Shown here one piece after another: positions 1-64,000 of a DNA stretch of 64,000 bases (the stretch's first letter is position 1; each line of letters opens with the position of its first letter). The notes below the pieces were generated by a model. That model saw only the letters and a program-made list of their open reading frames with translations, was not told the origin of the DNA and made no database searches. The position numbers and the translations under genes are program-made. Location of the stretch: sequence record OR455461.1. One strand, written 5' to 3'.

Positions 1-179
1 GATAGTACATCATTGATATCAATATTATCTTTACCATAGTAAGTTGATAATTCTTTATTGATATCTTCCTTTTTTTCTTCGATTTCTTTTTCTAATTTAT
101 CATTCTCTTCATCAAATTCTTCCATAGCATTTTGTAAATCTTTTTCTAGTTCTTCAACATATTTATTCTCTTCTACCAT
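1..179 (-). CDS. Hypothetical acidic coiled-coil protein, 3' end runs off window (MVEENKYVEELEKDLQ...)
   Basis: ATG at 177-179 with AAGGAG RBS; frame stays open to position 1; not in ORF track. Confidence 0.75.
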   Translation of the reverse strand, partial: MVEENKYVEELEKDLQNAMEEFDEENDKLEKEIEEKKEDINKELSTYYGKDNIDINDVL

Positions 180-194
180 TTTTGACAAATCTCC

Positions 195-995
195 TTATTT
201 ATATTTATTAATGAAATAATACTGTATTTCTCTAAATAATACATTATTATCTTCAAATGTGTCTCTTAATACATTAATAAGATTATTATCAAATCTAACA
301 TCAGTAATTGATTGTTCTACTAACATTTTATCAATTTGATAATTATTCAATTCAGATTCTTCATCTAGAATTACAGTTTCAATAATATCTTCATTATCTC
401 CAATATAAACTCCTTCAATAATATCTGGAATAGAATAAATCATTGCAGTGTATTCATTATCAATAGTTTTCTTTAAATTGTTATATGATAATGAAGTATT
501 AATATCATCATTTAAATTATCTTCATAAGTCTTAGATAAGTGTACAATATTTTTTTCAATATGATTAATAAATAGATTATTAATCATTTCTTTTTTATTT
601 AATACAAAGAAATAATATAATGATTTAATATACTGAGCTTTATCTTCAACTAAAATATCTTCTGAAAATTCAATAGATAATTGATAAGTATCTTGAATTG
701 ATTCTAATATTTCATTTAAAATATCATTATAAACTTCTTTAGTTCTATTTAAAATATCATTATCTTCTTTATATCTTTCTAATACAAAATTAAATCGGAT
801 TTCAAAATATTCAAAAAAATTCTTATGGTGTTGATCCGTATAAAACTGTTTTGTGTTAGATTCATGAATTTGATCTTTAATATTATCTACCATAATATCT
901 TCAGAGATATTCATAATAATCTCATCGTATTCCTCTTTAACCATTTCTAAATCATCTTTATCATCAATTAAGTATGTCTTAGTCAAAATTTTCAC
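195..995 (-). CDS. Hypothetical protein (266 aa)
   Basis: Long ORF with phage-like composition, no recognisable motif. Confidence 0.75.
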   Translation of the reverse strand: MKILTKTYLIDDKDDLEMVKEEYDEIIMNISEDIMVDNIKDQIHESNTKQFYTDQHHKNFFEYFEIRFNFVLERYKEDNDILNRTKEVYNDILNEILESIQDTYQLSIEFSEDILVEDKAQYIKSLYYFFVLNKKEMINNLFINHIEKNIVHLSKTYEDNLNDDINTSLSYNNLKKTIDNEYTAMIYSIPDIIEGVYIGDNEDIIETVILDEESELNNYQIDKMLVEQSITDVRFDNNLINVLRDTFEDNNVLFREIQYYFINKYK

Positions 996-1127
996 TTCCC
1001 ATTTATCTTTTTATTTTTATATAATATATTATTCTAACGAATAATTAAAATTTTCTTTTATCTTTTCTAAAATTAACTCTACTATACAACTTAGTTAATA
1101 CTATTTTTTAAAAATTTCCAATAAAAT

Positions 1128-1159
1128 AGAGTAATGACGAAGTTAATCATCATTACTCT
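1128..1159 (-). terminator. Intrinsic terminator after terminase
   Basis: AGAGTAATGA...TCATTACTCT stem followed by T-rich tract on the minus strand. Confidence 0.65.
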
Positions 1160-1167
1160 TATATATT

Positions 1168-3569
1168 TTATTTGAATAAATCCATAATACGTTTATTATT
1201 GTTGTCCATTGGTTTTTGTTGTTGACCAAATATAGAATTACTCATATCATTTCCTTCAATAACACTATTGATACGTTTTATTGAAGTAATATCTTTTCTT
1301 CTAGCTTCTTGTTCTTTTCTGATTCCTTCTGCATTTTCTCCGTTAGATGAGAGTTTAGAACCATATTTAATTTTTACAAATTTATTAATATCCTTTTCAT
1401 AATAATATGCATATAAACAGAATAAATAAGACATCATTAAGTCATCGTGACCTCCCGGTGGATGGTCAATACGTCCTTTAATCATTTGTAAAGATTTTAC
1501 TTCTTGGAAGAGTGCTTTATTATTAATTAAATATGGTTTTTCTTCAACAAGCATAGATAGTATTTCATTTAACATTATATCACGAGATTTTTTAGTTGTA
1601 TCAATACCATATCTACGAGTTTCTTTTTTAACTTTTTCATTTTTACCATATCTAGATACTTCATTAAATAAACCTTTATCTTCTACTTGTTTTTCAGCTA
1701 CACGAGTTTTAAGTGTATAGAATAGATTAGATTCTAAACCATCATAAGTTATCATATGATCAATTACTGTTAAACCTGCATAGTTACGTTCAGGTATTAA
1801 TATAGCGTTAGGTATATAGAAACTAACCAATTCTTTAATTAATTTTCTGAATGTAGGTCCATTAATTACGTTATTTTTAAATGTCATCACTGGTTCCAAA
1901 GTAGCTGGATCCACTACAGTAAATGCTGTATTATCTCGTCCTAAACCACCAGACATATCAATACCAATAAGCCAATTTTTCTCTGTAATATTATCCATAT
2001 ATTTAATCATATTTACATAATAAGTTTTTCCATCAATATTAAATTCAAGAGTATTATATACTTCCTTATTAGCATACATAGATATTTCAGACATTTGCTC
2101 TTCAGAGAATAATGAATCATCAGAACTATAAGCCCATTCCAATAATATTTCACGTTTAACTGCTTCTAAAGAACCAATTTGTCTTTTTTGTTTTGCTAAC
2201 CAATCTTCATCTTTACCTAATTCTTTATATGAATATTCTATATACATGAATTCATTATTTGAATTATCTTCCATGTATTTTTCTAATTTAGAAATTCCTT
2301 CTTCTTCACCATTAATGAAATAATCATATATTTTTTCATTCCATTGAGCTGCTTCATTCATTTGTTGAAAGAAAAATTGCCCATTGTCTTCATCAAGAGT
2401 ACTCAAATTTATTTATTCTTTATAATTATATAAAGTTTAGACTATATCACAATAATTATAATAATTATTATCCATTATTTAGTCGTTGAACATCATTTAG
2501 ATGATGCTGATTAATTTTATAATATTTCAGCAATTAAATAGAAAAGCCCAGTTAATTTTAGGCGTAGTTGTAATTAGAAGTCCATAAGGAGTTCCGTTTC
2601 TTTTAGCAATTGCAGAAGCTGTGGAGTTAGCTGGACGCATGGCCTCAAACATTGTTTGATTATGTTTAATAAATGCCCACTCATCTAGCCAGAATAATGG
2701 CACAGTACCACCTCTCATTTTTCGTTAACTATATGAATTTCATATAGATCAGACTATATCTTAACAATTTCAATGATATTAATATTTAGTCGTTGAACTA
2801 CTATTTTAAGTAGATGCTGATTTATTTAATGATTTTCTCAGCAATTAATTAATTTTATAGCGAGCTAAGGTTATAAATTAATTTTTAAAAATAATTTCCA
2901 TATATGCCATGGAATGATTTAACCCGCTTTATTTGCTTGCTCTTTATTGTTTGGAGGACTGACTGTCTTAATAGTGTTATTATTGGATGCTAATCTAAAT
3001 TCATTTTCAGCATCTTTATCATTCTTATCACCAAAATTTGCCATCACATAATCCGGTAAACATTTTTCTTTAAATAAGTTCTTAAGACGTTTTAAATTCT
3101 CCACTGTATCAGCATAAGCTTTATGTGTAAATAACATTGTATAGTTATTACCTACTAATAACATAATCCATGAATAATAACATACTGCAGAATATGTTTT
3201 ATAGTGCTGACGAGGTAACATTATTGCAGTATCTAAGTTATGCAACATACAGAATGTCATAGCCAAGTTACCTCTATGAAGTTCATACATTACTTTTCCA
3301 CCTGGAACAGGAACTCTAATAACTTCTCTTAAATAAAACCATATATTAAGTTTAGCTTCCCTAATAACACGAGTTTTCATTTCATTATCTAAATCTTCAT
3401 CCCAAGGATCAACACCAATTAATTTCTTATCATATAGAGTTAATGGTAAACCATAATTTTGTATATTATTGTCTTTAAGTTCTTTAGCAACTTTTAAAAA
3501 GCTTATATTATTAGTCTTATAATCGTAATAAACTTTTTTCTTTAATTTTGTTATAGCCATAATCTTCAT
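1168..3569 (-). CDS. terL: Terminase large subunit, 3 exons: join(3569..2922, 2715..2560, 2403..1168), about 679 aa
   Basis: Walker A-like PRQHYKT in exon 1. Junction KAG|RGGTVPLFWLDE restores the GRG/Walker B region. Junction LITTTP|STLD. Exon 3 has nuclease motifs IGIDMSGG..D and GGHDDL. Both junctions are in frame. Confidence 0.92.
2404..2559 (-). mobile_element. Group I intron terL-I2, 156 nt, no ORF
   Basis: P1 exon GCCU/GGGC with U-G at the splice site; P3 UCUAUU/AAUGGA; P4 UGCUG/CAGCA; R element GUUCAACGACUAAA; S element UGAUAUAGUCU; P9 hairpin; terminal G at 2404. Confidence 0.92.
2716..2921 (-). mobile_element. Group I intron terL-I1, 206 nt, no ORF, enlarged L1 loop
   Basis: P1 AGCGGGU/GCUCGCU; P10 ACCUU/GAGGU; P3 AUUAAU/AUUAAU; AAUUGCUG, AAUCAGCA, GUUCAACGACUAAA and AAGAUAUAGUCU core; terminal G at 2716. 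Confidence 0.93.
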
Positions 3570-3583
3570 TCACTTCTTTCTTA

Positions 3584-4753
3584 CTATCTTGTCTTAGTAT
3601 TAATTCTATTAGAATATTTTATTATTCTTTGAATTTCATCTAATTGTTTCTTGAGTTCTTTTTTAACTTCATTAGAATTATTATTGTTACTAATTTCAAA
3701 TTTTAATGTATTAATAACTGCATCAATTGAATCTGTTGGATAATCTTTATAACTTTTAATAAAACCACTCATAGGGTATAAAAGTCCTCTCATAGCTTTA
3801 GCTATTAAATTATTAGATCTTTTTTCAGATTTCATTCTAAATGCTTTATACACTAAATCATAAAATTTAACCATTTCTACAGAATATCCATAAAGAGCAG
3901 GTAATTGGTTAGCAGATCTTTCTGAAAGATTATAATCCATAGTAGTTTTTCTATTGAAACTTGCACTTGTTAGTAACATTCCTGTTCCCATAAATGAACC
4001 CATTGATAAGCTAGCACCTATAAACACAGCAGTTAAACACATTACTAATGTTGACATTGCAAGAATCATAGGAGCTGCTAATACTCTATTTCTTCTATTG
4101 TCAGTTTCTATTTCTTTAGTGTACTTAAACTGTACTGGTTTATTATCTCTATATTTGAGTTCGAATGTAGGAGTTTTGCCACCAGAGAGTACATTAATTT
4201 CTACAGGGAAAAATAAATTATGTCCTATTTCATGTAATAATAAAAAAGTATACATTCTACCATTAAGAGTAGTAAATTCTTTTTGACCTGATGCTTTCTT
4301 TTCGATAAAATATCTCAATGAAGATAATTCAATATTTACTTCAATTTCTCTAGGTTTAGAATAGTAAACACCATTCTTTTCTTCAATAACAATTTTAGTG
4401 ATTCCATCTGTAATATTTCTAATATCTTCAGGTTTAATTAATGTGTGTGCTACTGAACCTACTTTAAATTTATCTTTTCCACGTTTATCAGCTTCAATAA
4501 ATTTTAATTTCATATTAGTGTTAAATAATTTCTTAGTAATATCTGATATTCTTTTTGCAATATCATTATATTCATTCTTATCAATTACATCAAAATCAGA
4601 TTTTTCGAAGTTATATTTACTAATTAATGAATCAAATTCTTCATCTATTTCTCTAAGTAATGAAGTATTTTTACCAAAGTTAAAAGCATCTTCATTTAAA
4701 TTCATTACTTCTTTTATTTTTTTCATTTGCATTTCTTCTTGTAAAGATACCAT
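3584..4753 (-). CDS. Probable virion protein with HExxH zinc-peptidase motif and transmembrane segment
   Basis: LLHEIGH motif, downstream SERSANQ (E-x-x-A-N), hydrophobic stretch VLAAPMILAMSTLVMCLTAVFIG; located between capsid and terminase genes. Confidence 0.5.
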   Translation of the reverse strand: MVSLQEEMQMKKIKEVMNLNEDAFNFGKNTSLLREIDEEFDSLISKYNFEKSDFDVIDKNEYNDIAKRISDITKKLFNTNMKLKFIEADKRGKDKFKVGSVAHTLIKPEDIRNITDGITKIVIEEKNGVYYSKPREIEVNIELSSLRYFIEKKASGQKEFTTLNGRMYTFLLLHEIGHNLFFPVEINVLSGGKTPTFELKYRDNKPVQFKYTKEIETDNRRNRVLAAPMILAMSTLVMCLTAVFIGASLSMGSFMGTGMLLTSASFNRKTTMDYNLSERSANQLPALYGYSVEMVKFYDLVYKAFRMKSEKRSNNLIAKAMRGLLYPMSGFIKSYKDYPTDSIDAVINTLKFEISNNNNSNEVKKELKKQLDEIQRIIKYSNRINTKTR

Positions 4754-4781
4754 ATAATTTTCCTTTCTTTTTATAAAATAA

Positions 4782-4810
4782 ACCCATACACCTCAGAGAG
4801 ATGTATGGGT
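4782..4810 (-). terminator. Terminator after major capsid gene
   Basis: ACCCATACA..TGTATGGGT stem, TTATTTTAT tail on minus strand. Confidence 0.8.
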
Positions 4811-4837
4811 ATATAAATAACAAAAGTAAAGTTACTC

Positions 4838-6433
4838 TTAACGAGCGTATACTGAACCGTTGTTGTTTTTGATTGTAATACGTCCAATGATCGGAACGAA
4901 TGATTCAACTGTATATCTACGAGTCATCATCATGTTAGGAACATTAGGGTTACGAGTATTCAAGTATCCTCCACCATTTACAACATTGAATGTGTAAGGG
5001 TAGAACATGAATGTTTTATAGTTGTCTTGTTGAGGAATTGCAATAATAGTCAATTCACCTTGACGAACTAAGTCAGAACCGATAATACGGTAGTTAGCTG
5101 TACCAGAAGCAGCACCTAATGAATAGTTAATTTTAATTCCATTAGAGTAAGAATCTTCAGTACCACCATTAAATGTCCAAGAAACGTTAGGGATTAAACG
5201 AACGTCAACTGGGTTACCTACGATAACGAATTGTACATCGTAAAGTTTGTAATCATTTTTCATTGATTGAGTAGTATGGTCAATTACTTCACGTAGACCT
5301 TCTAACCAATCTTTAGGGTGAGCACTGTAATCACTATGTGGATAAACATCGAAGCTGAAGTGATATTTAGCGTCAGTTTCTCTGTATTCGTGATCTAAGA
5401 ATTCAATGATATCTAAGTCAACTTTTTGACTAGATAATTGAGACATTGTTTCAGATAAACGAGCAACTCCATCGATATCATAAGTAGCTTTCATATCTTG
5501 AATTACTTCAAGAGGTACTGTAGCCTCGATGTGTTGAGCTGTATCGATAGTGATATCTTTACGATCTAAACCAAGCTCGATGTTAGTAGCTGAAGTATGT
5601 TGTTCAGAAGCTACATAACCTTTAATTTTAATTGCTTCTAATTTACCAGAAGTTGAAGCTAAAGCTAAAGTACCGTTAGAAACGTCAACTTTACCTAATA
5701 CTGTATCAACAGCAACTTCACCGTCACCATTTGTAGGGTATTTAACTTCTGCCATTAGAGAGTCATTTTCCATTTTAATAACTTGAGAACCTAATTCAAC
5801 AAATCCTTTTTCATTTGTACGAACATCAAAAGAATCGCTCCATTTAGCTTCTACAACTTTGAATTTACGGTCAACACGATCAATGCCTTTACGAACTTCT
5901 TTACCTTCTTTTAAGCCATCGAATAAATCGTAAGCTTCAACTTTACCACCAGAAATTGCAACTTCTTCTTTAAGAGGAACTAATCCTACTAAAGTTTCAG
6001 GTGTGTTATTAATTGATTCAGGTAATGCATGTTTGTTTCCATCAGCATCTACAACGTAAGGTGTTAAGATTGGCACTGTGAATTGTGGTTTATTAGCAAC
6101 TTGAGTTGGTAAAGCTTCAGTTAAAGCTAAACGAGCCCAAAGTTTAACTAAGATAGGCATAGATAATGAAGCATAAGGTTGGATAGGCCCCATTGAAGAC
6201 TCTAATAAGATTTCTTCACGAGTGTTATCTAACATACTTTCTAAAGAAAGTTGCTCCTCTTCATCAAAACCTTCTAATAATTGATCTTTATAACTTTCAA
6301 ATACTACGTCATCAGTAGCAATTGAAGCGAAATCATTACCAACTGTACTTAATTTATATTGTTCGTTGATATTTTGTTCGATATCCTCTAAGAGTTTAGA
6401 GAATTCATCTTTAATTCTATTTGCACTCAACAT
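4838..6433 (-). CDS. Major capsid protein precursor (531 aa)
   Basis: Acidic N-terminal propeptide ending near LLES; strongly biased high-expression codons; dedicated late promoters and terminator; context near prohead protease; resembles AR9/phiKZ-type MCP from recall. Confidence 0.8.
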   Translation of the reverse strand: MLSANRIKDEFSKLLEDIEQNINEQYKLSTVGNDFASIATDDVVFESYKDQLLEGFDEEEQLSLESMLDNTREEILLESSMGPIQPYASLSMPILVKLWARLALTEALPTQVANKPQFTVPILTPYVVDADGNKHALPESINNTPETLVGLVPLKEEVAISGGKVEAYDLFDGLKEGKEVRKGIDRVDRKFKVVEAKWSDSFDVRTNEKGFVELGSQVIKMENDSLMAEVKYPTNGDGEVAVDTVLGKVDVSNGTLALASTSGKLEAIKIKGYVASEQHTSATNIELGLDRKDITIDTAQHIEATVPLEVIQDMKATYDIDGVARLSETMSQLSSQKVDLDIIEFLDHEYRETDAKYHFSFDVYPHSDYSAHPKDWLEGLREVIDHTTQSMKNDYKLYDVQFVIVGNPVDVRLIPNVSWTFNGGTEDSYSNGIKINYSLGAASGTANYRIIGSDLVRQGELTIIAIPQQDNYKTFMFYPYTFNVVNGGGYLNTRNPNVPNMMMTRRYTVESFVPIIGRITIKNNNGSVYAR

Positions 6434-6493
6434 AATTTTTTCTGCTCCTTTTCAAATATATTAGCGTGTAGTTTTATATTATTAATTTTATTA

Positions 6494-6505
6494 TATAAAT
6501 TTGTT
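6494..6505 (-). promoter_or_regulatory. Late-type promoter AACA-N6-TA upstream of MCP (second copy at 6550-6561)
   Basis: Minus strand AACAAATTTATA and AACAATAACATA; matches AR9 nvRNAP consensus. Confidence 0.65.
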
Positions 6506-6617
6506 AAGAAATAAAATAACCATTATATTCAAGGGTATTTTTACTTTCATATGTTATTGTTATTAAATTTAAAAAGAATAATAAAACTATTATTAAAAGT
6601 AATTAAAATCATTTATT

Positions 6618-7283
6618 TTACTTTTTACTACGCTTTTTTGTACTTTCTAATTTATTGTATTCTTTTAAATAATTGTCAAATATTTCTTTGTAAGTAGTTT
6701 CAAATTTTTTATATAACTTCTCAGATTTATCTACATCGACAATATTTATAAATTTATTGTTAAATAAATTTATATTATCTTTAAGTTGATCCAGAGATTT
6801 TGTAGTTAATTCAGTTATATCAAACATATCTTTTCTCTCTGAATCTGAAAAATTTTCCATATTTCTGTCATTGATAATGTAGTTAAATTTGTCCATTACA
6901 TCTTTTAATTCAATTAATTTATTAAATATTTGTAATTTTAAAAACTTATCTGAATTACTTTCTTTGGGTTCTTCTGGTGTTTCTTCTGGATTATCTGTAT
7001 CAGTTTCTTCAGATTCAGGTTGTTCAAGATCATTATCTAATCCATCTTCAGTTTCTTCTTGATCTTCCGTAGAATCGTCATTAGAATCATCATTAGAATT
7101 ATCTTCTTCAGTTTCTTCATTATTCTCTTCTTCTGATGAAGTTGATTCAGTATCATCTAATGAATTCTGATCTTGATCATTTTCATCATCTTCAGCTTCA
7201 TTAAGAATATTTTGTTTCATTAATTTATTTATTGATTCAGTGAGTAAATCTCTATTAATATCCATAGTCATTACCACTGTCAT
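6618..7283 (-). CDS. Acidic head-associated (scaffold/core-like) protein
   Basis: D/E/N-rich linker, LTES and LNEA putative protease sites, head gene cluster. Confidence 0.5.
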   Translation of the reverse strand: MTVVMTMDINRDLLTESINKLMKQNILNEAEDDENDQDQNSLDDTESTSSEEENNEETEEDNSNDDSNDDSTEDQEETEDGLDNDLEQPESEETDTDNPEETPEEPKESNSDKFLKLQIFNKLIELKDVMDKFNYIINDRNMENFSDSERKDMFDITELTTKSLDQLKDNINLFNNKFINIVDVDKSEKLYKKFETTYKEIFDNYLKEYNKLESTKKRSKK

Positions 7284-8289
7284 TTACATCTCCACGAGAG
7301 ATAGCATTTTTAGTTTTATCTATAGTTTTCTTTTGGAAATTTGCTTTTTTCAATTGACCTTCTAAATCTGATTTTAATATTCTTAATTCTTTTCTTTTAT
7401 TTTCATCATCAACTGTTTCTAATTTATCTTCTAATGATTGAATTCTTTCTTCTAGTACAATAATTAATCTATTAAGTTCACTATTTTTAGTACTATTATA
7501 CACAATAGCAACTAATAATCCTAATAATGCAGTTTTAGCTTTACCGATAACGCCAGAACTTACTTTTAATCCAATACAGAAGATTATTGCTGTTAAGATA
7601 GCTCTTACAAAACGAATTCTATTCGCTTTAGCTAATTGTTTATCATCCATATTTTTAGTTGAAGCAGTAGCTTTTTTAACAGAACCGATTAATTTATTTA
7701 AATTCTTTTCAGCAACTTTAGGTTCTTTAGATCGTTCAAAAGATGTATCAATATCATTAAGATAATCCTCATCATCATCTTCATAAGCTTCATTTAAATA
7801 ATTCATACTACCTTCCATTAAGAAATTAATAATTGCTTTTTTCTCTAAATTAGAATTAGAAGGTGTTTCAGCTAAAGCTACAGTTAATTGTTTAAAATTA
7901 AATTCTGCACTTTTATTTGAACTAAAGTCTTCTTTATATAAACTATCTATATAACCATTATTAGGAATACGATTATTAATATAAAGTGTATTATATCTAT
8001 CTTTAAGAGTTTCTATCTTATGAAGAACCATATTTATTGCCATTTCAGATTGTTCATTTTCAATTTCGTATCTTTCTAATGAATCTTTAATACCTACTAA
8101 ATATTTTACAATTTTTCTAATTTGATCATTTGTAAAACTATCAGTATTAGCATACTTCTCAATATCAACTAGATAATCATAAGCTTCATTAGGAAAAGAA
8201 TTTTCATCCGTTTGTTCTTTAATATTAAGTAATGTATCTTTTACTTCTTCAAAACTTTTCAAAGATTTTCCTCCTATCATATATTTCAT
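7255..8289 (-). CDS. Probable internal head/ejection protein with hydrophobic hairpin and C-terminal coiled coil
   Basis: Two hydrophobic segments (RAILTAIIFCIG, ALLGLLVAIVY), LMEG/LNEA sites, late promoter at 8298-8309. Confidence 0.45.
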   Translation of the reverse strand: MKYMIGGKSLKSFEEVKDTLLNIKEQTDENSFPNEAYDYLVDIEKYANTDSFTNDQIRKIVKYLVGIKDSLERYEIENEQSEMAINMVLHKIETLKDRYNTLYINNRIPNNGYIDSLYKEDFSSNKSAEFNFKQLTVALAETPSNSNLEKKAIINFLMEGSMNYLNEAYEDDDEDYLNDIDTSFERSKEPKVAEKNLNKLIGSVKKATASTKNMDDKQLAKANRIRFVRAILTAIIFCIGLKVSSGVIGKAKTALLGLLVAIVYNSTKNSELNRLIIVLEERIQSLEDKLETVDDENKRKELRILKSDLEGQLKKANFQKKTIDKTKNAISRGDVNDSGNDYGY

Positions 8290-8297
8290 TAATCTAA

Positions 8298-8335
8298 TAA
8301 AAGATTGTTAAATTCAGAAGAATAACATAGAAATA
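8298..8335. promoter_or_regulatory. Divergent pair of AACA-N6-TA late promoters (8298-8309 minus; 8324-8335 plus)
   Basis: AACAATCTTTTA on minus and AACATAGAAATA on plus within an 87-bp divergent spacer. Confidence 0.6.
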
Positions 8336-8376
8336 TTCTTAATTTACAATCAAAATTTGAAAGGAAGTATAAATAA

Positions 8377-9711
8377 ATGTCTAAAGATATTAAAGCTTAC
8401 ATTATTAATGAATCTAATACAACTTCTCAACCAGAAGTAGTTCAAGATAATAATAAATCAGTTAGATTCATTGCTGAGTTACAAGAAGCTGATAGACAAA
8501 ACCGTAATGGTCGTGTTTATCGTAAAGATGTTATCCAAAGTGGTTTAGATAGTCCAGTAGTACAAGAAAAATTAGCAAGAAGAACTTTTTATGGTGAGTT
8601 TTAGGTTAAAATGGCTCACGTTAAATTATATTAATTGCTGAAATCTTATTTAAAGTAATCAGCATCAACTTAATACAAGTTGTTCAACGACTAAATATAT
8701 AACCTAGATGATATAGTCTAATCTTTATTAAAATAATAAAGAATAATAATTTGCAGGTCATCCTTTAAGTGATGAACCTAAACGTCAAATGTATATTGAT
8801 CAACGTAATATTTCTCATATTATCACTAGAACTTGGTGGAATGGTAATAAATTAATGGGAGAAGTAGAAACAGCTCAAACATCAGCTGGTAAGGATATGA
8901 AAGGTTTAATTGGACAAAAATCTGATGTATCTTTCTCAATGCGTGGTTTTAGTAAAATAGAAAGAAAACCTAATGGTGAAGTAGAAGTTACTAAACCTTT
9001 AAGATTAATCTGTTAAATTATAGCAGCTTTATATAGTGATATATAATGAAAAAGAATATTAATTGCTAAGAAGTTTAATTAAGCCAATTAGCATCAACTT
9101 AATACAAGTTGTTCAACGACTAAATATATTCGCTCTTACTAAGAGTATGATATAGTCTCGTCTATATGGAAACCATATAGCTAAGATGTACGTATGACTG
9201 GGTAAAAAATTATTGCTTAGTATAAATAATATTAATTGCTGGAAATCTTTATTAAGATAATCAGCATCGGATTAAATTCCGTTCAACGACTAAATATATT
9301 ACCTAATATAAATTAGGAAGATATAGTCTCGTCTATATGAAAATCATATAGTTAAGATAACGTGTAATTCCATCACATCAAGATTCTTATATCCAAAATA
9401 TAATTTCAGAGAATCATAATAATTACAATACTAGTGATTTACAAATGGTTAATGAATCAATTGATATGTTTTCTAACGGTAAAGTTACAGAATTTTCTCC
9501 TAGAGAAGTTTTAACTTATATTAAAGAAAATTCAGATAATATCAAATATATCGCTGAAGATATGGGATTTGATAAAGCTGATGAATCTAATATCATTTAT
9601 GATAAAGGATCTCAAATAGCTTCAATTAAAGAAAGTAATAAAACTATTAAAGTTTTCTTAGAAGAATCTGTTCTTAATGGACTTGATGATTTCTATAGAA
9701 ACTTTAAATAA
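8377..9711 (+). CDS. Prohead core protease (T4 gp21-like), 4 exons: join(8377..8599, 8754..9013, 9193..9203, 9363..9711), 280 aa
   Basis: NRNGRVY; junction GE-S|GHP restores GExxHP (His); SFSMRG (Ser); LIC|YDWV|VIPSH restores DxVxxPS (Asp). Spliced length 843 nt = 281 codons. Confidence 0.92.
8600..8753 (+). mobile_element. Group I intron pro-I1, 154 nt, no ORF
   Basis: P1 GUGAGU/GCUCAC; P3 UUAUAU/AUAUAA; core AAUUGCUG, AAUCAGCA, GUUCAACGACUAAA, UGAUAUAGUCU; P9 CUUUAUUA/UAAUAAAG; terminal G 8753. Confidence 0.92.
9014..9192 (+). mobile_element. Group I intron pro-I2, 179 nt, no ORF
   Basis: P1 CUGU/GCAG; P10 UUAUA/UAUGA; P3 GAAUAU/AUAUUC; P4 UGCUA/UAGCA (compensatory change relative to the other six); P8 GCUCUU/AAGAGU; terminal G 9192. 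Confidence 0.92.
9204..9362 (+). mobile_element. Group I intron pro-I3, 159 nt, no ORF
   Basis: P1 ACUGGGU/GCUUAGU; P10 AAUUAU/GUAAUU; P3 UAAUAU/AUAUUA; P8 CCUAAU/AUUAGG; terminal G 9362 is the nearby G that restores the frame. Confidence 0.9.
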
Positions 9712-9734
9712 TATGTATGGAAGTGATATAGTTT

Positions 9735-10448
9735 ATGATAACTAATACAGAAGTACTTAATTATATAGAACGTGATACAGGATTTCTCTTTAATGAGTTA
9801 GAACTAAATCCTGATGAGATTATTAAAACAGTAGAAAGATTTACAATTCCTACTTTTAGTAAATTCCATCCTAAACAAGAAAGAATAGTAGTTAAACCTG
9901 AAGATAAAGTAGAAGGAACTCAGAATGTTTATTATATTGATTCACCAAACCCGATAGTTAATATTAATAGAGTGATTGGTGCTAATAACAATATTTCTAA
10001 TTTAACTGGTTATGCTGGGAGTATGAGTCCTTATGCAGGTTTTATGATGGGTTCACCTATTGACTCTCAAATGATGGCAGATTTAATGGCAATCAATTTA
10101 AATCCATCTACATTTAGATATCTTCATCCTAATAAAATAGAGATAATGAATGGATCTGTTATGAGTACAACTAATCTATTAATAATTGCAAATACTTATC
10201 ATGATAAACATTTTGGTTCAATACCAAATAATATGCATGATTACTTTTTAGAATTAGCTTCATATGATGTTCAAATGTCATTATACTCTATGAGAGGTAG
10301 ATTTCAAAATTTACAAACTACTTTTGGTGAATTGAATCTAAATATGGATGATTTAAGAGATGCTAGAGAAAAAAGAAGAGAATTAGTTGAAAAAATGGAA
10401 AATAACTCTATTTATAATTCCAATAGAAAAAAATTATTTTTCGGATAA
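9735..10448 (+). CDS. Putative neck / head-tail adaptor protein
   Basis: Co-transcribed with protease; C-terminal helix pattern loosely like T4 gp13-type neck proteins. Confidence 0.4.
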   Translation: MITNTEVLNYIERDTGFLFNELELNPDEIIKTVERFTIPTFSKFHPKQERIVVKPEDKVEGTQNVYYIDSPNPIVNINRVIGANNNISNLTGYAGSMSPYAGFMMGSPIDSQMMADLMAINLNPSTFRYLHPNKIEIMNGSVMSTTNLLIIANTYHDKHFGSIPNNMHDYFLELASYDVQMSLYSMRGRFQNLQTTFGELNLNMDDLRDAREKRRELVEKMENNSIYNSNRKKLFFG

Positions 10449-10452
10449 TAAA

Positions 10453-10484
10453 ATCCCAATACCTATTAATTTAGGTATTGGGAT
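10453..10484. terminator. Bidirectional terminator
   Basis: ATCCCAATACCT/AGGTATTGGGAT 12-bp stem between convergent genes. Confidence 0.8.
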
Positions 10485-10646
10485 ATATTTTTAGGATAAG
10501 GGAGTAATGGATATGGATAAAATTAAAGAACTTTGTATAAGTAATTTCATTATAACTATACGCTAATTTATTACTTAAAAAGGAATAAATTATAGAAAAA
10601 TAAATTTCTATAAAAATTTGTTACAATACTAATTTATATCATAAAT

Positions 10647-11231
10647 TTATTTCATTACATTATACGTGTTAAATTGATTTTTTAATCTTTGCTTATCAAA
10701 TTTAATCATTGATTTAGTTTCAAAACGATTTGTATTAAGTTTATCAATATAATCATCTGAATATATTTCATCTATTAATTTTATTTCATGAAAACTAAGT
10801 CTATGTCTTTTAGCTAAAGGAATTAATAATTTATCAGATAAATGTTTAAACATTCTAGTGTCAGGATTATATAAGCTAAAATCATCAGATATAGCTATTA
10901 GAATACTATTTCTATATTTTTGAGGTATGATACCCTTATCTGCTAATTCTTGTAAATAATAACTAGGTTTATAATCTGATAATCCTTCTATAACTACATA
11001 ATCCTTATCTATCAATTCAACAAAATAATGCATAGGTAAAGCTCTAATATTAGCATGTCTAATTAAATAATTCTGAACTTTACCCCAAGAATATTTATAA
11101 GATCCCTTTAATAGATTTCTATCATCAAACTTATTTTCTTTAAGTATTAAATTATTCATATGAGTAATAACTACATGAGTTTGAAATGTATTACTTCTTC
11201 TACGTCTATCTTGTTTTATATCATAATACAA
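10647..11231 (-). CDS. Amidase_2 / T7-lysozyme-like fold protein, probably degenerate
   Basis: Pattern VVITH...MHYFVE...NSILIAISDDF...LAKRHRL...IKLIDE follows the amidase_2 layout; the C-terminal Zn ligands appear absent. Confidence 0.45.
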   Translation of the reverse strand: MYYDIKQDRRRRSNTFQTHVVITHMNNLILKENKFDDRNLLKGSYKYSWGKVQNYLIRHANIRALPMHYFVELIDKDYVVIEGLSDYKPSYYLQELADKGIIPQKYRNSILIAISDDFSLYNPDTRMFKHLSDKLLIPLAKRHRLSFHEIKLIDEIYSDDYIDKLNTNRFETKSMIKFDKQRLKNQFNTYNVMK

Positions 11232-11255
11232 TATTTATTTCACTTCTTTCTAAAA

Positions 11256-11924
11256 TTAGCAATAACTAATTGAATTATATTTTTCTATTAATTTGTTAAA
11301 TGTAATCGGACCAACGTCTCCATCTTGTTTAAGATTATTATCACTCTGAAACTGTAATAAAGAACTTAACATAGTTCTATCAAATACATAGTTTTTACTA
11401 TCGTATTTATTAGCAGAATACCCCAAACCTGTCAGTGCGATACCAACTGTATTAACATCATTACCTTTCATATTATCTTCCCTATACATTAATAATCTGT
11501 AATAGCTTCCTTTAAGATTTCTATTATTTGAAATAGATGGTTCTTCAGGTTTATATTTTCTAGGTAAATGCATATCATAGTAATAAGGAAATTTAGGATT
11601 ACCATTATGGAATTTAAGTATAACTTTATCATAAAGGTTAGGTTTTCTTAAAGGTTTATCTAAATCATTATTCATTAATGGTTGACAAATTAAATAATTA
11701 CCTATGTCTACTTGACTTCTTACATCTAGATCTTCTATATTTATTATATTATTAATATTTAGGTTTCTTTTGATATTTCTTGGGGAATCCTGCAATTCAG
11801 TCATAATAAGTTCATACACAAATAGCTTTACTTCATATGTTTCATCGAAATCTGTATTATCTATAACTACAGCTTCAAAGTCTCGACCAAAATCAAATTC
11901 TTTAAACGATTCTTTATATTGCAT
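11256..11924 (-). CDS. Baseplate spike/hub-like protein (gp5-type OB fold) with C-terminal peptidoglycan-binding domain
   Basis: N-term AVVIDNTD...KPNLYDKVILKFHNGNPKFPYY; C-term GNDV...LTGLGY...FQSDNNLKQDGDVGPITFNKL typical of PG_binding_1. Confidence 0.65.
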   Translation of the reverse strand: MQYKESFKEFDFGRDFEAVVIDNTDFDETYEVKLFVYELIMTELQDSPRNIKRNLNINNIINIEDLDVRSQVDIGNYLICQPLMNNDLDKPLRKPNLYDKVILKFHNGNPKFPYYYDMHLPRKYKPEEPSISNNRNLKGSYYRLLMYREDNMKGNDVNTVGIALTGLGYSANKYDSKNYVFDRTMLSSLLQFQSDNNLKQDGDVGPITFNKLIEKYNSISYC

Positions 11925-11973
11925 GTGTTTTATGAGCTCCTTTCTATTTAAAATGCATTGAGGGGGAAATGTC

Positions 11974-12198
11974 TTGTTACAGTTAGTCTTGCTATGCCTC
12001 TTTATTTATTTTTTGATTTTTAGTTTTCCACTGATTTTAAGTTATTTTAGAATTACTAAACAGTTGAATTCTTTAAAAGAAAAAATAACAAAAATAGAAA
12101 AGGAAACGAATAATCAAAGAAATTTAATTTTCAGATTATCTAAGTTTAATGAAGCTCTTTTAGAAGAAATAAAAGAACAAGAAAAAGATAAGCAATAA
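11974..12198 (+). CDS. Small membrane-anchored coiled-coil protein
   Basis: Hydrophobic N-terminus, GAGGGGG RBS, followed by terminator. Confidence 0.55.
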   Translation: MLQLVLLCLFIYFLIFSFPLILSYFRITKQLNSLKEKITKIEKETNNQRNLIFRLSKFNEALLEEIKEQEKDKQ

Positions 12199-12202
12199 AA
12201 AT

Positions 12203-12230
12203 CCACAACGATAATAAAATATCGTTGTGG
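12203..12230. terminator. Bidirectional terminator
   Basis: CCACAACGATA/TATCGTTGTGG stem between convergent genes. Confidence 0.8.
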
Positions 12231-12241
12231 GAATTATTGCA

Positions 12242-13078
12242 CTAAATATAAATAATATATTCTATATCTAAACCATCAGATAGATTCTTTAATGAACGAC
12301 TATCAAATGTTAAACGTGTAGCTAATTCAGTTCCATCAAATTTATTAGTATCTTCATTATATTTAGCTAACCAAAGACCTAACTCATTAATAATACTTCC
12401 TCTACATTCATCTGGTTCTACAGACATTTTTAAAGAAAATGCAACTGAACCGTCTTCATTATCAATAATAAATCCTTTTGATTCACCTAACGGTTTATCT
12501 TTTGTAGCATTAGTAAATCTTTTACCATAAAAACTAGTAGTTCCATCTTGTTTATCTTCTGATAAATAATATTTTTTCTTTTGTTGTTCTGATAGTTCTT
12601 CTACCATACTAGGATTATTTGCAGTTAAATCAGAATTTTCTTTATCTGGATTTTCTACTACAAAAGGAACAGGACGATTTAATTTTTGATCAGAGAATTT
12701 TACAGTGTATGGAGTAAATGCAGAGTTATTTACATCAGCTCCACCTGAACCTACTGAAAATAAGCATATTGTTCTTCCTTCAGTTTCATCACCATTATAA
12801 TTAGACGGTATACCTTGACCGAATAGTTTTTCTAAAATCCAAACTCTAGTTCTCATTAAAACTAAATTTTCTTCTTGATGAATTAATTCACCTGTTTTAG
12901 GATTTGTAAATCTAACAATACCCTTAATATAATTATTTAAATTTTCTTTAAAACCAGATTTTACATCTATAGAATTTGAATCTCTTGTTTCAACTCTAGA
13001 ACTTATATCATCTATTTGATTTTGTTCCATAGCTCCATTTTCAACCAATTTACGTGAAAAACGTTCAAAATTGAACAT
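12242..13078 (-). CDS. Baseplate / tail-collar-type structural protein
   Basis: SVGSGG and INELGLW...ATRLTF...IEYIIYI pattern; late cluster. Confidence 0.45.
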   Translation of the reverse strand: MFNFERFSRKLVENGAMEQNQIDDISSRVETRDSNSIDVKSGFKENLNNYIKGIVRFTNPKTGELIHQEENLVLMRTRVWILEKLFGQGIPSNYNGDETEGRTICLFSVGSGGADVNNSAFTPYTVKFSDQKLNRPVPFVVENPDKENSDLTANNPSMVEELSEQQKKKYYLSEDKQDGTTSFYGKRFTNATKDKPLGESKGFIIDNEDGSVAFSLKMSVEPDECRGSIINELGLWLAKYNEDTNKFDGTELATRLTFDSRSLKNLSDGLDIEYIIYI

Positions 13079-15642
13079 TAGTTTTCCTCCCTTTTGATTA
13101 TTGAAATGTTAACTTTATCTTCCATTTCAATATTTTCTTTTCTGATGATCTTATCAGTTATATTTTTATTATCTAATGTATTAATCTTATCTACATATTT
13201 TGTAGTTCCAGTATATTTAATATTTCCTTCATCAATTAAATGGATACTATTTTCAAATTTATCATCTAATTTAAATAATAGACTTGTATAAATTAAATCA
13301 GTTGTATATGATTTGAATAGAGTTATCAATATAGTAATATAATCTCTAATAAAATTAACAATACCTACAAAATTACTATTTGTGAAATACTGTTCTTTAA
13401 GATTAAGATGATTATCAATACTGCTTACTAATTCGAATATTCTCTCTCTAAAAATATTTTCTCTATCAAAAATATCTTCATCATATATTTCACTTTCAAC
13501 GACTGTATAATAATACAAATCAGGTTCTTTAAATTTAAGATAATCTGAATAAGTTTTAAAACCTTTAAAAATATCGTTACTAGAATTAGTAATAAATAGC
13601 TGTTTATGAAGATTATTAAATTTTTTTCGTAAATGAGGATCATTTGAATTATATATTAACTCTTCTAATTCTTTACGAAATTCTTCATTATACTTATAAA
13701 TTTCAATAATATCATAAATGTTAATAAGATCTTTATCTGAATCACTGTAAGATAATATATCACTGATGTAAGAATTTAAAGCTGGATATCTAGTTATTTG
13801 CTTTTTAGGAGTGTATAATTTATTTTTAATTGAATAATCTATTGATCTTCTTATAGATGTTACTAGCTTATCTATATTTTCTTCATTTTTATTTTGTTTA
13901 TAATCTTGATAAGATTTACTTAAAAAATTAACATTCATAACTTTAACAAATTCATCAATATCTTTATCAATAGAATTATCTTCTATCATAATCAAATATA
14001 CATCTTCTTTATTTATACGACCATCACGAATCATTACATTTAAAAATTTTTTGTAAATTTCCATAAAGTTCTTATAGTAAGATATATTTTTGAAATCAAA
14101 TTCTCTTTCATGTTTAGATATTTGTGTCCATAAATATCTCATACCATCTATAATTAAATCATTTTCAATATAGTATTCTAATTGTGTAGAACCATTTATA
14201 CCAGTCATTATTTCTGAAATAAATTTAAATTGTCTCTGAGCTAAATCAGACATTTCATATTCTCTAACAATATCTTCATAGCTTAGTGTATTTCTATTTT
14301 TAAATTTCTTAATATTAAGGAAATTTAGTTCTCTAGCAAAATCAGTATAATCCGATTTATCAAATTGTCTAGAATAAATATAGTTACGAATATCATCTAC
14401 AGTTTCTTTAATATCTGAATTAAAATTATAACCATAAATATTCATATTCTTATCATTCTTGATTCTATCATTCCATTTAATATAATTTATGACAAGTGTA
14501 TTAAGTGTAACAATTCCGTCAAAAACATTAAACTTTCTAGAACTGATTCTTGAGTTAGTCATATTAAAACTATCATCTTCAATAATGTCTTCATCTTCCT
14601 TCATTAAGTTAATTAAACTGTATAAGAATGATAAAGATTTACTATTATTAATTATGTCTATAACTGCGTCTGTAGAGATATATTTAGTTTGTATTACATT
14701 AAATGCTTTATCCATAACCTCTTCTTTAGTGTTTCTCCAATATGGATCAAGATCAATGATTTCATTATAACCGTATTGATTATCATTATATACATCAAGG
14801 TTATCATTTACATTTGTTTTATAAAATTTTAGATCATCTTCATGTTTAGCCAAGTAATATTTATTAATATCTATTGAGTTAATGGAGAATATATCTTCTA
14901 TAATTGGAAATATCTCATTTGTACCTTTATTACGGATTAAATCATTTATGCGTTTGTATGTTCTTCTTTGATATTCTAAAGGGAAATCGTCAAAGTAATC
15001 AAGTCCATTAGAAATAAAAGCATTCTTTAAATCTCTTTTAGTATATCTATCAACATCAAATACTCTATACATTGTTTTATTTATATATCTATGTATAGTT
15101 GCGTTAATTAAATACATATAATACATTTCTCTATAATAGACTTGATTATTAAAAGCTCTAGTGTGTGTTACCTTTTTAAAATAATTAAGAGCTTCAGAAT
15201 AACTTTCTAATAATAAAGATTCTTCTTTTTTATCTAATGTATGGTTACTTATTTTAATGATATCAAAATCATTTGATGTACGTGATATATATGGATCAAT
15301 ATCATACATATTTTGTAATTTCCCATAGTATGGATTACGTTCTTTATAATTTCTTAAAATACTATCTTTATCAAATACTGAATAGTAATCATCTAACGTA
15401 TTTTCTTTAGCTCTAATATATAAATCTGACTCCATCATAGAATCATTAGATTCTAATCTATCTGCAAATTCTTGATCCTTTATTATTAAACCTTGACAGA
15501 ATTTAACTATATCGTCTAAATTTTCTATATCTTCTTCAGTAAAGGCTTTATAAAAATAAAGAGGATTGTATTTTCTTAAATCATCTTTACTGAAGTTCTT
15601 ATAATCAGTGAATTCTATGGCCATTGAAATCCTCTCTTTCAT
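13078..15642 (-). CDS. Baseplate wedge-like protein (854 aa)
   Basis: LIRNKGT motif typical of wedge subunits; AACA-N6-TA at 15656-15667. Confidence 0.5.
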   Translation of the reverse strand: MKERISMAIEFTDYKNFSKDDLRKYNPLYFYKAFTEEDIENLDDIVKFCQGLIIKDQEFADRLESNDSMMESDLYIRAKENTLDDYYSVFDKDSILRNYKERNPYYGKLQNMYDIDPYISRTSNDFDIIKISNHTLDKKEESLLLESYSEALNYFKKVTHTRAFNNQVYYREMYYMYLINATIHRYINKTMYRVFDVDRYTKRDLKNAFISNGLDYFDDFPLEYQRRTYKRINDLIRNKGTNEIFPIIEDIFSINSIDINKYYLAKHEDDLKFYKTNVNDNLDVYNDNQYGYNEIIDLDPYWRNTKEEVMDKAFNVIQTKYISTDAVIDIINNSKSLSFLYSLINLMKEDEDIIEDDSFNMTNSRISSRKFNVFDGIVTLNTLVINYIKWNDRIKNDKNMNIYGYNFNSDIKETVDDIRNYIYSRQFDKSDYTDFARELNFLNIKKFKNRNTLSYEDIVREYEMSDLAQRQFKFISEIMTGINGSTQLEYYIENDLIIDGMRYLWTQISKHEREFDFKNISYYKNFMEIYKKFLNVMIRDGRINKEDVYLIMIEDNSIDKDIDEFVKVMNVNFLSKSYQDYKQNKNEENIDKLVTSIRRSIDYSIKNKLYTPKKQITRYPALNSYISDILSYSDSDKDLINIYDIIEIYKYNEEFRKELEELIYNSNDPHLRKKFNNLHKQLFITNSSNDIFKGFKTYSDYLKFKEPDLYYYTVVESEIYDEDIFDRENIFRERIFELVSSIDNHLNLKEQYFTNSNFVGIVNFIRDYITILITLFKSYTTDLIYTSLLFKLDDKFENSIHLIDEGNIKYTGTTKYVDKINTLDNKNITDKIIRKENIEMEDKVNISIIKREEN

Positions 15643-16133
15643 TTATTTTTCTTAATATTTAGTTGTTACTTGAGAATTTATATTTTTATCAAATAAAAAT
15701 AATATATTATTATATTTCTATCAAAATATAATAATATATTTATTATGATTTTTAATTTTTTATATTAAAATTGGTATTAATAAATATATTAAATTGAAAA
15801 TCATAATGAAATTCATACAAATAAAATTAACTTAATAATATATTAATGAAGATTATTAAAACTAAAGAAATAAAATATTTATACAAATTTTTTTTGAAAA
15901 CCTCCAGAATATATTATTATATTTTAATATAAAATTATATAAATAATAAATAAATATTTTTTAGGGGAATAATTTTTAAGATTTTCTTTAATTTTAATTA
16001 ATATTATAAAAAATAATAGTAATTAAAAATATTATTAAAAATTAAGTAATATATTAAATTTAATAAAAGAAAATTTCAAAGAAAAAGTAATAATGAATTT
16101 GATATTAATTAATAAAAAGGAATTGAATAAAAA
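15643..16133. other. About 490-bp extremely AT-rich divergent intergenic region
   Basis: Hand count gives roughly 9% GC over 15721-16080; no ORF; gene orientation switches here. Confidence 0.7.
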
Positions 16134-16769
16134 ATGGATAATAAAAATATTGATATAAAATTCAATAACTTAAATAATAAAAAAGTAAAGTTAAATAAAA
16201 ATAATAAGATCAATAATGTATTAATAAAAAAAGATTCTAATAATAATACAATATTAGTAAATAAACAAAGTAAGTTTCAAATATCAAGTTTATATTTTGA
16301 AATAGAATCAGAAAATAGTTTAAAGAAATTTATTAAGAATGTAGAAGGATTAGTAAGAAGATCAAATGAATATAAAAAATATTTATCAATATTAAAAGAA
16401 GAATACAATTTGAAAAATGATATAATAATGTCAAATATTACAGAAGATATGGCAACTACAGAATATCATCACTTTCCTTTTACTCTTTATGAAATTGTTG
16501 AAATTGTTACAAATAAAGCTATTATGGAAGATGAACAGTTTACATCAATAGATATAGCTGAAAGAGTTTTAAAATTACATTTTGAGAATAAAGTAGGATT
16601 AGTATTATTAACAAAAACAAATCATCAATTAGCTCATGCAGGTAAAATAATAATTCCATTATCCTCTATATTTGGTAAAGTAAATGAATTTGTAAGTTAT
16701 TATAAAGACTATATACTTGATCATCAAATAGAACAATACAATGAACTTATAGAAGCTTCAGATATATAA
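16134..16769 (+). CDS. HNH-like (beta-beta-alpha-Me) nuclease-fold protein
   Basis: EYHHFP ... GLVLLTKTNHQLAH signature. Confidence 0.5.
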   Translation: MDNKNIDIKFNNLNNKKVKLNKNNKINNVLIKKDSNNNTILVNKQSKFQISSLYFEIESENSLKKFIKNVEGLVRRSNEYKKYLSILKEEYNLKNDIIMSNITEDMATTEYHHFPFTLYEIVEIVTNKAIMEDEQFTSIDIAERVLKLHFENKVGLVLLTKTNHQLAHAGKIIIPLSSIFGKVNEFVSYYKDYILDHQIEQYNELIEASDI

Positions 16770-16787
16770 ATTTTTAATATTTATTTT

Positions 16788-16800
16788 AAATATATATTAT
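16788..16800 (+). promoter_or_regulatory. Early-type promoter AAATATATATTAT
   Basis: Same 13-mer as nine minus-strand copies in 40.5-62.8 kb; sense to the gene at 16853. Confidence 0.65.
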
Positions 16801-16852
16801 ATAAATGTAAATCATTAAAGATTTATATAATATATAAAAATTAGGAGATGAA

Positions 16853-17644
16853 ATGGATATGACAGAAGAAGCTTTAATTAAGGCTATATATTTATTTAAG
16901 GAAGATAAGAACGATATTGAAATTGATATAGCTAAGAATATTATGGATGAACTTAAAGAAGAGGATAATCGAAAAGAATTTGATGATTTAGAAAGAAGAA
17001 TAATCAATATTGAAGATACAAAAACATTTAGAGATTTTTATAGCTTTAAAATGATTAGAAGAAAATCAGATTTTATTAAAGGAATTGCTTTTGATAATTT
17101 TAATGATTTCTTTTTAGATAGTTTAGAACTTAATAAAGATTATAACTTTGCTAAAAATATATTTGAGTTTTTAACAATCTTAAGAAAACAAGATAAATCA
17201 GAAATGTTTCCAGATGGAAAAGAAAATATTGAAGATAGATTAATTGCATTAATGTCTAGTTATATTACAGAAGAATATAATAAGAAATATAATTTAAATT
17301 ATTATAATATATATAATATTATGGTAGCTACTTATATCGATATGTATATTTTCTTCTATAAAGAAGAATTGATGAACGGTAACAATATTTTAGAATTAAA
17401 AGAAGAATCTAATGAAATTAAATTATTCTCTGAAAGTTATATTAATGATTTCTTAAATGAATCTATAAAAGCTACAGAAATATTTGATGAAATTAATAGT
17501 AATATATTAAAGAATTTTCCACCACAAGTTAAACCTGACATTAATAGTTTACTACATGAAATTAAGAAACAGGCAAATAAAATTGCTAGTGAAAATAATG
17601 TAGATATGTCACTAGTAAATACTCTAATTGAATATAAACAATAA
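16853..17644 (+). CDS. Hypothetical protein (263 aa)
   Basis: AGGAG RBS, long ORF. Confidence 0.75.
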   Translation: MDMTEEALIKAIYLFKEDKNDIEIDIAKNIMDELKEEDNRKEFDDLERRIINIEDTKTFRDFYSFKMIRRKSDFIKGIAFDNFNDFFLDSLELNKDYNFAKNIFEFLTILRKQDKSEMFPDGKENIEDRLIALMSSYITEEYNKKYNLNYYNIYNIMVATYIDMYIFFYKEELMNGNNILELKEESNEIKLFSESYINDFLNESIKATEIFDEINSNILKNFPPQVKPDINSLLHEIKKQANKIASENNVDMSLVNTLIEYKQ

Positions 17645-17655
17645 TTAATAAAATT

Positions 17656-17687
17656 GAGGTAATGATCATTAATTTGATCATTACCTC
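17656..17687 (+). terminator. Terminator (near-copy at 51889-51920)
   Basis: GAGGTAATGATC/GATCATTACCTC stem plus TAATATTTTTTTT. Confidence 0.8.
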
Positions 17688-17701
17688 TAATATTTTTTTT
17701 T

Positions 17702-18964
17702 CTAAAAGATATCCATTTTATGAATATCTTTTTTTCTTCCTTGATTAATTAATTCATTAATCATATTAATCTTTCTCATATCTGCATATAATACAAGTGT
17801 ATGAACTACATTAGATTGTGGTTCTTTAACAATCAATTCGAAATTATCATAGTCAATATAAAATTCACTTTTATCCATAGATTTATTATTTCTAAATAAT
17901 TTGAATTCAATGATTTTTTCTATATTTCCTCCAAGTTTATTAATTTCTTTAATAGATTTTATTATGTTTTTATCCATTATAGACTCTATTGGAGTACTAT
18001 CAAATTTAACATTCATTTCAGTATTGAAATTTCTTTCAAGTAATAATTTCATTCCTCTATCATTCTCTTTAGGAATCATATCTTGTAATATTGCAATATC
18101 AAATTGTAATATATCTTCTCCAGGGTTTTCTATCTCTCTTTGAATATTAAAGTCTTCTTCAATTTCCAATATATAACTACCAGGTACCCATAATTCAGCA
18201 GATATTGCATATTTGACTGCACTTTGTTTATTTATTAAATTACTTATTTCATTTTCATAATTAACTAAATCTGGATAATTTAAAAGTATATTAGTTGTAA
18301 AATCATAAGTATATTTTTCTTTACCATTGGCTAGATTTTTTTTGTTAGTTATTGGACCTAATCCATTAGACATCATATAATCATTTAACTTAAGTCTATC
18401 ATCATTATTATTAATATCTAAATTTAATTTCTTACATATATTTACAATAAATATTTCTGGTAATTGTGTTGGTATTCTTATTTCATTTGCAAAATTATAA
18501 CCACCAGATTCAAAAGTTTGATTAATATGATTAAGGGTATTCCAAGCACCCATTTGTGTTTGTAATAATATACCATAATTAAATACTATTTTATATCTTT
18601 GAGGTACCATGAATATTCTTATACCTCTTGTATCATCTTCAAATATCATTCTATAATTTCTTTTTAAATTCTTCATTACAAATCTATCTGTTTTATGCCA
18701 CATTGGTAAACTAGACATAAAACCATCACCCAATTCAAATTGTGTAGTCATAGCTAAATGGGGATATCCCTTTTTTAGATTCTTCATATCTTTTAAAGAA
18801 TTTGAATTCAAAGCTGTACTTACATAAGTTGAAGCAAAAAAATTGCTAGGGAACATTGATTTAAAATAATTCCACATAAATGACTGTACACCACTTATAA
18901 CACTTGATAATGAAGGCGATGCAGTACACATTGAATAATTACTATTTTCTCCTAATTGAGGCAT
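17702..18964 (-). CDS. Virion structural protein, possibly tail terminator/completion
   Basis: VPQRYKIVFNYGILL..MGAWNTLNHINQTF loosely resembles T4 gp15/gp3-type pattern. Confidence 0.35.
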   Translation of the reverse strand: MPQLGENSNYSMCTASPSLSSVISGVQSFMWNYFKSMFPSNFFASTYVSTALNSNSLKDMKNLKKGYPHLAMTTQFELGDGFMSSLPMWHKTDRFVMKNLKRNYRMIFEDDTRGIRIFMVPQRYKIVFNYGILLQTQMGAWNTLNHINQTFESGGYNFANEIRIPTQLPEIFIVNICKKLNLDINNNDDRLKLNDYMMSNGLGPITNKKNLANGKEKYTYDFTTNILLNYPDLVNYENEISNLINKQSAVKYAISAELWVPGSYILEIEEDFNIQREIENPGEDILQFDIAILQDMIPKENDRGMKLLLERNFNTEMNVKFDSTPIESIMDKNIIKSIKEINKLGGNIEKIIEFKLFRNNKSMDKSEFYIDYDNFELIVKEPQSNVVHTLVLYADMRKINMINELINQGRKKDIHKMDIF

Positions 18965-19074
18965 ATATTTACCTACTTTCTATTATCATTATAATAATAA
19001 AAATGTTGAGTAATTTTTTAAAGTCCATTATTAACTTTTATTATATATTATTAAAAATAAAGGAGAAATTTAAA

Positions 19075-19494
19075 ATGACTGAAACAATTGAAAGAGTAAA
19101 AATTAAAAATAAAGATCTTAATAAGGTATATGAAATTCTTTTCAATATCCCATTAAATGGTAATAAATCTAGACATCGTACTAAATTTATTAATAATATT
19201 AAAGAAGCTCATGAAGAGTTTGCTAAAGATAGAGAAGAAATGATAAATGAATTTTCTAAAAAAGATAATGAAGGAAATTTAATTCAAGATCCTAATGATC
19301 CTAATAGTATTATTCTTAATACTCAAGAATTCCCAAACGCTAAAGAAGATATACTCGCTATTGATGTTGAATATGCGTATATTCCTGTAAAAGATAGAGA
19401 AATATTATTAAATATTATCGATGGAATGGAAACTCAATTATCAGGAGAAACTGCAATTATTATTGATAGTGTAGCAGAGCAGTTAGAAGATTAA
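19075..19494 (+). CDS. DUF1617-like protein (139 aa)
   Basis: Start moved to ATG 19075 (AAGGAG RBS); L..I.LNGNKSRHRTKF..EFSKKDNEG pattern seen beside tail genes of Gram-positive phages. Confidence 0.55.
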   Translation: MTETIERVKIKNKDLNKVYEILFNIPLNGNKSRHRTKFINNIKEAHEEFAKDREEMINEFSKKDNEGNLIQDPNDPNSIILNTQEFPNAKEDILAIDVEYAYIPVKDREILLNIIDGMETQLSGETAIIIDSVAEQLED

Positions 19495-19538
19495 TAAAAC
19501 ACATTAATATCAATAAGACGGAAGGATGGTGAAAAAAT

Positions 19539-22500
19539 TTGATTAGTATTCTTAATACTGATAGAAATAGAATTGAAAATAAAATAATATCAGACACTTT
19601 TGAAAATGTATTATCTTATGAAAAATTAGTGTATGATTTTAAAAATAAAACTGAAGTAATTAACTTAACTTTTAAAAATAAAAATTATATTCCATTAAAT
19701 TCATATATAACTGTATTAGATGAAAGTAAAAATGAATCAGAATTTGTATGTATTAAAGAAAATGATAAAGATTCAATTTTAATTCCTGCTTATACTAAAG
19801 ATTTGAATAATAAATTTACTTCTTCAACTCAAGAATTAAAAGGTTCATTGAAATCAATTATACAAACTTTACTACTTAACACAGGGTATAAAGTTGAATT
19901 TAATGATTTAGTTCAAGATGAAGAAATAATTGTTAAAGAAAGCAAAAAAACTATATATGAGAAATTATTAGATATTTTATTTGAAAAAGATTTATCTATT
20001 AGACATAAATATGATTTAGATAAAAATGAAAGAACTTTAATAATTAATAAAGGTAAAGATTTAAGAAAATCTAATCCTAAAGAAATTAATGGTAGAATTC
20101 CTGGATTTGAATTTAATATCGATAAGTCTAATATTAAAACTGCTTTAATTGTCTATGATAAAACGAGCAAAGAATCAATCACAGTTAGAGATTCTATTAA
20201 TCAAAAACGTTTCATTAAAAATAATGAATATATCTTTGATACTATTGAAGTAGAAAATAAATCTAAAGAAGAAATGGAAGATATTGCTAATTTAAAACTT
20301 AAAGAGAGTTCTTTAAATTCTATTGAGTTAAAATTAACTGGTTTAGTTTTAAGACAATGGACAAATTGTCATTATAATAAATTTATTTCTAGTCAAATTT
20401 TCATCGATTATAAAATAGTTTCTCCTGAACTTATTTCAGGATTTCAAATAAATAAATTAGAGAGAAGTTTATTTGATTATAATATAGAAAGATTTAATTT
20501 TTTTGCTAGTTATAAGTCTTCTAATGAAGTTAATTCACCTGAACTTATATCTAATTATCTTAATGAAGGTAATACAAATATTATAATTGACGAAAATTCT
20601 TATTCAGATAGTAACGATATGAAATTATTAGAAAATTTAATTAATAAGAAAATGGAATCTATTAAAGAATATATAGATAATATTACTAATAATTCAAATA
20701 GTGAAGGTTCAATAGGATTAGGTAATTTAAAATCTAATAAAGAACTCAATTTCGATGCCATTATTTCTGATTATAATATAATTAAATCTCAAAAAGATAC
20801 TGTTAATAATCAATTAAAATCAATATTTGATTCATCTTATCTTAAAGAAGATTCAATTAAAATTCAGGTTAGAGATAAAATTAAAGAAATTGATAATGGT
20901 TTTGAGAACCTTAAGTCTAGTGTGAATACTCTTAATAGAGCTGATCAAGATGAAGAGTTAATGAAAAACATTAATAAAGATTTTATAAGCTTTTATAATA
21001 TCATAAAATCTACTAAAAATATTATCGAAATTTCTAATGAAGCAATTAATTTAGAAATGAATAAACTTCAAAATGAATATTCTCATGGTATTAAAGATAC
21101 TGTATTTAATGAAATTGCTAGAGTTTTAGGTTTAAGTTACGATAGTAAAACTCAAGTTCTTAAAGGTAATATTAATTTAATGTCAGATATAAATGATATT
21201 AGAAATTCAATGGACTTAATGAGAGATAAAGTAAGTAGAATTGAAAATGATCTAAGTGATTCAGGAGTTGTTTTAAGAGGTCAATTAGATAATCTTAAAG
21301 AAAATATAGCTAATGTATTAGGTTTACCTTTAAATTCTGAATCTGGTATGATTGATGGGTCTATTGACAATCAAGATTTAATAGATAAAATTAAACAACA
21401 AATTTCTGATGTAAAAGATAATATTGAAACTTCTAAAAATAATTTAATTGAAGTTAAAAAAGATTTAGAAACTCAACAAGATGAATTACAACAAAAATCA
21501 TTAGATATAGATTCTGTAATGGCAGAAGCTAACTTAGTTAGAGAAGAATTAACTCAAGAATTGGAAACTTCTCAAAAAGAATTTGATTACTATATGGATT
21601 CTCGTGGAGACAATTTAATATTCAATGGTAATGCGGATCAAGGTGATGAATCTAATTTCCCTGGTATGTATTATGATCGTAGTGATGCATTCCAGTCAGC
21701 CGCTTCTTTTAGAATGGATGGATTTAATACAACTACTCAAACAGAACGATTAATTCCAGTTAATCCAGAAAAAACTTATAAGCTTTCAATGTTCTTAAAG
21801 AATAATAATTCATTACCTTCTTCAATAGGTCATTTAAGTTATGATAAAGATGGACAATTAATTGAATCTCAACATGTAATGGGTTCTGAAAAACCAGTTA
21901 TAACTTTAGCACAAGAATTAAGACAAGGAGATAAAGTTATATATTTCAATAGTCTAGATGGTCTTGATGATACTTATAGATTCCAATCAGCATCTTTAGA
22001 TGAAGAAGATGACACACCTAATTATGATTATGATAGAGACGGTTCTGTAGAGATAACTCAAAATGATGATATGTTGTCTATAGACGATCCAAATGCTGTT
22101 CCAGATCCTGAAGAAGAAAATATTTTATATGCTGAAGATACATCTGTAGTTTCTCCGGAAGATGCTACCGACCCTGAAGATATAGATATCCCTATGAGCG
22201 AATCTGATACCCCTACAGAAACAAACTCAGAAGTTGTTGACGAAGATGAAGCAATTAAAAATATGTCAAATAATTATAACATATCTAACGCAGGGATAGT
22301 TAATAGAAATATTAATCCTAATTTAATTGATTATAATGATAATCATTCATTAGTTATTTGGGATTTTAGAAGTAATGACGGTTATAGATATGGAGAATCT
22401 ACTTATTCTAGAAACGTATTTATGAATGCTTGGGATTATGGAGCTATTGATAGAGAAAATAACTGTATTTATCTTAATAGACCTTTTGATTTAATTAACT

Positions 22501-25500
22501 ATGATTCTGAAGATGGAGCATTTCCTGCTGGTACTAAAGTATCTGGTACATTTACTGATGATAATGTACAATGGTCTTTAATTAAAGACGAAGATGTTCC
22601 TAATGAAGATAAAGATGATGATCCAGAAGAATTTAATGGTTGGTACCATAGACAAGCATTAATAACTAAAGAAAATATTAGAGGTACTAATGGATTCTTA
22701 TACGGTACATTCTATACTACGTTATTCTTTAAAGTAAACCAATCTGAAGATTCTGATATAGTTGAATTTGAAGATGGATCTGATGAACCTAAATTCTGGA
22801 TAACTAATTTAGAAATGTATGATGTTACTGGATTAGAATCTGTTAGAAAAACTGTAATAGATACTAATGAATTAGTAGCTACTATGATGACTAAAAAAGA
22901 AATGGATGATTACCGTAAGCAAGTTATAGAAGGTTTCTCTGAAGTTAGTCAAACAGTAGATATGATTCGTCAAGAAGTAACTAAAAAGATTAATGATCTT
23001 GATGATAAAGTTATTAATGAAGTTACTTCTCGCATAGAAACTATAGCAGGACAAATAGACTTAGTTTCTGAAGCTCAAAGGGTAGATAAAGAAGAAGTAG
23101 ATAAACAACTAGGTGAACTTAAAATAGAAACTGATAAGATTTCATCTATAGTTCAAAGAGTAACTTCCACTGAAAGTAGTTTTAGTGATTTATCAACTAA
23201 AGTTGATCAACTTAATGATAGTTATTCAATCACCGCTGAGAAAGTTACCAAACAAGGTGAAAATATAACAGATCTTACAGGTCAATTAACAGTAGCTAAT
23301 GATGCTATTTCACAAGAAGTCCAAGATAGAAAATCTGCAATTAATGATACTACTGAAACTTTAACTGGTAAAATAACAACCACTGCAGATTCTATTAGAC
23401 AAGAAGTATCTAAAGATTATGCAACTAAAAGTAGTGTTAATGAAACAGTTTCATCTTTAAACACTTCAATAACTGCAGAAATTGGTAGAATTGATCAACG
23501 TGTTACTTCTGAAACTAGTACTGAATCTATTTCTGGTAAAGTTAAAATTGGTGCCAAAAATATGATTGCTGGAACAGAAAAATTTGATTTACCTTTCTTA
23601 GCTAGTATTACTAAAAAAGATAATAATGGTATTACTTATGCTAATACCAAAACAAATTTAGCTGAAGTTTCCCAAATAGTTGCAGTTAAACCTAATACAA
23701 ATTATGTATTGAGTTATGATGCTTATTCAGCAGCTGCATCTCCAGTAATTAAAACACCTATTACGAAAGCTTCAACATTAACTACTGAAGTTTCTCCTAA
23801 AGACTATTTAATTACTTTAACTGAAAGTGCTAAAACATTAACTACTACACCTACTAGATATGAATTGAAATTTAACTCTAAAACTAATAATTTCCTTAAA
23901 ATTCAGTTCACTGCGGATAATACAACCAAGGATACTTATGTAGGTCATATTCAATTAGAAGAAGGTAATGTAGCATCTACATGGGATATTTCTCCAGAAG
24001 ATTATAAGAGTAGATTTGCTAAGAATGAAACTCGTATAACTCAAACTGAGAAGGATATTACACTTAATGCTTCTTCTATTACACAATTAGATACTAAAAC
24101 TACTAACCAATATAGTGAATTAAAAGTAGAAACTGATAAGATCACTTCCATTGTTAGTAAGCAAGACGAAATGGATGGTAAAATTGCATCTAATACTTCT
24201 AGCATTCAACAGTTACCAGGTCAAATAACATCACAAGTTTCTGCTGTTGAAAGTAGAGTTAATGAGAATATTAATAATATACAAGTCGGTGCTAGAAATT
24301 TATTAGAGGATAGTAGGTCTTATAATAAAGGAATTAATGATAATTCGAATAACACTTACACGCAATTATGGTATATCAATATCAATTCAATTAAAGATAA
24401 AGTCTCTCTAGATGATAATCTTACGATTTCATTTGATTTACAGATGCAAAAAGGACTATATTTTAGTATATATGATACTCAAAAACATGGAACGATTCAA
24501 TTTGGTAAAGTCACTAAAACTAATTTAGGAACTAATAAATTTAGATATTCTGCAACTATGAAATTAACTTCCGCTACTAAAAATAGTGATGATTGGTATA
24601 TTTATGCATATAATAATAATGCTACTGATGATAAATTTACTATTGAAAATATTAAGATAGAAAAAGGTAATAAAGCTACTGACTGGTCTCCAGCTCCTGA
24701 AGATATTAATTCACAAATCAATAATATACAAGTAGGGTCTAGAAATTTATTAAAAGATTCTAAAATAAATAAAACTACTAGTATTTATGAAATTAATGAT
24801 TTCTATCTAACAGAAAATATAGAAGAAGGAACCGAAGTCACATTCACTATGAAAGCTGATTTAGGTTCAGATAGAAAATACTTTTCTTTGTATAATTCCG
24901 GTGGTTTGGTTATGCAACAAGTTAATTTATATCCTTCTGATAAAAATAGTAGAGGTATATTCTCTAGAACATTTAAATGGAAAAAAACGAGAGATGGTGG
25001 GACTGTTGCATCCAATACTTTCTTAAGAGTATATCATATGGAAAAAACAAATACGAGTAATTCTACTATTTATTGGGCTAAACTTGAATATGGAAATAAA
25101 TCCACTGACTGGACTCCAGCACCAGAAGATATTGATAATAAAATAGATAATAGTGTAACTTCATTAACTACTTCTATCAATCAATTACCAGATCAAATAT
25201 TATTAGAAGCTAAGAAAACCACTATAACTGAAATTGGTAAAATTGAGGTTGGTGGTAGAAATTTATTAAATGATAGTAAACCATCTTCAAGTTCTTATTG
25301 GAGATTTACTGAATCTAGTAAAAGTAGTGATAATATTAATCATACTCAAATTAATGGTGAGTTACCTATTGTAAATAAACAGAATTCATGGAAACAGTGG
25401 CAAATATATAGTAATGATAAATTTAGTGATAAATATGTAGATAATTTGAATAAATTAGATGCCGGTTCCTTATATACACTATCAGTAGATATTAAAAAAA

Positions 25501-28169
25501 TAGACATTAATTCTACAGGTAATGCCCAAATAATGATTAGATTTGACTCTCCATCAGGAGCAACTAATAAACTTAGTAGAGATATAGATATAGAAAGTGA
25601 ATTAACTAGTAGCTGGAAGAGATTTTCCATAACTGATACAATAACATCTGAAGATTTAGCATCAAATACACTTGTAAGAATTATATTATCATATGCAGGT
25701 GGTAGTAAAACTAATAATGGTTCTATTTCTTTTAAAAATGTTAAATTAGAAAAAGGTAATAAAGCTACTGACTGGACACCGTCTACAGAAGATATAGAGA
25801 CTTCCATATCAACTGTATCATCTAAAATAGATCAACGAGCTGATTCAATTGAATTAAGCGTAAATAAAATTAATGATACGCTTAATGCAGACAATATATT
25901 AATAAATTCAGACTTGAGTAATGGATGGGAAGGCTGGACTCAAAGTGATACAGCTACTTCTAAAAGCTTAAATTACGTTGAAGAAGTGTCTAATGCATAT
26001 TGGATCTTTACTAATTCTGGAACTGAAGTTGCTGTTACTAATAAAGATCTTAAAGATCAAGATTATTTATCCTTAACTTCAAAATCAGAAGGTTGGAAAC
26101 AATGGCAAGTATCAGACATAGATTATAAAGATGGTAATGGTAGTCCTAAGATGTCTAAAATAACTGCTGGAACATATACAATGAGTATGCAAGTTAGAAA
26201 AGATGCTGGAAGTACTGGTATACTTAAACCTTTTATCAGAATTAATAAAGGATCTTCAACTACTGATCCATTAGTTTATGAAATGGATGTAGATAGTACT
26301 TTAGATACTGAATGGAAATGGATTACTGCTAAAGCTACAATAACTGCAGCTCAATTAACTGATAAAACACAAATTCGTTTTATTATAGTATATCAAGGTT
26401 CAGGAACAGGAACCGTTTATGCTAGAAATATTCGTCTAGATAAAGCGGACAATCCACAACCACCTAGATTTAGTATCCCTGAAGACAATGACTTCTCTAT
26501 AAATACAGATGGTAATATGGCAATTTCACCTAGATATAGAGACGATTTTATATCTAGAGGAGTTTATAAACGTACAGTAATTAATCTATCAAAACCTTTT
26601 GTAAAAGGTAAAACTTATAAATTTGCTTTTGATTATAGTATATTAACAGGAAGTAATTCTGCTAGTAAAATATCAATATTTCCTTATAGATATCCTTGGG
26701 GTGGAAATTTCCCAAATGAAGCTAGCTCTGCTAATAGAGTTGATTATTCTGTTAATATTAATTCTAGAAATATTATTGAATTTACTGTTAATGAAGAAGG
26801 ATGTAATCAATTATTATTATATGGTGCACCTGCTGGAAGCTCAGATAACTCAGGAATTAATGCATTATTCGAAAATATTAAACTGGTTGAAAAAGTTGAT
26901 GGAAATGAAGATATGACATTTAATCCAAGTGCTGTTAAAAGTGTTTTTAGATATAAGCATAATAACTTCGGCTCAAGTTGGCCTTCCATAATATCTAACT
27001 ATATATCTATTGGTAGAGGTAGTGACTTTAGTGTAGGTGATGAAATTACAATGTCAGCTTATATTTATGTACCTTCAAGTGCTAAATATAAAATGAAAGG
27101 TTCAATATATTTTGAAACTGCCACATATGAAAATGTAAATCAAAATGGAAATCCTATGTTTGGTAGGTATTCTTCTACTCAAAATCCTATACAATATGAT
27201 ACTTGGGTAAGATACAGTTTTACTGCAAAAATTCCTAGAACATCATCCAATGGTATTACTAACTATGTAAGAGTTCTATTAAGATATAATAATGGAACTG
27301 TGAGTAATGATGTTGATGATGATAATGTGTTTTATTATGCTTTACCTAAATTGGAGAAAGGTAATAAAACAGTAACACAATGGACTCCATCTACTTTAGA
27401 TAGATTTAGTACAGAATCAATGTCAAGTAAAATTGCAATGAATAGTGAAGCAATTAAAATGATTTCTAGAAATATTGATTTAAATACAGATAAAGTTAGA
27501 ATTTATAATGATAAAGGTAACTTAAGTTTCACTAATGATGTTCTGAGAATATCTAAAACTGCGTTAGATGCAGATAATTATGTAGAGATAAATTCAGCTG
27601 GATTAAACATTAGAAAAAATGGCGTAGACACTATGGTCGATGGAATGTTTAAAGGTGAGACTAACGTTCAAGCTACATTTCCTTCAGTAAGAAGTGCAAA
27701 CCCTCCAGGTTCAGGTTCATATGACGGTCTTTACCATATAGCAGAAGATCATGTTACTGGTGCATATTATATAGATGCAGCAATGTATAAATATAGTGCC
27801 GATAAAAAATATCTAGTTGAGAATGGTGGATCTCAGAATGCATTAGCTGGAACATATTCTTACTTTCATGATAAGAGATATTTAGTTGTAAGTTTAAGTT
27901 ATACTACTACTAAAAATGCAAACTTACACGTAACTGTTGCTGCAGGTGTTGGTTGGAAAACAGATTCAAAAACTGATCTACACTTTGATAAAAAATATAC
28001 AACTTCAAGCAATGGAGTCATTGTTGAATATATAGATATAGGAAAACCTACAAATATGTATAGAACACTAGTTATTGAATTAGGTGTAACAGGGACTACT
28101 ACTAAGGGTGAAGGCGGTTTCGTTCAATTTAAGAGACTTGCACTTAGCAATTTCAATTCAATATCATAA
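19539..28169 (+). CDS. Giant tail / receptor-binding protein (2876 aa) with coiled coils and repeated carbohydrate-binding modules
   Basis: Repeated GxRNLL...LEKGNKATDW(T/S)PAPED modules; heptad regions; AACA-N6-TA at 19498-19509. Confidence 0.85.
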   Translation: MISILNTDRNRIENKIISDTFENVLSYEKLVYDFKNKTEVINLTFKNKNYIPLNSYITVLDESKNESEFVCIKENDKDSILIPAYTKDLNNKFTSSTQELKGSLKSIIQTLLLNTGYKVEFNDLVQDEEIIVKESKKTIYEKLLDILFEKDLSIRHKYDLDKNERTLIINKGKDLRKSNPKEINGRIPGFEFNIDKSNIKTALIVYDKTSKESITVRDSINQKRFIKNNEYIFDTIEVENKSKEEMEDIANLKLKESSLNSIELKLTGLVLRQWTNCHYNKFISSQIFIDYKIVSPELISGFQINKLERSLFDYNIERFNFFASYKSSNEVNSPELISNYLNEGNTNIIIDENSYSDSNDMKLLENLINKKMESIKEYIDNITNNSNSEGSIGLGNLKSNKELNFDAIISDYNIIKSQKDTVNNQLKSIFDSSYLKEDSIKIQVRDKIKEIDNGFENLKSSVNTLNRADQDEELMKNINKDFISFYNIIKSTKNIIEISNEAINLEMNKLQNEYSHGIKDTVFNEIARVLGLSYDSKTQVLKGNINLMSDINDIRNSMDLMRDKVSRIENDLSDSGVVLRGQLDNLKENIANVLGLPLNSESGMIDGSIDNQDLIDKIKQQISDVKDNIETSKNNLIEVKKDLETQQDELQQKSLDIDSVMAEANLVREELTQELETSQKEFDYYMDSRGDNLIFNGNADQGDESNFPGMYYDRSDAFQSAASFRMDGFNTTTQTERLIPVNPEKTYKLSMFLKNNNSLPSSIGHLSYDKDGQLIESQHVMGSEKPVITLAQELRQGDKVIYFNSLDGLDDTYRFQSASLDEEDDTPNYDYDRDGSVEITQNDDMLSIDDPNAVPDPEEENILYAEDTSVVSPEDATDPEDIDIPMSESDTPTETNSEVVDEDEAIKNMSNNYNISNAGIVNRNINPNLIDYNDNHSLVIWDFRSNDGYRYGESTYSRNVFMNAWDYGAIDRENNCIYLNRPFDLINYDSEDGAFPAGTKVSGTFTDDNVQWSLIKDEDVPNEDKDDDPEEFNGWYHRQALITKENIRGTNGFLYGTFYTTLFFKVNQSEDSDIVEFEDGSDEPKFWITNLEMYDVTGLESVRKTVIDTNELVATMMTKKEMDDYRKQVIEGFSEVSQTVDMIRQEVTKKINDLDDKVINEVTSRIETIAGQIDLVSEAQRVDKEEVDKQLGELKIETDKISSIVQRVTSTESSFSDLSTKVDQLNDSYSITAEKVTKQGENITDLTGQLTVANDAISQEVQDRKSAINDTTETLTGKITTTADSIRQEVSKDYATKSSVNETVSSLNTSITAEIGRIDQRVTSETSTESISGKVKIGAKNMIAGTEKFDLPFLASITKKDNNGITYANTKTNLAEVSQIVAVKPNTNYVLSYDAYSAAASPVIKTPITKASTLTTEVSPKDYLITLTESAKTLTTTPTRYELKFNSKTNNFLKIQFTADNTTKDTYVGHIQLEEGNVASTWDISPEDYKSRFAKNETRITQTEKDITLNASSITQLDTKTTNQYSELKVETDKITSIVSKQDEMDGKIASNTSSIQQLPGQITSQVSAVESRVNENINNIQVGARNLLEDSRSYNKGINDNSNNTYTQLWYININSIKDKVSLDDNLTISFDLQMQKGLYFSIYDTQKHGTIQFGKVTKTNLGTNKFRYSATMKLTSATKNSDDWYIYAYNNNATDDKFTIENIKIEKGNKATDWSPAPEDINSQINNIQVGSRNLLKDSKINKTTSIYEINDFYLTENIEEGTEVTFTMKADLGSDRKYFSLYNSGGLVMQQVNLYPSDKNSRGIFSRTFKWKKTRDGGTVASNTFLRVYHMEKTNTSNSTIYWAKLEYGNKSTDWTPAPEDIDNKIDNSVTSLTTSINQLPDQILLEAKKTTITEIGKIEVGGRNLLNDSKPSSSSYWRFTESSKSSDNINHTQINGELPIVNKQNSWKQWQIYSNDKFSDKYVDNLNKLDAGSLYTLSVDIKKIDINSTGNAQIMIRFDSPSGATNKLSRDIDIESELTSSWKRFSITDTITSEDLASNTLVRIILSYAGGSKTNNGSISFKNVKLEKGNKATDWTPSTEDIETSISTVSSKIDQRADSIELSVNKINDTLNADNILINSDLSNGWEGWTQSDTATSKSLNYVEEVSNAYWIFTNSGTEVAVTNKDLKDQDYLSLTSKSEGWKQWQVSDIDYKDGNGSPKMSKITAGTYTMSMQVRKDAGSTGILKPFIRINKGSSTTDPLVYEMDVDSTLDTEWKWITAKATITAAQLTDKTQIRFIIVYQGSGTGTVYARNIRLDKADNPQPPRFSIPEDNDFSINTDGNMAISPRYRDDFISRGVYKRTVINLSKPFVKGKTYKFAFDYSILTGSNSASKISIFPYRYPWGGNFPNEASSANRVDYSVNINSRNIIEFTVNEEGCNQLLLYGAPAGSSDNSGINALFENIKLVEKVDGNEDMTFNPSAVKSVFRYKHNNFGSSWPSIISNYISIGRGSDFSVGDEITMSAYIYVPSSAKYKMKGSIYFETATYENVNQNGNPMFGRYSSTQNPIQYDTWVRYSFTAKIPRTSSNGITNYVRVLLRYNNGTVSNDVDDDNVFYYALPKLEKGNKTVTQWTPSTLDRFSTESMSSKIAMNSEAIKMISRNIDLNTDKVRIYNDKGNLSFTNDVLRISKTALDADNYVEINSAGLNIRKNGVDTMVDGMFKGETNVQATFPSVRSANPPGSGSYDGLYHIAEDHVTGAYYIDAAMYKYSADKKYLVENGGSQNALAGTYSYFHDKRYLVVSLSYTTTKNANLHVTVAAGVGWKTDSKTDLHFDKKYTTSSNGVIVEYIDIGKPTNMYRTLVIELGVTGTTTKGEGGFVQFKRLALSNFNSIS

Positions 28170-28219
28170 AAATATTTAAACATTCTCTTATAATATAAAA
28201 TGAAGGAGAATGTTTAAAT

Positions 28220-28582
28220 ATGATAAAATCAAATGGTGTTGTTCCTGTTTTTGATACAAAATATGATACGACTGGAAATTTAATTTCAGGAAGATTGTCT
28301 CTTGTTATTGATACCGATCAAATAAAGTCGAATGGTGAATTTAATGAATATAAAGCAGGTCAAGTATTTTCTTCTGGTCCTTCTATAGTATTTATCATAG
28401 ATATGAATACTTATAATCAAGTTGAAAAATTAAAAATTGCTTTTATAGATGGATTACCTAATCTGCTTGTAAAAGATGGAGAAGAATTTGAAGAAATTGA
28501 AGATCAAGAAACTCCTGAAGAAAAAGAAATTCGTGAACTTCAAGAGAAATTAGCTGCATTAATGGCTAGTAGAAGTAAATAG
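28220..28582 (+). CDS. Small protein downstream of tail fibre (possible assembly chaperone)
   Basis: Position; weak similarity to 35294 protein (YDTTGNLI vs VDKEGNII); promoter AACATTCTCTTA 28179-28190. Confidence 0.45.
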   Translation: MIKSNGVVPVFDTKYDTTGNLISGRLSLVIDTDQIKSNGEFNEYKAGQVFSSGPSIVFIIDMNTYNQVEKLKIAFIDGLPNLLVKDGEEFEEIEDQETPEEKEIRELQEKLAALMASRSK

Positions 28583-28597
28583 GAGGAATTTTAGATT

Positions 28598-29035
28598 ATG
28601 GAAATTAATAAAAAATCTTTTATAGTAACATTTCATGCATCTTTAGTTGCTAAAGGTGTATTGGAATTAGAAGAAGTATCTGTAAATAACAATTTACAAG
28701 GATTGGTTGAAGAAGTTTTAAATGAAGTTGGTTTTGGAGAAAAAGAAAATAATGATGGTGTGGATACATCTTCATTCCAATCTACAGATACAGTATTACC
28801 AAAATCTCTACCTAAATCTTTACCAGATTATGAATATTCAGATGCGGAACCAGTTCCTTCAAAACCTGAAAATACACCTGTTGAAGCTGAGATCGATCCG
28901 ATTGATGAAGAACATCGTGTAGAAGGTTTTAATGAAGATTCAGAAGTTCAAGGTATTGGTAGAGCTACTGAAGTTGAACCTCAAGAAGATTCTGAAAATG
29001 AAAATTCTGCTCGTGGAGGAATTTTACCTCAATAA
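28598..29035 (+). CDS. Acidic hypothetical protein
   Basis: AGGAGG RBS, E/P-rich. Confidence 0.65.
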   Translation: MEINKKSFIVTFHASLVAKGVLELEEVSVNNNLQGLVEEVLNEVGFGEKENNDGVDTSSFQSTDTVLPKSLPKSLPDYEYSDAEPVPSKPENTPVEAEIDPIDEEHRVEGFNEDSEVQGIGRATEVEPQEDSENENSARGGILPQ

Positions 29036-29190
29036 TAGAGTTCATTAAGTTAATAAAAATAGAACAAAAATATATGAAAGTTACTTACATAGTATTTAGC
29101 TTTCATACTAACTTTTTCTTTGTTCTTTTCTGAGTTGACTCTATAAAGCTTTATTCTTTTTCTATTAATTTTTGGCAAAGTCTTCAAAAT

Positions 29191-29219
29191 GTCCTAACAA
29201 TCTCAATGATTGTTAGGAC
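29191..29219 (+). terminator. Terminator upstream of lysis cassette
   Basis: GTCCTAACAATC/GATTGTTAGGAC stem plus TATTTATTT. Confidence 0.7.
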
Positions 29220-29326
29220 TATTTATTTGTAAGTTGATCAAATCTATCATAACTCTTGTTCATTCTATTGGAACAATGATTTATAAATAAATTAATTAAA
29301 TAGAAGAAAGGAAGGTAATTTATAAA

Positions 29327-29833
29327 ATGGAAAATAGTAAAGATAAAAATATTGTAGAAGATGAAAATGAAATTGACATTAATAATGATACTAATGAAAA
29401 TCTAATTGTAAAGATATACTACTATATTAAGCAATTTAAATTTTATTTAACCCCAATTTTCCTTTCTGTTTACGCAATAATTTACGGTATTCAATTTGTT
29501 TTTAGAACTAGAGAAGCGTATAGGACATCTGAATTATATATTGCGTTATCAAAATTTATGGATTTGCAAATATACGGTGTATTTTTATTAGTCTCGGGTT
29601 TTTGTATAGGTATTTCAATATTTTTAAATAAATATATAGGAAGACCTTTTTTAATTGTCGGTTCATTTATATCTTTTGTATTATTCTTCATATACGCTGT
29701 TATATCTTTAGATAGTGCAGGTATGCAATCTACTATGATTATTCGAATTGTATTTTCTTTTGTTAACTTATTCTTAGCAGTATTTACATTTTTAGAAATG
29801 AAAGTTGAGAATATTATAGATGAACGAAAATAA
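29327..29833 (+). CDS. Multi-pass membrane protein in lysis cassette
   Basis: About four hydrophobic segments; AACA-N6-TA at 29272-29283. Confidence 0.6.
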   Translation: MENSKDKNIVEDENEIDINNDTNENLIVKIYYYIKQFKFYLTPIFLSVYAIIYGIQFVFRTREAYRTSELYIALSKFMDLQIYGVFLLVSGFCIGISIFLNKYIGRPFLIVGSFISFVLFFIYAVISLDSAGMQSTMIIRIVFSFVNLFLAVFTFLEMKVENIIDERK

Positions 29834-30368
29834 ACATTTTCAAAATAACAAAAATATAACAGAATTAGACTTATATAAAGTTAATAATTCGTTAAAAGAG
29901 GAAATAGAAGAAAAATTCGATAAAAAGATTGAAGATATAAAAACAGACAATGTTAAAACTAATAGTACTTTAGTGAGAGTTGAAGTACTATTAGAGAATA
30001 TGGGAAAAAATACAGAAGAAATTAGAAAAGAAATGAAAGAAGATCGTGCAGTCAGAAAACTAGAAGAAGAAGACAGAATTAGAAGACATAATGATTTAGA
30101 AAAACAAATAATGTCTGTTAAAGATGAATTGAATGATAATGTAGAGACTGTAGAGAGAAAGCTTAGTGATGAAATTAAAGGAGTTAAATTAGGATTAGAT
30201 ACAAAACTTAATATTGATGATTTTGAGACTAAATTTGATAATATAGAAAAAGCTGAAAATGATAGTAACAAAGAGTCTAAAGCTTTTAGACGTAATGCTG
30301 CTTTAACTTTACTAACGGTATTACTATCACCTTCAGTTGTTTTATATTTAGTTCAAAAATTTTGGTAA
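29820..30368 (+). CDS. Coiled-coil protein with C-terminal membrane anchor (XhlA-like architecture)
   Basis: Heptads then AALTLLTVLLSPSVVLYLV; adjacent to holin. Confidence 0.5.
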   Translation: MNENKHFQNNKNITELDLYKVNNSLKEEIEEKFDKKIEDIKTDNVKTNSTLVRVEVLLENMGKNTEEIRKEMKEDRAVRKLEEEDRIRRHNDLEKQIMSVKDELNDNVETVERKLSDEIKGVKLGLDTKLNIDDFETKFDNIEKAENDSNKESKAFRRNAALTLLTVLLSPSVVLYLVQKFW

Positions 30369-30396
30369 CGATAACATAGAAAGTAGGAAAATTTTA

Positions 30397-30921
30397 ATGG
30401 CAAAGAATTTAAAAGTAGGTAAAGATAAATATATTAATGTATTAGTTAGATTTAAAAATAAAGCATGGACGGCTGCTTTATTAGTTCAATTAGTCAACGT
30501 AGTTATTTTCTTAATTCGTGCTTTTGGTGGAGAAGTTACTGGTGACACTGAAACTAATGTTTTAAGTATTGTTCAAGTTTTAGCAGGTGTTATATCTAGT
30601 TTAATTGGTCGTTTTATAGACAGTACTACTGAAGGATTAGCTGACTCTGAACGTAACCTAGTTAAAAGTAGACCTACTGTAAATAATGAAAAATCTCTTC
30701 AAGCAGTGGACTATGACGGTACAGTTCTTCCTCCAGTAAAGCCTTTTTTGGAGCAAGAGAACAGCCAAGAAACTACAAACTTACAAAACAATCAAAATTC
30801 AAATGAAAGTAATTTTGGCGGTGGATCAGTAGGTAGTGAAACTATTGATAATGAAGTTAATATAGATTCTAATTACAATCCAGAAATATTTGGTGGAGGA
30901 TCTTCTTCTGAAGATAATTAA
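30397..30921 (+). CDS. Holin, phi LC3 family
   Basis: IN.LVRFKNKAW..AL motif, two TM segments, ..DSTTEGLADSE. Confidence 0.8.
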   Translation: MAKNLKVGKDKYINVLVRFKNKAWTAALLVQLVNVVIFLIRAFGGEVTGDTETNVLSIVQVLAGVISSLIGRFIDSTTEGLADSERNLVKSRPTVNNEKSLQAVDYDGTVLPPVKPFLEQENSQETTNLQNNQNSNESNFGGGSVGSETIDNEVNIDSNYNPEIFGGGSSSEDN

Positions 30922-30942
30922 AATTAATAATAAACATAATTT

Positions 30943-30972
30943 ACGGTAACACTCTTAGTTGAGTGTTACCGT
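30943..30972 (+). terminator. Terminator after holin
   Basis: ACGGTAACACTC/GAGTGTTACCGT stem plus TATTTT. Confidence 0.8.
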
Positions 30973-31049
30973 TATTTTATAAAAATTTTTAATACATATA
31001 TAACGTTAATATTATAAATTAATGTGTTACTTAGAAAGGGAGTTTAGGG

Positions 31050-31679
31050 GTGGCAAAAAAGAAAAAAGAAGTTCCTAAGAAGATACTAGATAAAATTGAA
31101 GAAGCTAAAAAATGTAATATAGATATGAATAAAAAAGAAAATTCTATTATAATAAATATTGAAGACCATGAAGTTTATCAATATTTAAGACACCGTAGAA
31201 ATGGTTATAGAATGTATGATCCTCTACATGCTTATAAAAAAGTATTAGAAGATATGTTTAAAAATTTATTAATAATAAATGATGATGTAAATGAATTAAT
31301 TAAAGAAAATTTCAATAATGCAATAGATATAACTTTAATAGTAGAATGTAATCCAGTTAACAATACAGATTCTATTAAAAAAATATTATATAAATTATTA
31401 GGTAAAGTTTTTAGAGTTAAAACACCTGATACAGATAATTTTCAAAAAACTATATTCGATATTATGAATGATATATTTTGGAAAGATGATGCACAAATTG
31501 TTAAAATTAATGCAGAGAAAAAATACTCATATGATTTTAAAGATAAGACTTACATAAAACTAACTTATCATGAAGATCATAAAGATTATGAAAAAGGTTC
31601 ATTAACTAAAGAAGAAAAAGAGCAATATAAAGAATTAATCGAAAAAATTAAAATGTATAAAGAAAGAGGTATTTTATAA
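31050..31679 (+). CDS. rusA: RusA-family Holliday junction resolvase
   Basis: PDTDNFQKTIFD...WKDDAQIV catalytic signature. Confidence 0.85.
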   Translation: MAKKKKEVPKKILDKIEEAKKCNIDMNKKENSIIINIEDHEVYQYLRHRRNGYRMYDPLHAYKKVLEDMFKNLLIINDDVNELIKENFNNAIDITLIVECNPVNNTDSIKKILYKLLGKVFRVKTPDTDNFQKTIFDIMNDIFWKDDAQIVKINAEKKYSYDFKDKTYIKLTYHEDHKDYEKGSLTKEEKEQYKELIEKIKMYKERGIL

Positions 31680-31680
31680 A

Positions 31681-32196
31681 ATGGCTGAAATGAAAAATAG
31701 TAGAGATGTATTAATCGGAGAAGAAAAAGATATTAGAGATTTACAATTATTAATGAGAATTAGAAATAATATTATGAATTATGTAGATGTAGAAAATACA
31801 ATTGATATTATTCGAAATGTAATTAATGATTCTGAAAACTTTAGCTTTAGATCTAAACAGGCAGAAAAATTTATTGATGTTAAAAAACCTGTATTTGTTA
31901 TTAAATTAGATGATAGTGAATTATCTGCTAAGAACAAACAAAGCTTTGAAGGTAGTGAAAGTGATTATCAAAGTTATATAGATAATTATGAAAAAGATGT
32001 AGCTGATAAACTTGATAGAGAAGTTTTAAAATATATAGGTAAAGCTATTTTTGATTCTATTAAAGATGATAGTGAATTGGATAGATTATTAAAAGATAAT
32101 GAGCTAGAAATGAAAGATTTAATGATTACAAATATTTATGTGTATAAATTATCAGATCCTTATACTAATGCAATCAATCTTTCATTATTTATTTAA
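31681..32196 (+). CDS. Hypothetical protein (171 aa)
   Basis: Long ORF coupled to rusA. Confidence 0.7.
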   Translation: MAEMKNSRDVLIGEEKDIRDLQLLMRIRNNIMNYVDVENTIDIIRNVINDSENFSFRSKQAEKFIDVKKPVFVIKLDDSELSAKNKQSFEGSESDYQSYIDNYEKDVADKLDREVLKYIGKAIFDSIKDDSELDRLLKDNELEMKDLMITNIYVYKLSDPYTNAINLSLFI

Positions 32197-32275
32197 TACA
32201 TGAATACTATTAAAACTAGTAAAACATTCTCTTATAATAATAAAAATAAGAGCGAAAGTTTGGTGAATATTCATA

Positions 32276-35272
32276 ATGGAAGATAAAGATAAAAATCTCT
32301 TACAAATAAGTGAAGAGATGAACTCTATTAAGTCTAAAATAAATTCTTTAGTTCAAGATCAAGATAGTATTAAGAATTTATCAGAAGATAATAAGAATAA
32401 GATTAATGTACTCAATGAAAATTTGGATAATATTGATAAAGAAAATGATAACTTAATAGAAAAATTAAGAAATTTAGATGGTAGTCATGATATTGATTTA
32501 GATCTTTCTAATTATGTTACACTCGATACACTTAAAACAGAATTAAGAAAATATCAAAAATTAAGTATTGATTATATTGATAGATTAGCTGAAGGTGGTT
32601 GGGATTCTGATATTAAAGGTAATTTGGAAAACCTTAATGGCAGAGTCTCAGCTAATGAAGAATCAATTTCTTCAACTATGTCTAAAGTTAATAAGTATGA
32701 ATCATATATACAATATTTAAGCACTAAAGTTGAACAAACAGCTGAGTCTATTAAGAGTATTGCTACTGATTACACACTTAATGAAATCAATCAAAGTATT
32801 ACTAAATTAGAATCATTTAGAGAACAAACAGCTAGAGTTTTACAAGATACAGTTACTAGAGCTGACATAGACACTATGAATAATAAAGTAACTGAATTTG
32901 AAAGTCAAGTATCTCAGTTTGCAGATTTAATAGAACAAACTGTTTCTAAATCAGAAATTGATGGAATCACTATTGGTGGTAAAAACTTACTAGAGAATTC
33001 ATTAGCTATTAAAGGTAATTGGTTATTATATCCTGAAAGTTTATCTTCAACTAATGAAAATGCTTTAACGTTTGGTCAAGATAATAACGGTAAGAGTTAT
33101 TTTACTATTAATACAGATGGAATAGAAGGAGAAGTTGGAGCTATAAGCTATAATTCTTTCTCTTTAAAATATAATGAGACTTATACTATTTCATTTGATT
33201 TTAGATCAGATACATTTAATAGACTTGATCATTGTTACTTCATTGATCCTTCAGGTAATTATACTACACCTATTGCTGAAAAATATTTAGATATTGATGA
33301 AGAATGGCATAGATACTCATTTGTATATAAACAAACTTTAACTGGAAGAAATAGTACAAAATTATTAATTGGTGTAGATACTGATTTAAACCAATTAAAT
33401 GGTACATTTGATATATCTAGTGTTAAAGTTGAAAGAGGTAGTGTATCATCTGACTGGACTCCTGCACCAGAAGACTTTGATAATATGTTAGAGAATTATA
33501 ATAAAGATATCAATAGTAAAATAATTAATATTGAAGAGAATGCCATTGGATTAGGAGATACTGTTACTGAAGCTTTTAAAGATGGTATTATATCTAATGC
33601 AGAAAAAATAGCTATTGAAAAGCAAAAGAATATTATTGATAAAGATAAAAAAGAAATAGATCAAATATTTAATTCATTATATGCAAATAAAATGATGACA
33701 AATAGTGTTAAAACTGAATTGAAAAATAATTACGATTTATTCAATGAAAAATATAATATACTATTACAAGATATAACTAATACAATTTCAGATGGAATAG
33801 CTACTAAAGAAGAAGTAGCTCAATTTAATACAAATTTCTTAAGATATAATGAATCTCAATCAAATATTAAAGCATCCATTCAAAAGGCAGTAGATAATAT
33901 TTCTAATGGCTATGCAGTTGATGAAGCTAGTAAAATCACTGTAGGTGGAATGAACTTAGTAAGTTATGCAAATATTTTAGCTATAGGATCTGCAACTTTA
34001 AATAAGACTACTTATAAAGAGAACGGTGAAATGAATATAGCTTTAACTGCTAACGGACAAGGTATTAAATTTAAATTAGATAAAGTGAGAAATAGACGTG
34101 AACATGTATTAGGTTTTAATTTAGAAAAGAAAACTGGTACACTGGCAAATGTTGATATTAATATTCCTAATGCTTCTGTAACTTCTTGTTCTGTTAATGG
34201 TAATAAAATTGGAAGTGATTCTAGAAGTATTACATTTAACGATACATCATCATTGACATTTATTGAAGTTGTATTTATACCTAATGACAGTTTTACAACT
34301 AGTTCTCTTATAGAAATGGTTATTAATCGTAATGGTTCATTCCCATTATCTGTAGATATAGAAGGATTAAAAGTAGAAGAAGGTAATAAAGCTACTGCTT
34401 GGCAACCTTCAATAAATGATAGTAATGCTAGAATAACTAATATGGAAAGTAGAATTAGTCAAACTGAATCTAAAATAGACTTATCTGTAACAAAAGAGAC
34501 ATATAATGCAGATAAATCTAAAATGGAAAAAATGGGTTCTGCATTATCTATATTAGCAAATGGTATTTCTATGTCATCTAGTTCAAATGATAAACTATCT
34601 ACTTTTGATATTGATCCTAATAGTATTGCTCTTAAATCTAATATGGTTAATATTAATGATGGAGACGTTATTATTCAAAATGGTAGAGCTACTATTAAAG
34701 AAGCTTCTATTACTAATTTGATGTCTAAAAATATAGTTGTTCAAACTATGTTAGATGCAATGGGACAAGTTAAAGGCGGTATGACAATAAAACGTCCAGA
34801 TGGAGGTTATATTATATACAATGGTATGCCTCAGTTTGCTACAGCTTATGTACGTTCAGAACCAGGTGTACAAGATTTAATGTCTAATGGTACTCCTAGA
34901 TTTAAAAATGTTGGTAACGCATTTATGTTTAGTGACAAAACTACAGGAAGTTATTTCAGACGTGCAATGACTCTATACGGTCAACATGAAACTAGATGGT
35001 TGCATATAGGTATTTGGTATGCTACTCCACAATGTGGAATAGATATTAAGGTGGATTCATTTAATGAACAAAATGGAGTTATCTTTGATAAAACTATCTC
35101 TATAGCTAAAGATACTTCAACTAGTGTAACTAAAACTAAATTTAAAGAAATAAGAGTAGATATGGGAACTCCTCAACAATCTATAGCATCCATTGCTATT
35201 AGAGCTAGAGTAAAACCTGGTCAAAAAGGTAATGCTTGGTTCTTAAACTCTTATATTTATGGTAGAAATTAA
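32276..35272 (+). CDS. Second tail fibre / receptor-binding protein (998 aa)
   Basis: IGGKNLL..VERGSVSSDWTPAPED and VGGMNLV..EEGNKATAWQP modules; promoter AACATTCTCTTA 32223-32234. Confidence 0.8.
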   Translation: MEDKDKNLLQISEEMNSIKSKINSLVQDQDSIKNLSEDNKNKINVLNENLDNIDKENDNLIEKLRNLDGSHDIDLDLSNYVTLDTLKTELRKYQKLSIDYIDRLAEGGWDSDIKGNLENLNGRVSANEESISSTMSKVNKYESYIQYLSTKVEQTAESIKSIATDYTLNEINQSITKLESFREQTARVLQDTVTRADIDTMNNKVTEFESQVSQFADLIEQTVSKSEIDGITIGGKNLLENSLAIKGNWLLYPESLSSTNENALTFGQDNNGKSYFTINTDGIEGEVGAISYNSFSLKYNETYTISFDFRSDTFNRLDHCYFIDPSGNYTTPIAEKYLDIDEEWHRYSFVYKQTLTGRNSTKLLIGVDTDLNQLNGTFDISSVKVERGSVSSDWTPAPEDFDNMLENYNKDINSKIINIEENAIGLGDTVTEAFKDGIISNAEKIAIEKQKNIIDKDKKEIDQIFNSLYANKMMTNSVKTELKNNYDLFNEKYNILLQDITNTISDGIATKEEVAQFNTNFLRYNESQSNIKASIQKAVDNISNGYAVDEASKITVGGMNLVSYANILAIGSATLNKTTYKENGEMNIALTANGQGIKFKLDKVRNRREHVLGFNLEKKTGTLANVDINIPNASVTSCSVNGNKIGSDSRSITFNDTSSLTFIEVVFIPNDSFTTSSLIEMVINRNGSFPLSVDIEGLKVEEGNKATAWQPSINDSNARITNMESRISQTESKIDLSVTKETYNADKSKMEKMGSALSILANGISMSSSSNDKLSTFDIDPNSIALKSNMVNINDGDVIIQNGRATIKEASITNLMSKNIVVQTMLDAMGQVKGGMTIKRPDGGYIIYNGMPQFATAYVRSEPGVQDLMSNGTPRFKNVGNAFMFSDKTTGSYFRRAMTLYGQHETRWLHIGIWYATPQCGIDIKVDSFNEQNGVIFDKTISIAKDTSTSVTKTKFKEIRVDMGTPQQSIASIAIRARVKPGQKGNAWFLNSYIYGRN

Positions 35273-35293
35273 TATATGAAAGGATGAAGAACT

Positions 35294-35728
35294 TTGTCAG
35301 AAGAAAATAAAGAAGAAGTTATGTTAGATTTAGCAGTAACAGTTGATAAAGAAGGAAATATTATTGACTATGAAACTCTTCAATATGAAGATGAACCTAC
35401 AACTTTACATTTAAAAACAAAAATACCTTTTAAATATAAAGATCAAATAGATAAATTTTATGTAGTTATGGAAGGATTTAAACCTGTAACTAAATTAAAA
35501 GAAAATGAAGAAATTGATGAAAATAGATTAATGTCAGAATCTGATATTGAAGATCATCAAAGACGTAAAATAGATCGTATTAAGAATATGAATCTTATGA
35601 GTGAAGAGTTATCTAAAGGTGTAGATACAAACTTTAAAGGAACTTATGGCGGAGATGATTTTCAGTCATTAGGTAGCAAAACAAACCCTTTAGATGGTAT
35701 TGATGCTTTTGGTAATCGTATATATTAA
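35294..35728 (+). CDS. Small protein downstream of second fibre (possible chaperone)
   Basis: Same position as, and weak similarity to, 28220 protein. Confidence 0.45.
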   Translation: MSEENKEEVMLDLAVTVDKEGNIIDYETLQYEDEPTTLHLKTKIPFKYKDQIDKFYVVMEGFKPVTKLKENEEIDENRLMSESDIEDHQRRKIDRIKNMNLMSEELSKGVDTNFKGTYGGDDFQSLGSKTNPLDGIDAFGNRIY

Positions 35729-35745
35729 AAAAAAAATAATAAAAT

Positions 35746-35775
35746 TCCCCTAACCTAAATTAATAGGTTAGGGGA
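35746..35775. terminator. Bidirectional terminator
   Basis: TCCCCTAACCTA/TAGGTTAGGGGA stem between convergent genes. Confidence 0.8.
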
Positions 35776-35793
35776 TATATTTTTAAATTTTAA

Positions 35794-36420
35794 TTAACCG
35801 AAAATACGATCTAATGATTCTTCTAATGATTCGTTTGTGCTTTCTTCATCTTCTGAATCTTCTTCTTCGTCTTCATCTTCTTTAGTAATTTTATCTACAT
35901 CTTCTTCAGGTTTTTCTTTAGAATCTAGAGATTTTTCTGAATTCATTTTGTTAGCTTTAGTTGTCTGCTTATCCACATCCATCTCAGGCTTTTCATTTTC
36001 TTCGAATAGACGTTCTAATTCTTCTTCTAATGAATCTTCATCATCTTCAGAATCTTCATCTTCGTCTTCATCTTCATCTTCTTCTTCAGAATCATCTTCG
36101 TCAGACTCTTCAACTGAATCTTCATCTTCTTCAGAATCATCTTCGTCAGACTCTTCAACTGAATCGTCTTCATCTTCATCTTCTTCAGAATCTTCTTCAT
36201 CTGCCGATTCAATGAGGTTTTCAAATTGTTCTTCTACTGAAGTTTCCTCTGAATCTTCATCATCTTTTTTATCAGATTTTGTTTCAGAATCTTCTTTAGA
36301 TTCACTTTCATCTTCATCTGCTGATTCAATGATACTTTCGAATTGTTCTTCAAGAGCTTCTTCCTGAGCTTGCTCGAAAAGTTGTTCTAACTCTTCTTGA
36401 ATTGCATTTTGTTTTTCCAT
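35794..36420 (-). CDS. Extremely acidic protein, scaffold/internal-head-like
   Basis: D/E/S-rich with many LEE, IIES and LIES motifs. Confidence 0.55.
   Translation of the reverse strand: MEKQNAIQEELEQLFEQAQEEALEEQFESIIESADEDESESKEDSETKSDKKDDEDSEETSVEEQFENLIESADEEDSEEDEDEDDSVEESDEDDSEEDEDSVEESDEDDSEEEDEDEDEDEDSEDDEDSLEEELERLFEENEKPEMDVDKQTTKANKMNSEKSLDSKEKPEEDVDKITKEDEDEEEDSEDEESTNESLEESLDRIFG
36081..36165. repeat. 45-bp-period tandem duplication (DSVEESDEDDSEE x2)
   Basis: Identical 40-mers at 36081-36120 and 36126-36165. Confidence 0.9.
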
Positions 36421-36560
36421 AATAAGTAATTCTCCTTTTTCAAAATATTTATATAATGATATAAAAATTATGTTTTGTTATTTTTCTAAATACGTGTACA
36501 GATTAATAAAAAATTGTTCATATTAATCTAAAAAATACAATTTCTGATAAAAAAAAAATA

Positions 36561-36596
36561 AATCACATATCTTAAAATTAATTAAGATATGTGATT
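36561..36596 (-). terminator. Terminator ending early gene block
   Basis: AATCACATATCTTAA/TTAAGATATGTGATT stem plus poly-T on minus strand. Confidence 0.8.
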
Positions 36597-36610
36597 GTTA
36601 TTAATAAATA

Positions 36611-37309
36611 TTAAATAAATGCATTTTTAATTTTTGCTTTTCTTTCTATATCTTTGAATTCATCTTCTTCTATAAAATCAAAATTATAATTAGACATTAA
36701 TGCATAAGTTAATGTATTAAAAATAGGACTTTCCTTACAATATTTTTCTCCTAAATTACTTATCAAATATATTATAGAACAAGTGTCTTCATCATTATAA
36801 TTCTTTATATTAATTATTATTCTATCTCGTTTTCTATTTTTAGGTTTACTTAATGTAAATATATAGGTATACTTATCCCTTAAATATTTTATTTCTTTAT
36901 GAATATTTTTTATTAATAATTCAGCTTGTTCTTTTTGTTCTTTATTACTAATCATGAATTCAAAGCTCATATTTAATAATGCTCTTTCATCATTAGGATT
37001 ATAAGGTCTATTGTAATTACTTTTATATAACACTATATTTAAAAAATCTTCATTGTTATAATAATCCATATTATTATAATCATTTAAAGATTTCAGTATA
37101 TCAACTATAGTTTCTTTATTTATAAAAGTTTTTAAATAGTCTATATTCATATCACTTAATCTTACTGATTTATCAAAATTGTTAACCATGTTTGGTATTC
37201 TTAAATAAACTGGGTTATCTTTATATAAATCACATAATTGATTAAAACTTAAAGGAATTACTCTAGGACCTATTAGTTCTTTTTCTTTAATTATTCTAAT
37301 ATCAATCAC
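36611..37309 (-). CDS. Hypothetical protein, variant C-terminal tag (...EFKDIERKAKIKNAFI)
   Basis: Long ORF; tail resembles shared tag with altered spacing. Confidence 0.7.
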   Translation of the reverse strand: MIDIRIIKEKELIGPRVIPLSFNQLCDLYKDNPVYLRIPNMVNNFDKSVRLSDMNIDYLKTFINKETIVDILKSLNDYNNMDYYNNEDFLNIVLYKSNYNRPYNPNDERALLNMSFEFMISNKEQKEQAELLIKNIHKEIKYLRDKYTYIFTLSKPKNRKRDRIIINIKNYNDEDTCSIIYLISNLGEKYCKESPIFNTLTYALMSNYNFDFIEEDEFKDIERKAKIKNAFI

Positions 37310-37322
37310 TTTCTTTCTATTA

Positions 37323-37985
37323 TTATATAAATAATTCTTTAGTTAATATTGAATTATATTCTTTTTTATCTATAATTTCTACAAAATTTCTATGATCCAA
37401 AAGAACTTTTATCTCATTATTGAATTTATTATAATCATCTGCATACACTGCAATATTATCCAAAATGAATTGAATGATCTTAATATAGTTTGAATAAAAT
37501 AAATTCTCTATAAATTCATCTATTTTATTTTTATCTATTAAAAATATTAATGTCAAATCTAGTACATACTCTCTATTGTAATGATCCAGAGAAACAGATT
37601 TTAAAAAATCTAGATCAATTTCATGTATACTATCTATAAATTCTTTTTGGTTTTCAATTAAATCTGTATAGCTTTTTAAACTGAAATACATATTCATTAT
37701 ATATCTATTTTTAGATGTTTTACTAATAAAGAATTCCAATTTACTATTAAAGAAATCCATATGAACTACTTTCATATTTTCTCTATTAAGAATTTCAAAT
37801 ATTTTATTAGCTATACATTTAGATGCTTTTTCCATATTATTAATTTCTTCATCAGAATTAATTAAATAAATTGATCTGTCTTTATTATCATTAAAGTCAT
37901 AGATCTTTTTATTACCGTTGGCACTTTTTTTATGATAAAATATATTTACATTTTCTTTGTTAAAACGATATAAGTAGTTAACCAT
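37323..37985 (-). CDS. Hypothetical protein with C-terminal tag (IDKKEYNSILTKELFI)
   Basis: ORF plus tag. Confidence 0.75.
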   Translation of the reverse strand: MVNYLYRFNKENVNIFYHKKSANGNKKIYDFNDNKDRSIYLINSDEEINNMEKASKCIANKIFEILNRENMKVVHMDFFNSKLEFFISKTSKNRYIMNMYFSLKSYTDLIENQKEFIDSIHEIDLDFLKSVSLDHYNREYVLDLTLIFLIDKNKIDEFIENLFYSNYIKIIQFILDNIAVYADDYNKFNNEIKVLLDHRNFVEIIDKKEYNSILTKELFI

Positions 37986-38061
37986 AAAAGCATCTCATCC
38001 ATTTCTATATTATAATATAATAAAAAGTTACTATATTACTATGGATGAGATGTTATATAAT

Positions 38062-38904
38062 CTATTTAAAACTTTCTTTTACTGCTATCTTCTTATATTC
38101 ATCTTCTTGTACAAAAGTTATTTTTTCTTTATTTTTATTAATAATATCTTTATACGATATAGAATCTAAATTATCTAGTACTTCATCTTTAAAATATAAA
38201 GAATATAATTCGATACCTTTTTTATCTCTAAAGAAATTACAATTTAGTATTTGGTAATTATATTTTCTCATTAAAACTGATAAGAAATTATTTAATTCTT
38301 CTTTATTAGGAATTAAAAAGAATTTCATATTTTTCATTTCTTTATCATTTATACGATCTCTCCTAGATATATTGATATATGAAGTTATTGTTTTTGAAAT
38401 AACTTCATATAATTTATTTGGAGATGAATAATTATTAAAAAGATAAGGATTGATTTGCTTTCTATTTTTACCTTTTACATAATTATCTAATTTAAATTGA
38501 TACTCTTTAAATCTATTTAATATTTTTCTATTTACTTTATTAGATAAAATTAAATAATAACCTTCTTTAGTACCACGATTTTCTATATATAATATATCTA
38601 TTCTATTATCTATATCTTTTTTAACATGTCTAAATAATTTTTTATTAAATAATTGCATTACTTCATTTATATTAAAATAATTGTCACTATATCTTTCATC
38701 TTCAGGTGTAATATCATGTACAAATATTGTACCTACTTGTGGCATAAATTTTCCATCATTTTTATAATTTGAATTATAATTTACAACAGAATTGATAAAG
38801 AATTTATAAAAATTTTCATCTTCATTATTTTTATATAGCATATTGAATTTTATACTCTCATTATTCTTCTTAGTTAGTCTTTTATCTATTTTAATGATTT
38901 CCAT
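38062..38904 (-). CDS. Hypothetical protein with C-terminal tag (VQEDEYKKIAVKESFK)
   Basis: ORF plus tag. Confidence 0.75.
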   Translation of the reverse strand: MEIIKIDKRLTKKNNESIKFNMLYKNNEDENFYKFFINSVVNYNSNYKNDGKFMPQVGTIFVHDITPEDERYSDNYFNINEVMQLFNKKLFRHVKKDIDNRIDILYIENRGTKEGYYLILSNKVNRKILNRFKEYQFKLDNYVKGKNRKQINPYLFNNYSSPNKLYEVISKTITSYINISRRDRINDKEMKNMKFFLIPNKEELNNFLSVLMRKYNYQILNCNFFRDKKGIELYSLYFKDEVLDNLDSISYKDIINKNKEKITFVQEDEYKKIAVKESFK

Positions 38905-38922
38905 AATATCAATTTCCTCTCC

Positions 38923-39462
38923 TTATTTAAATGTCTCTTTTACTATAAATTTCTTGTATTCTTCTTTAGACATATCATCTATATATCCTTTATATTCATA
39001 TAAATTATAATCAGAACTATAGAAAATAACGTCTTCTTCTTCTCCATCATGTTCTGGAAGAAAATCAAAATTGTATGAAAAAACTATATACATATCTTCT
39101 TTAATATTACGTATATAACTATTAAAAATAAATTTATTCATATTTTTACTTTTTAAGAAACTAATATTTTTAGTATATTCTTCTCCATTTTCATGAACGT
39201 GAATTATATTATTTAAATGATTATCTTCAACCCATTCAGGGCTATTCTCAAATGATATGTGTTTAACTACTTCATTATTCATATTTATCAATTTAAAATT
39301 AATCAATACGTTTCCTGGTGTAGTTTCTACATTATGTTTAAATCTATAAGACATATAAGTGTCGATGATTTCCTTATTTGAAATTTCTCCTTCATCTCTT
39401 ATTAAATGAAATATGTCAAAGTGACCGTCTTGTTCTATTCTAAATTTTTTAATGATTTCCAT
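38923..39462 (-). CDS. Hypothetical protein with C-terminal tag (MSKEEYKKFIVKETFK)
   Basis: ORF plus tag. Confidence 0.75.
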   Translation of the reverse strand: MEIIKKFRIEQDGHFDIFHLIRDEGEISNKEIIDTYMSYRFKHNVETTPGNVLINFKLINMNNEVVKHISFENSPEWVEDNHLNNIIHVHENGEEYTKNISFLKSKNMNKFIFNSYIRNIKEDMYIVFSYNFDFLPEHDGEEEDVIFYSSDYNLYEYKGYIDDMSKEEYKKFIVKETFK

Positions 39463-39463
39463 T

Positions 39464-40090
39464 TTATTTAAATCCCCTTTTTATTAATTCATTTTTATAT
39501 TCTTTTTCATTAATTTTATTTATTCTAGTATTTATAATATTCATAAAATTATATAACCTCATATTATTAACTTTATACATTCTTGCATTATTTCCATTAT
39601 CATACCCAATATTATTATTTATAGGTTCGATAATTTCTTTAGAGTTACAATGTGAAATTAATTCAAATACAATATTTCTATTTTCACTTATATCGATAAT
39701 TAATTCTAGGTTTGAAAATTCTAAATCTAAATTATTAATATCCTCTTTAATTAGATTAAATATATTTTTAGAATTTTCTATATCATGGGTCAACCTATAA
39801 TAATCTCCATATACGTCTTCTCTAAATAAACCTATATTACCTTTTGATATTATATGGTATTTAAATTCTATAATATTTCTTAAACTATTCAATTCAATAG
39901 TGATTGTGTTATATTTAATTATTTTTCTCATTCTATCAGTATAAAATTCATTGAAAAATTGTTCAAATAAAATAATATTTAATTCTTGAGAATCAATACT
40001 ATCTTTATTCTGTTTATATGGTAATTTTAGTGTATCAATATTTTTAAAATTTCTTAACAAACCTCTAAAATCCAACATGAAATAATTCAT
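39464..40090 (-). CDS. Hypothetical protein with C-terminal tag (INEKEYKNELIKRGFK)
   Basis: ORF plus tag. Confidence 0.75.
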   Translation of the reverse strand: MNYFMLDFRGLLRNFKNIDTLKLPYKQNKDSIDSQELNIILFEQFFNEFYTDRMRKIIKYNTITIELNSLRNIIEFKYHIISKGNIGLFREDVYGDYYRLTHDIENSKNIFNLIKEDINNLDLEFSNLELIIDISENRNIVFELISHCNSKEIIEPINNNIGYDNGNNARMYKVNNMRLYNFMNIINTRINKINEKEYKNELIKRGFK

Positions 40091-40133
40091 CTATCATTTT
40101 CATCTCCTTCAAATAAAAAAATTAATTATAATA

Positions 40134-40163
40134 GAGATGATACTTTAATTAAAGTATCATCTC
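40134..40163 (-). terminator. Terminator hairpin
   Basis: GAGATGATACTTT/AAAGTATCATCTC stem. Confidence 0.7.
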
Positions 40164-40171
40164 ATATTTTA

Positions 40172-40486
40172 TTAAATTACATTTTTATAGATAGTTTCAG
40201 GTACAAATTCTTCATCATAATCATGAATAGTTAATAATACACCTTCATGAGAATATTCTAAAGTATACATGTCATTTTCATCATTAACATTAACTACTGA
40301 ATAAGAGAAAATACTTGAATCTTGGTCTAATCCTAATTCTTCAATTAAACCTGATTCAGTTCCATAACCTTCATCTACACCTATTTCATTACTTTCTAGT
40401 ACTTCATACTCTCCGTCTACTTCGCCTCTAAGTTGTAAATCTCTTAATACTTCTTCGTTTAATTTTGTCATAATAAATTCCTCCAT
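40172..40486 (-). CDS. Acidic hypothetical protein
   Basis: GGAGG RBS; follows promoter cassette; likely start at the second Met. Confidence 0.7.
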   Translation of the reverse strand: MEEFIMTKLNEEVLRDLQLRGEVDGEYEVLESNEIGVDEGYGTESGLIEELGLDQDSSIFSYSVVNVNDENDMYTLEYSHEGVLLTIHDYDEEFVPETIYKNVI

Positions 40487-40530
40487 TAATTTTATTAGAA
40501 AGATATATGATAATATCTTTCTTCATTATT

Positions 40531-40543
40531 ATAATATATACTT
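40531..40543 (-). promoter_or_regulatory. Early-type promoter AAGTATATATTAT (other copies at 41772, 46351, 50162, 50856, 51843, 53873, 61054, 62788)
   Basis: Perfect 13-mer, always sense to the next gene and just upstream of it. Confidence 0.7.
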
Positions 40544-40548
40544 AATCT

Positions 40549-40854
40549 TTATTTCGTTTCAAACTTTTCAATGCCTTTTTCTTCAATAACTACATCTGCA
40601 TTTAATACTTGTAAACGTTTACCATCTACATTAATAACAATGTAACTACCGCCTGCTTCATCACTATATTTAGTTCTGATTTTCTTTCCTTCATATTGAT
40701 GTAATACTTTACCATCTTTACTATATATAGTTACTTTTCTTTCTAGACCTGATGTATCTGATTTATGATCTTTAGTAGCATCATCAAACCATGTACAACC
40801 TGCTAACACTGTTGTTAATAATAAAACTCCAAATAACATTAAAATCTTTTTCAT
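40549..40854 (-). CDS. Phage lipoprotein (DUF5052-like)
   Basis: Lipobox VLAGC; GLERKVTIYSKDGK...YEGK pattern. Confidence 0.7.
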   Translation of the reverse strand: MKKILMLFGVLLLTTVLAGCTWFDDATKDHKSDTSGLERKVTIYSKDGKVLHQYEGKKIRTKYSDEAGGSYIVINVDGKRLQVLNADVVIEEKGIEKFETK

Positions 40855-40871
40855 AATTTATTTTCTCCATT

Positions 40872-41357
40872 CTATTCTAGATAATATATTCCTTCACTAA
40901 TATCAATTCCATGCTTTTTTAAATCAGAAGATTTGACTAAATTATTTTTACATACTAATTGTCCATCAAATCTATTTGTAATAATTCCTTTATTATTTAC
41001 TTTTTTAGCAATTGCATGATCTGAAATTCTAATGAATTTAAAATTATTATTTTTTACATATATTGATATAGACCTTTTATTACCGGAAAAATTAGTTATA
41101 TAACCACTTCTAACTAATTCATTTGTTAAACTTCCTTTTACATTACCTAATTCTAAAATACTTTCATTTGTTTTAGAATTAATAAATTTCTTCTTAATAT
41201 CTTCCCCTAACATCACATGGTCATTAATCTCTTTTACTATAGGCATCGTATTAAAGTTGTTCTTCTGTGAGTAGTCTAGAAGAAAGAATAATAAATCTTC
41301 AATTCCTTCTTCTGTGACTGGAAAGACCTCCTTATTTTTATTCTCTAAATACTTCAT
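40872..41357 (-). CDS. Hypothetical protein (IRISDH motif)
   Basis: ORF with RBS. Confidence 0.7.
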   Translation of the reverse strand: MKYLENKNKEVFPVTEEGIEDLLFFLLDYSQKNNFNTMPIVKEINDHVMLGEDIKKKFINSKTNESILELGNVKGSLTNELVRSGYITNFSGNKRSISIYVKNNNFKFIRISDHAIAKKVNNKGIITNRFDGQLVCKNNLVKSSDLKKHGIDISEGIYYLE

Positions 41358-41384
41358 CCGTTTAATCTCCTTTAATTATATTAT

Positions 41385-41717
41385 TTATACAAAACTATTT
41401 AATTCTTTCATATGATAACTTCCTAACTCTAATTTAAGATGGAAATTCTCTATCATTTTATAATTTAAACCATGTTCTTCTAATAATTCTACATTGATAG
41501 TTTCTTCATCAATTTCTAATATTTCTTTTAATGTAAATATATCTGAAGATACTACTGTTAGAGAATCTGCTAAATTATCAAGATCTTTTTCTCTAGAATC
41601 ATCTATATTATAGACGAAACTTTCTTCCATTAAATGCTTGCAATTAGATATAACAATTAAGTCTCCTACAATTTTATCATAAATTCTATCTATAACTTTT
41701 TTACTATCTTTTAACAT
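41385..41717 (-). CDS. Hypothetical protein
   Basis: ORF with AGGAG RBS. Confidence 0.7.
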   Translation of the reverse strand: MLKDSKKVIDRIYDKIVGDLIVISNCKHLMEESFVYNIDDSREKDLDNLADSLTVVSSDIFTLKEILEIDEETINVELLEEHGLNYKMIENFHLKLELGSYHMKELNSFV

Positions 41718-41788
41718 TATCCATTCACTCCTATTATTTTAATTGATATGAAGTTTATCAACTTCATTTATATAATATATACTTATAA

Positions 41789-42259
41789 TTAATTTAAATA
41801 GATATTTTTATTGTAACTATCCTTACCTAATTTATTACTTATATTAATATCAAATATTAAATCTCCAGTTACAGATTTATCTTTACTATTAATACTTTTT
41901 ACTAACATCATTGTAATTGAATTATTGTAAGTTAAAGTTTCTATAGTTGTATATATTTTAATATCTTTACTTATATCATCTTTTTTAATATTCCTTACTA
42001 ATTTTAAATCTCCATTGTCTATTAAAGTACCCACTTCTGTATCTAATAGTTCAATAATGCAATCAATAAAATCTTCTGCTTTATGAAACAGATTGTGTTT
42101 TTCATTAAGAATATAAGTTCTATTTGGTTTAACTTCAGTTTCTTTATTAATTGTATTTAATGATTTGTATATGAAATTATTAATATAATTTTGTGTAACT
42201 TCAACTGGTAATTTTAAATTATTATTTATTAATTTGTCTATATTCTTTTTATTCTTCAT
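41789..42259 (-). CDS. Hypothetical protein
   Basis: ORF coupled to upstream gene. Confidence 0.65.
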   Translation of the reverse strand: MKNKKNIDKLINNNLKLPVEVTQNYINNFIYKSLNTINKETEVKPNRTYILNEKHNLFHKAEDFIDCIIELLDTEVGTLIDNGDLKLVRNIKKDDISKDIKIYTTIETLTYNNSITMMLVKSINSKDKSVTGDLIFDINISNKLGKDSYNKNIYLN

Positions 42260-42711
42260 TATACAAAATTATCCTTTACTAAATTATTTTTATACTCTTT
42301 CTCTGTTATATCTTTTAAATTAAAATCCATTGAATTATGATATTCTTCATTGAGATTATTTTTAATAATTAATAGTACTTTGTCTATTATTTTTATTAAT
42401 CCTTCTTCATCTTCTGGAATAAGTATCGTATCATCATAATATTGTTCATATTCAAATTCATTTTTTAATTTACTTATAATTAAATTATTATCATCTTTAA
42501 CTATTAAACCATCATCTTCTTCACCATAAAAGAAAAATATAGTATTTTCAGATAAATTTTCGATACCAAAAGATATTTCACTGGATAGTTTTAATCCAAA
42601 ACTATTCACCTTAAATATTTCACTTTTTATTAATTCATCAAAGACTATTTCTTTACTTTTACCTTGAAAATAACATTCTTTTCCTCTTAAAATTGTTTTA
42701 AAGTATTCCAT
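42259..42711 (-). CDS. Hypothetical protein with C-terminal tag (ITEKEYKNNLVKDNFV)
   Basis: ORF plus tag. Confidence 0.75.
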   Translation of the reverse strand: MEYFKTILRGKECYFQGKSKEIVFDELIKSEIFKVNSFGLKLSSEISFGIENLSENTIFFFYGEEDDGLIVKDDNNLIISKLKNEFEYEQYYDDTILIPEDEEGLIKIIDKVLLIIKNNLNEEYHNSMDFNLKDITEKEYKNNLVKDNFV

Positions 42712-42723
42712 ATTGAGATCTCC

Positions 42724-43188
42724 TTAAATTTCATTAATAATATTAGCTAAATATTCATTGTGATTTAATTCTATACGTCTAGATTCATCTACATTATTTT
42801 CTATATCATCTATAAAGCTATCGAAAAGATTATCAAGTAATTCAATAAATTTCTCATCAGAACCTCTTTCTTTATATCTATTTAGATAAATTTCTTTGTC
42901 AGATCGTTTAGGATAAACCACTACAAATTCTAAACCACTATCATTTAATCCTTGAATAACTTCTTTATGAGTAGATACAAAGATATAATCCATTACATTC
43001 TTAAAGTATAAGTCTCTAATGTAAGTTAAATAATTCTTTGGAAATCTAGGATCTCTAACTTTTTCTCCATCTTTTACTAACCATGAGAAGCTAGTTGAAT
43101 CTGAATCGGATGTTCTTAAGAATGTGATATTATTTTTAATATAAGATTTACCTGTACCTGGAAATGCTGCGATTATTTTAGTATTCAT
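42724..43188 (-). CDS. P-loop nucleotide kinase-like protein
   Basis: IIAAFPGTGKS Walker A. Confidence 0.75.
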   Translation of the reverse strand: MNTKIIAAFPGTGKSYIKNNITFLRTSDSDSTSFSWLVKDGEKVRDPRFPKNYLTYIRDLYFKNVMDYIFVSTHKEVIQGLNDSGLEFVVVYPKRSDKEIYLNRYKERGSDEKFIELLDNLFDSFIDDIENNVDESRRIELNHNEYLANIINEI

Positions 43189-43799
43189 TTTTTAATTTCT
43201 CCTTTAATATTTAAGTTAAAGTAATCCTGAAATTCTTTTATATTATTATCAATTTCTTTATATTCTCTTGATTCTAATTTACTACTTTCATATTTGAGAA
43301 ATTCTCCATAAGTAAGTAATCTATTAGTATCAATACTGTTCTTCCAATGTTTTCTTTTCTTTCTTTCTTCAAGTTTTACTATTTTAGTAGCATCTATAAA
43401 TGATTCTCCTAGTAAAATTCCTGTTAAGTTTTTTATATTATAATACTCTATATACCAGTTTTTTTCATTTTTAAAATTATTAAAAGCTTCTTTAAAAATC
43501 TCATTATTCCCATTTAATTCAATATACCATAGAGAATAATATTTACCCTTAATTTTATATGATTGATTTAAAGCTCTATATTCTTTCATAATATTATTAT
43601 TAAAGAATATTATAGAGATAATTATCATTGGTATAAATATTAATAAAGATAATAATGCTAATTTAGTATTAATTGACGATATAAAAATAAATAATGTTAT
43701 CAGTACTGAAAATAAAATTGCATTAAATAAAAAAGGAAATATTGTTGAATTTCCATTTTTATAGATGCACCAATCAAATAGGTTTATTTTATTTTTCAT
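43185..43799 (-). CDS. Membrane protein, tandem paralogue 1 of 3
   Basis: NLFDW, two TM segments, NRLLTY.EFLKY. Confidence 0.75.
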   Translation of the reverse strand: MKNKINLFDWCIYKNGNSTIFPFLFNAILFSVLITLFIFISSINTKLALLSLLIFIPMIIISIIFFNNNIMKEYRALNQSYKIKGKYYSLWYIELNGNNEIFKEAFNNFKNEKNWYIEYYNIKNLTGILLGESFIDATKIVKLEERKKRKHWKNSIDTNRLLTYGEFLKYESSKLESREYKEIDNNIKEFQDYFNLNIKGEIKK

Positions 43800-43806
43800 T
43801 TTATTA

Positions 43807-44424
43807 TCATTCCCCTTTAGTGTTTAAATTATAGTAATCTTGAAATTCTTTTATTTCTCGTTCCATATCATTTAATTTTTCAATTTTAAGTTTATTCTTT
43901 TTATATTTAAGGAATTCTCTATAAGTGAGTAATCTATTAGTATCAATATTGTTCTTCCAATGTTCTCTATTTTCTCTGACTGCATATTCCACTATTTTAG
44001 TATCTTTTATAAAGAATCCTTCTAGTAAAATTCCTGATAAGTTTTTTATATTATGATCCTCTATATACCAGTTTTTTTCATTTTTAAAATTATTAAAAGC
44101 TTCTTTAAATAACTCATTATTTTCATTTAAACTAATATACCATAGAGAATAATATTTACCTTTGATTTTATATGATTGATTTAAAGCTGTATATTCTTCC
44201 GAATTTTCATCATTTATACACTTAATCATTTTACGTGATATTATAAATATTATTAAAGATATTAAAGGTGAAAATAGAATTACACTTATATTAAAACTAA
44301 ATATAGAAATTATAGGTATAACTATTGCTAAAGATGTTAATAAAATATCTAAGTATTCGACTATTTTGAAAATCTCATTTCTTGTATATAAATTCCAATC
44401 AAATCTATTTACTGTATTTTTCAT
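43807..44424 (-). CDS. Membrane protein, tandem paralogue 2 of 3
   Basis: C-terminal half nearly identical to paralogue 1. Confidence 0.75.
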   Translation of the reverse strand: MKNTVNRFDWNLYTRNEIFKIVEYLDILLTSLAIVIPIISIFSFNISVILFSPLISLIIFIISRKMIKCINDENSEEYTALNQSYKIKGKYYSLWYISLNENNELFKEAFNNFKNEKNWYIEDHNIKNLSGILLEGFFIKDTKIVEYAVRENREHWKNNIDTNRLLTYREFLKYKKNKLKIEKLNDMEREIKEFQDYYNLNTKGE

Positions 44425-44974
44425 TTAGTGTATCACCTCTTATTTTTAAATTAAGATGTTCTTTAAATTCTTTTATATACTTATCCAACTTAATATTTTC
44501 TTCTAATTTTAACATATTCTTTCTATATTTAATAAATTCTCTATAAGTTAGTAATCTATTTTTACCTGTATTATTTTTCCAGTTATATCTATCCAATTCC
44601 CTTAAATTAAATTTACTAATATTGAAAATAATTTTATTCAATTCGTGAAGTTCTTTTTCAGTTTCAATAACTCCTGTCATGTTAAAAAACCATCTAGAGT
44701 AATAATTTCCTTTTATTTCATAAGAAAAATTTATAAATTTGTATTCTGACATAATCTCATCATTAAAATATTTCAAGTATATAAATGTAGAAATTATTAA
44801 TATAGGGATAAAAATTGATAAAGATAATAAAAATAGATTGATACTATATAGTAAAGATAAAAAGGATATTAAAATTGACAAAATAAATATTGATGTGAAA
44901 CATCTGAAGGGGATTATTGCATCTTTACCTTTTCTATAAATATGCCAATCAAATAGATTCACTGTTTTTCTCAT
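44405..44974 (-). CDS. Membrane protein, tandem paralogue 3 of 3 (start revised to MRKTVNLFDW)
   Basis: Alignment with paralogues; AGGTGAG RBS before 44974. Confidence 0.7.
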   Translation of the reverse strand: MRKTVNLFDWHIYRKGKDAIIPFRCFTSIFILSILISFLSLLYSINLFLLSLSIFIPILIISTFIYLKYFNDEIMSEYKFINFSYEIKGNYYSRWFFNMTGVIETEKELHELNKIIFNISKFNLRELDRYNWKNNTGKNRLLTYREFIKYRKNMLKLEENIKLDKYIKEFKEHLNLKIRGDTLNEKYSK

Positions 44975-44981
44975 TTTATTA

Positions 44982-45176
44982 TCACTCACCTTTCTTTTTT
45001 CTATAAAATGTTCTTCCATGCATTGTTTCGTAGTATTTAATAATATTAGTAATGCATCCCCTACTCACATTAAATCTTTTTGCAAATTGATCTAATGTTT
45101 TCCAATTATTATGAACTATATATTGCATTATTTCTTTTCTTTCTTTAGGTGTGAATTTATAATTTCTTCCAGACAT
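44982..45176 (-). CDS. Small helix-turn-helix DNA-binding protein
   Basis: TLDQFAKRFNVSRGCITNII. Confidence 0.7.
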   Translation of the reverse strand: MSGRNYKFTPKERKEIMQYIVHNNWKTLDQFAKRFNVSRGCITNIIKYYETMHGRTFYRKKKGE

Positions 45177-45191
45177 AATTAAACTTCTCCT

Positions 45192-45698
45192 TTAATAAGC
45201 AATATATAATTTCTTAGCCTGTTTATTACTGATATTGTATTTATCTTTGAGTCTATTAACTTCATCCATTAATAAATTAATCGTATCCATATCAAGATCA
45301 TGGCCCTTCTTATTTACTTTCTTAAAATATTCAAATTCAATAACAGATTTAATAATTTCACAAGCTCTTTCATCATCAGCTTTCTTAATCATGAAAGTCT
45401 CTAACATATCTTGAATGTCTTCATTAAGCGTATACTTGATTTCTTTTTCATTATTAACTTTAAAAATTAATTTTATTTTCAATGAAGGATCATAGAATTT
45501 TTCTATTTCTTTAAATTCAGCTGTATTATTTTCAAACTCCCATCCAGATAATAGATTATCTTTTAAAAATCTTAAATTGATTACTAGATCTTGATTTAAC
45601 ACTTTTAACATCGCCTCTTCCATATATTTTGTTTTCATTAATTCGTTATTAATAATATCTTGGTTAATTTCAATATCTTTATTTTTTAACATATCCAT
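45192..45698 (-). CDS. Hypothetical protein
   Basis: ORF with AGGAG RBS. Confidence 0.7.
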   Translation of the reverse strand: MDMLKNKDIEINQDIINNELMKTKYMEEAMLKVLNQDLVINLRFLKDNLLSGWEFENNTAEFKEIEKFYDPSLKIKLIFKVNNEKEIKYTLNEDIQDMLETFMIKKADDERACEIIKSVIEFEYFKKVNKKGHDLDMDTINLLMDEVNRLKDKYNISNKQAKKLYIAY

Positions 45699-45725
45699 TT
45701 CAACTCCTGATTAAGTAATTAAATA

Positions 45726-45758
45726 ATCCCAATGAGAATAATACATCTCATTGGGATA
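45726..45758 (-). terminator. Terminator hairpin
   Basis: ATCCCAATGAGA/TCTCATTGGGAT stem. Confidence 0.75.
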
Positions 45759-45764
45759 TTATAT

Positions 45765-46295
45765 TTATAATTTTTTATATTCCTTAAATAATTCATCTAA
45801 TTCATTATCTTTATATTCACTTACTCTTTCTTTTAAGTTCTTTTCTTTATTTAATTTCTCCATTCTTATTTTCATTAATTTTTCTAATTTTTCTTTTTTG
45901 TTATCTTTAGAAATATATTCAACATGTGTTGTTAATTCATTATCAAAGAATGTTATAATATTTTTATATTCAAAAGATTCACCTTCTTGATTAATTCTTT
46001 GATCTAAATCGTCTACAGAGTTTACATATTCTGATTGTATAAATTCTTCTTCATCCATAATTTTTAATACTTTAACAGCTTTAACTGAACTTGCAAATTT
46101 TTCTAAATCTTCTTTATAAACTCCCTCACCATTTAAATTAACTTCACTTAAATTTAAATTAGAAACCAATGCATATTTATGGAAATAAGAATTTTCTTTT
46201 TCTAATAAATATTCTGGTATTTTATAAATATACTCTCTTCCTTTAAACTCTTTTTGACTTTGAAATTGTACTACTCCATAATAGTTATTTTCCAT
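45765..46295 (-). CDS. Hypothetical protein
   Basis: ORF downstream of early promoter 46351. Confidence 0.7.
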   Translation of the reverse strand: MENNYYGVVQFQSQKEFKGREYIYKIPEYLLEKENSYFHKYALVSNLNLSEVNLNGEGVYKEDLEKFASSVKAVKVLKIMDEEEFIQSEYVNSVDDLDQRINQEGESFEYKNIITFFDNELTTHVEYISKDNKKEKLEKLMKIRMEKLNKEKNLKERVSEYKDNELDELFKEYKKL

Positions 46296-46361
46296 GATAA
46301 AAACTCCTTTAATTTTTTTTGAGTAATATCAATTAATATTACTCATTTTTATAATATATAT

Positions 46362-47033
46362 TTAAATTTGAGATAATAGAAAGTATATAGTTAATAATCC
46401 CATTATAATATGAAAATAGAATAATTTTTTATTTATTCTTTCTTCATATACTTTAAATATTATGCTATCTAAATACTTTTCTAAGTCCTTATTATCTTTA
46501 AAATTTTCTATAAGTTCTTCAAATTTAATTATATTTCCATCTTTATCTTTCATTTCTAAATTACTAAATACATATTTCTTATTTTCAAAACTTAAATTTC
46601 CATCACTTTCTTTTATTAATTCATATTGAAATAATGTATGTCTTATCATAGGTATTAGACTCATTATAATTATAATGAATATACCCATATAAGTAATATC
46701 AGTTATCTCATAGTTTGCATTCACTATATATAAAGAGTAAAATATTATTGTATAAATAATTACATCATACCCTTTCAAAATTTTTCTTATAATTATATTT
46801 ATTATAAGTATTATAAAGAAATAATATACGATATATGATTCAACTACTTCATGGTTAAATACAAGTGAAACTATTGGAAATACTAAGCATGATAATGTTA
46901 ATACAGTTGGTAAAAACTTCTTATCTAATTTTTCTTTATATGCTGCTATAAGAATTTTAAATAAAGAAAAATAAGTAATGTATACCATTATTACAGTTAA
47001 AATTGTTACTATGATTTCTTCCACTTTATACAC
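46362..47033 (-). CDS. Multi-pass membrane protein
   Basis: Five to six hydrophobic segments. Confidence 0.7.
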   Translation of the reverse strand: MYKVEEIIVTILTVIMVYITYFSLFKILIAAYKEKLDKKFLPTVLTLSCLVFPIVSLVFNHEVVESYIVYYFFIILIINIIIRKILKGYDVIIYTIIFYSLYIVNANYEITDITYMGIFIIIIMSLIPMIRHTLFQYELIKESDGNLSFENKKYVFSNLEMKDKDGNIIKFEELIENFKDNKDLEKYLDSIIFKVYEERINKKLFYFHIIMGLLTIYFLLSQI

Positions 47034-47062
47034 TTCTTTCTTGTAAAAAAATAATTAATGAA

Positions 47063-47092
47063 GATCATGGATCTATGAAAAGATCCATGATC
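47063..47092 (-). terminator. Terminator hairpin
   Basis: GATCATGGATCT/AGATCCATGATC stem. Confidence 0.7.
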
Positions 47093-47099
47093 AAATAAT

Positions 47100-47342
47100 T
47101 TAAATGCCTTTTGTTATATTGAGAAATAAGTCTAGATCATCATTGTATTCATCTATAATAACTACTTTGGTTAATTCACTATGATGATTTTTATACACTT
47201 CAATTTCATCAAATTCATTTAATTTAATAAATTTAGGACCTGATGGTACATGTATAATGAAACTATCATATACGCTAGTTAAACCTAAATTTGAAATAAA
47301 TCTATTAAATACTTCTTCTTTTCTAGTTAATGTTTTAATCAT
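47100..47342 (-). CDS. Hypothetical protein
   Basis: ORF with AGGAG RBS. Confidence 0.65.
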   Translation of the reverse strand: MIKTLTRKEEVFNRFISNLGLTSVYDSFIIHVPSGPKFIKLNEFDEIEVYKNHHSELTKVVIIDEYNDDLDLFLNITKGI

Positions 47343-47366
47343 TTTTTTTCTCCTTTATAATTTATA

Positions 47367-47798
47367 TTATTCTTCTTCAAATAATTCTGGGTCTGTTTCT
47401 GGAGTGATTTCTCTTGAAGTGCTTCCTGGTTCACCTGGTGATTTAACTTCACCTTCTGCTGCTAACTCTTCTTCACGACCATTAGCTGAATATACTGGCT
47501 CTTCTGTTGTTTCATTTTGTTGAACTTCATTACTAGTGTCTACATTGTTATTTTCTTCTACATTGTTATTTGTAGTTTGTTGATTATTTTCATTTGTAAC
47601 TTGTTGTTGAGATTCTGTATTTTGCTGTTGTTCTTTTTCTTTCTTATTCTCTTTTTCCTTTTTAACTTCTTTTTGTTCAGTTTGTAATTTTTGTTTTTCT
47701 AATTGTAAATCCTTATAACTTGTATATGCGAATAAAGCTACTACGAATAATGCTGCTACTAATACAATTGCACCTAAACTTATTAATAATTTTTTCAT
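47367..47798 (-). CDS. Signal-anchored acidic surface protein, paralogue 1 of 3
   Basis: MKKLL.. TM helix ..Y..YKDL then E/N/Q/T-rich tail. Confidence 0.75.
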   Translation of the reverse strand: MKKLLISLGAIVLVAALFVVALFAYTSYKDLQLEKQKLQTEQKEVKKEKENKKEKEQQQNTESQQQVTNENNQQTTNNNVEENNNVDTSNEVQQNETTEEPVYSANGREEELAAEGEVKSPGEPGSTSREITPETDPELFEEE

Positions 47799-47825
47799 AA
47801 TAATTTCCTCTTTTCTAATTTATTT

Positions 47826-48299
47826 TTAGTTTGCCCATTCTTTAATGATGTCTGGGTTATTGTTTACTTCTTCTCTGATACTATCTACATATTCATTACC
47901 ACGTTGTGCTTCTACTTTCCCTTCAGTAATAGCTCTGTCGTTTTCATCCATGTAAGTCATATAGTATTCCATTAATTCTTCATCACTCATAGTACCAATA
48001 TCTGTATTAACTTCATTACTAGTGTCTACATTATTATTTTCTTCTTGACTTGGAGTTTCTTCTTGACTTGGAGTTTCTTCTTGAGCTACTTGTTCTTGAT
48101 CGTTATTTGTTTGTGTGTTACTTACTGTTTCTTGATTTTTACTTTCTTCAGAATCTTTTTGATTATTTTCTTGAGATACTTTATTTTGCTCTTCTTGAGT
48201 TTCATTTAGATCTTTATATACTGAATAACCAAATAATACTGTTGCTCCCAATACTGCTAATAATACTAATACACCTAATACACCTAATAATTTTTTCAT
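47826..48299 (-). CDS. Signal-anchored acidic surface protein, paralogue 2 of 3
   Basis: Same N-terminus; QEETPS repeat; NNNVDTSNEV shared with paralogue 1. Confidence 0.75.
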   Translation of the reverse strand: MKKLLGVLGVLVLLAVLGATVLFGYSVYKDLNETQEEQNKVSQENNQKDSEESKNQETVSNTQTNNDQEQVAQEETPSQEETPSQEENNNVDTSNEVNTDIGTMSDEELMEYYMTYMDENDRAITEGKVEAQRGNEYVDSIREEVNNNPDIIKEWAN

Positions 48300-48337
48300 A
48301 ATAATTTTCCTCTTTTCATTTTATTTATTTTATTTAA

Positions 48338-48946
48338 TTAAATACCTTCGCCTGGTTCTGGAATTTCTCCTCTTGATGCTTTTTCATACATCTCTTTTTG
48401 CTTTTCATATTCTTCATCCATGTCTTCTTCTTCATCACCACTATGTTTTTCTTCTTCGCTTAATTCATATTTTTTATGGTTTTCAGGGTTTGCCATCTCA
48501 GGTGAAATTGGTTGGAACTTACCTTCTTCAGTTAATCTATTTAACTCTGGAGTCATTTCATCTGTTGTAGCAATTCCATCTCCATTTTTATCAGCCTTAC
48601 GAATTGCTTCACTTACGATTTCAACGTCATCTTCTTTTGGTTGATCAACGTTATCACTGTTATCTACTTCTTGAGTATCTTCAACGCTAATATTATCCTC
48701 TGTTGAATCTGAACTTTGTTCTGTTTCTAAAGATTGATTCTCTTCGTTGTTTACTTCATTGTTTACTTCGTTGTTTACTTCCTTTTTATTTTTATTAGGT
48801 TTTTCTTTAACTTCTTGTTTTTGTTCTGTTTTTAATTCTTTATCGTTACTTTTTATATTCTTATATTGACTGTATCCAAATAAAACTGTTACACCTAATA
48901 CTGCTAATAATACTATTACACCTAATACACCTAATAATTTTTTCAT
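48338..48946 (-). CDS. Signal-anchored acidic surface protein, paralogue 3 of 3
   Basis: Same N-terminus; NNEV repeats; EF-hand-like DKNGDGIATTDE. Confidence 0.75.
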   Translation of the reverse strand: MKKLLGVLGVIVLLAVLGVTVLFGYSQYKNIKSNDKELKTEQKQEVKEKPNKNKKEVNNEVNNEVNNEENQSLETEQSSDSTEDNISVEDTQEVDNSDNVDQPKEDDVEIVSEAIRKADKNGDGIATTDEMTPELNRLTEEGKFQPISPEMANPENHKKYELSEEEKHSGDEEEDMDEEYEKQKEMYEKASRGEIPEPGEGI

Positions 48947-49017
48947 AATAATTCCACCTTTACCTTTTAATTTTTAATATGTAGAGTGGATCATAGAAAT
49001 AATCTACTCTTTTAAAT

Positions 49018-49128
49018 CTATTTATCTTCATTGTTATTATTGAAGACTTCTTTCATAAATTTGAAACAACCTGTTGCTTTCATGAATACAAGTAACACGA
49101 TGATTGTAATAAAGTTTGCGATTAACAT
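49018..49128 (-). CDS. Small hydrophobic peptide (36 aa), not in ORF track
   Basis: GGAGGTG RBS; MLIANFITIIVLLVFMKATGCFKFMKEVFNNNNEDK. Confidence 0.55.
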   Translation of the reverse strand: MLIANFITIIVLLVFMKATGCFKFMKEVFNNNNEDK

Positions 49129-49158
49129 ATCCGATACACCTCCTTATAGTTTAATTGA

Positions 49159-49356
49159 TTATTTCCAAAAATTTCCTTTTCTAATTTCTCCTACTGTATA
49201 ATTAATTAATAATGATATTGCTGCTAGTACTAATCCAAGTGCTAAAGATTTTCCTTCTACGTATCCAATCATTTCTCCTATGATAAAACCAAGTATAAGA
49301 GTAAACCAAAATAATATCCATGGCTTTAGTTTCAATAATCTTTTTTCTTCATTCAT
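49159..49356 (-). CDS. Small two-TM membrane protein
   Basis: Hydrophobic; similar to neighbour (end INYTVGE vs INYVIGD). Confidence 0.65.
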   Translation of the reverse strand: MNEEKRLLKLKPWILFWFTLILGFIIGEMIGYVEGKSLALGLVLAAISLLINYTVGEIRKGNFWK

Positions 49357-49592
49357 TATCTAAACACATCTCCTTTATCATTATTCACTCTAATATAATA
49401 CACTTTATTACTTTCTTGGATTTTAGATTTTCTTTCATCTCCAATTACATAATTAATTGCTATAGTAATTAATGGTGTTAACATAGAAATTGTAGCTCCT
49501 ACAAAGAAATCATTTGACATTAAACCAATAGTTGAACCTAATATCATACCTACAACTAACGCCCATTCAGTTTTTAATCTTAAAATTTTCAT
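49356..49592 (-). CDS. Small two-TM membrane protein
   Basis: GGAGG RBS, hydrophobic. Confidence 0.65.
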   Translation of the reverse strand: MKILRLKTEWALVVGMILGSTIGLMSNDFFVGATISMLTPLITIAINYVIGDERKSKIQESNKVYYIRVNNDKGDVFR

Positions 49593-49613
49593 AATAATTT
49601 TCCTCCATTTATA

Positions 49614-49937
49614 TTATTGAATTACTAATTCTTCTTCTTTCCATAGATTATGCTCTTCTTTACCTTGGAAAGATTGATGTAATCTTCCAGCTTTAGAATA
49701 ATCACTTTTACTTTTATACTCTTTAATTTTATTCTTTTTGACATTTCTCAGATATCTTTCTGATCTAATGTCAAATCTTAATTTGTCTATTTGTTTCATT
49801 AAATTTAATTTCTTTTCAAAATCTTTATTTGAAATTGTTTTGCCATTAGACCTGATTTCTTTGTCTCGTATCACTTGTAATTCTTTTTTTAGTTGTTTAA
49901 TTTTTTCTTCTCTCACCATTTTAATTACACCCCCCAT
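49614..49937 (-). CDS. Basic coiled-coil protein, SKAGRLH paralogue A
   Basis: Shares SKAGRLH..Q..E.H with 50214 protein. Confidence 0.7.
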   Translation of the reverse strand: MGGVIKMVREEKIKQLKKELQVIRDKEIRSNGKTISNKDFEKKLNLMKQIDKLRFDIRSERYLRNVKKNKIKEYKSKSDYSKAGRLHQSFQGKEEHNLWKEEELVIQ

Positions 49938-50101
49938 TTTCTTAATCCGAAAGCTGTAGTATCAAAGCTCTCAATCATTGAATCTATTTCTCTATAAGCC
50001 TGTTCTGATGGATATCTTACTTCATCATAGTAATTGATTAAATCCTCTTCGTTAATTTTAGTTTCCTTTTCAAATTCAATTCCATTTAATAATTCTAACA
50101 T
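49925..50101 (-). CDS. Small acidic protein (58 aa), not in ORF track
   Basis: AAGGAG RBS in promoter cassette; MLELLNGIEFEKETKINEEDLINYYDEV... Confidence 0.6.
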   Translation of the reverse strand: MLELLNGIEFEKETKINEEDLINYYDEVRYPSEQAYREIDSMIESFDTTAFGLRKWGV

Positions 50102-50213
50102 AATAATTTCTCCTTTTAATTTTATTAGAAAGAGATTATGATAATCTCTTTCTTCATTATTATAATATATACTTATTTTAATATACGTTACGCTTTTTCA
50201 AATTCAATTGATT

Positions 50214-50522
50214 CTATGAATTATTGAATATTCTGTGTTTCTCTTGTTTCTGATATTTTCTATGAAGTCTACCTGCTTTAGAAAATTCATCTGAACCTTT
50301 GTAGATATTATCTTCATAATTTTGATCTTTAACTTTCGCTATATGTTTTTCTCTATCGAAGATGTTTTGTTCCTGTTCTACTAGTTCATTAATTTCTTTA
50401 ATTAGTCTTTCTTTTTCTTTGTAAAGTCTTTCTGTTATAGTGCTTGTTCTACTTACTCCCATATCAGAATATATGTTTTTTAATTCTTTTCTTAATTCTG
50501 CTAATTTAGTTTTGTTATTCAT
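50214..50522 (-). CDS. Basic coiled-coil protein, SKAGRLH paralogue B
   Basis: Shared motif; AAGGAG RBS. Confidence 0.7.
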   Translation of the reverse strand: MNNKTKLAELRKELKNIYSDMGVSRTSTITERLYKEKERLIKEINELVEQEQNIFDREKHIAKVKDQNYEDNIYKGSDEFSKAGRLHRKYQKQEKHRIFNNS

Positions 50523-50627
50523 TGATTTTAGCTCCTTTTTATTGTTGGATCATAGAAAATTATAGACTTAATGAACTTGATACATTATATTCATTAAGTC
50601 TTTAAAACAATTATCCTCTTTCCTCCT

Positions 50628-50795
50628 CTATCCTAAATTAGAAAACGGATGTCCAAACTTTATTTCTGAAGCTCTTTTAAGAACTTGTTTTTCCATTTCC
50701 TTTTCCATGATTAATTCGTCAATTTTATTGTTTAATATACCTAATACAATCCCTACTCCAAATCCTACTAATGTTTTTAATACTAATTTTTTCAT
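50628..50795 (-). CDS. Small membrane-anchored protein (55 aa), not in ORF track
   Basis: AAGGAG RBS in promoter cassette; MKKLVLKTLVGFGVGIVLGILNNKID... Confidence 0.6.
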   Translation of the reverse strand: MKKLVLKTLVGFGVGIVLGILNNKIDELIMEKEMEKQVLKRASEIKFGHPFSNLG

Positions 50796-50881
50796 AATAA
50801 TTTCTCCTTTAATTTTTATTAGAAAGATATTAATATTCTATCTTTCTTCATTATTATAATATATACTTATTTTAGTATACA

Positions 50882-51514
50882 TTACGCTTTTTCTAATATA
50901 CCTAAATCATATAAATGGTTAACCATAATATAGAATTCATCTTTATCTATATTTTCATTATTTGGTATCATTTCAAATAAATCATATTTATTTATATTAA
51001 TAATATCTACATTATCCTTATTTTTATCTAAAATACTCTCTATACGAATTGTATTGTGTAATAGATTATTTAGTTCAGGTAGATAAAAATAGATATTTTG
51101 ATACTTACAATTATCTGAATTTAACTCTATAATTAATCCATCTAGTTTGTCTTTAATGTATTTGATAACTCTATCAAATGTGCTACCGTTTGTTAATTTA
51201 AAACCAGTAGATCTGATTACTTCTTTAGTATCAAAAATATTAGATTTAACAATATCATTTAACATCATTAAATCTTCTTTCAATAATTTGATATTTAAAT
51301 TAGATTCATTAAAGTTGTTAGATTTTAATGCTTGATATCTAGATTTTTCTAAATAGTAAATAATGAAATTGTAATAATCTTTTAACGGTTTATAAGATAT
51401 ATATTCTTCATTAATAATATCCATATACTCATTTATTAGTTTTGTATAACTATCATTCGTTTTTATTTCTTTAATATTTGTTACTAGTTCATTGACTTTA
51501 ATCATACATACCAC
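50882..51514 (-). CDS. Hypothetical protein
   Basis: Long ORF. Confidence 0.7.
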   Translation of the reverse strand: MVCMIKVNELVTNIKEIKTNDSYTKLINEYMDIINEEYISYKPLKDYYNFIIYYLEKSRYQALKSNNFNESNLNIKLLKEDLMMLNDIVKSNIFDTKEVIRSTGFKLTNGSTFDRVIKYIKDKLDGLIIELNSDNCKYQNIYFYLPELNNLLHNTIRIESILDKNKDNVDIININKYDLFEMIPNNENIDKDEFYIMVNHLYDLGILEKA

Positions 51515-51545
51515 ACCTTTATTTTTATTGTTGGATCATAGAAAA

Positions 51546-51788
51546 TTACATACCTAGAAAACTAGATATAACATTTACTCGCATTTCAACTATTGATTTT
51601 ACTGTTGATGATAACATAACAAGTGATATCGCTAATATAAGTTTTGTCCTTAAGCTTAATTTTCTTTTAAATATATAATTCTCTAAATAAGTAGATAAGT
51701 ATTTAGAAATTTCAAAAGATCCAAAAGCTATCGCTATTGGTATTAGCGTGTAATATAACAAAGCGATTATTATATCTAATATAAACAT
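51546..51788 (-). CDS. Small membrane protein
   Basis: Two hydrophobic segments. Confidence 0.65.
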   Translation of the reverse strand: MFILDIIIALLYYTLIPIAIAFGSFEISKYLSTYLENYIFKRKLSLRTKLILAISLVMLSSTVKSIVEMRVNVISSFLGM

Positions 51789-51888
51789 TGATTCATCTCC
51801 TTTTTATTTATTTAAAATATATTATTATATATCTTCATTATTATAATATATATTTAAATTAATGATAATTACGAAAAAAAAAATATTA

Positions 51889-51920
51889 GAGGTAACGATC
51901 ATTAATTTGATCGTTACCTC
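51889..51920 (-). terminator. Terminator, near-copy of 17656-17687
   Basis: GAGGTAACGATC/GATCGTTACCTC stem plus poly-T on minus strand. Confidence 0.8.
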
Positions 51921-52639
51921 AATTTTATTAATTCTTTTATTACTGTATAAATATTAATATTGAAACCTTTAAATATAATTACAATCATATTCCATATTAA
52001 TAATAATATTTGAACTGATATAATTATATATTTTTCATTGATATTGTTATTAATATTGTAATGTGATAATTCAAAATTTATTGTATTCATATTTAAAATT
52101 AATATTGAAAATATTAATGGAAATAAAGAAAAGAATGAGGCAAAAGTAACTCTCATACTTTTATCTTTATAAATTCCATAATCTGAAGAATAATGTAATA
52201 CCGTTATTATAAGCAGTATCATTATAAAAAACATAAATACTGAATTTAATATAGAAGAATCTGATATTAATAAACCAAATAAAAATATATTAGCAACAAT
52301 AAATATTCTTAAAATACTTTTCATTTTAATAAAGCCAACAAATACTAAACCTAATATTGTATCAATAAGTATTGCACTTAATATTACGATTAAAATACTC
52401 CAATCCCATATTAAATTTCCATATGAAGATATATCATCAATTATAATTTGTAAAAATATTATTAATAATAAACTTAAATAAACTGTAAAAGAAACTGGAG
52501 TAATGTCATATATACTACTCTTTTTATCTTTTATACTCTTATAGGTATAAAAATAAAATGTAATATATACTGATATTAATAAGAAAGGTATATTCAATAT
52601 CAATGATATAAAATTTAATTTATTTATTAAATCCATCAT
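51914..52639 (-). CDS. Multi-pass membrane protein (about 7 TM)
   Basis: Very hydrophobic ORF. Confidence 0.7.
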   Translation of the reverse strand: MMDLINKLNFISLILNIPFLLISVYITFYFYTYKSIKDKKSSIYDITPVSFTVYLSLLLIIFLQIIIDDISSYGNLIWDWSILIVILSAILIDTILGLVFVGFIKMKSILRIFIVANIFLFGLLISDSSILNSVFMFFIMILLIITVLHYSSDYGIYKDKSMRVTFASFFSLFPLIFSILILNMNTINFELSHYNINNNINEKYIIISVQILLLIWNMIVIIFKGFNINIYTVIKELIKLR

Positions 52640-52658
52640 AATTTAAAACACATTCTTT

Positions 52659-53276
52659 CTATTCTGATTTACTAAATTCATTAATAAAATTATATTCTTG
52701 ATCAATATCTTTAAAGTATTCATCTATAATTTTACTCTGTTTAGATAGTATATTAATCTCTGTTACACTTGGTTTAAGATTAAGAACTTTCTGATTCACT
52801 GTCTCTGATTTAAAAACATCATTTAAACGTTTATTCATAAGAGTAGTATCTATTTTAGAAATATATTCATTTAATTCAATTGTATCAATATCAACAGGTA
52901 TAATAAAGTATAGGTTGGTCTTAATTATTTCATTATCTTCTGTTTTATTTCCTGTATAAATAATATTAACTTTATCAACTGATTTTAATTCAGAATTCAT
53001 AATATTATCAATAATTTTAGCATTTGAATTTTTAAAGTCTTTATCAATATTATCTAAATAATTGTAAAACTCATCAAATCTAACGATATGACCTGTATGG
53101 AAATCAAATCTCATTTTAAACTGATTTTTTCCTTTTTTATTGAATTTAACAACTTCATTAATGTCTTTTATATCATGTGTGTAATCTGGTTTAACTTTTT
53201 TATTAAATTCAAAATTAGACAATAATAAATAATTATTATTGTCTTTATCTTGAAATATTAGAAATTTATTTTTCAT
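52659..53276 (-). CDS. Hypothetical protein
   Basis: Long ORF. Confidence 0.7.
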   Translation of the reverse strand: MKNKFLIFQDKDNNNYLLLSNFEFNKKVKPDYTHDIKDINEVVKFNKKGKNQFKMRFDFHTGHIVRFDEFYNYLDNIDKDFKNSNAKIIDNIMNSELKSVDKVNIIYTGNKTEDNEIIKTNLYFIIPVDIDTIELNEYISKIDTTLMNKRLNDVFKSETVNQKVLNLKPSVTEINILSKQSKIIDEYFKDIDQEYNFINEFSKSE

Positions 53277-53290
53277 AATTCATTTCATCC

Positions 53291-53818
53291 TTATCTGTTT
53301 TTAATTTTGTCAAATCCGTCCATTAATTTAAGTAATTTATATGATATTAATGTTATTGATAAATTATTATAAGTTGATACATAAAGTTCTTTAAGTTCTT
53401 TATTATTAAATTCATCTTCATTAAGTTTATTAATAATTTCATCTAAAGATGTTTCTAATATTAATACTGATTTATAATCATCTTTATTAATATTTGTCTT
53501 AATATCATTTGATGTTTTTAATATAGTACTAATATTCTCTTTATCAGTTCCATTAACTTCATTATTTTTAAATATATCAATTATATTATCTTCAATATTC
53601 TTTAATTCTTTTAGTGAATTGTTAATATTGATACTTATATACATTTTATTATTTTCTAAATCTCTCTTATTACTGATATTCTCTAATATACCTTTTAAGA
53701 TATTCTTATTAGGAAATTCTTCCAATTTACTACTTGTTTGAAAATCCGTTAATTCTTTAAATATTTCTTCAAATGTAAAAACTTCTTGTTTATTTGACAT
53801 ATCCATTTCACTCTCCAT
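53291..53818 (-). CDS. Hypothetical protein
   Basis: Long ORF downstream of early promoter 53873. Confidence 0.7.
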   Translation of the reverse strand: MESEMDMSNKQEVFTFEEIFKELTDFQTSSKLEEFPNKNILKGILENISNKRDLENNKMYISININNSLKELKNIEDNIIDIFKNNEVNGTDKENISTILKTSNDIKTNINKDDYKSVLILETSLDEIINKLNEDEFNNKELKELYVSTYNNLSITLISYKLLKLMDGFDKIKNR

Positions 53819-53890
53819 TTTAATAATTTAATATAGGTAATGAGCGTTATAATATTTGCTCATTACCTATTTATAATATATACTTATTTC

Positions 53891-54952
53891 TTATTTAATA
53901 CTACTGAATAATATTGGATCTGATATTTTAATTCTGTCTTTAGGTACTCCAAAATCTTTTTCTTCTTCATGTAAATTGTAATAAATATTAGCATCATTAA
54001 GTTTAACTGCAATTGAATTACCTAACATTCTATAACTTTTATAATCTGATAATTTAACATCCTTATCAGAATAAATATTTATATTCATATTAAGTAAACC
54101 TAATTTACTTAAATAATCAAATACAAATTTATATCCTTTTCCATTATTAGCTATAAATAAATCATTATCATTTATCTCCCTATTATGAATATGATTAAAT
54201 ACAGATATAATGTCAAAGAAACCTTCTGCTATGTGAACATTATAAACATTTTGGTCTAATACCAAATTATTTGTGATTGAATAAAATCTATTACTTTCTT
54301 CTGCTAAATTTTTAAATATCTTTTGTTTAAAGTGTTTTTTACCAGTAACTTCATTAAACATCTTTCTACAATTTATAGTGTTTCTATCATTTAACATATA
54401 ACTAAAATAATTTTGATTTAATGTATTTATTTGAAGCTTATTATCCATATCAAAATTATTCTTTCTATAGAAATCATTTATATTTAATATTAGTTTATAT
54501 AAACTAATATCTGCTTTACTAATAGTAATTCCTAATCTTTCATTGATATAATTAATTTTTCCTATTTCTAATTCATTGTATTGATCTGGATAGTAATCTA
54601 ATATTTTAGTATTTCTATCTATAAAACTTTTACCGTATTTTCTATTTAAGTTAGATAAGTAATTATTATATTCACTATTAATATAACTACCAATATCTGC
54701 TTGATTAGAGTTTAACATTTCTAGTACTTTACTATTCATAACTCCTGAAGCATTACATCTTTGACAGAAATATTTGAATGGTGTATTATTTTGAATATAC
54801 ATATGTGTTGATTTATTAGATTTTTTAGAATCACCACAAAATGGACATCTAACCATTGTTTCATCTTGAGAAGAAGTTAATCTACATGGATTAACATTCT
54901 GTTTTAGATGATGATATAAAGTTAAATCGTATTTACTCATGTAGATTAACAC
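53891..54952 (-). CDS. DNA primase (T4 gp61-like)
   Basis: Zn finger RCPFCGDS...FCQRCNASG; TOPRIM IAEGFFD; YSDKD...KDFG. Confidence 0.88.
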   Translation of the reverse strand: MLIYMSKYDLTLYHHLKQNVNPCRLTSSQDETMVRCPFCGDSKKSNKSTHMYIQNNTPFKYFCQRCNASGVMNSKVLEMLNSNQADIGSYINSEYNNYLSNLNRKYGKSFIDRNTKILDYYPDQYNELEIGKINYINERLGITISKADISLYKLILNINDFYRKNNFDMDNKLQINTLNQNYFSYMLNDRNTINCRKMFNEVTGKKHFKQKIFKNLAEESNRFYSITNNLVLDQNVYNVHIAEGFFDIISVFNHIHNREINDNDLFIANNGKGYKFVFDYLSKLGLLNMNINIYSDKDVKLSDYKSYRMLGNSIAVKLNDANIYYNLHEEEKDFGVPKDRIKISDPILFSSIK

Positions 54953-54966
54953 TTCTTTCTTTTATA

Positions 54967-55611
54967 TTATAATAAACTAATAATTTTTCGAACGATTTTA
55001 TCAAAGATAGATTCTTGTTTTCCTGCTTTTTTAATATCTACATTATCACGATATTCTTTACCTGTTTCAGGATCTTTTTGAACATTTTGCATTTTATCTT
55101 TAATATTTTTAGCTTTTTCTTCTGTTTTATTTTTAAGACCTTCTGCTGCTTCTTTTGTTTTCTCTACTGTAGGTGATTCAACTACAGTTTCCACAGCTAA
55201 TTCTACTTTACTTGGTTTAACATCATCTCCACGTAAAATTTTCTTATATTCGTTAAATGTAGGATAACCTTCTTTAGCAAATCTATAATCTTCAGTTAAA
55301 TGTCCAAAATATTCAGCTCTACGAATATGAGTAATAGTGTGAGTTTTTCTTTCAGTTCCATATTTTTCTTTGAATTCTTTTAAGATGTAAGTATTACCAT
55401 GTCCTTTATCGATTAAACCAGCAATGAAGTGAACTTGCTCTTTAGTTAATTTTGGTGTACCTTTAGTAGTTGTTTGTTTTTTAGTCATTTTTGAATCATC
55501 CTTTTTATTATTTTTTGACAAATCTATAATTTTTTCGTTATTTGAGTTTTCTAATTTAATTTCTTTTTCTAACTTTTTTCTTTGTCGTTTATTCATGTCG
55601 CATTTCTCCAT
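54967..55611 (-). CDS. Basic protein with possible HTH
   Basis: LTKEQVHFIAGLI...TITHIRR; K/T-rich. Confidence 0.5.
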   Translation of the reverse strand: MEKCDMNKRQRKKLEKEIKLENSNNEKIIDLSKNNKKDDSKMTKKQTTTKGTPKLTKEQVHFIAGLIDKGHGNTYILKEFKEKYGTERKTHTITHIRRAEYFGHLTEDYRFAKEGYPTFNEYKKILRGDDVKPSKVELAVETVVESPTVEKTKEAAEGLKNKTEEKAKNIKDKMQNVQKDPETGKEYRDNVDIKKAGKQESIFDKIVRKIISLL

Positions 55612-56187
55612 TCAATTTAATAGTCTATCAATAAAAATATTATTGTTAAATGTATAAGCACCAGTATTATCTAATTTTTTATAATTAAAATTACTTCTAA
55701 TATATTTTCTAATTCTACTTTTAATGACATTTTCTAAGAAATTAGTTGTATTATATATTTCTGAAATTAATTCGTTTCTCCACTTATTAATTCCATCGGT
55801 TATATCATAAGTGCCAGTTATTCCTAATGATTCATTTTCATATTTATGTCCTAAATTTCCTCTATTAACGCTATATAAAGTATTTAAAACCATATTAAGT
55901 CTTTCAGCAAAAGTGTTACATAAAAATCTAGATATTTCATAATGTGTTGTAGTTAAAGTTACACTTACAACTTTATTAATATCATTGTTAACAATCTTTT
56001 TAATATGTTTTTTAGAATTATCTTTAAAACTGTTAGATTCTTTTATAATATCATTAATAATATCTTGATTAATATAATCCTGATCAATCTTAAGTAATTC
56101 TTTATAAATTTCTTCATAAAATATATCTAACGATTTTTCAGCCATATCGATTAAATTCTTTTCATTATTCTTTTTATATTTTATCAA
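55612..56187 (-). CDS. Hypothetical protein
   Basis: Long ORF. Confidence 0.7.
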   Translation of the reverse strand: MIKYKKNNEKNLIDMAEKSLDIFYEEIYKELLKIDQDYINQDIINDIIKESNSFKDNSKKHIKKIVNNDINKVVSVTLTTTHYEISRFLCNTFAERLNMVLNTLYSVNRGNLGHKYENESLGITGTYDITDGINKWRNELISEIYNTTNFLENVIKSRIRKYIRSNFNYKKLDNTGAYTFNNNIFIDRLLN

Positions 56188-56254
56188 TTCTATAAACCCT
56201 CCATATTTATAAAGTATAATAAGAATGGATAATCATAAAGATTATCCATTAAAA

Positions 56255-56455
56255 TTACTTATTCACTTTGATTGCATAATCATAAAGTATCAAAGCAGTA
56301 TTAAAAGCTATATTATCTAATTTATTAATTCCCCTTTTAATTCTACCAATTTTAGCTCTACTTATTCCAGTACATTTTTCAATTTCATAATTACTAATCT
56401 CTTTATTATTTAATAGTTTTTCTATCTCATATTTAACTTCTTCAGCTTTATTCAC
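56255..56455 (-). CDS. Small XRE-like HTH regulator
   Basis: ISNYEIEKCTGISRAKIGRIKRG. Confidence 0.7.
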   Translation of the reverse strand: MNKAEEVKYEIEKLLNNKEISNYEIEKCTGISRAKIGRIKRGINKLDNIAFNTALILYDYAIKVNK

Positions 56456-58120
56456 TAGCTTTAATACCTACATTTTTTGATTTAGGGTTATTTAGTAAAT
56501 AAACAGCTATTTGTGAGTCTTTATTAAGCGAGTAAGTTCTATTAAATAATCCATCATTATATGAAATTAATTGATTTACTGGATCTTGGACTTTTAACTG
56601 TTCGTATTGTTCTTCTGAAAATAGTGCTATGATGTTTAAAGTGTCACCATCATACGTTTATCTTAATCTATATAAATATTATCATATAGACGAGACTATA
56701 TCATTACCATTTAAGGTAGAATATATTTAGTCGTTGAACAAATTATATTAATTTGATGCTGATTAATTTAATAATCTTCTCAGCAATTAATATTCTTTTC
56801 TATAAATCTCTCAATTTAAAGCGACTATTATTTAATCGGCCATTTGTATTAACTTCATAGAGATTTTTCTATAAAGATTAGACTATATCAAACTCATATT
56901 AGTGAGTGAATTTATTTAGTCGTTGAACAATCATCTTGATTGATGCTGATTAATTTAATAATCTTCTCAGCAATTAAAATTCTTTTGACATTATATTACT
57001 ATAATGAAAGGCTACCTTTATAACCCATACCAGCAAGTATATTATTACTAATACCTACTACTGATGATTCTATATCTTGAATTATATCTTTAATTTTCAA
57101 TATTTGAACAGAGCTTTCACTAATTGAGGGATTTCTATTTAAAATAACTCTCATTCCATTTTCAGTTTTATCAACTAGTTCTCTCATATATTTATATACT
57201 TTAGGATTAAATGTATCTAATGCTCTGTCTAATATTTCTTCACCTTTAGCTAAAGGAATATTTTCTGTTACATACATTAAATTTGCTAAGATAGGTTTAT
57301 ATACTTCTAAGAAGATAGTGTAATTTAATCTGATTTCATTTAATTTAAGGTCAGGTGCTGGAACAATTACTGAACGTGCAGAGAAACCAACACGACTACC
57401 CATTAGTAATTTACGAATAGTTCCACCTTTACCTTTAATATTCTCATTAATTACACGATCACTAATATTAATACTATCATTCTGAATTTTACTTAATAGA
57501 TTTAATTTTTGTAACTCCACTGAATCATCTGTATAATGTCTATCAAGTTCTTTAATACTATTACTATGTGCAATTAATAAATTATAATCTTTATTAATTT
57601 CAGAATGTCTAAAAGTTTTAGTAGCTTTGTTAACTGTAGCAGGTCTTAATTTAGGACTAAATACAGTTACATAATTTTGGAATAGTAAATCAGATAAATA
57701 CCATTGTACTACTCTATTGTAATCTTTAGTTTTACGTTTATCACGTTTAACTTCTTCTTTAAGAATTTTTAAGAAATTCTTTCTAAATTCAATTAAACCA
57801 ATATAAGAGTTATGATCATCTTCAGGTTCAATTACATTACCATTCTCATCAATAGGTTTTTCAGAACTAATAATTTCTTGGAATCTTTTATTACCAATTA
57901 ATTTTTTAACACGTTCATATCCTAATGGATTTAATATATAATTATTACCTAAATCTACAATAGCTTCATTAGTAATATTATCTGCTTCTGAATCAGGACC
58001 GAAGATTTTTTCACTGAAAATACCATCTTCAGTGAAATCTCCTTTTTTATCTATTGATTCATGATTAGTTACAACTGGAACATTTTCTAAATCCTTTTTC
58101 TTGAGTAAAAATCTAACCAT
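56448..58120 (-). CDS. rpoC: Non-virion RNA polymerase beta' subunit, N-terminal part, 3 exons: join(58120..57023, 56840..56835, 56654..56448), 436 aa
   Basis: DGIFSEKIFG, MGSRVGFSARSVI, LNRNPS. Splicing gives LAGMG|AD|YDGDTLNII, the catalytic DxDGD motif. Close to AR9 nvRNAP beta'N from recall. Confidence 0.93.
56655..56834 (-). mobile_element. Group I intron rpoC-I2, 180 nt, no ORF
   Basis: P1 CGAU/GUCG; P10 AUAAUA/UAUGAU; P3 AGAAUAU/AUAUUCU; conserved core; terminal G 56655. Confidence 0.92.
56841..57022 (-). mobile_element. Group I intron rpoC-I1, 182 nt, no ORF
   Basis: P1 GGGU/GCCU; P2 CAUUAUA-GUAA-UAUAAUG; P3 GAAUUU/AAAUUC; conserved core; terminal G 56841. Confidence 0.92.
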
Positions 58121-58123
58121 AAC

Positions 58124-59746
58124 TTAATCTTCTCCCTCTTCTACAATTTCTTTAATGTCCATAACAACTTCTTGATCATCATTTTCTTTCTCTAATTTAT
58201 CAATATTTTCAATATCTTCAATTTCTTTGATATTAGGTTTATTTTCAAAATAGAATGAACCATTTTCACCAGGATCTTTAACTTCACAGAAAGGTGTTAA
58301 AGTACGAGTAATACCTGGATTATTTGATGAAGTAGCAATCAAATCAATTCTACCGAAATAAGTGTTATTGATATTGATTGTTCTAATAGATGGTTTACTA
58401 GTGTCTACAGCTGATTGTGGACCTGCTTTAGTCATTTTAAGAATTCTAGTAAATAAGTCAATTGTATTAACTGCATTAGAATAACGTATACCGTCAGAAG
58501 TTCCAATAGTCTTCAATAGATAATCTCTAGGTACTCCTGAGAATAATCCTTTAAGATTTTTAATTGTACGTTTTTTATCTGAGAAGTTAATCATACGATA
58601 TGAAGTATCAGAGTTTTTTCTATTCAGTGGATAAGTTAAATATTCTAATACTCTTAAACGTTTATTAGCTAAATCTGTATTATCTAATAAGTTAAGATTA
58701 TCAAAGTTCTTAAACATGTATTTAACCACATGATAAGTTGATTCTTTATCTTCTGATTCTAATCGTGATATAGCTTGAGTACGACTATCTAATATACGAT
58801 CAAATGAAAGTATCATTGAATTCGCTTTATCTATTTTAGTGTCAATATTAGTTGAACCACTGAAGATAGAACCTAAAGCTTTTAACCAGAATTCTCTATC
58901 GTATATTTTATCTAATCCCGCTCTCATTCCTTTGAATAAATCTTTAATACAAAGGATCATAGAATTTCTATAACGATCATCAACGTCTAACCATTCTTTT
59001 TCAACTTTTAAAGAAAGTTTATTATTAATTTTAAAGTAATAGTAATTATCTTCTTTTTCATCATTAATATCTATTACTTTACAATGGTCTTTAATTTCTA
59101 AGAATTCAAATGTTTCATCAAATCCCATTTTTGCAACAAAGAACATAAATGCTGGAACACTCTTATTTTTATTGAACACTTCTAGATATAGAGTTCTTCC
59201 TCTTTGGACATTATTCATCTTATTATCGTCATCCATAATAGTATCTTTTTTAGAACCATTGACTGATAGTGGTTGCAATAAGTTTTTCATTACTACAGTA
59301 CTAGCTTTTGGTTTATAAAATTCAGCATCTGCTAATTGTAGAATTGGGAAAAATTTGTTATTATTAATATAGTAGTATTGACCTTCAATAAGTTCAGGGA
59401 AATCTAATTTGTGTGTATATTCTTCTTTATTACCTTCTGAATCTTCAAATTCTACTGTAATTTGAACTTCTAGTAATTTAGATTCCTCAACATTAATTTT
59501 TCTGTAATCTTTAGATTTAAGTTGTTTATCTGTCATTTGATTAAATTCATAAACCTGACTTGGTGAAACGACTTTACAATCTAAGAATTTAATTCCTTTA
59601 ATAAATTCTACTGATCTATAAATGTCTGAAATGATTTTTTCTAAACTTTCATTTTGTCTGAAATAGATTACGTCTTCGTTAAATGGTTCTTTTTTGCTAA
59701 TGTCTTCGTTGATGTTCTTTGTAACTTTACTTAAGTATTTACTCAA
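58124..59746 (-). CDS. rpoB: Non-virion RNA polymerase beta subunit, N-terminal part (540 aa)
   Basis: FPELIEGQYYYINNNKFFPILQL, LANKRLRVLEYL, FGRIDLIATSSNNPGITRTLTPF; adjacent to beta'. Confidence 0.85.
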   Translation of the reverse strand: MSKYLSKVTKNINEDISKKEPFNEDVIYFRQNESLEKIISDIYRSVEFIKGIKFLDCKVVSPSQVYEFNQMTDKQLKSKDYRKINVEESKLLEVQITVEFEDSEGNKEEYTHKLDFPELIEGQYYYINNNKFFPILQLADAEFYKPKASTVVMKNLLQPLSVNGSKKDTIMDDDNKMNNVQRGRTLYLEVFNKNKSVPAFMFFVAKMGFDETFEFLEIKDHCKVIDINDEKEDNYYYFKINNKLSLKVEKEWLDVDDRYRNSMILCIKDLFKGMRAGLDKIYDREFWLKALGSIFSGSTNIDTKIDKANSMILSFDRILDSRTQAISRLESEDKESTYHVVKYMFKNFDNLNLLDNTDLANKRLRVLEYLTYPLNRKNSDTSYRMINFSDKKRTIKNLKGLFSGVPRDYLLKTIGTSDGIRYSNAVNTIDLFTRILKMTKAGPQSAVDTSKPSIRTININNTYFGRIDLIATSSNNPGITRTLTPFCEVKDPGENGSFYFENKPNIKEIEDIENIDKLEKENDDQEVVMDIKEIVEEGED

Positions 59747-59834
59747 TTATCCGACACTCTCCCTCTTGGTAATAAAAACTTTATAAGATATGAGTTATTT
59801 CTGGTTTTTATTTTTTTACAAAATGAAAACTCAT

Positions 59835-59846
59835 AACAATATTATA
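59835..59846 (+). promoter_or_regulatory. AACA-N6-TA promoter upstream of HU-like gene
   Basis: AACAATATTATA. Confidence 0.5.
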
Positions 59847-59907
59847 TCATAAAACTTAGAAAAATGCTAGGAAAATAATACTATTTTTCTAAAAATTTTA
59901 AAAATAA

Positions 59908-60240
59908 ATGAAAGAAAGGAATCTAAAAATGAATAGACAAATTCAAGATCAAAAACATTTCTTCCGTGAATGGTCTAAACGAACTGGTTTATCTCAAAGA
60001 GAATTAGTCGATGCTTATTCAGAAATGATCGATATTTTAGTTGAATCAGCTAATGATTCAGATCAAACTAAAACTATTATTCCTGAAATTGGTGTTTTAG
60101 AAGTTAAACCTGAAGATATGCGTAAACGTAGAAATCCAAGAACTAATCAAATTGTAGTTACTGAACCTACACGTAAAGCACACATTCGTTTATATCCTAG
60201 ACTTAAAAATAGATTTAAACCTGAAGAACTAGAAAAATAA
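59908..60240 (+). CDS. hup: HU/IHF-like DNA-binding protein
   Basis: RTGLSQRE..., IPEIGVLEVK..RKRRNPRTNQIV pattern of HU family; start may be the second Met. Confidence 0.85.
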   Translation: MKERNLKMNRQIQDQKHFFREWSKRTGLSQRELVDAYSEMIDILVESANDSDQTKTIIPEIGVLEVKPEDMRKRRNPRTNQIVVTEPTRKAHIRLYPRLKNRFKPEELEK

Positions 60241-60253
60241 AAATAATTCAAAA

Positions 60254-60283
60254 GCCATAATATACTTATTTGTATATTATGGC
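60254..60283. terminator. Bidirectional terminator
   Basis: GCCATAATATAC/GTATATTATGGC stem. Confidence 0.8.
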
Positions 60284-60290
60284 AATTTTA

Positions 60291-60569
60291 TTATTCATTT
60301 TCATTAATGTCTTCTTTAGTTTCTTTTCTTTTAATAGTTAAATTAAGTACTTTTCTGAAAAATTTAATTTTAAGATTTAATAAGAAATTACTATCTGATT
60401 TAATCTTAACATCAAACTTCTGCTCTTTATCTTCTTCAGTTTCAGGTAAAGTAACAAATTCAAAGTCTACTCTTTCTAAGTCTTCTCTAGATAATAATTC
60501 TTTCTTTTGACTTTCATTAAGTTTTAACCCTAATCTTTTTTCTAATTTCTTTTGATTTCTTTTATTCAT
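60291..60569 (-). CDS. Hypothetical protein
   Basis: ORF with GGAG RBS. Confidence 0.65.
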   Translation of the reverse strand: MNKRNQKKLEKRLGLKLNESQKKELLSREDLERVDFEFVTLPETEEDKEQKFDVKIKSDSNFLLNLKIKFFRKVLNLTIKRKETKEDINENE

Positions 60570-60598
60570 ATTAATAAGTCATCTCCATATTATAATTA

Positions 60599-60982
60599 TT
60601 AATCTTTATAGTCTGGTTTAGCTGGAATCCACATCTTAGGATTATAATTAATTTCATATTGATATTTGCTAACATTCTTAGTTGTAACGTCTTCAACAGT
60701 ATATGAAACATTATCAGATAGACCAATGATGTGTTTTTGATATTTACCATTTTCATTTTCTACAACTATTTCCAACTGATTATCATCTTTATCTGCTTTG
60801 ATAGACATACGTCCAGACATCTGAAAAATAATATCATTCTTAATAGCATTTATAACAGTTACTTTTCTAACTACATTAAAATTATCTGACTCTTCAGACA
60901 TATTCTGACTAACCTTATCTGCTTGAGAACACCCTGTTAATAATAAAACGAATAATAATGGTAGTACTAAAAATTTCTTCAT
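60599..60982 (-). CDS. Phage lipoprotein
   Basis: Lipobox LLTGC; ADKVSQN..EESDNFNVVRKVTVIN..YEINYNPKMWIP family common in Gram-positive phages. Confidence 0.8.
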   Translation of the reverse strand: MKKFLVLPLLFVLLLTGCSQADKVSQNMSEESDNFNVVRKVTVINAIKNDIIFQMSGRMSIKADKDDNQLEIVVENENGKYQKHIIGLSDNVSYTVEDVTTKNVSKYQYEINYNPKMWIPAKPDYKD

Positions 60983-61064
60983 GATTGTTTTCTCCTTTGA
61001 TTGTCTTAATATATTAGAGGTAATGACAAATTGTATGTCATTACCTCATTTTTATAATATATAT

Positions 61065-61286
61065 TTAAATAATATCTTCCTCATAATTAGGAATAATTAA
61101 TTCTTGTTCTAATAAATTATCTAACTTACTTTTTTCTAATACAAATCCATTACCATCTTTATCTGAATATAAAAGTAATTCAGATTCACCATCAATAAAG
61201 TTTTTTAAACCTCTACGGTGTAAAAAGAATTTTCTTTCGTTCTTCTTATATTCAAATGAGAATGGTATTTTTCCTTCTTCCATCAT
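61065..61286 (-). CDS. Hypothetical protein
   Basis: ORF coupled to upstream gene. Confidence 0.6.
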   Translation of the reverse strand: MMEEGKIPFSFEYKKNERKFFLHRRGLKNFIDGESELLLYSDKDGNGFVLEKSKLDNLLEQELIIPNYEEDII

Positions 61287-61576
61287 GCTACAACATCTCC
61301 ATCTTTAGTTTCAACATTCTTTGAATTTAATTCAATACTAAAATTCTTAATATGATTCAAGTGATTTAATTTTAATTTACTTCTAAAACTTTCCTTATCA
61401 ATACTTTCGATATTATAAGTATTCAATATCATTTGCATTGTAGTAAAGTTTTCTGAATCATATATTTCTAATAACGTAATCTCCAATTTATTAATAGCTT
61501 CTTCAAACGTATCAAACGTAAATGATTCAACTATTCTTCTATTGAATTTTAATTTAAATCCATATACTCTTTTCAT
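61283..61576 (-). CDS. Hypothetical protein
   Basis: AGGAG RBS. Confidence 0.65.
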   Translation of the reverse strand: MKRVYGFKLKFNRRIVESFTFDTFEEAINKLEITLLEIYDSENFTTMQMILNTYNIESIDKESFRSKLKLNHLNHIKNFSIELNSKNVETKDGDVVA

Positions 61577-61596
61577 TTAAATTCTCTCCTTTCTAT

Positions 61597-62247
61597 TTAA
61601 CTAAATAAAGAATTTATAAATATAGATCTATATTCTTTAATTGTAATTTCTTTATTATAATTGAAGAATATATTTTTAGACTGCTTTAAAGTTAAAAAGA
61701 ATTCAGCTAATGTTAATGCTTTAAGATATTGCTTTTCATTGTCTCTATTTTGTTTAAATAAATTAATGAATATATCTTCAATTCCTATTTCTTTAAAATT
61801 GTCTATATAGAATTCTTCTTTAATATCCTTCTCTACATATGGTACTTTAGTTATTGTAAAATATGAATTATTAGTTTTAACTAAATTATTTGAATCTAAT
61901 AAATCATCTATTTCTGGTTCAGTAAGACTATTAATTTCTTTAAAATCTCTGAAATTATTTACTTTTTTAATATTCTCTTTTATTAAATTTAATGTCTGAT
62001 GATTTACTATTTTACTATAAAAATTCATAGTAGTTCTTTCATTTGAGAATATATTTTCCTCCAATATTAAAGAATAACTAGCATTATTAATCATTAAAGC
62101 ATTACTATTTTCTGTAATATCCAATTGCTTTTCAATTTGTTCCATTATATCTTTATCGTAATCTATAAGTAGAACAATTGTGTTTAAATTCTTTTTATAC
62201 GTATTCCTAGATCTTTTTTGAAAATTAATTAAGTACATTATAACCAA
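61597..62247 (-). CDS. Hypothetical protein with C-terminal tag (ITIKEYRSIFINSLFS)
   Basis: ORF plus tag. Confidence 0.72.
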   Translation of the reverse strand: MVIMYLINFQKRSRNTYKKNLNTIVLLIDYDKDIMEQIEKQLDITENSNALMINNASYSLILEENIFSNERTTMNFYSKIVNHQTLNLIKENIKKVNNFRDFKEINSLTEPEIDDLLDSNNLVKTNNSYFTITKVPYVEKDIKEEFYIDNFKEIGIEDIFINLFKQNRDNEKQYLKALTLAEFFLTLKQSKNIFFNYNKEITIKEYRSIFINSLFS

Positions 62248-62310
62248 CTATATCACCACACTTATATATTAATGAATTTATAATAATTACACGTTAGTTT
62301 CATTCATTAA

Positions 62311-62715
62311 TTATTTAAATGAATTCGTTATAATTAAATTTTTAAATTGCTTTTCAGTTAATATATCTTTTAAATATCGATGGATAGTTTCTTTAAAATC
62401 ATATATTATATAATTATCATTTTCTTTTATTAAAGCACATAAATTATCACTACCATTATTATATTTCTTCAATATTTTATTTATAGTATAGTAGTCAATC
62501 TTATTATTTTCAAATATTATTGATGATAAAGCTGGTTTAATAATCACTTCATAAAAATTACTAAATGATTTTGTATAAGATTCTACATCATCTTTATCAT
62601 CAATGTGACTGAAAAATATTTGTCTTATTACAGGATAAGTATATGATCTCAATACATTATACTTAATTATTTGACTTGACAATTCATCATAATCAAATTT
62701 ATTTAATTTTTTCAT
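62311..62715 (-). CDS. Hypothetical protein with C-terminal tag (LTEKQFKNLIITNSFK); paralogue of 63227
   Basis: Shared YE.II.P..S.IIFE and AL.K....Y.IYD blocks. Confidence 0.72.
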   Translation of the reverse strand: MKKLNKFDYDELSSQIIKYNVLRSYTYPVIRQIFFSHIDDKDDVESYTKSFSNFYEVIIKPALSSIIFENNKIDYYTINKILKKYNNGSDNLCALIKENDNYIIYDFKETIHRYLKDILTEKQFKNLIITNSFK

Positions 62716-62811
62716 TATCTAACACCTCCTCATATAATAAATATATTTAAGACAACGTATATATTTAGTATACATTTTCTCATTTTAATAATATATATTT
62801 AAATCATATTT

Positions 62812-63213
62812 TTATTTAAATGTATTTTTTATTTTATTATTCATATATTCTTTTCTTGTGACTTCAGTATAATAATTTTCATCAGATATATCAAAATCCA
62901 TTTCAGATACAGTTCTAATAAATATATGATGTATATCATCTAAATCTTTCTTTTTACTTCTTTTTATTTTTACTTCAAGTCCTTGATAACTATTATATTT
63001 TATCTTAATATTTAATAATACAGCTAAACCCTTTCTTATTTTACCTATAGAAATAGTATTATAAAAATCAAAATGAGTTAGTATATCCATTATAGATAAA
63101 TTTTCATCTTCACTAAAATAAATATTATATCTATTAAAATCTGATAAGTTTACACGTTCTTCTATATTAAGATTTTTTACTATCCCTATAGGTGTTAATT
63201 TATAATATTTCAT
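62812..63213 (-). CDS. Hypothetical protein with C-terminal tag (VTRKEYMNNKIKNTFK)
   Basis: ORF plus tag. Confidence 0.75.
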   Translation of the reverse strand: MKYYKLTPIGIVKNLNIEERVNLSDFNRYNIYFSEDENLSIMDILTHFDFYNTISIGKIRKGLAVLLNIKIKYNSYQGLEVKIKRSKKKDLDDIHHIFIRTVSEMDFDISDENYYTEVTRKEYMNNKIKNTFK

Positions 63214-63226
63214 ATCAATTCCTTAT

Positions 63227-63658
63227 TTATATTATTGATTTATAGAAATCTAAATCTTCAGATAATAAATTTTTTATTGCTTTTGTTACATACGTTTGTT
63301 TATCGTATATTTTATACTCACCATCAATTTTAACTAAAGCAAATAAATCACTAGCAAAATCTGGTTCTAGTAAGATGGAAACCATCTTTTTGTTTAAAAC
63401 ACTTTCTTCATAATGATCTTCGAAGATAATGTCCGATATTGAAGGTAGTATAATTTCTTCATAATAATCTTTTATGTCATCCATTTCATTATAAGCTTCT
63501 TCTGTTCCAATATCATAATCGTCACTAAAAAATAATTCTCTTAGAACTAAATAACTATTTGACTTTAATTCTTTAGGAACACTCACCATATTTTCTTGTG
63601 TAATTTTTATTGAATCTTTTAGACTGTCTGAATCAAATAAATTGAAAAACTCATCCAT
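63227..63658 (-). CDS. Hypothetical protein, paralogue of 62311
   Basis: AGGAG RBS; shared blocks; tag degenerate. Confidence 0.7.
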   Translation of the reverse strand: MDEFFNLFDSDSLKDSIKITQENMVSVPKELKSNSYLVLRELFFSDDYDIGTEEAYNEMDDIKDYYEEIILPSISDIIFEDHYEESVLNKKMVSILLEPDFASDLFALVKIDGEYKIYDKQTYVTKAIKNLLSEDLDFYKSII

Positions 63659-63675
63659 TTTATATCTACTCCTTT

Positions 63676-64000
63676 TTATTTAAAATTTTCTTTAATTTTA
63701 TTATTTCTATATTCTTTTTCAGTTATTTTTATATAATCTTCATTAATTATTAATCCCATTTTATTAATACCTTCTGCATTGAATGTGAATTTATCGTTAT
63801 ACCCATGATTTCTTATATTATCATATATTTCATTCAAAGTTTCTTCACCAGTTAAATGCATACTATCTTCCCATATTTCATAACCTTTAAGATCAATCCA
63901 GTAATTCACGTACGTGTTTTCTTCTTCATCTCTTAAAAAATTAGTTTCTATTTTTATAGGAAAATCTTTAATTAAATCAATTAATATAATTTCTTCATCT
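63676..64000 (-). CDS. 5'-truncated hypothetical protein with C-terminal tag (ITEKEYRNNKIKENFK)
   Basis: Frame stays open past the GTG at 63909 to the window edge (DEEIILIDLIKDFP...ENTYVNYWIDL). Confidence 0.7.
   Translation of the reverse strand, partial: DEEIILIDLIKDFPIKIETNFLRDEEENTYVNYWIDLKGYEIWEDSMHLTGEETLNEIYDNIRNHGYNDKFTFNAEGINKMGLIINEDYIKITEKEYRNNKIKENFK

Follow-up and report, generated by a model that had tools for sequence, protein, structure and literature searches.

Results

The nvRNAP β′-N gene of phage AH12 is interrupted twice within its catalytic loop

The window, a stretch of 64,000 nucleotides from sequence record OR455461.1, derives from the Staphylococcus jumbo phage AH12 and carries on its minus strand the gene for the N-terminal β′ subunit of nvRNAP (β′-N). 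Exon 1 (positions 57023 to 58120, minus strand), taken from the list of open reading frames, comprises 1,098 nt or 366 codons and ends with ...NNILAGMG, its last bases being GGGT. It matches the Pfam domain RNA_pol_Rpb1_2 (E value, 5.5e-07) and shares 85 to 99% amino acid identity with the β′-N proteins of related Staphylococcus jumbo phages. Exon 1 is followed on the same strand by intron A (56841 to 57022; 182 nt, final base G at 56841), by the 6-nt micro-exon GCCGAT encoding Ala-Asp (56835 to 56840), which serves intron A as 3′ exon and intron B as 5′ exon, by intron B itself (56655 to 56834; 180 nt, final base G at 56655), and by exon 3 (56448 to 56654), which reads YDGDTLNIIALF...IKASE, consists of 68 codons plus a stop codon and is colinear with the corresponding part of the Madawaska gene. 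In the window sequence the layout on the minus strand is ...CTTGCTGGTATGGGT / TATAAAGG...CAAATG / GCCGAT / TAAATAATAG...TAAACG / TATGATGGTGAC. Neither intron contains an open reading frame, and the first codon of intron B, directly after the micro-exon, is UAA. The spliced product of 366 + 2 + 68 = 436 amino acids has the length of Madawaska β′-N. AH12 carries a single β′-N gene, which rules out a second copy.

The three aspartates of the catalytic loop of multisubunit RNA polymerases bind the catalytic Mg2+. The GADYDGD motif of Madawaska β′-N aligns with SGDYDGD of AR9 nvRNAP (solved chains 7s00_d/7s01_d; E value, 5e-70), AH12 exon 3 aligns with the same chains, and bacterial β′ chains also match across the region, which identifies the D-x-D-G-D loop of a multisubunit RNA polymerase β′ subunit. 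The alignment with AR9 β′ confirmed the claim of the first-pass annotation that the micro-exon encodes Ala and the first Asp of this loop. Its further statements, that the intact motif is obtained only when both splicing events take place and that both introns are in phase 0, so that skipping of the micro-exon would preserve the frame, also held, exon 1 being 366 codons and the micro-exon 6 nt long.

Intron-less alleles define the splice junctions

The junctions were placed by comparison with intron-less alleles rather than by guessing from motifs. The relatives Madawaska, LY01, and PB50 read GMG-AD-YDGD without interruption; the uninterrupted sequence is NNILAGMGADYDGDTLNIIALF in Madawaska and ATGGGTGCCGATTATGATGGTGA in LY01, and the Ala-Asp codons are GCAGAC in Madawaska and PB50 and GCCGAT in LY01. 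The joined AH12 exons are identical to the LY01 DNA (ATGGGTGCCGATTATGATGG). The presence of two introns of about 180 nt around a 6-nt exon, as initially proposed from the AH12 sequence, was thus corroborated. As intron B and exon 3 both begin with T, the comparison by itself leaves an exon of either 6 or 7 nt; the rule that group I introns are preceded by a U at the 5′ splice site and end with a G sets the length at 6 nt. An assembly artifact could be ruled out, since Machias, an independent isolate with an independent assembly, has both introns and the sequence GCCGAT exactly as in AH12.

AH12 and Machias, 97 to 99% identical in this region, were the only phages found with the arrangement. 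Both introns are missing at the two sites in 8 of 10 relatives, as read directly in PB50, LY01, and Madawaska and deduced from blastn coverage in MarsHill, S6, PALS_2, DC4, and SA1. PB50 and AH12 share 99.4% identity in the final 159 residues of exon 1, and PB50 lacks both introns. Alleles with only intron A or only intron B were not found, and a search of IMG/VR with exon 1 for related loci yielded no relatives. A metagenome pattern scan with the junction of intron A end, micro-exon, and intron B start (TGGCNGAYTAAATNATAG), which was aimed at diverged alleles showing covariation of micro-exon and guide, returned chance matches only, with an intron core in 0 of 120 loci.

Both inserts are members of a family of small group I introns

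By sequence and predicted fold, both inserts are group I introns. They end with the terminal guanosine (...CAAAUG in intron A, ...UAAACG in intron B), and P, Q, R, and S elements were recognized in both. The R element core CAACGACUA, the 5′ strand of P7, lies at 56917 to 56925 (minus strand) in intron A and at 56728 to 56736 (minus strand) in intron B, and the S element ATATAGTC at 56881 to 56888 and 56694 to 56701, respectively. A covariance model (CM R1) detected 32 family copies in AH12, with scores of 145.7 bits for intron A and 154.3 bits for intron B. The 32 copies display the core helices P3 to P9, among them those of the P3/P7 pseudoknot and the P4-P6 domain, and 97.2% of cells were paired, compared to 78.2% in shuffles and 26 to 46% in slid controls. 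Changes on both sides occurred in 22 of 35 pairs. P3, P6, P8, and P9 covary, whereas P4 and P7 are nearly invariant, the P7 pairs being unchanged in 31 of 31 copies. In the P3 pseudoknot, whose pairs had been left out of the model used for alignment, five of six pairs changed on both sides and the sixth varied on one side. Minimum free energy (MFE) folding of intron A gave a z-score of −3.3 and recovered P1, P2, P4-P5, P6, P7, P8, and P9.

When only the 401-nt slice was searched, the Rfam model RF00028 (Intron_gpI) matched intron B with 36.9 bits (E value, 5e-8) and intron A with 24.8 bits (E value, 2e-4), covering model positions 1 to 253; the E values are significant, but neither intron reaches the gathering score of 50. 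An E-value-based Rfam scan of the 3-kb region from 55500 to 58500 gave no match. The low scores are probably due to the small size of the introns and their G+C content of about 23%. The family spans 149 to 182 nt, and a self-splicing group I intron as small as this is not otherwise known to us; a literature search on the smallest group I intron returned nothing usable. As the family has no peripheral elements such as P7.1/P7.2, its members may need help from a protein or from other copies.

None of the eight substitutions between the AH12 and Machias introns alters the structure: a GNRA loop is preserved, and changes from A-U to G·U or from U·G to C-G retain the pairs. Between the two phages, 1.1 to 3.3% of intron sites differ; for third codon positions in exon 1 the figure is about 8%. 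Because the substitutions preserve the structure and the gene is essential and present in a single copy, we infer that both introns are spliced, presumably by their own ribozyme activity.

Pairing of the internal guide sequences with the exons

Intron A has GUAGCCU (57009 to 57015, minus strand) as its internal guide sequence, which pairs with GGGU of exon 1 (57026 to 57023) and UAU of the intron, forming a P1 helix of 7 bp. In intron B, the guide UAGUCG (56822 to 56827, minus strand) pairs through GUCG with micro-exon bases 3 to 6 (CGAU), in line with the initial proposal, and through UA with the first two intron bases. Both introns thus have a U before the 5′ splice site that forms a U·G wobble with the guide (GGGU/GCCU in A, CGAU/GUCG in B), and CGAU^/GUCG pairs are seen again in further copies of the family. 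An automatic P1 finder, which is noisy in AT-rich sequence, made a wrong guide call for the upstream intron of the vRNAP gene; P1 pairings were kept only where they agreed with comparatively fixed splice sites.

P10 pairing is common in group I introns, but not universal. The first-pass annotation had assumed that the six bases must also serve a P10 helix of intron A (GGU/GCC). This assumption was not upheld: 0 bp form in register and 3 bp only after a shift by 1 nt, and P10 is nearly absent in other subfamily A introns too. The proposed pairings therefore do not account for the selection of the 3′ splice site of intron A. Between intron B and exon 3, an in-register P10 of 3 bp can form, within a family range of 0 to 7 bp.

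The two introns have separate origins

Introns A and B belong to different clades, B grouping with intron 2 of the protease gene (support values of 89/95 and 97/87). As they represent different subfamilies (A and B, respectively), they were inserted independently. Tandem duplication of one intron was ruled out by the different clades, P1-P2 regions, and 3′ tails. A 38-nt P4-P5 block and the P7 strands are identical between the two introns.

Syntenic relatives differ in family load, some having no blastn match and others up to about 26, and a few family copies elsewhere appear degenerate. The subfamilies follow short words complementary to their guides, GG(U/C)^ for A and CGAU^ for B and several others, and the GUCG guide is present in more than one clade. 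Among relatives, three intron sites fall within 15 nt of the coding sequence of the catalytic loop, the third, YDG^D, being 9 nt downstream of the intron B site and occupied in PB50 and AR9 by an intron that contains an endonuclease. In the paralogous vRNAP β′ gene, introns at G^ADFDG^D enclose a 15-nt exon, which the intron-less DC4 allele confirmed. A scan of IMG/VR with an R...S pattern showed the core signature to be common among large viral contigs; tandem matches lay at least 369 nt apart, and no further micro-exons emerged from that scan.

Further small exons and their annotation

Further small exons of AH12 measure 11 and 15 nt (confirmed) and 16, 18, and 24 nt (predicted), and some are not multiples of three. 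The exons of 11 and 16 nt lie between similar tandem introns, and their skipping would shift the frame. In GenBank, the annotated β′-N coding sequence (CDS) runs into intron A up to a stop codon there, the Machias β′-N CDS is not joined, and the Machias protease CDS is joined from three pieces although the gene has four exons. The micro-exons of 6 and 11 nt are absent from the GenBank annotations checked (β′-N and protease CDSs), and by our reading the same holds for the exons of 15 to 24 nt. Because micro-exons are missing from the annotation, essential genes, such as those for RNA polymerase subunits, protease, and terminase, are annotated as fragments.

Discussion

The six-base exon in the β′-N gene of AH12 is real and has escaped annotation. 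The explanation we favor, with a probability of roughly 80%, is that two ORF-less group I introns of about 180 nt inserted independently 6 nt apart, that the micro-exon is a by-product of this crowding, and that double splicing is constitutive. Each intron would fold separately, intron A pairing GGGU of exon 1 with GCCU and intron B pairing CGAU of the micro-exon with GUCG, and each would presumably be removed by the two usual guanosine-dependent transesterifications, so that the mature mRNA GGU/GCCGAU/UAU would encode an intact active site. Since there is one copy of the gene and the aspartate is indispensable, both introns would have to be removed accurately as the predominant, constitutive outcome. 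With about 32 copies of one mini-intron family in the phage lineage, crowding would leave a micro-exon where the loop sequence AUGGGU^GCCGAU^UAUGAUGGU^GAU happens to offer three guide-complementary sites within 15 nt. The spread of the introns may be guide directed, either by a process resembling reverse splicing or with the aid of endonucleases acting in trans; endonuclease-driven homing with subsequent adaptation of the guide would also fit.

The first-pass annotation had suggested that the micro-exon could be a splicing switch; in this reading, a regulated fraction of transcripts would skip the 6 nt, and the resulting full-length β′-N without the first catalytic Asp would tune or poison late transcription. 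Structurally, exon skipping is plausible, and a case has been reported from phage Twort. Six nucleotides between phase 0 introns keep the skipped product in frame, and the identical P4-P5 and P7 strands make a chimeric outer intron topologically possible, composed of the 5′ half of A and of P7′, P9, and the terminal G of B, with the rest looped out at the P8 position. In addition, UAU of exon 3, unlike the micro-exon, pairs in register with the 3 nt beside the guide of intron A, a match with a chance expectation of about 5%. Nevertheless, we consider a switch improbable: the arrangement was seen only in the two closely related phages AH12 and Machias, 8 of 10 relatives do without either intron at these sites, A and B are independent insertions, co-transcriptional local folding should favor the own P7 of each intron, and a dominant-negative catalytic subunit would be costly. 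The frame-shifting exons of 11 and 16 nt in the same genome give no sign that exon size is tuned to in-frame skipping and make the micro-exon look like a by-product of crowding. Slightly less probable still is the specific form in which a ratio of two folds, two ribozymes versus the chimeric outer intron, yields a set fraction of assembly-competent but catalytically dead β′-N. If true, this ratio may depend on folding kinetics, temperature, Mg2+/GTP, or translation, dead β′-N would slow or time late transcription or, in co-infected cells, act as a poison subunit, and the locus would be a case in which group I introns subject the active site of an enzyme to regulated alternative splicing.

A somewhat better but still low chance is given to obligatory ordered or cooperative splicing, in which one intron folds or reacts only after removal of the other and the pair forms a composite element, owing to the shared C at base 3 of the micro-exon or to mispairing of the near-identical cores. 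Base 3 would be used both by the shifted P10 of A and by P1 of B, the long identical stretches invite cross-pairing, and the MFE structure of the 401-nt region includes some long-range pairs; in the centroid fold of this region, however, both P1 hairpins and the core helices form locally and simultaneously, P10 of A is dispensable judging from its subfamily relatives, and the intermediates are chemically ordinary in either order. Hardly credible, finally, is a dead or decaying gene in AH12 and Machias with non-functional relics as inserts and 6 nt without a role. The truncated GenBank CDS, the Rfam scores below the threshold, and the degenerate family copies elsewhere would agree with decay, but this gene is the sole β′-N copy in the AH12 genome, both phages are plaque-forming isolates, exon 3 is in frame and conserved, the splice-site signatures are intact, and substitutions within the introns keep the pairing. 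Moreover, among the 29 differences between AH12 and Machias in exon 1, all 15 of those listed are at third codon positions.

Related arrangements are already known. In the orthologous gene g270 of Bacillus phage AR9 (nvRNAP β′-N), a group I intron interrupts the same catalytic loop, and the CDS is annotated as joined; unlike in AH12, there is one large intron containing an ORF (HNH endonuclease g271), inserted at the different site D-Y-D-G^D and without a micro-exon. The endonuclease-containing intron of PB50 occupies the same G^D position. According to Korn et al., the mature mRNAs of AR9 were determined experimentally, and introns in this phage group interrupt many RNA polymerase, protease, polymerase, terminase, and gyrase genes with varying exon numbers; the exons in the group were predicted from protein alignments. 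Neither the micro-exons nor the mini-intron family appear to have been described there, since the Machias β′-N CDS is unjoined and the protease CDS is one exon short.

Like AH12, Twort is a staphylococcal phage with several similar tandem group I introns in one ORF. These introns reportedly measure about 250 nt and belong to subgroup IA2, with P7.1/P7.2, and we know of no 6-nt exon from Twort orf142. The three related introns in orf142 are reported to give rise to transcripts that lack an internal exon (Landthaler and Shub 1999, PNAS 96:7005, cited in PMC3073962). In placozoan mitochondrial cox1, a single-nucleotide exon lies between two group IB introns; earlier annotations had overlooked this exon, and splicing intermediates brought it to light (PMC5436844). 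As in AH12, a second group I intron beside an existing one left a micro-exon that keeps an essential catalytic or ligand residue (His), but the cox1 system is organellar, its introns are large and one is trans-spliced, and its exon is 1 nt long without a final U.

Among exons proposed for genes of phages or bacteria, that of AH12 is, as far as we could find, the shortest. It lies on an indispensable residue, so phage viability would report how accurately two neighboring ribozymes with six substrate bases in common work. The locus would offer a natural system for the minimal exon requirement of a group I intron, with a P1 of 4 bp and essentially no P10, and its tandem look-alike introns would allow a test of mispairing and exon skipping. 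Beyond this locus, the family of ORF-less introns of 149 to 182 nt, with about 32 copies in AH12 that fall below the Rfam threshold, points to a systematic gap in annotation.

Exon structure of the beta'-N gene

The gene for the beta'-N subunit of the non-virion RNA polymerase (nvRNAP) of phage AH12 starts at 58120 on the minus strand and matches Pfam RNA_pol_Rpb1_2 (window position 1 corresponds to AH12 record position 62001). Over the 1.9 kb compared, the window is 100% identical to the AH12 record (OR455461.1), and no base differs in its overlaps with retrieved pieces of that record. Exon 1 ends with ...NNILAGMG (GGTATGGGT) at 57023, after which the frame enters foreign sequence and a stop codon follows. 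Exon junctions were set by comparison with intron-less alleles, independently of motif-guessing. This gave, on the minus strand, intron A (57022-56841, 182 nt), the 6-nt micro-exon GCCGAT (56840-56835), intron B (56834-56655, 180 nt), and exon 3, which starts with TATGATGGTGAC..., encodes YDGDTLNIIALF..., and has its stop codon at 56448. The Madawaska beta'-N gene is an unbroken reading frame of 436 codons (...NNILAGMGADYDGDTLNIIALF...), LY01 carries no insert and reads ATGGGTGCCGATTATGATGGTGA, base for base the joined AH12 exons, and the PB50 allele upstream of its own intron reads GGTATGGGTGCAGACTATGATGGT. The predicted spliced AH12 protein has 366 + 2 + 68 = 436 amino acids, equal to the Madawaska length. 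These alleles confirm the proposal of the first-pass annotation that a 6-nt exon lies between two introns of ~180 nt and that GADYDGD is obtained only when both are removed. By comparison alone, the intron B junction was ambiguous by one base, because intron and exon 3 both start with T; the group I rule that a U precedes the 5' site and that the last intron base is G resolved this ambiguity and gave an exon of 6 nt. Both inserts and an identical GCCGAT are present in Machias, a separate assembly of an isolate from another continent.

The micro-exon encodes the first Asp of D-Y-D-G-D. Exon pieces were searched separately and full-length comparisons were made with the intact Madawaska gene. When the protein was aligned over its full length with the solved beta' chain of AR9 nvRNAP (7s00_d/7s01_d, E 5e-70), the loop fell opposite SGDYDGD, and bacterial beta' chains were also matched at the protein level across the catalytic-loop region. 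The Ala-Asp codons of the intron-less alleles are GCAGAC in Madawaska and PB50 and GCCGAT in LY01, of which GCCGAT alone pairs with GUCG and ends in U. Downstream of AH12 exon 3, a 66-aa ORF with a GTG start and a helix-turn-helix-like sequence (56255-56455, minus strand) overlaps the beta'-N stop codon; Machias lacks it there, and the match between the two genomes stops ~150 nt earlier.

Introns A and B are group I introns

The 5' exons of A and B end in U, both introns end in G, and both hold the classical P, Q, R, and S elements (AAUUGCUGAGAAG, AAUCAGCAUC, GUUCAACGACUAAAUA, GAUAUAGUCU). A 3-kb Rfam scan gave no match. With a 401-nt slice, RF00028 was matched over the whole model by B with 36.9 bits (E 5e-8) and by A with 24.8 bits (E 2e-4), both under the gathering score of 50, so that this threshold misses both copies tested. 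A covariance model built on ten copies and run over the AH12 genome found 32 copies, seven of them within the window. In the alignment of these copies, 97.2% of the cells were paired versus 78.2% after shuffling and 26-46% with partners slid, and 22 of 35 pairs showed changes on both sides. Because the model could not contain the P3 pseudoknot, this helix had no part in fitting the alignment; covariation is seen at five of its six pairs (e.g., GAAUAU/AUAUUC, AAUUAU/AUAAUU, UUUCAU/AUGGAA, and AAUCUU/AAGAUU). Single-sequence folds gave P1, P2 with GNRA loops, P4-P5, P6, P7, P8, and P9 (z-scores -3.3 and -2.6). All eight intron substitutions between AH12 and Machias preserve the structure: L2 GUAA to GUGA, P6 A-U to G.U, P9 U.G to C-G, and the remainder in loops or tail. 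Site divergence of the introns is 3.3% and 1.1%. In exon 1 there are 29 differences, and all 15 listed are at third codon positions, giving ~8% third-position divergence if the other 14 are of the same kind. Structure-keeping substitutions together with this lower divergence indicate that the ribozyme folds are under constraint.

In intron A, GUAGCCU pairs with exon GGGU and intron UAU to give a P1 of 7 bp, whose splice-site pair is U.G. P1 of intron B is formed by micro-exon bases 3-6 (CGAU) with GUCG, as previously proposed, plus two intron base pairs. The proposed P10 of intron A fared worse: in register, 0 bp form between the micro-exon and GUA, the 5' neighbor of the guide, and GCC/GGU pairing appears only after a 1-nt shift. 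P10 has 0-1 bp in subfamily-A relatives and up to 7 bp in other family members. Four of the six micro-exon bases are thus demonstrably used, as P1 of B, and the view that all six must serve both introns was overstated.

A family of mini-introns

The 32 covariance-model matches form a single family of small group I introns without ORFs, whose verified copies measure 149-212 nt and cluster in RNAP subunit, terminase, protease, nrdE, gyrB, and other genes. Blastn gave 26 family matches in AH12, 26 in Machias, 25 in LY01, 22 in PB50, 13 in Madawaska, and 11 in MarsHill, and none in S6, PALS_2, DC4, and SA1. Natural self-splicing group I introns are not known to be smaller than ~200 nt, and the 149-159-nt members would be unusually small if they splice on their own.

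The large terminase gene is broken into three ORFs (3569-2919, 2718-2527, and 2406-1168) by two family introns on the minus strand (2921-2716, 206 nt; 2559-2404, 156 nt), the first of which has an insertion in its P1 loop that forms a long hairpin. Korn et al. were unable to reconstruct TerL of these phages. In L129 (L127-L131 are further pieces of the AH12 record), the copy at 9777-9913 (record 135277-135413, minus strand) has P3, P7, P8, and P9 but apparently lacks the entire P4-P6 domain (AAUUAAAGAGCUUCAACGACUA...). Downstream of it come a probable 11-nt exon (AACCATCAGGT, record ~135.27 kb) and a further intron. Should the interrupted gene be essential, splicing of this copy would have to proceed without P4-P6 or with help in trans. 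Another aberrant copy was seen at L129 11184-11321.

Further micro-exons

In the paralogous virion RNAP (vRNAP) beta' gene of AH12 (loop region at L127 11381-11725, minus strand), introns at G^ADFDG^D enclose a 15-nt exon, GCTGACTTTGATGGC (ADFDG; record 11530-11544), confirmed by intron-less DC4 (GGT GCAGATTTTGACGGT GAT). The order is ...SYAQALG, a 181-nt intron, ADFDG, a 149-nt intron, and DMISIRSLW. Both introns are preceded by C, not U, and the opposite guide base is A, which suggests that a C.A wobble replaces the usual U.G at these splice sites. The prohead protease/scaffold gene contains an 11-nt exon, TATGACTGGGT (9193-9203, plus strand), flanked by family introns at 9014-9192 and 9204-9362, with a third intron at 8600-8753; DC4 again confirms it (...PLRLIC YDWV VIPSHQ...). 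Three more exons, each between tandem family introns, are predicted from P1 pairing and frame continuity: 16 nt (ACTCAAGAAGGTGGGT, record ~232.63 kb; within L131 7975-8320), 18 nt (ACTTACATGTTAAGAGGT, record ~154.2 kb; within L129 28496-28871), and 24 nt encoding SPRIGMTG of an RNAP beta subunit (TCTCCACGTATTGGAATGACTGGT, record ~237.19 kb; within L131 12502-12915). Several of the small AH12 exons are not a multiple of three in length.

The GenBank beta'-N CDSs of AH12 and Machias terminate within intron A, and that of the Machias protease joins three pieces where four exons exist, leaving out the 11-nt exon. Korn et al. describe many genes of these phages as intron-disrupted, with exons predicted through protein alignment. 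Our literature search found no account of micro-exons or the mini-intron family in these phages.

Origin of introns A and B

In a tree of 30 full copies, support values of 89/95 and 97/87 join B to protease intron 2 and to a clade located at 134-138 kb. A groups weakly (38/82) with the upstream vRNAP beta' intron and the copies at 232.6, 237.2, and 237.8 kb; a firmer tie among these is a common 5' segment, [U/A]AU..A..G.CCUUU[C/A]AUUAUAGUAAU. A tandem duplication was rejected, as A and B fall into different tree groups; they arrived independently. Subfamily A always follows GG(U/C) (AUGGGU^, CUUGGC^, UUAGGU^, ACUGGU^, and UAUGGU^). CGAU^/GUCG is seen in intron B, in one gyrB intron (GCCGAU^), and in the copies at 237.0 kb (GCCGAU^, 6 bp) and 11.9 kb. 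Given these preferences, the catalytic-loop coding sequence offers successive short guide-complementary words.

Among the relatives, three insertion sites lie within 15 nt of this sequence: G^AD and AD^Y, occupied in AH12 and Machias, and YDG^D, where PB50 has an intron carrying a 504-aa endonuclease ORF and AR9 has one with HNH g271 (joined CDS). The PB50 intron (L005 3690-5421; equivalent of window ~56646) differs from A and B. Its homing endonuclease ORF is followed downstream by a family-like core (UUAAUUGCUGGGA...GUUCAACGACUAAAU...GAUAUAGUCU), and in the best P1 drawn the exon U appears paired with A, not G. LY01 has a family intron ~100 nt upstream of the loop in the same gene, at RVILNR^NPSIS (L004 ~2066-2224), with a very short 3' tail past P7 and no obvious P9.

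Skipping of the 6-nt exon

The first-pass annotation had further suggested that splicing of the micro-exon could switch late RNAP between active and dead forms. Both introns are phase 0, and skipping indeed stays in frame, giving GMG-YDGD. The P7 strands of A and B are identical, as is a 38-nt P4-P5 block, which makes a chimeric fold conceivable: the 5' half of A could pair with P7', P9, and the terminal G of B, the intervening part being looped out. Exon 3 pairs in register beside the guide of A (UAU with GUA), a 3-bp match near chance. For Staphylococcus phage Twort (orf142, the closest known behavior; cited in PMC3073962), similar group I introns in tandem were reported to skip an exon. Skipping is therefore physically conceivable, and some accidental low-level skipping is quite possible, but nothing points to selection for it. 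The arrangement is limited to two nearly identical phages, the introns arrived independently, and both are missing from PB50, whose protein and that of AH12 are 99.4% identical across the final 159 residues of exon 1. Moreover, other tandem pairs in AH12 enclose exons of 11 and 16 nt, whose skipping would be out of frame. In the centroid structure of the entire 401-nt region, the helices of each intron stay local. We thus regard regulated skipping as very improbable.

Comparison with known systems

Among known systems, the g270 intron of AR9 comes closest, in the same gene and loop; unlike in AH12, it is a single large endonuclease-bearing intron, and there is no micro-exon. The closest architecture is that of placozoan cox1, with a single-base exon flanked by two group IB introns (PMC5436844). 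The novelty of the AH12 case lies in a combination: in a phage, a catalytic residue is encoded by a 6-nt exon between two ORF-less introns of ~180 nt, and the genome holds ~32 introns of this kind together with several micro-exons missing from its annotation.
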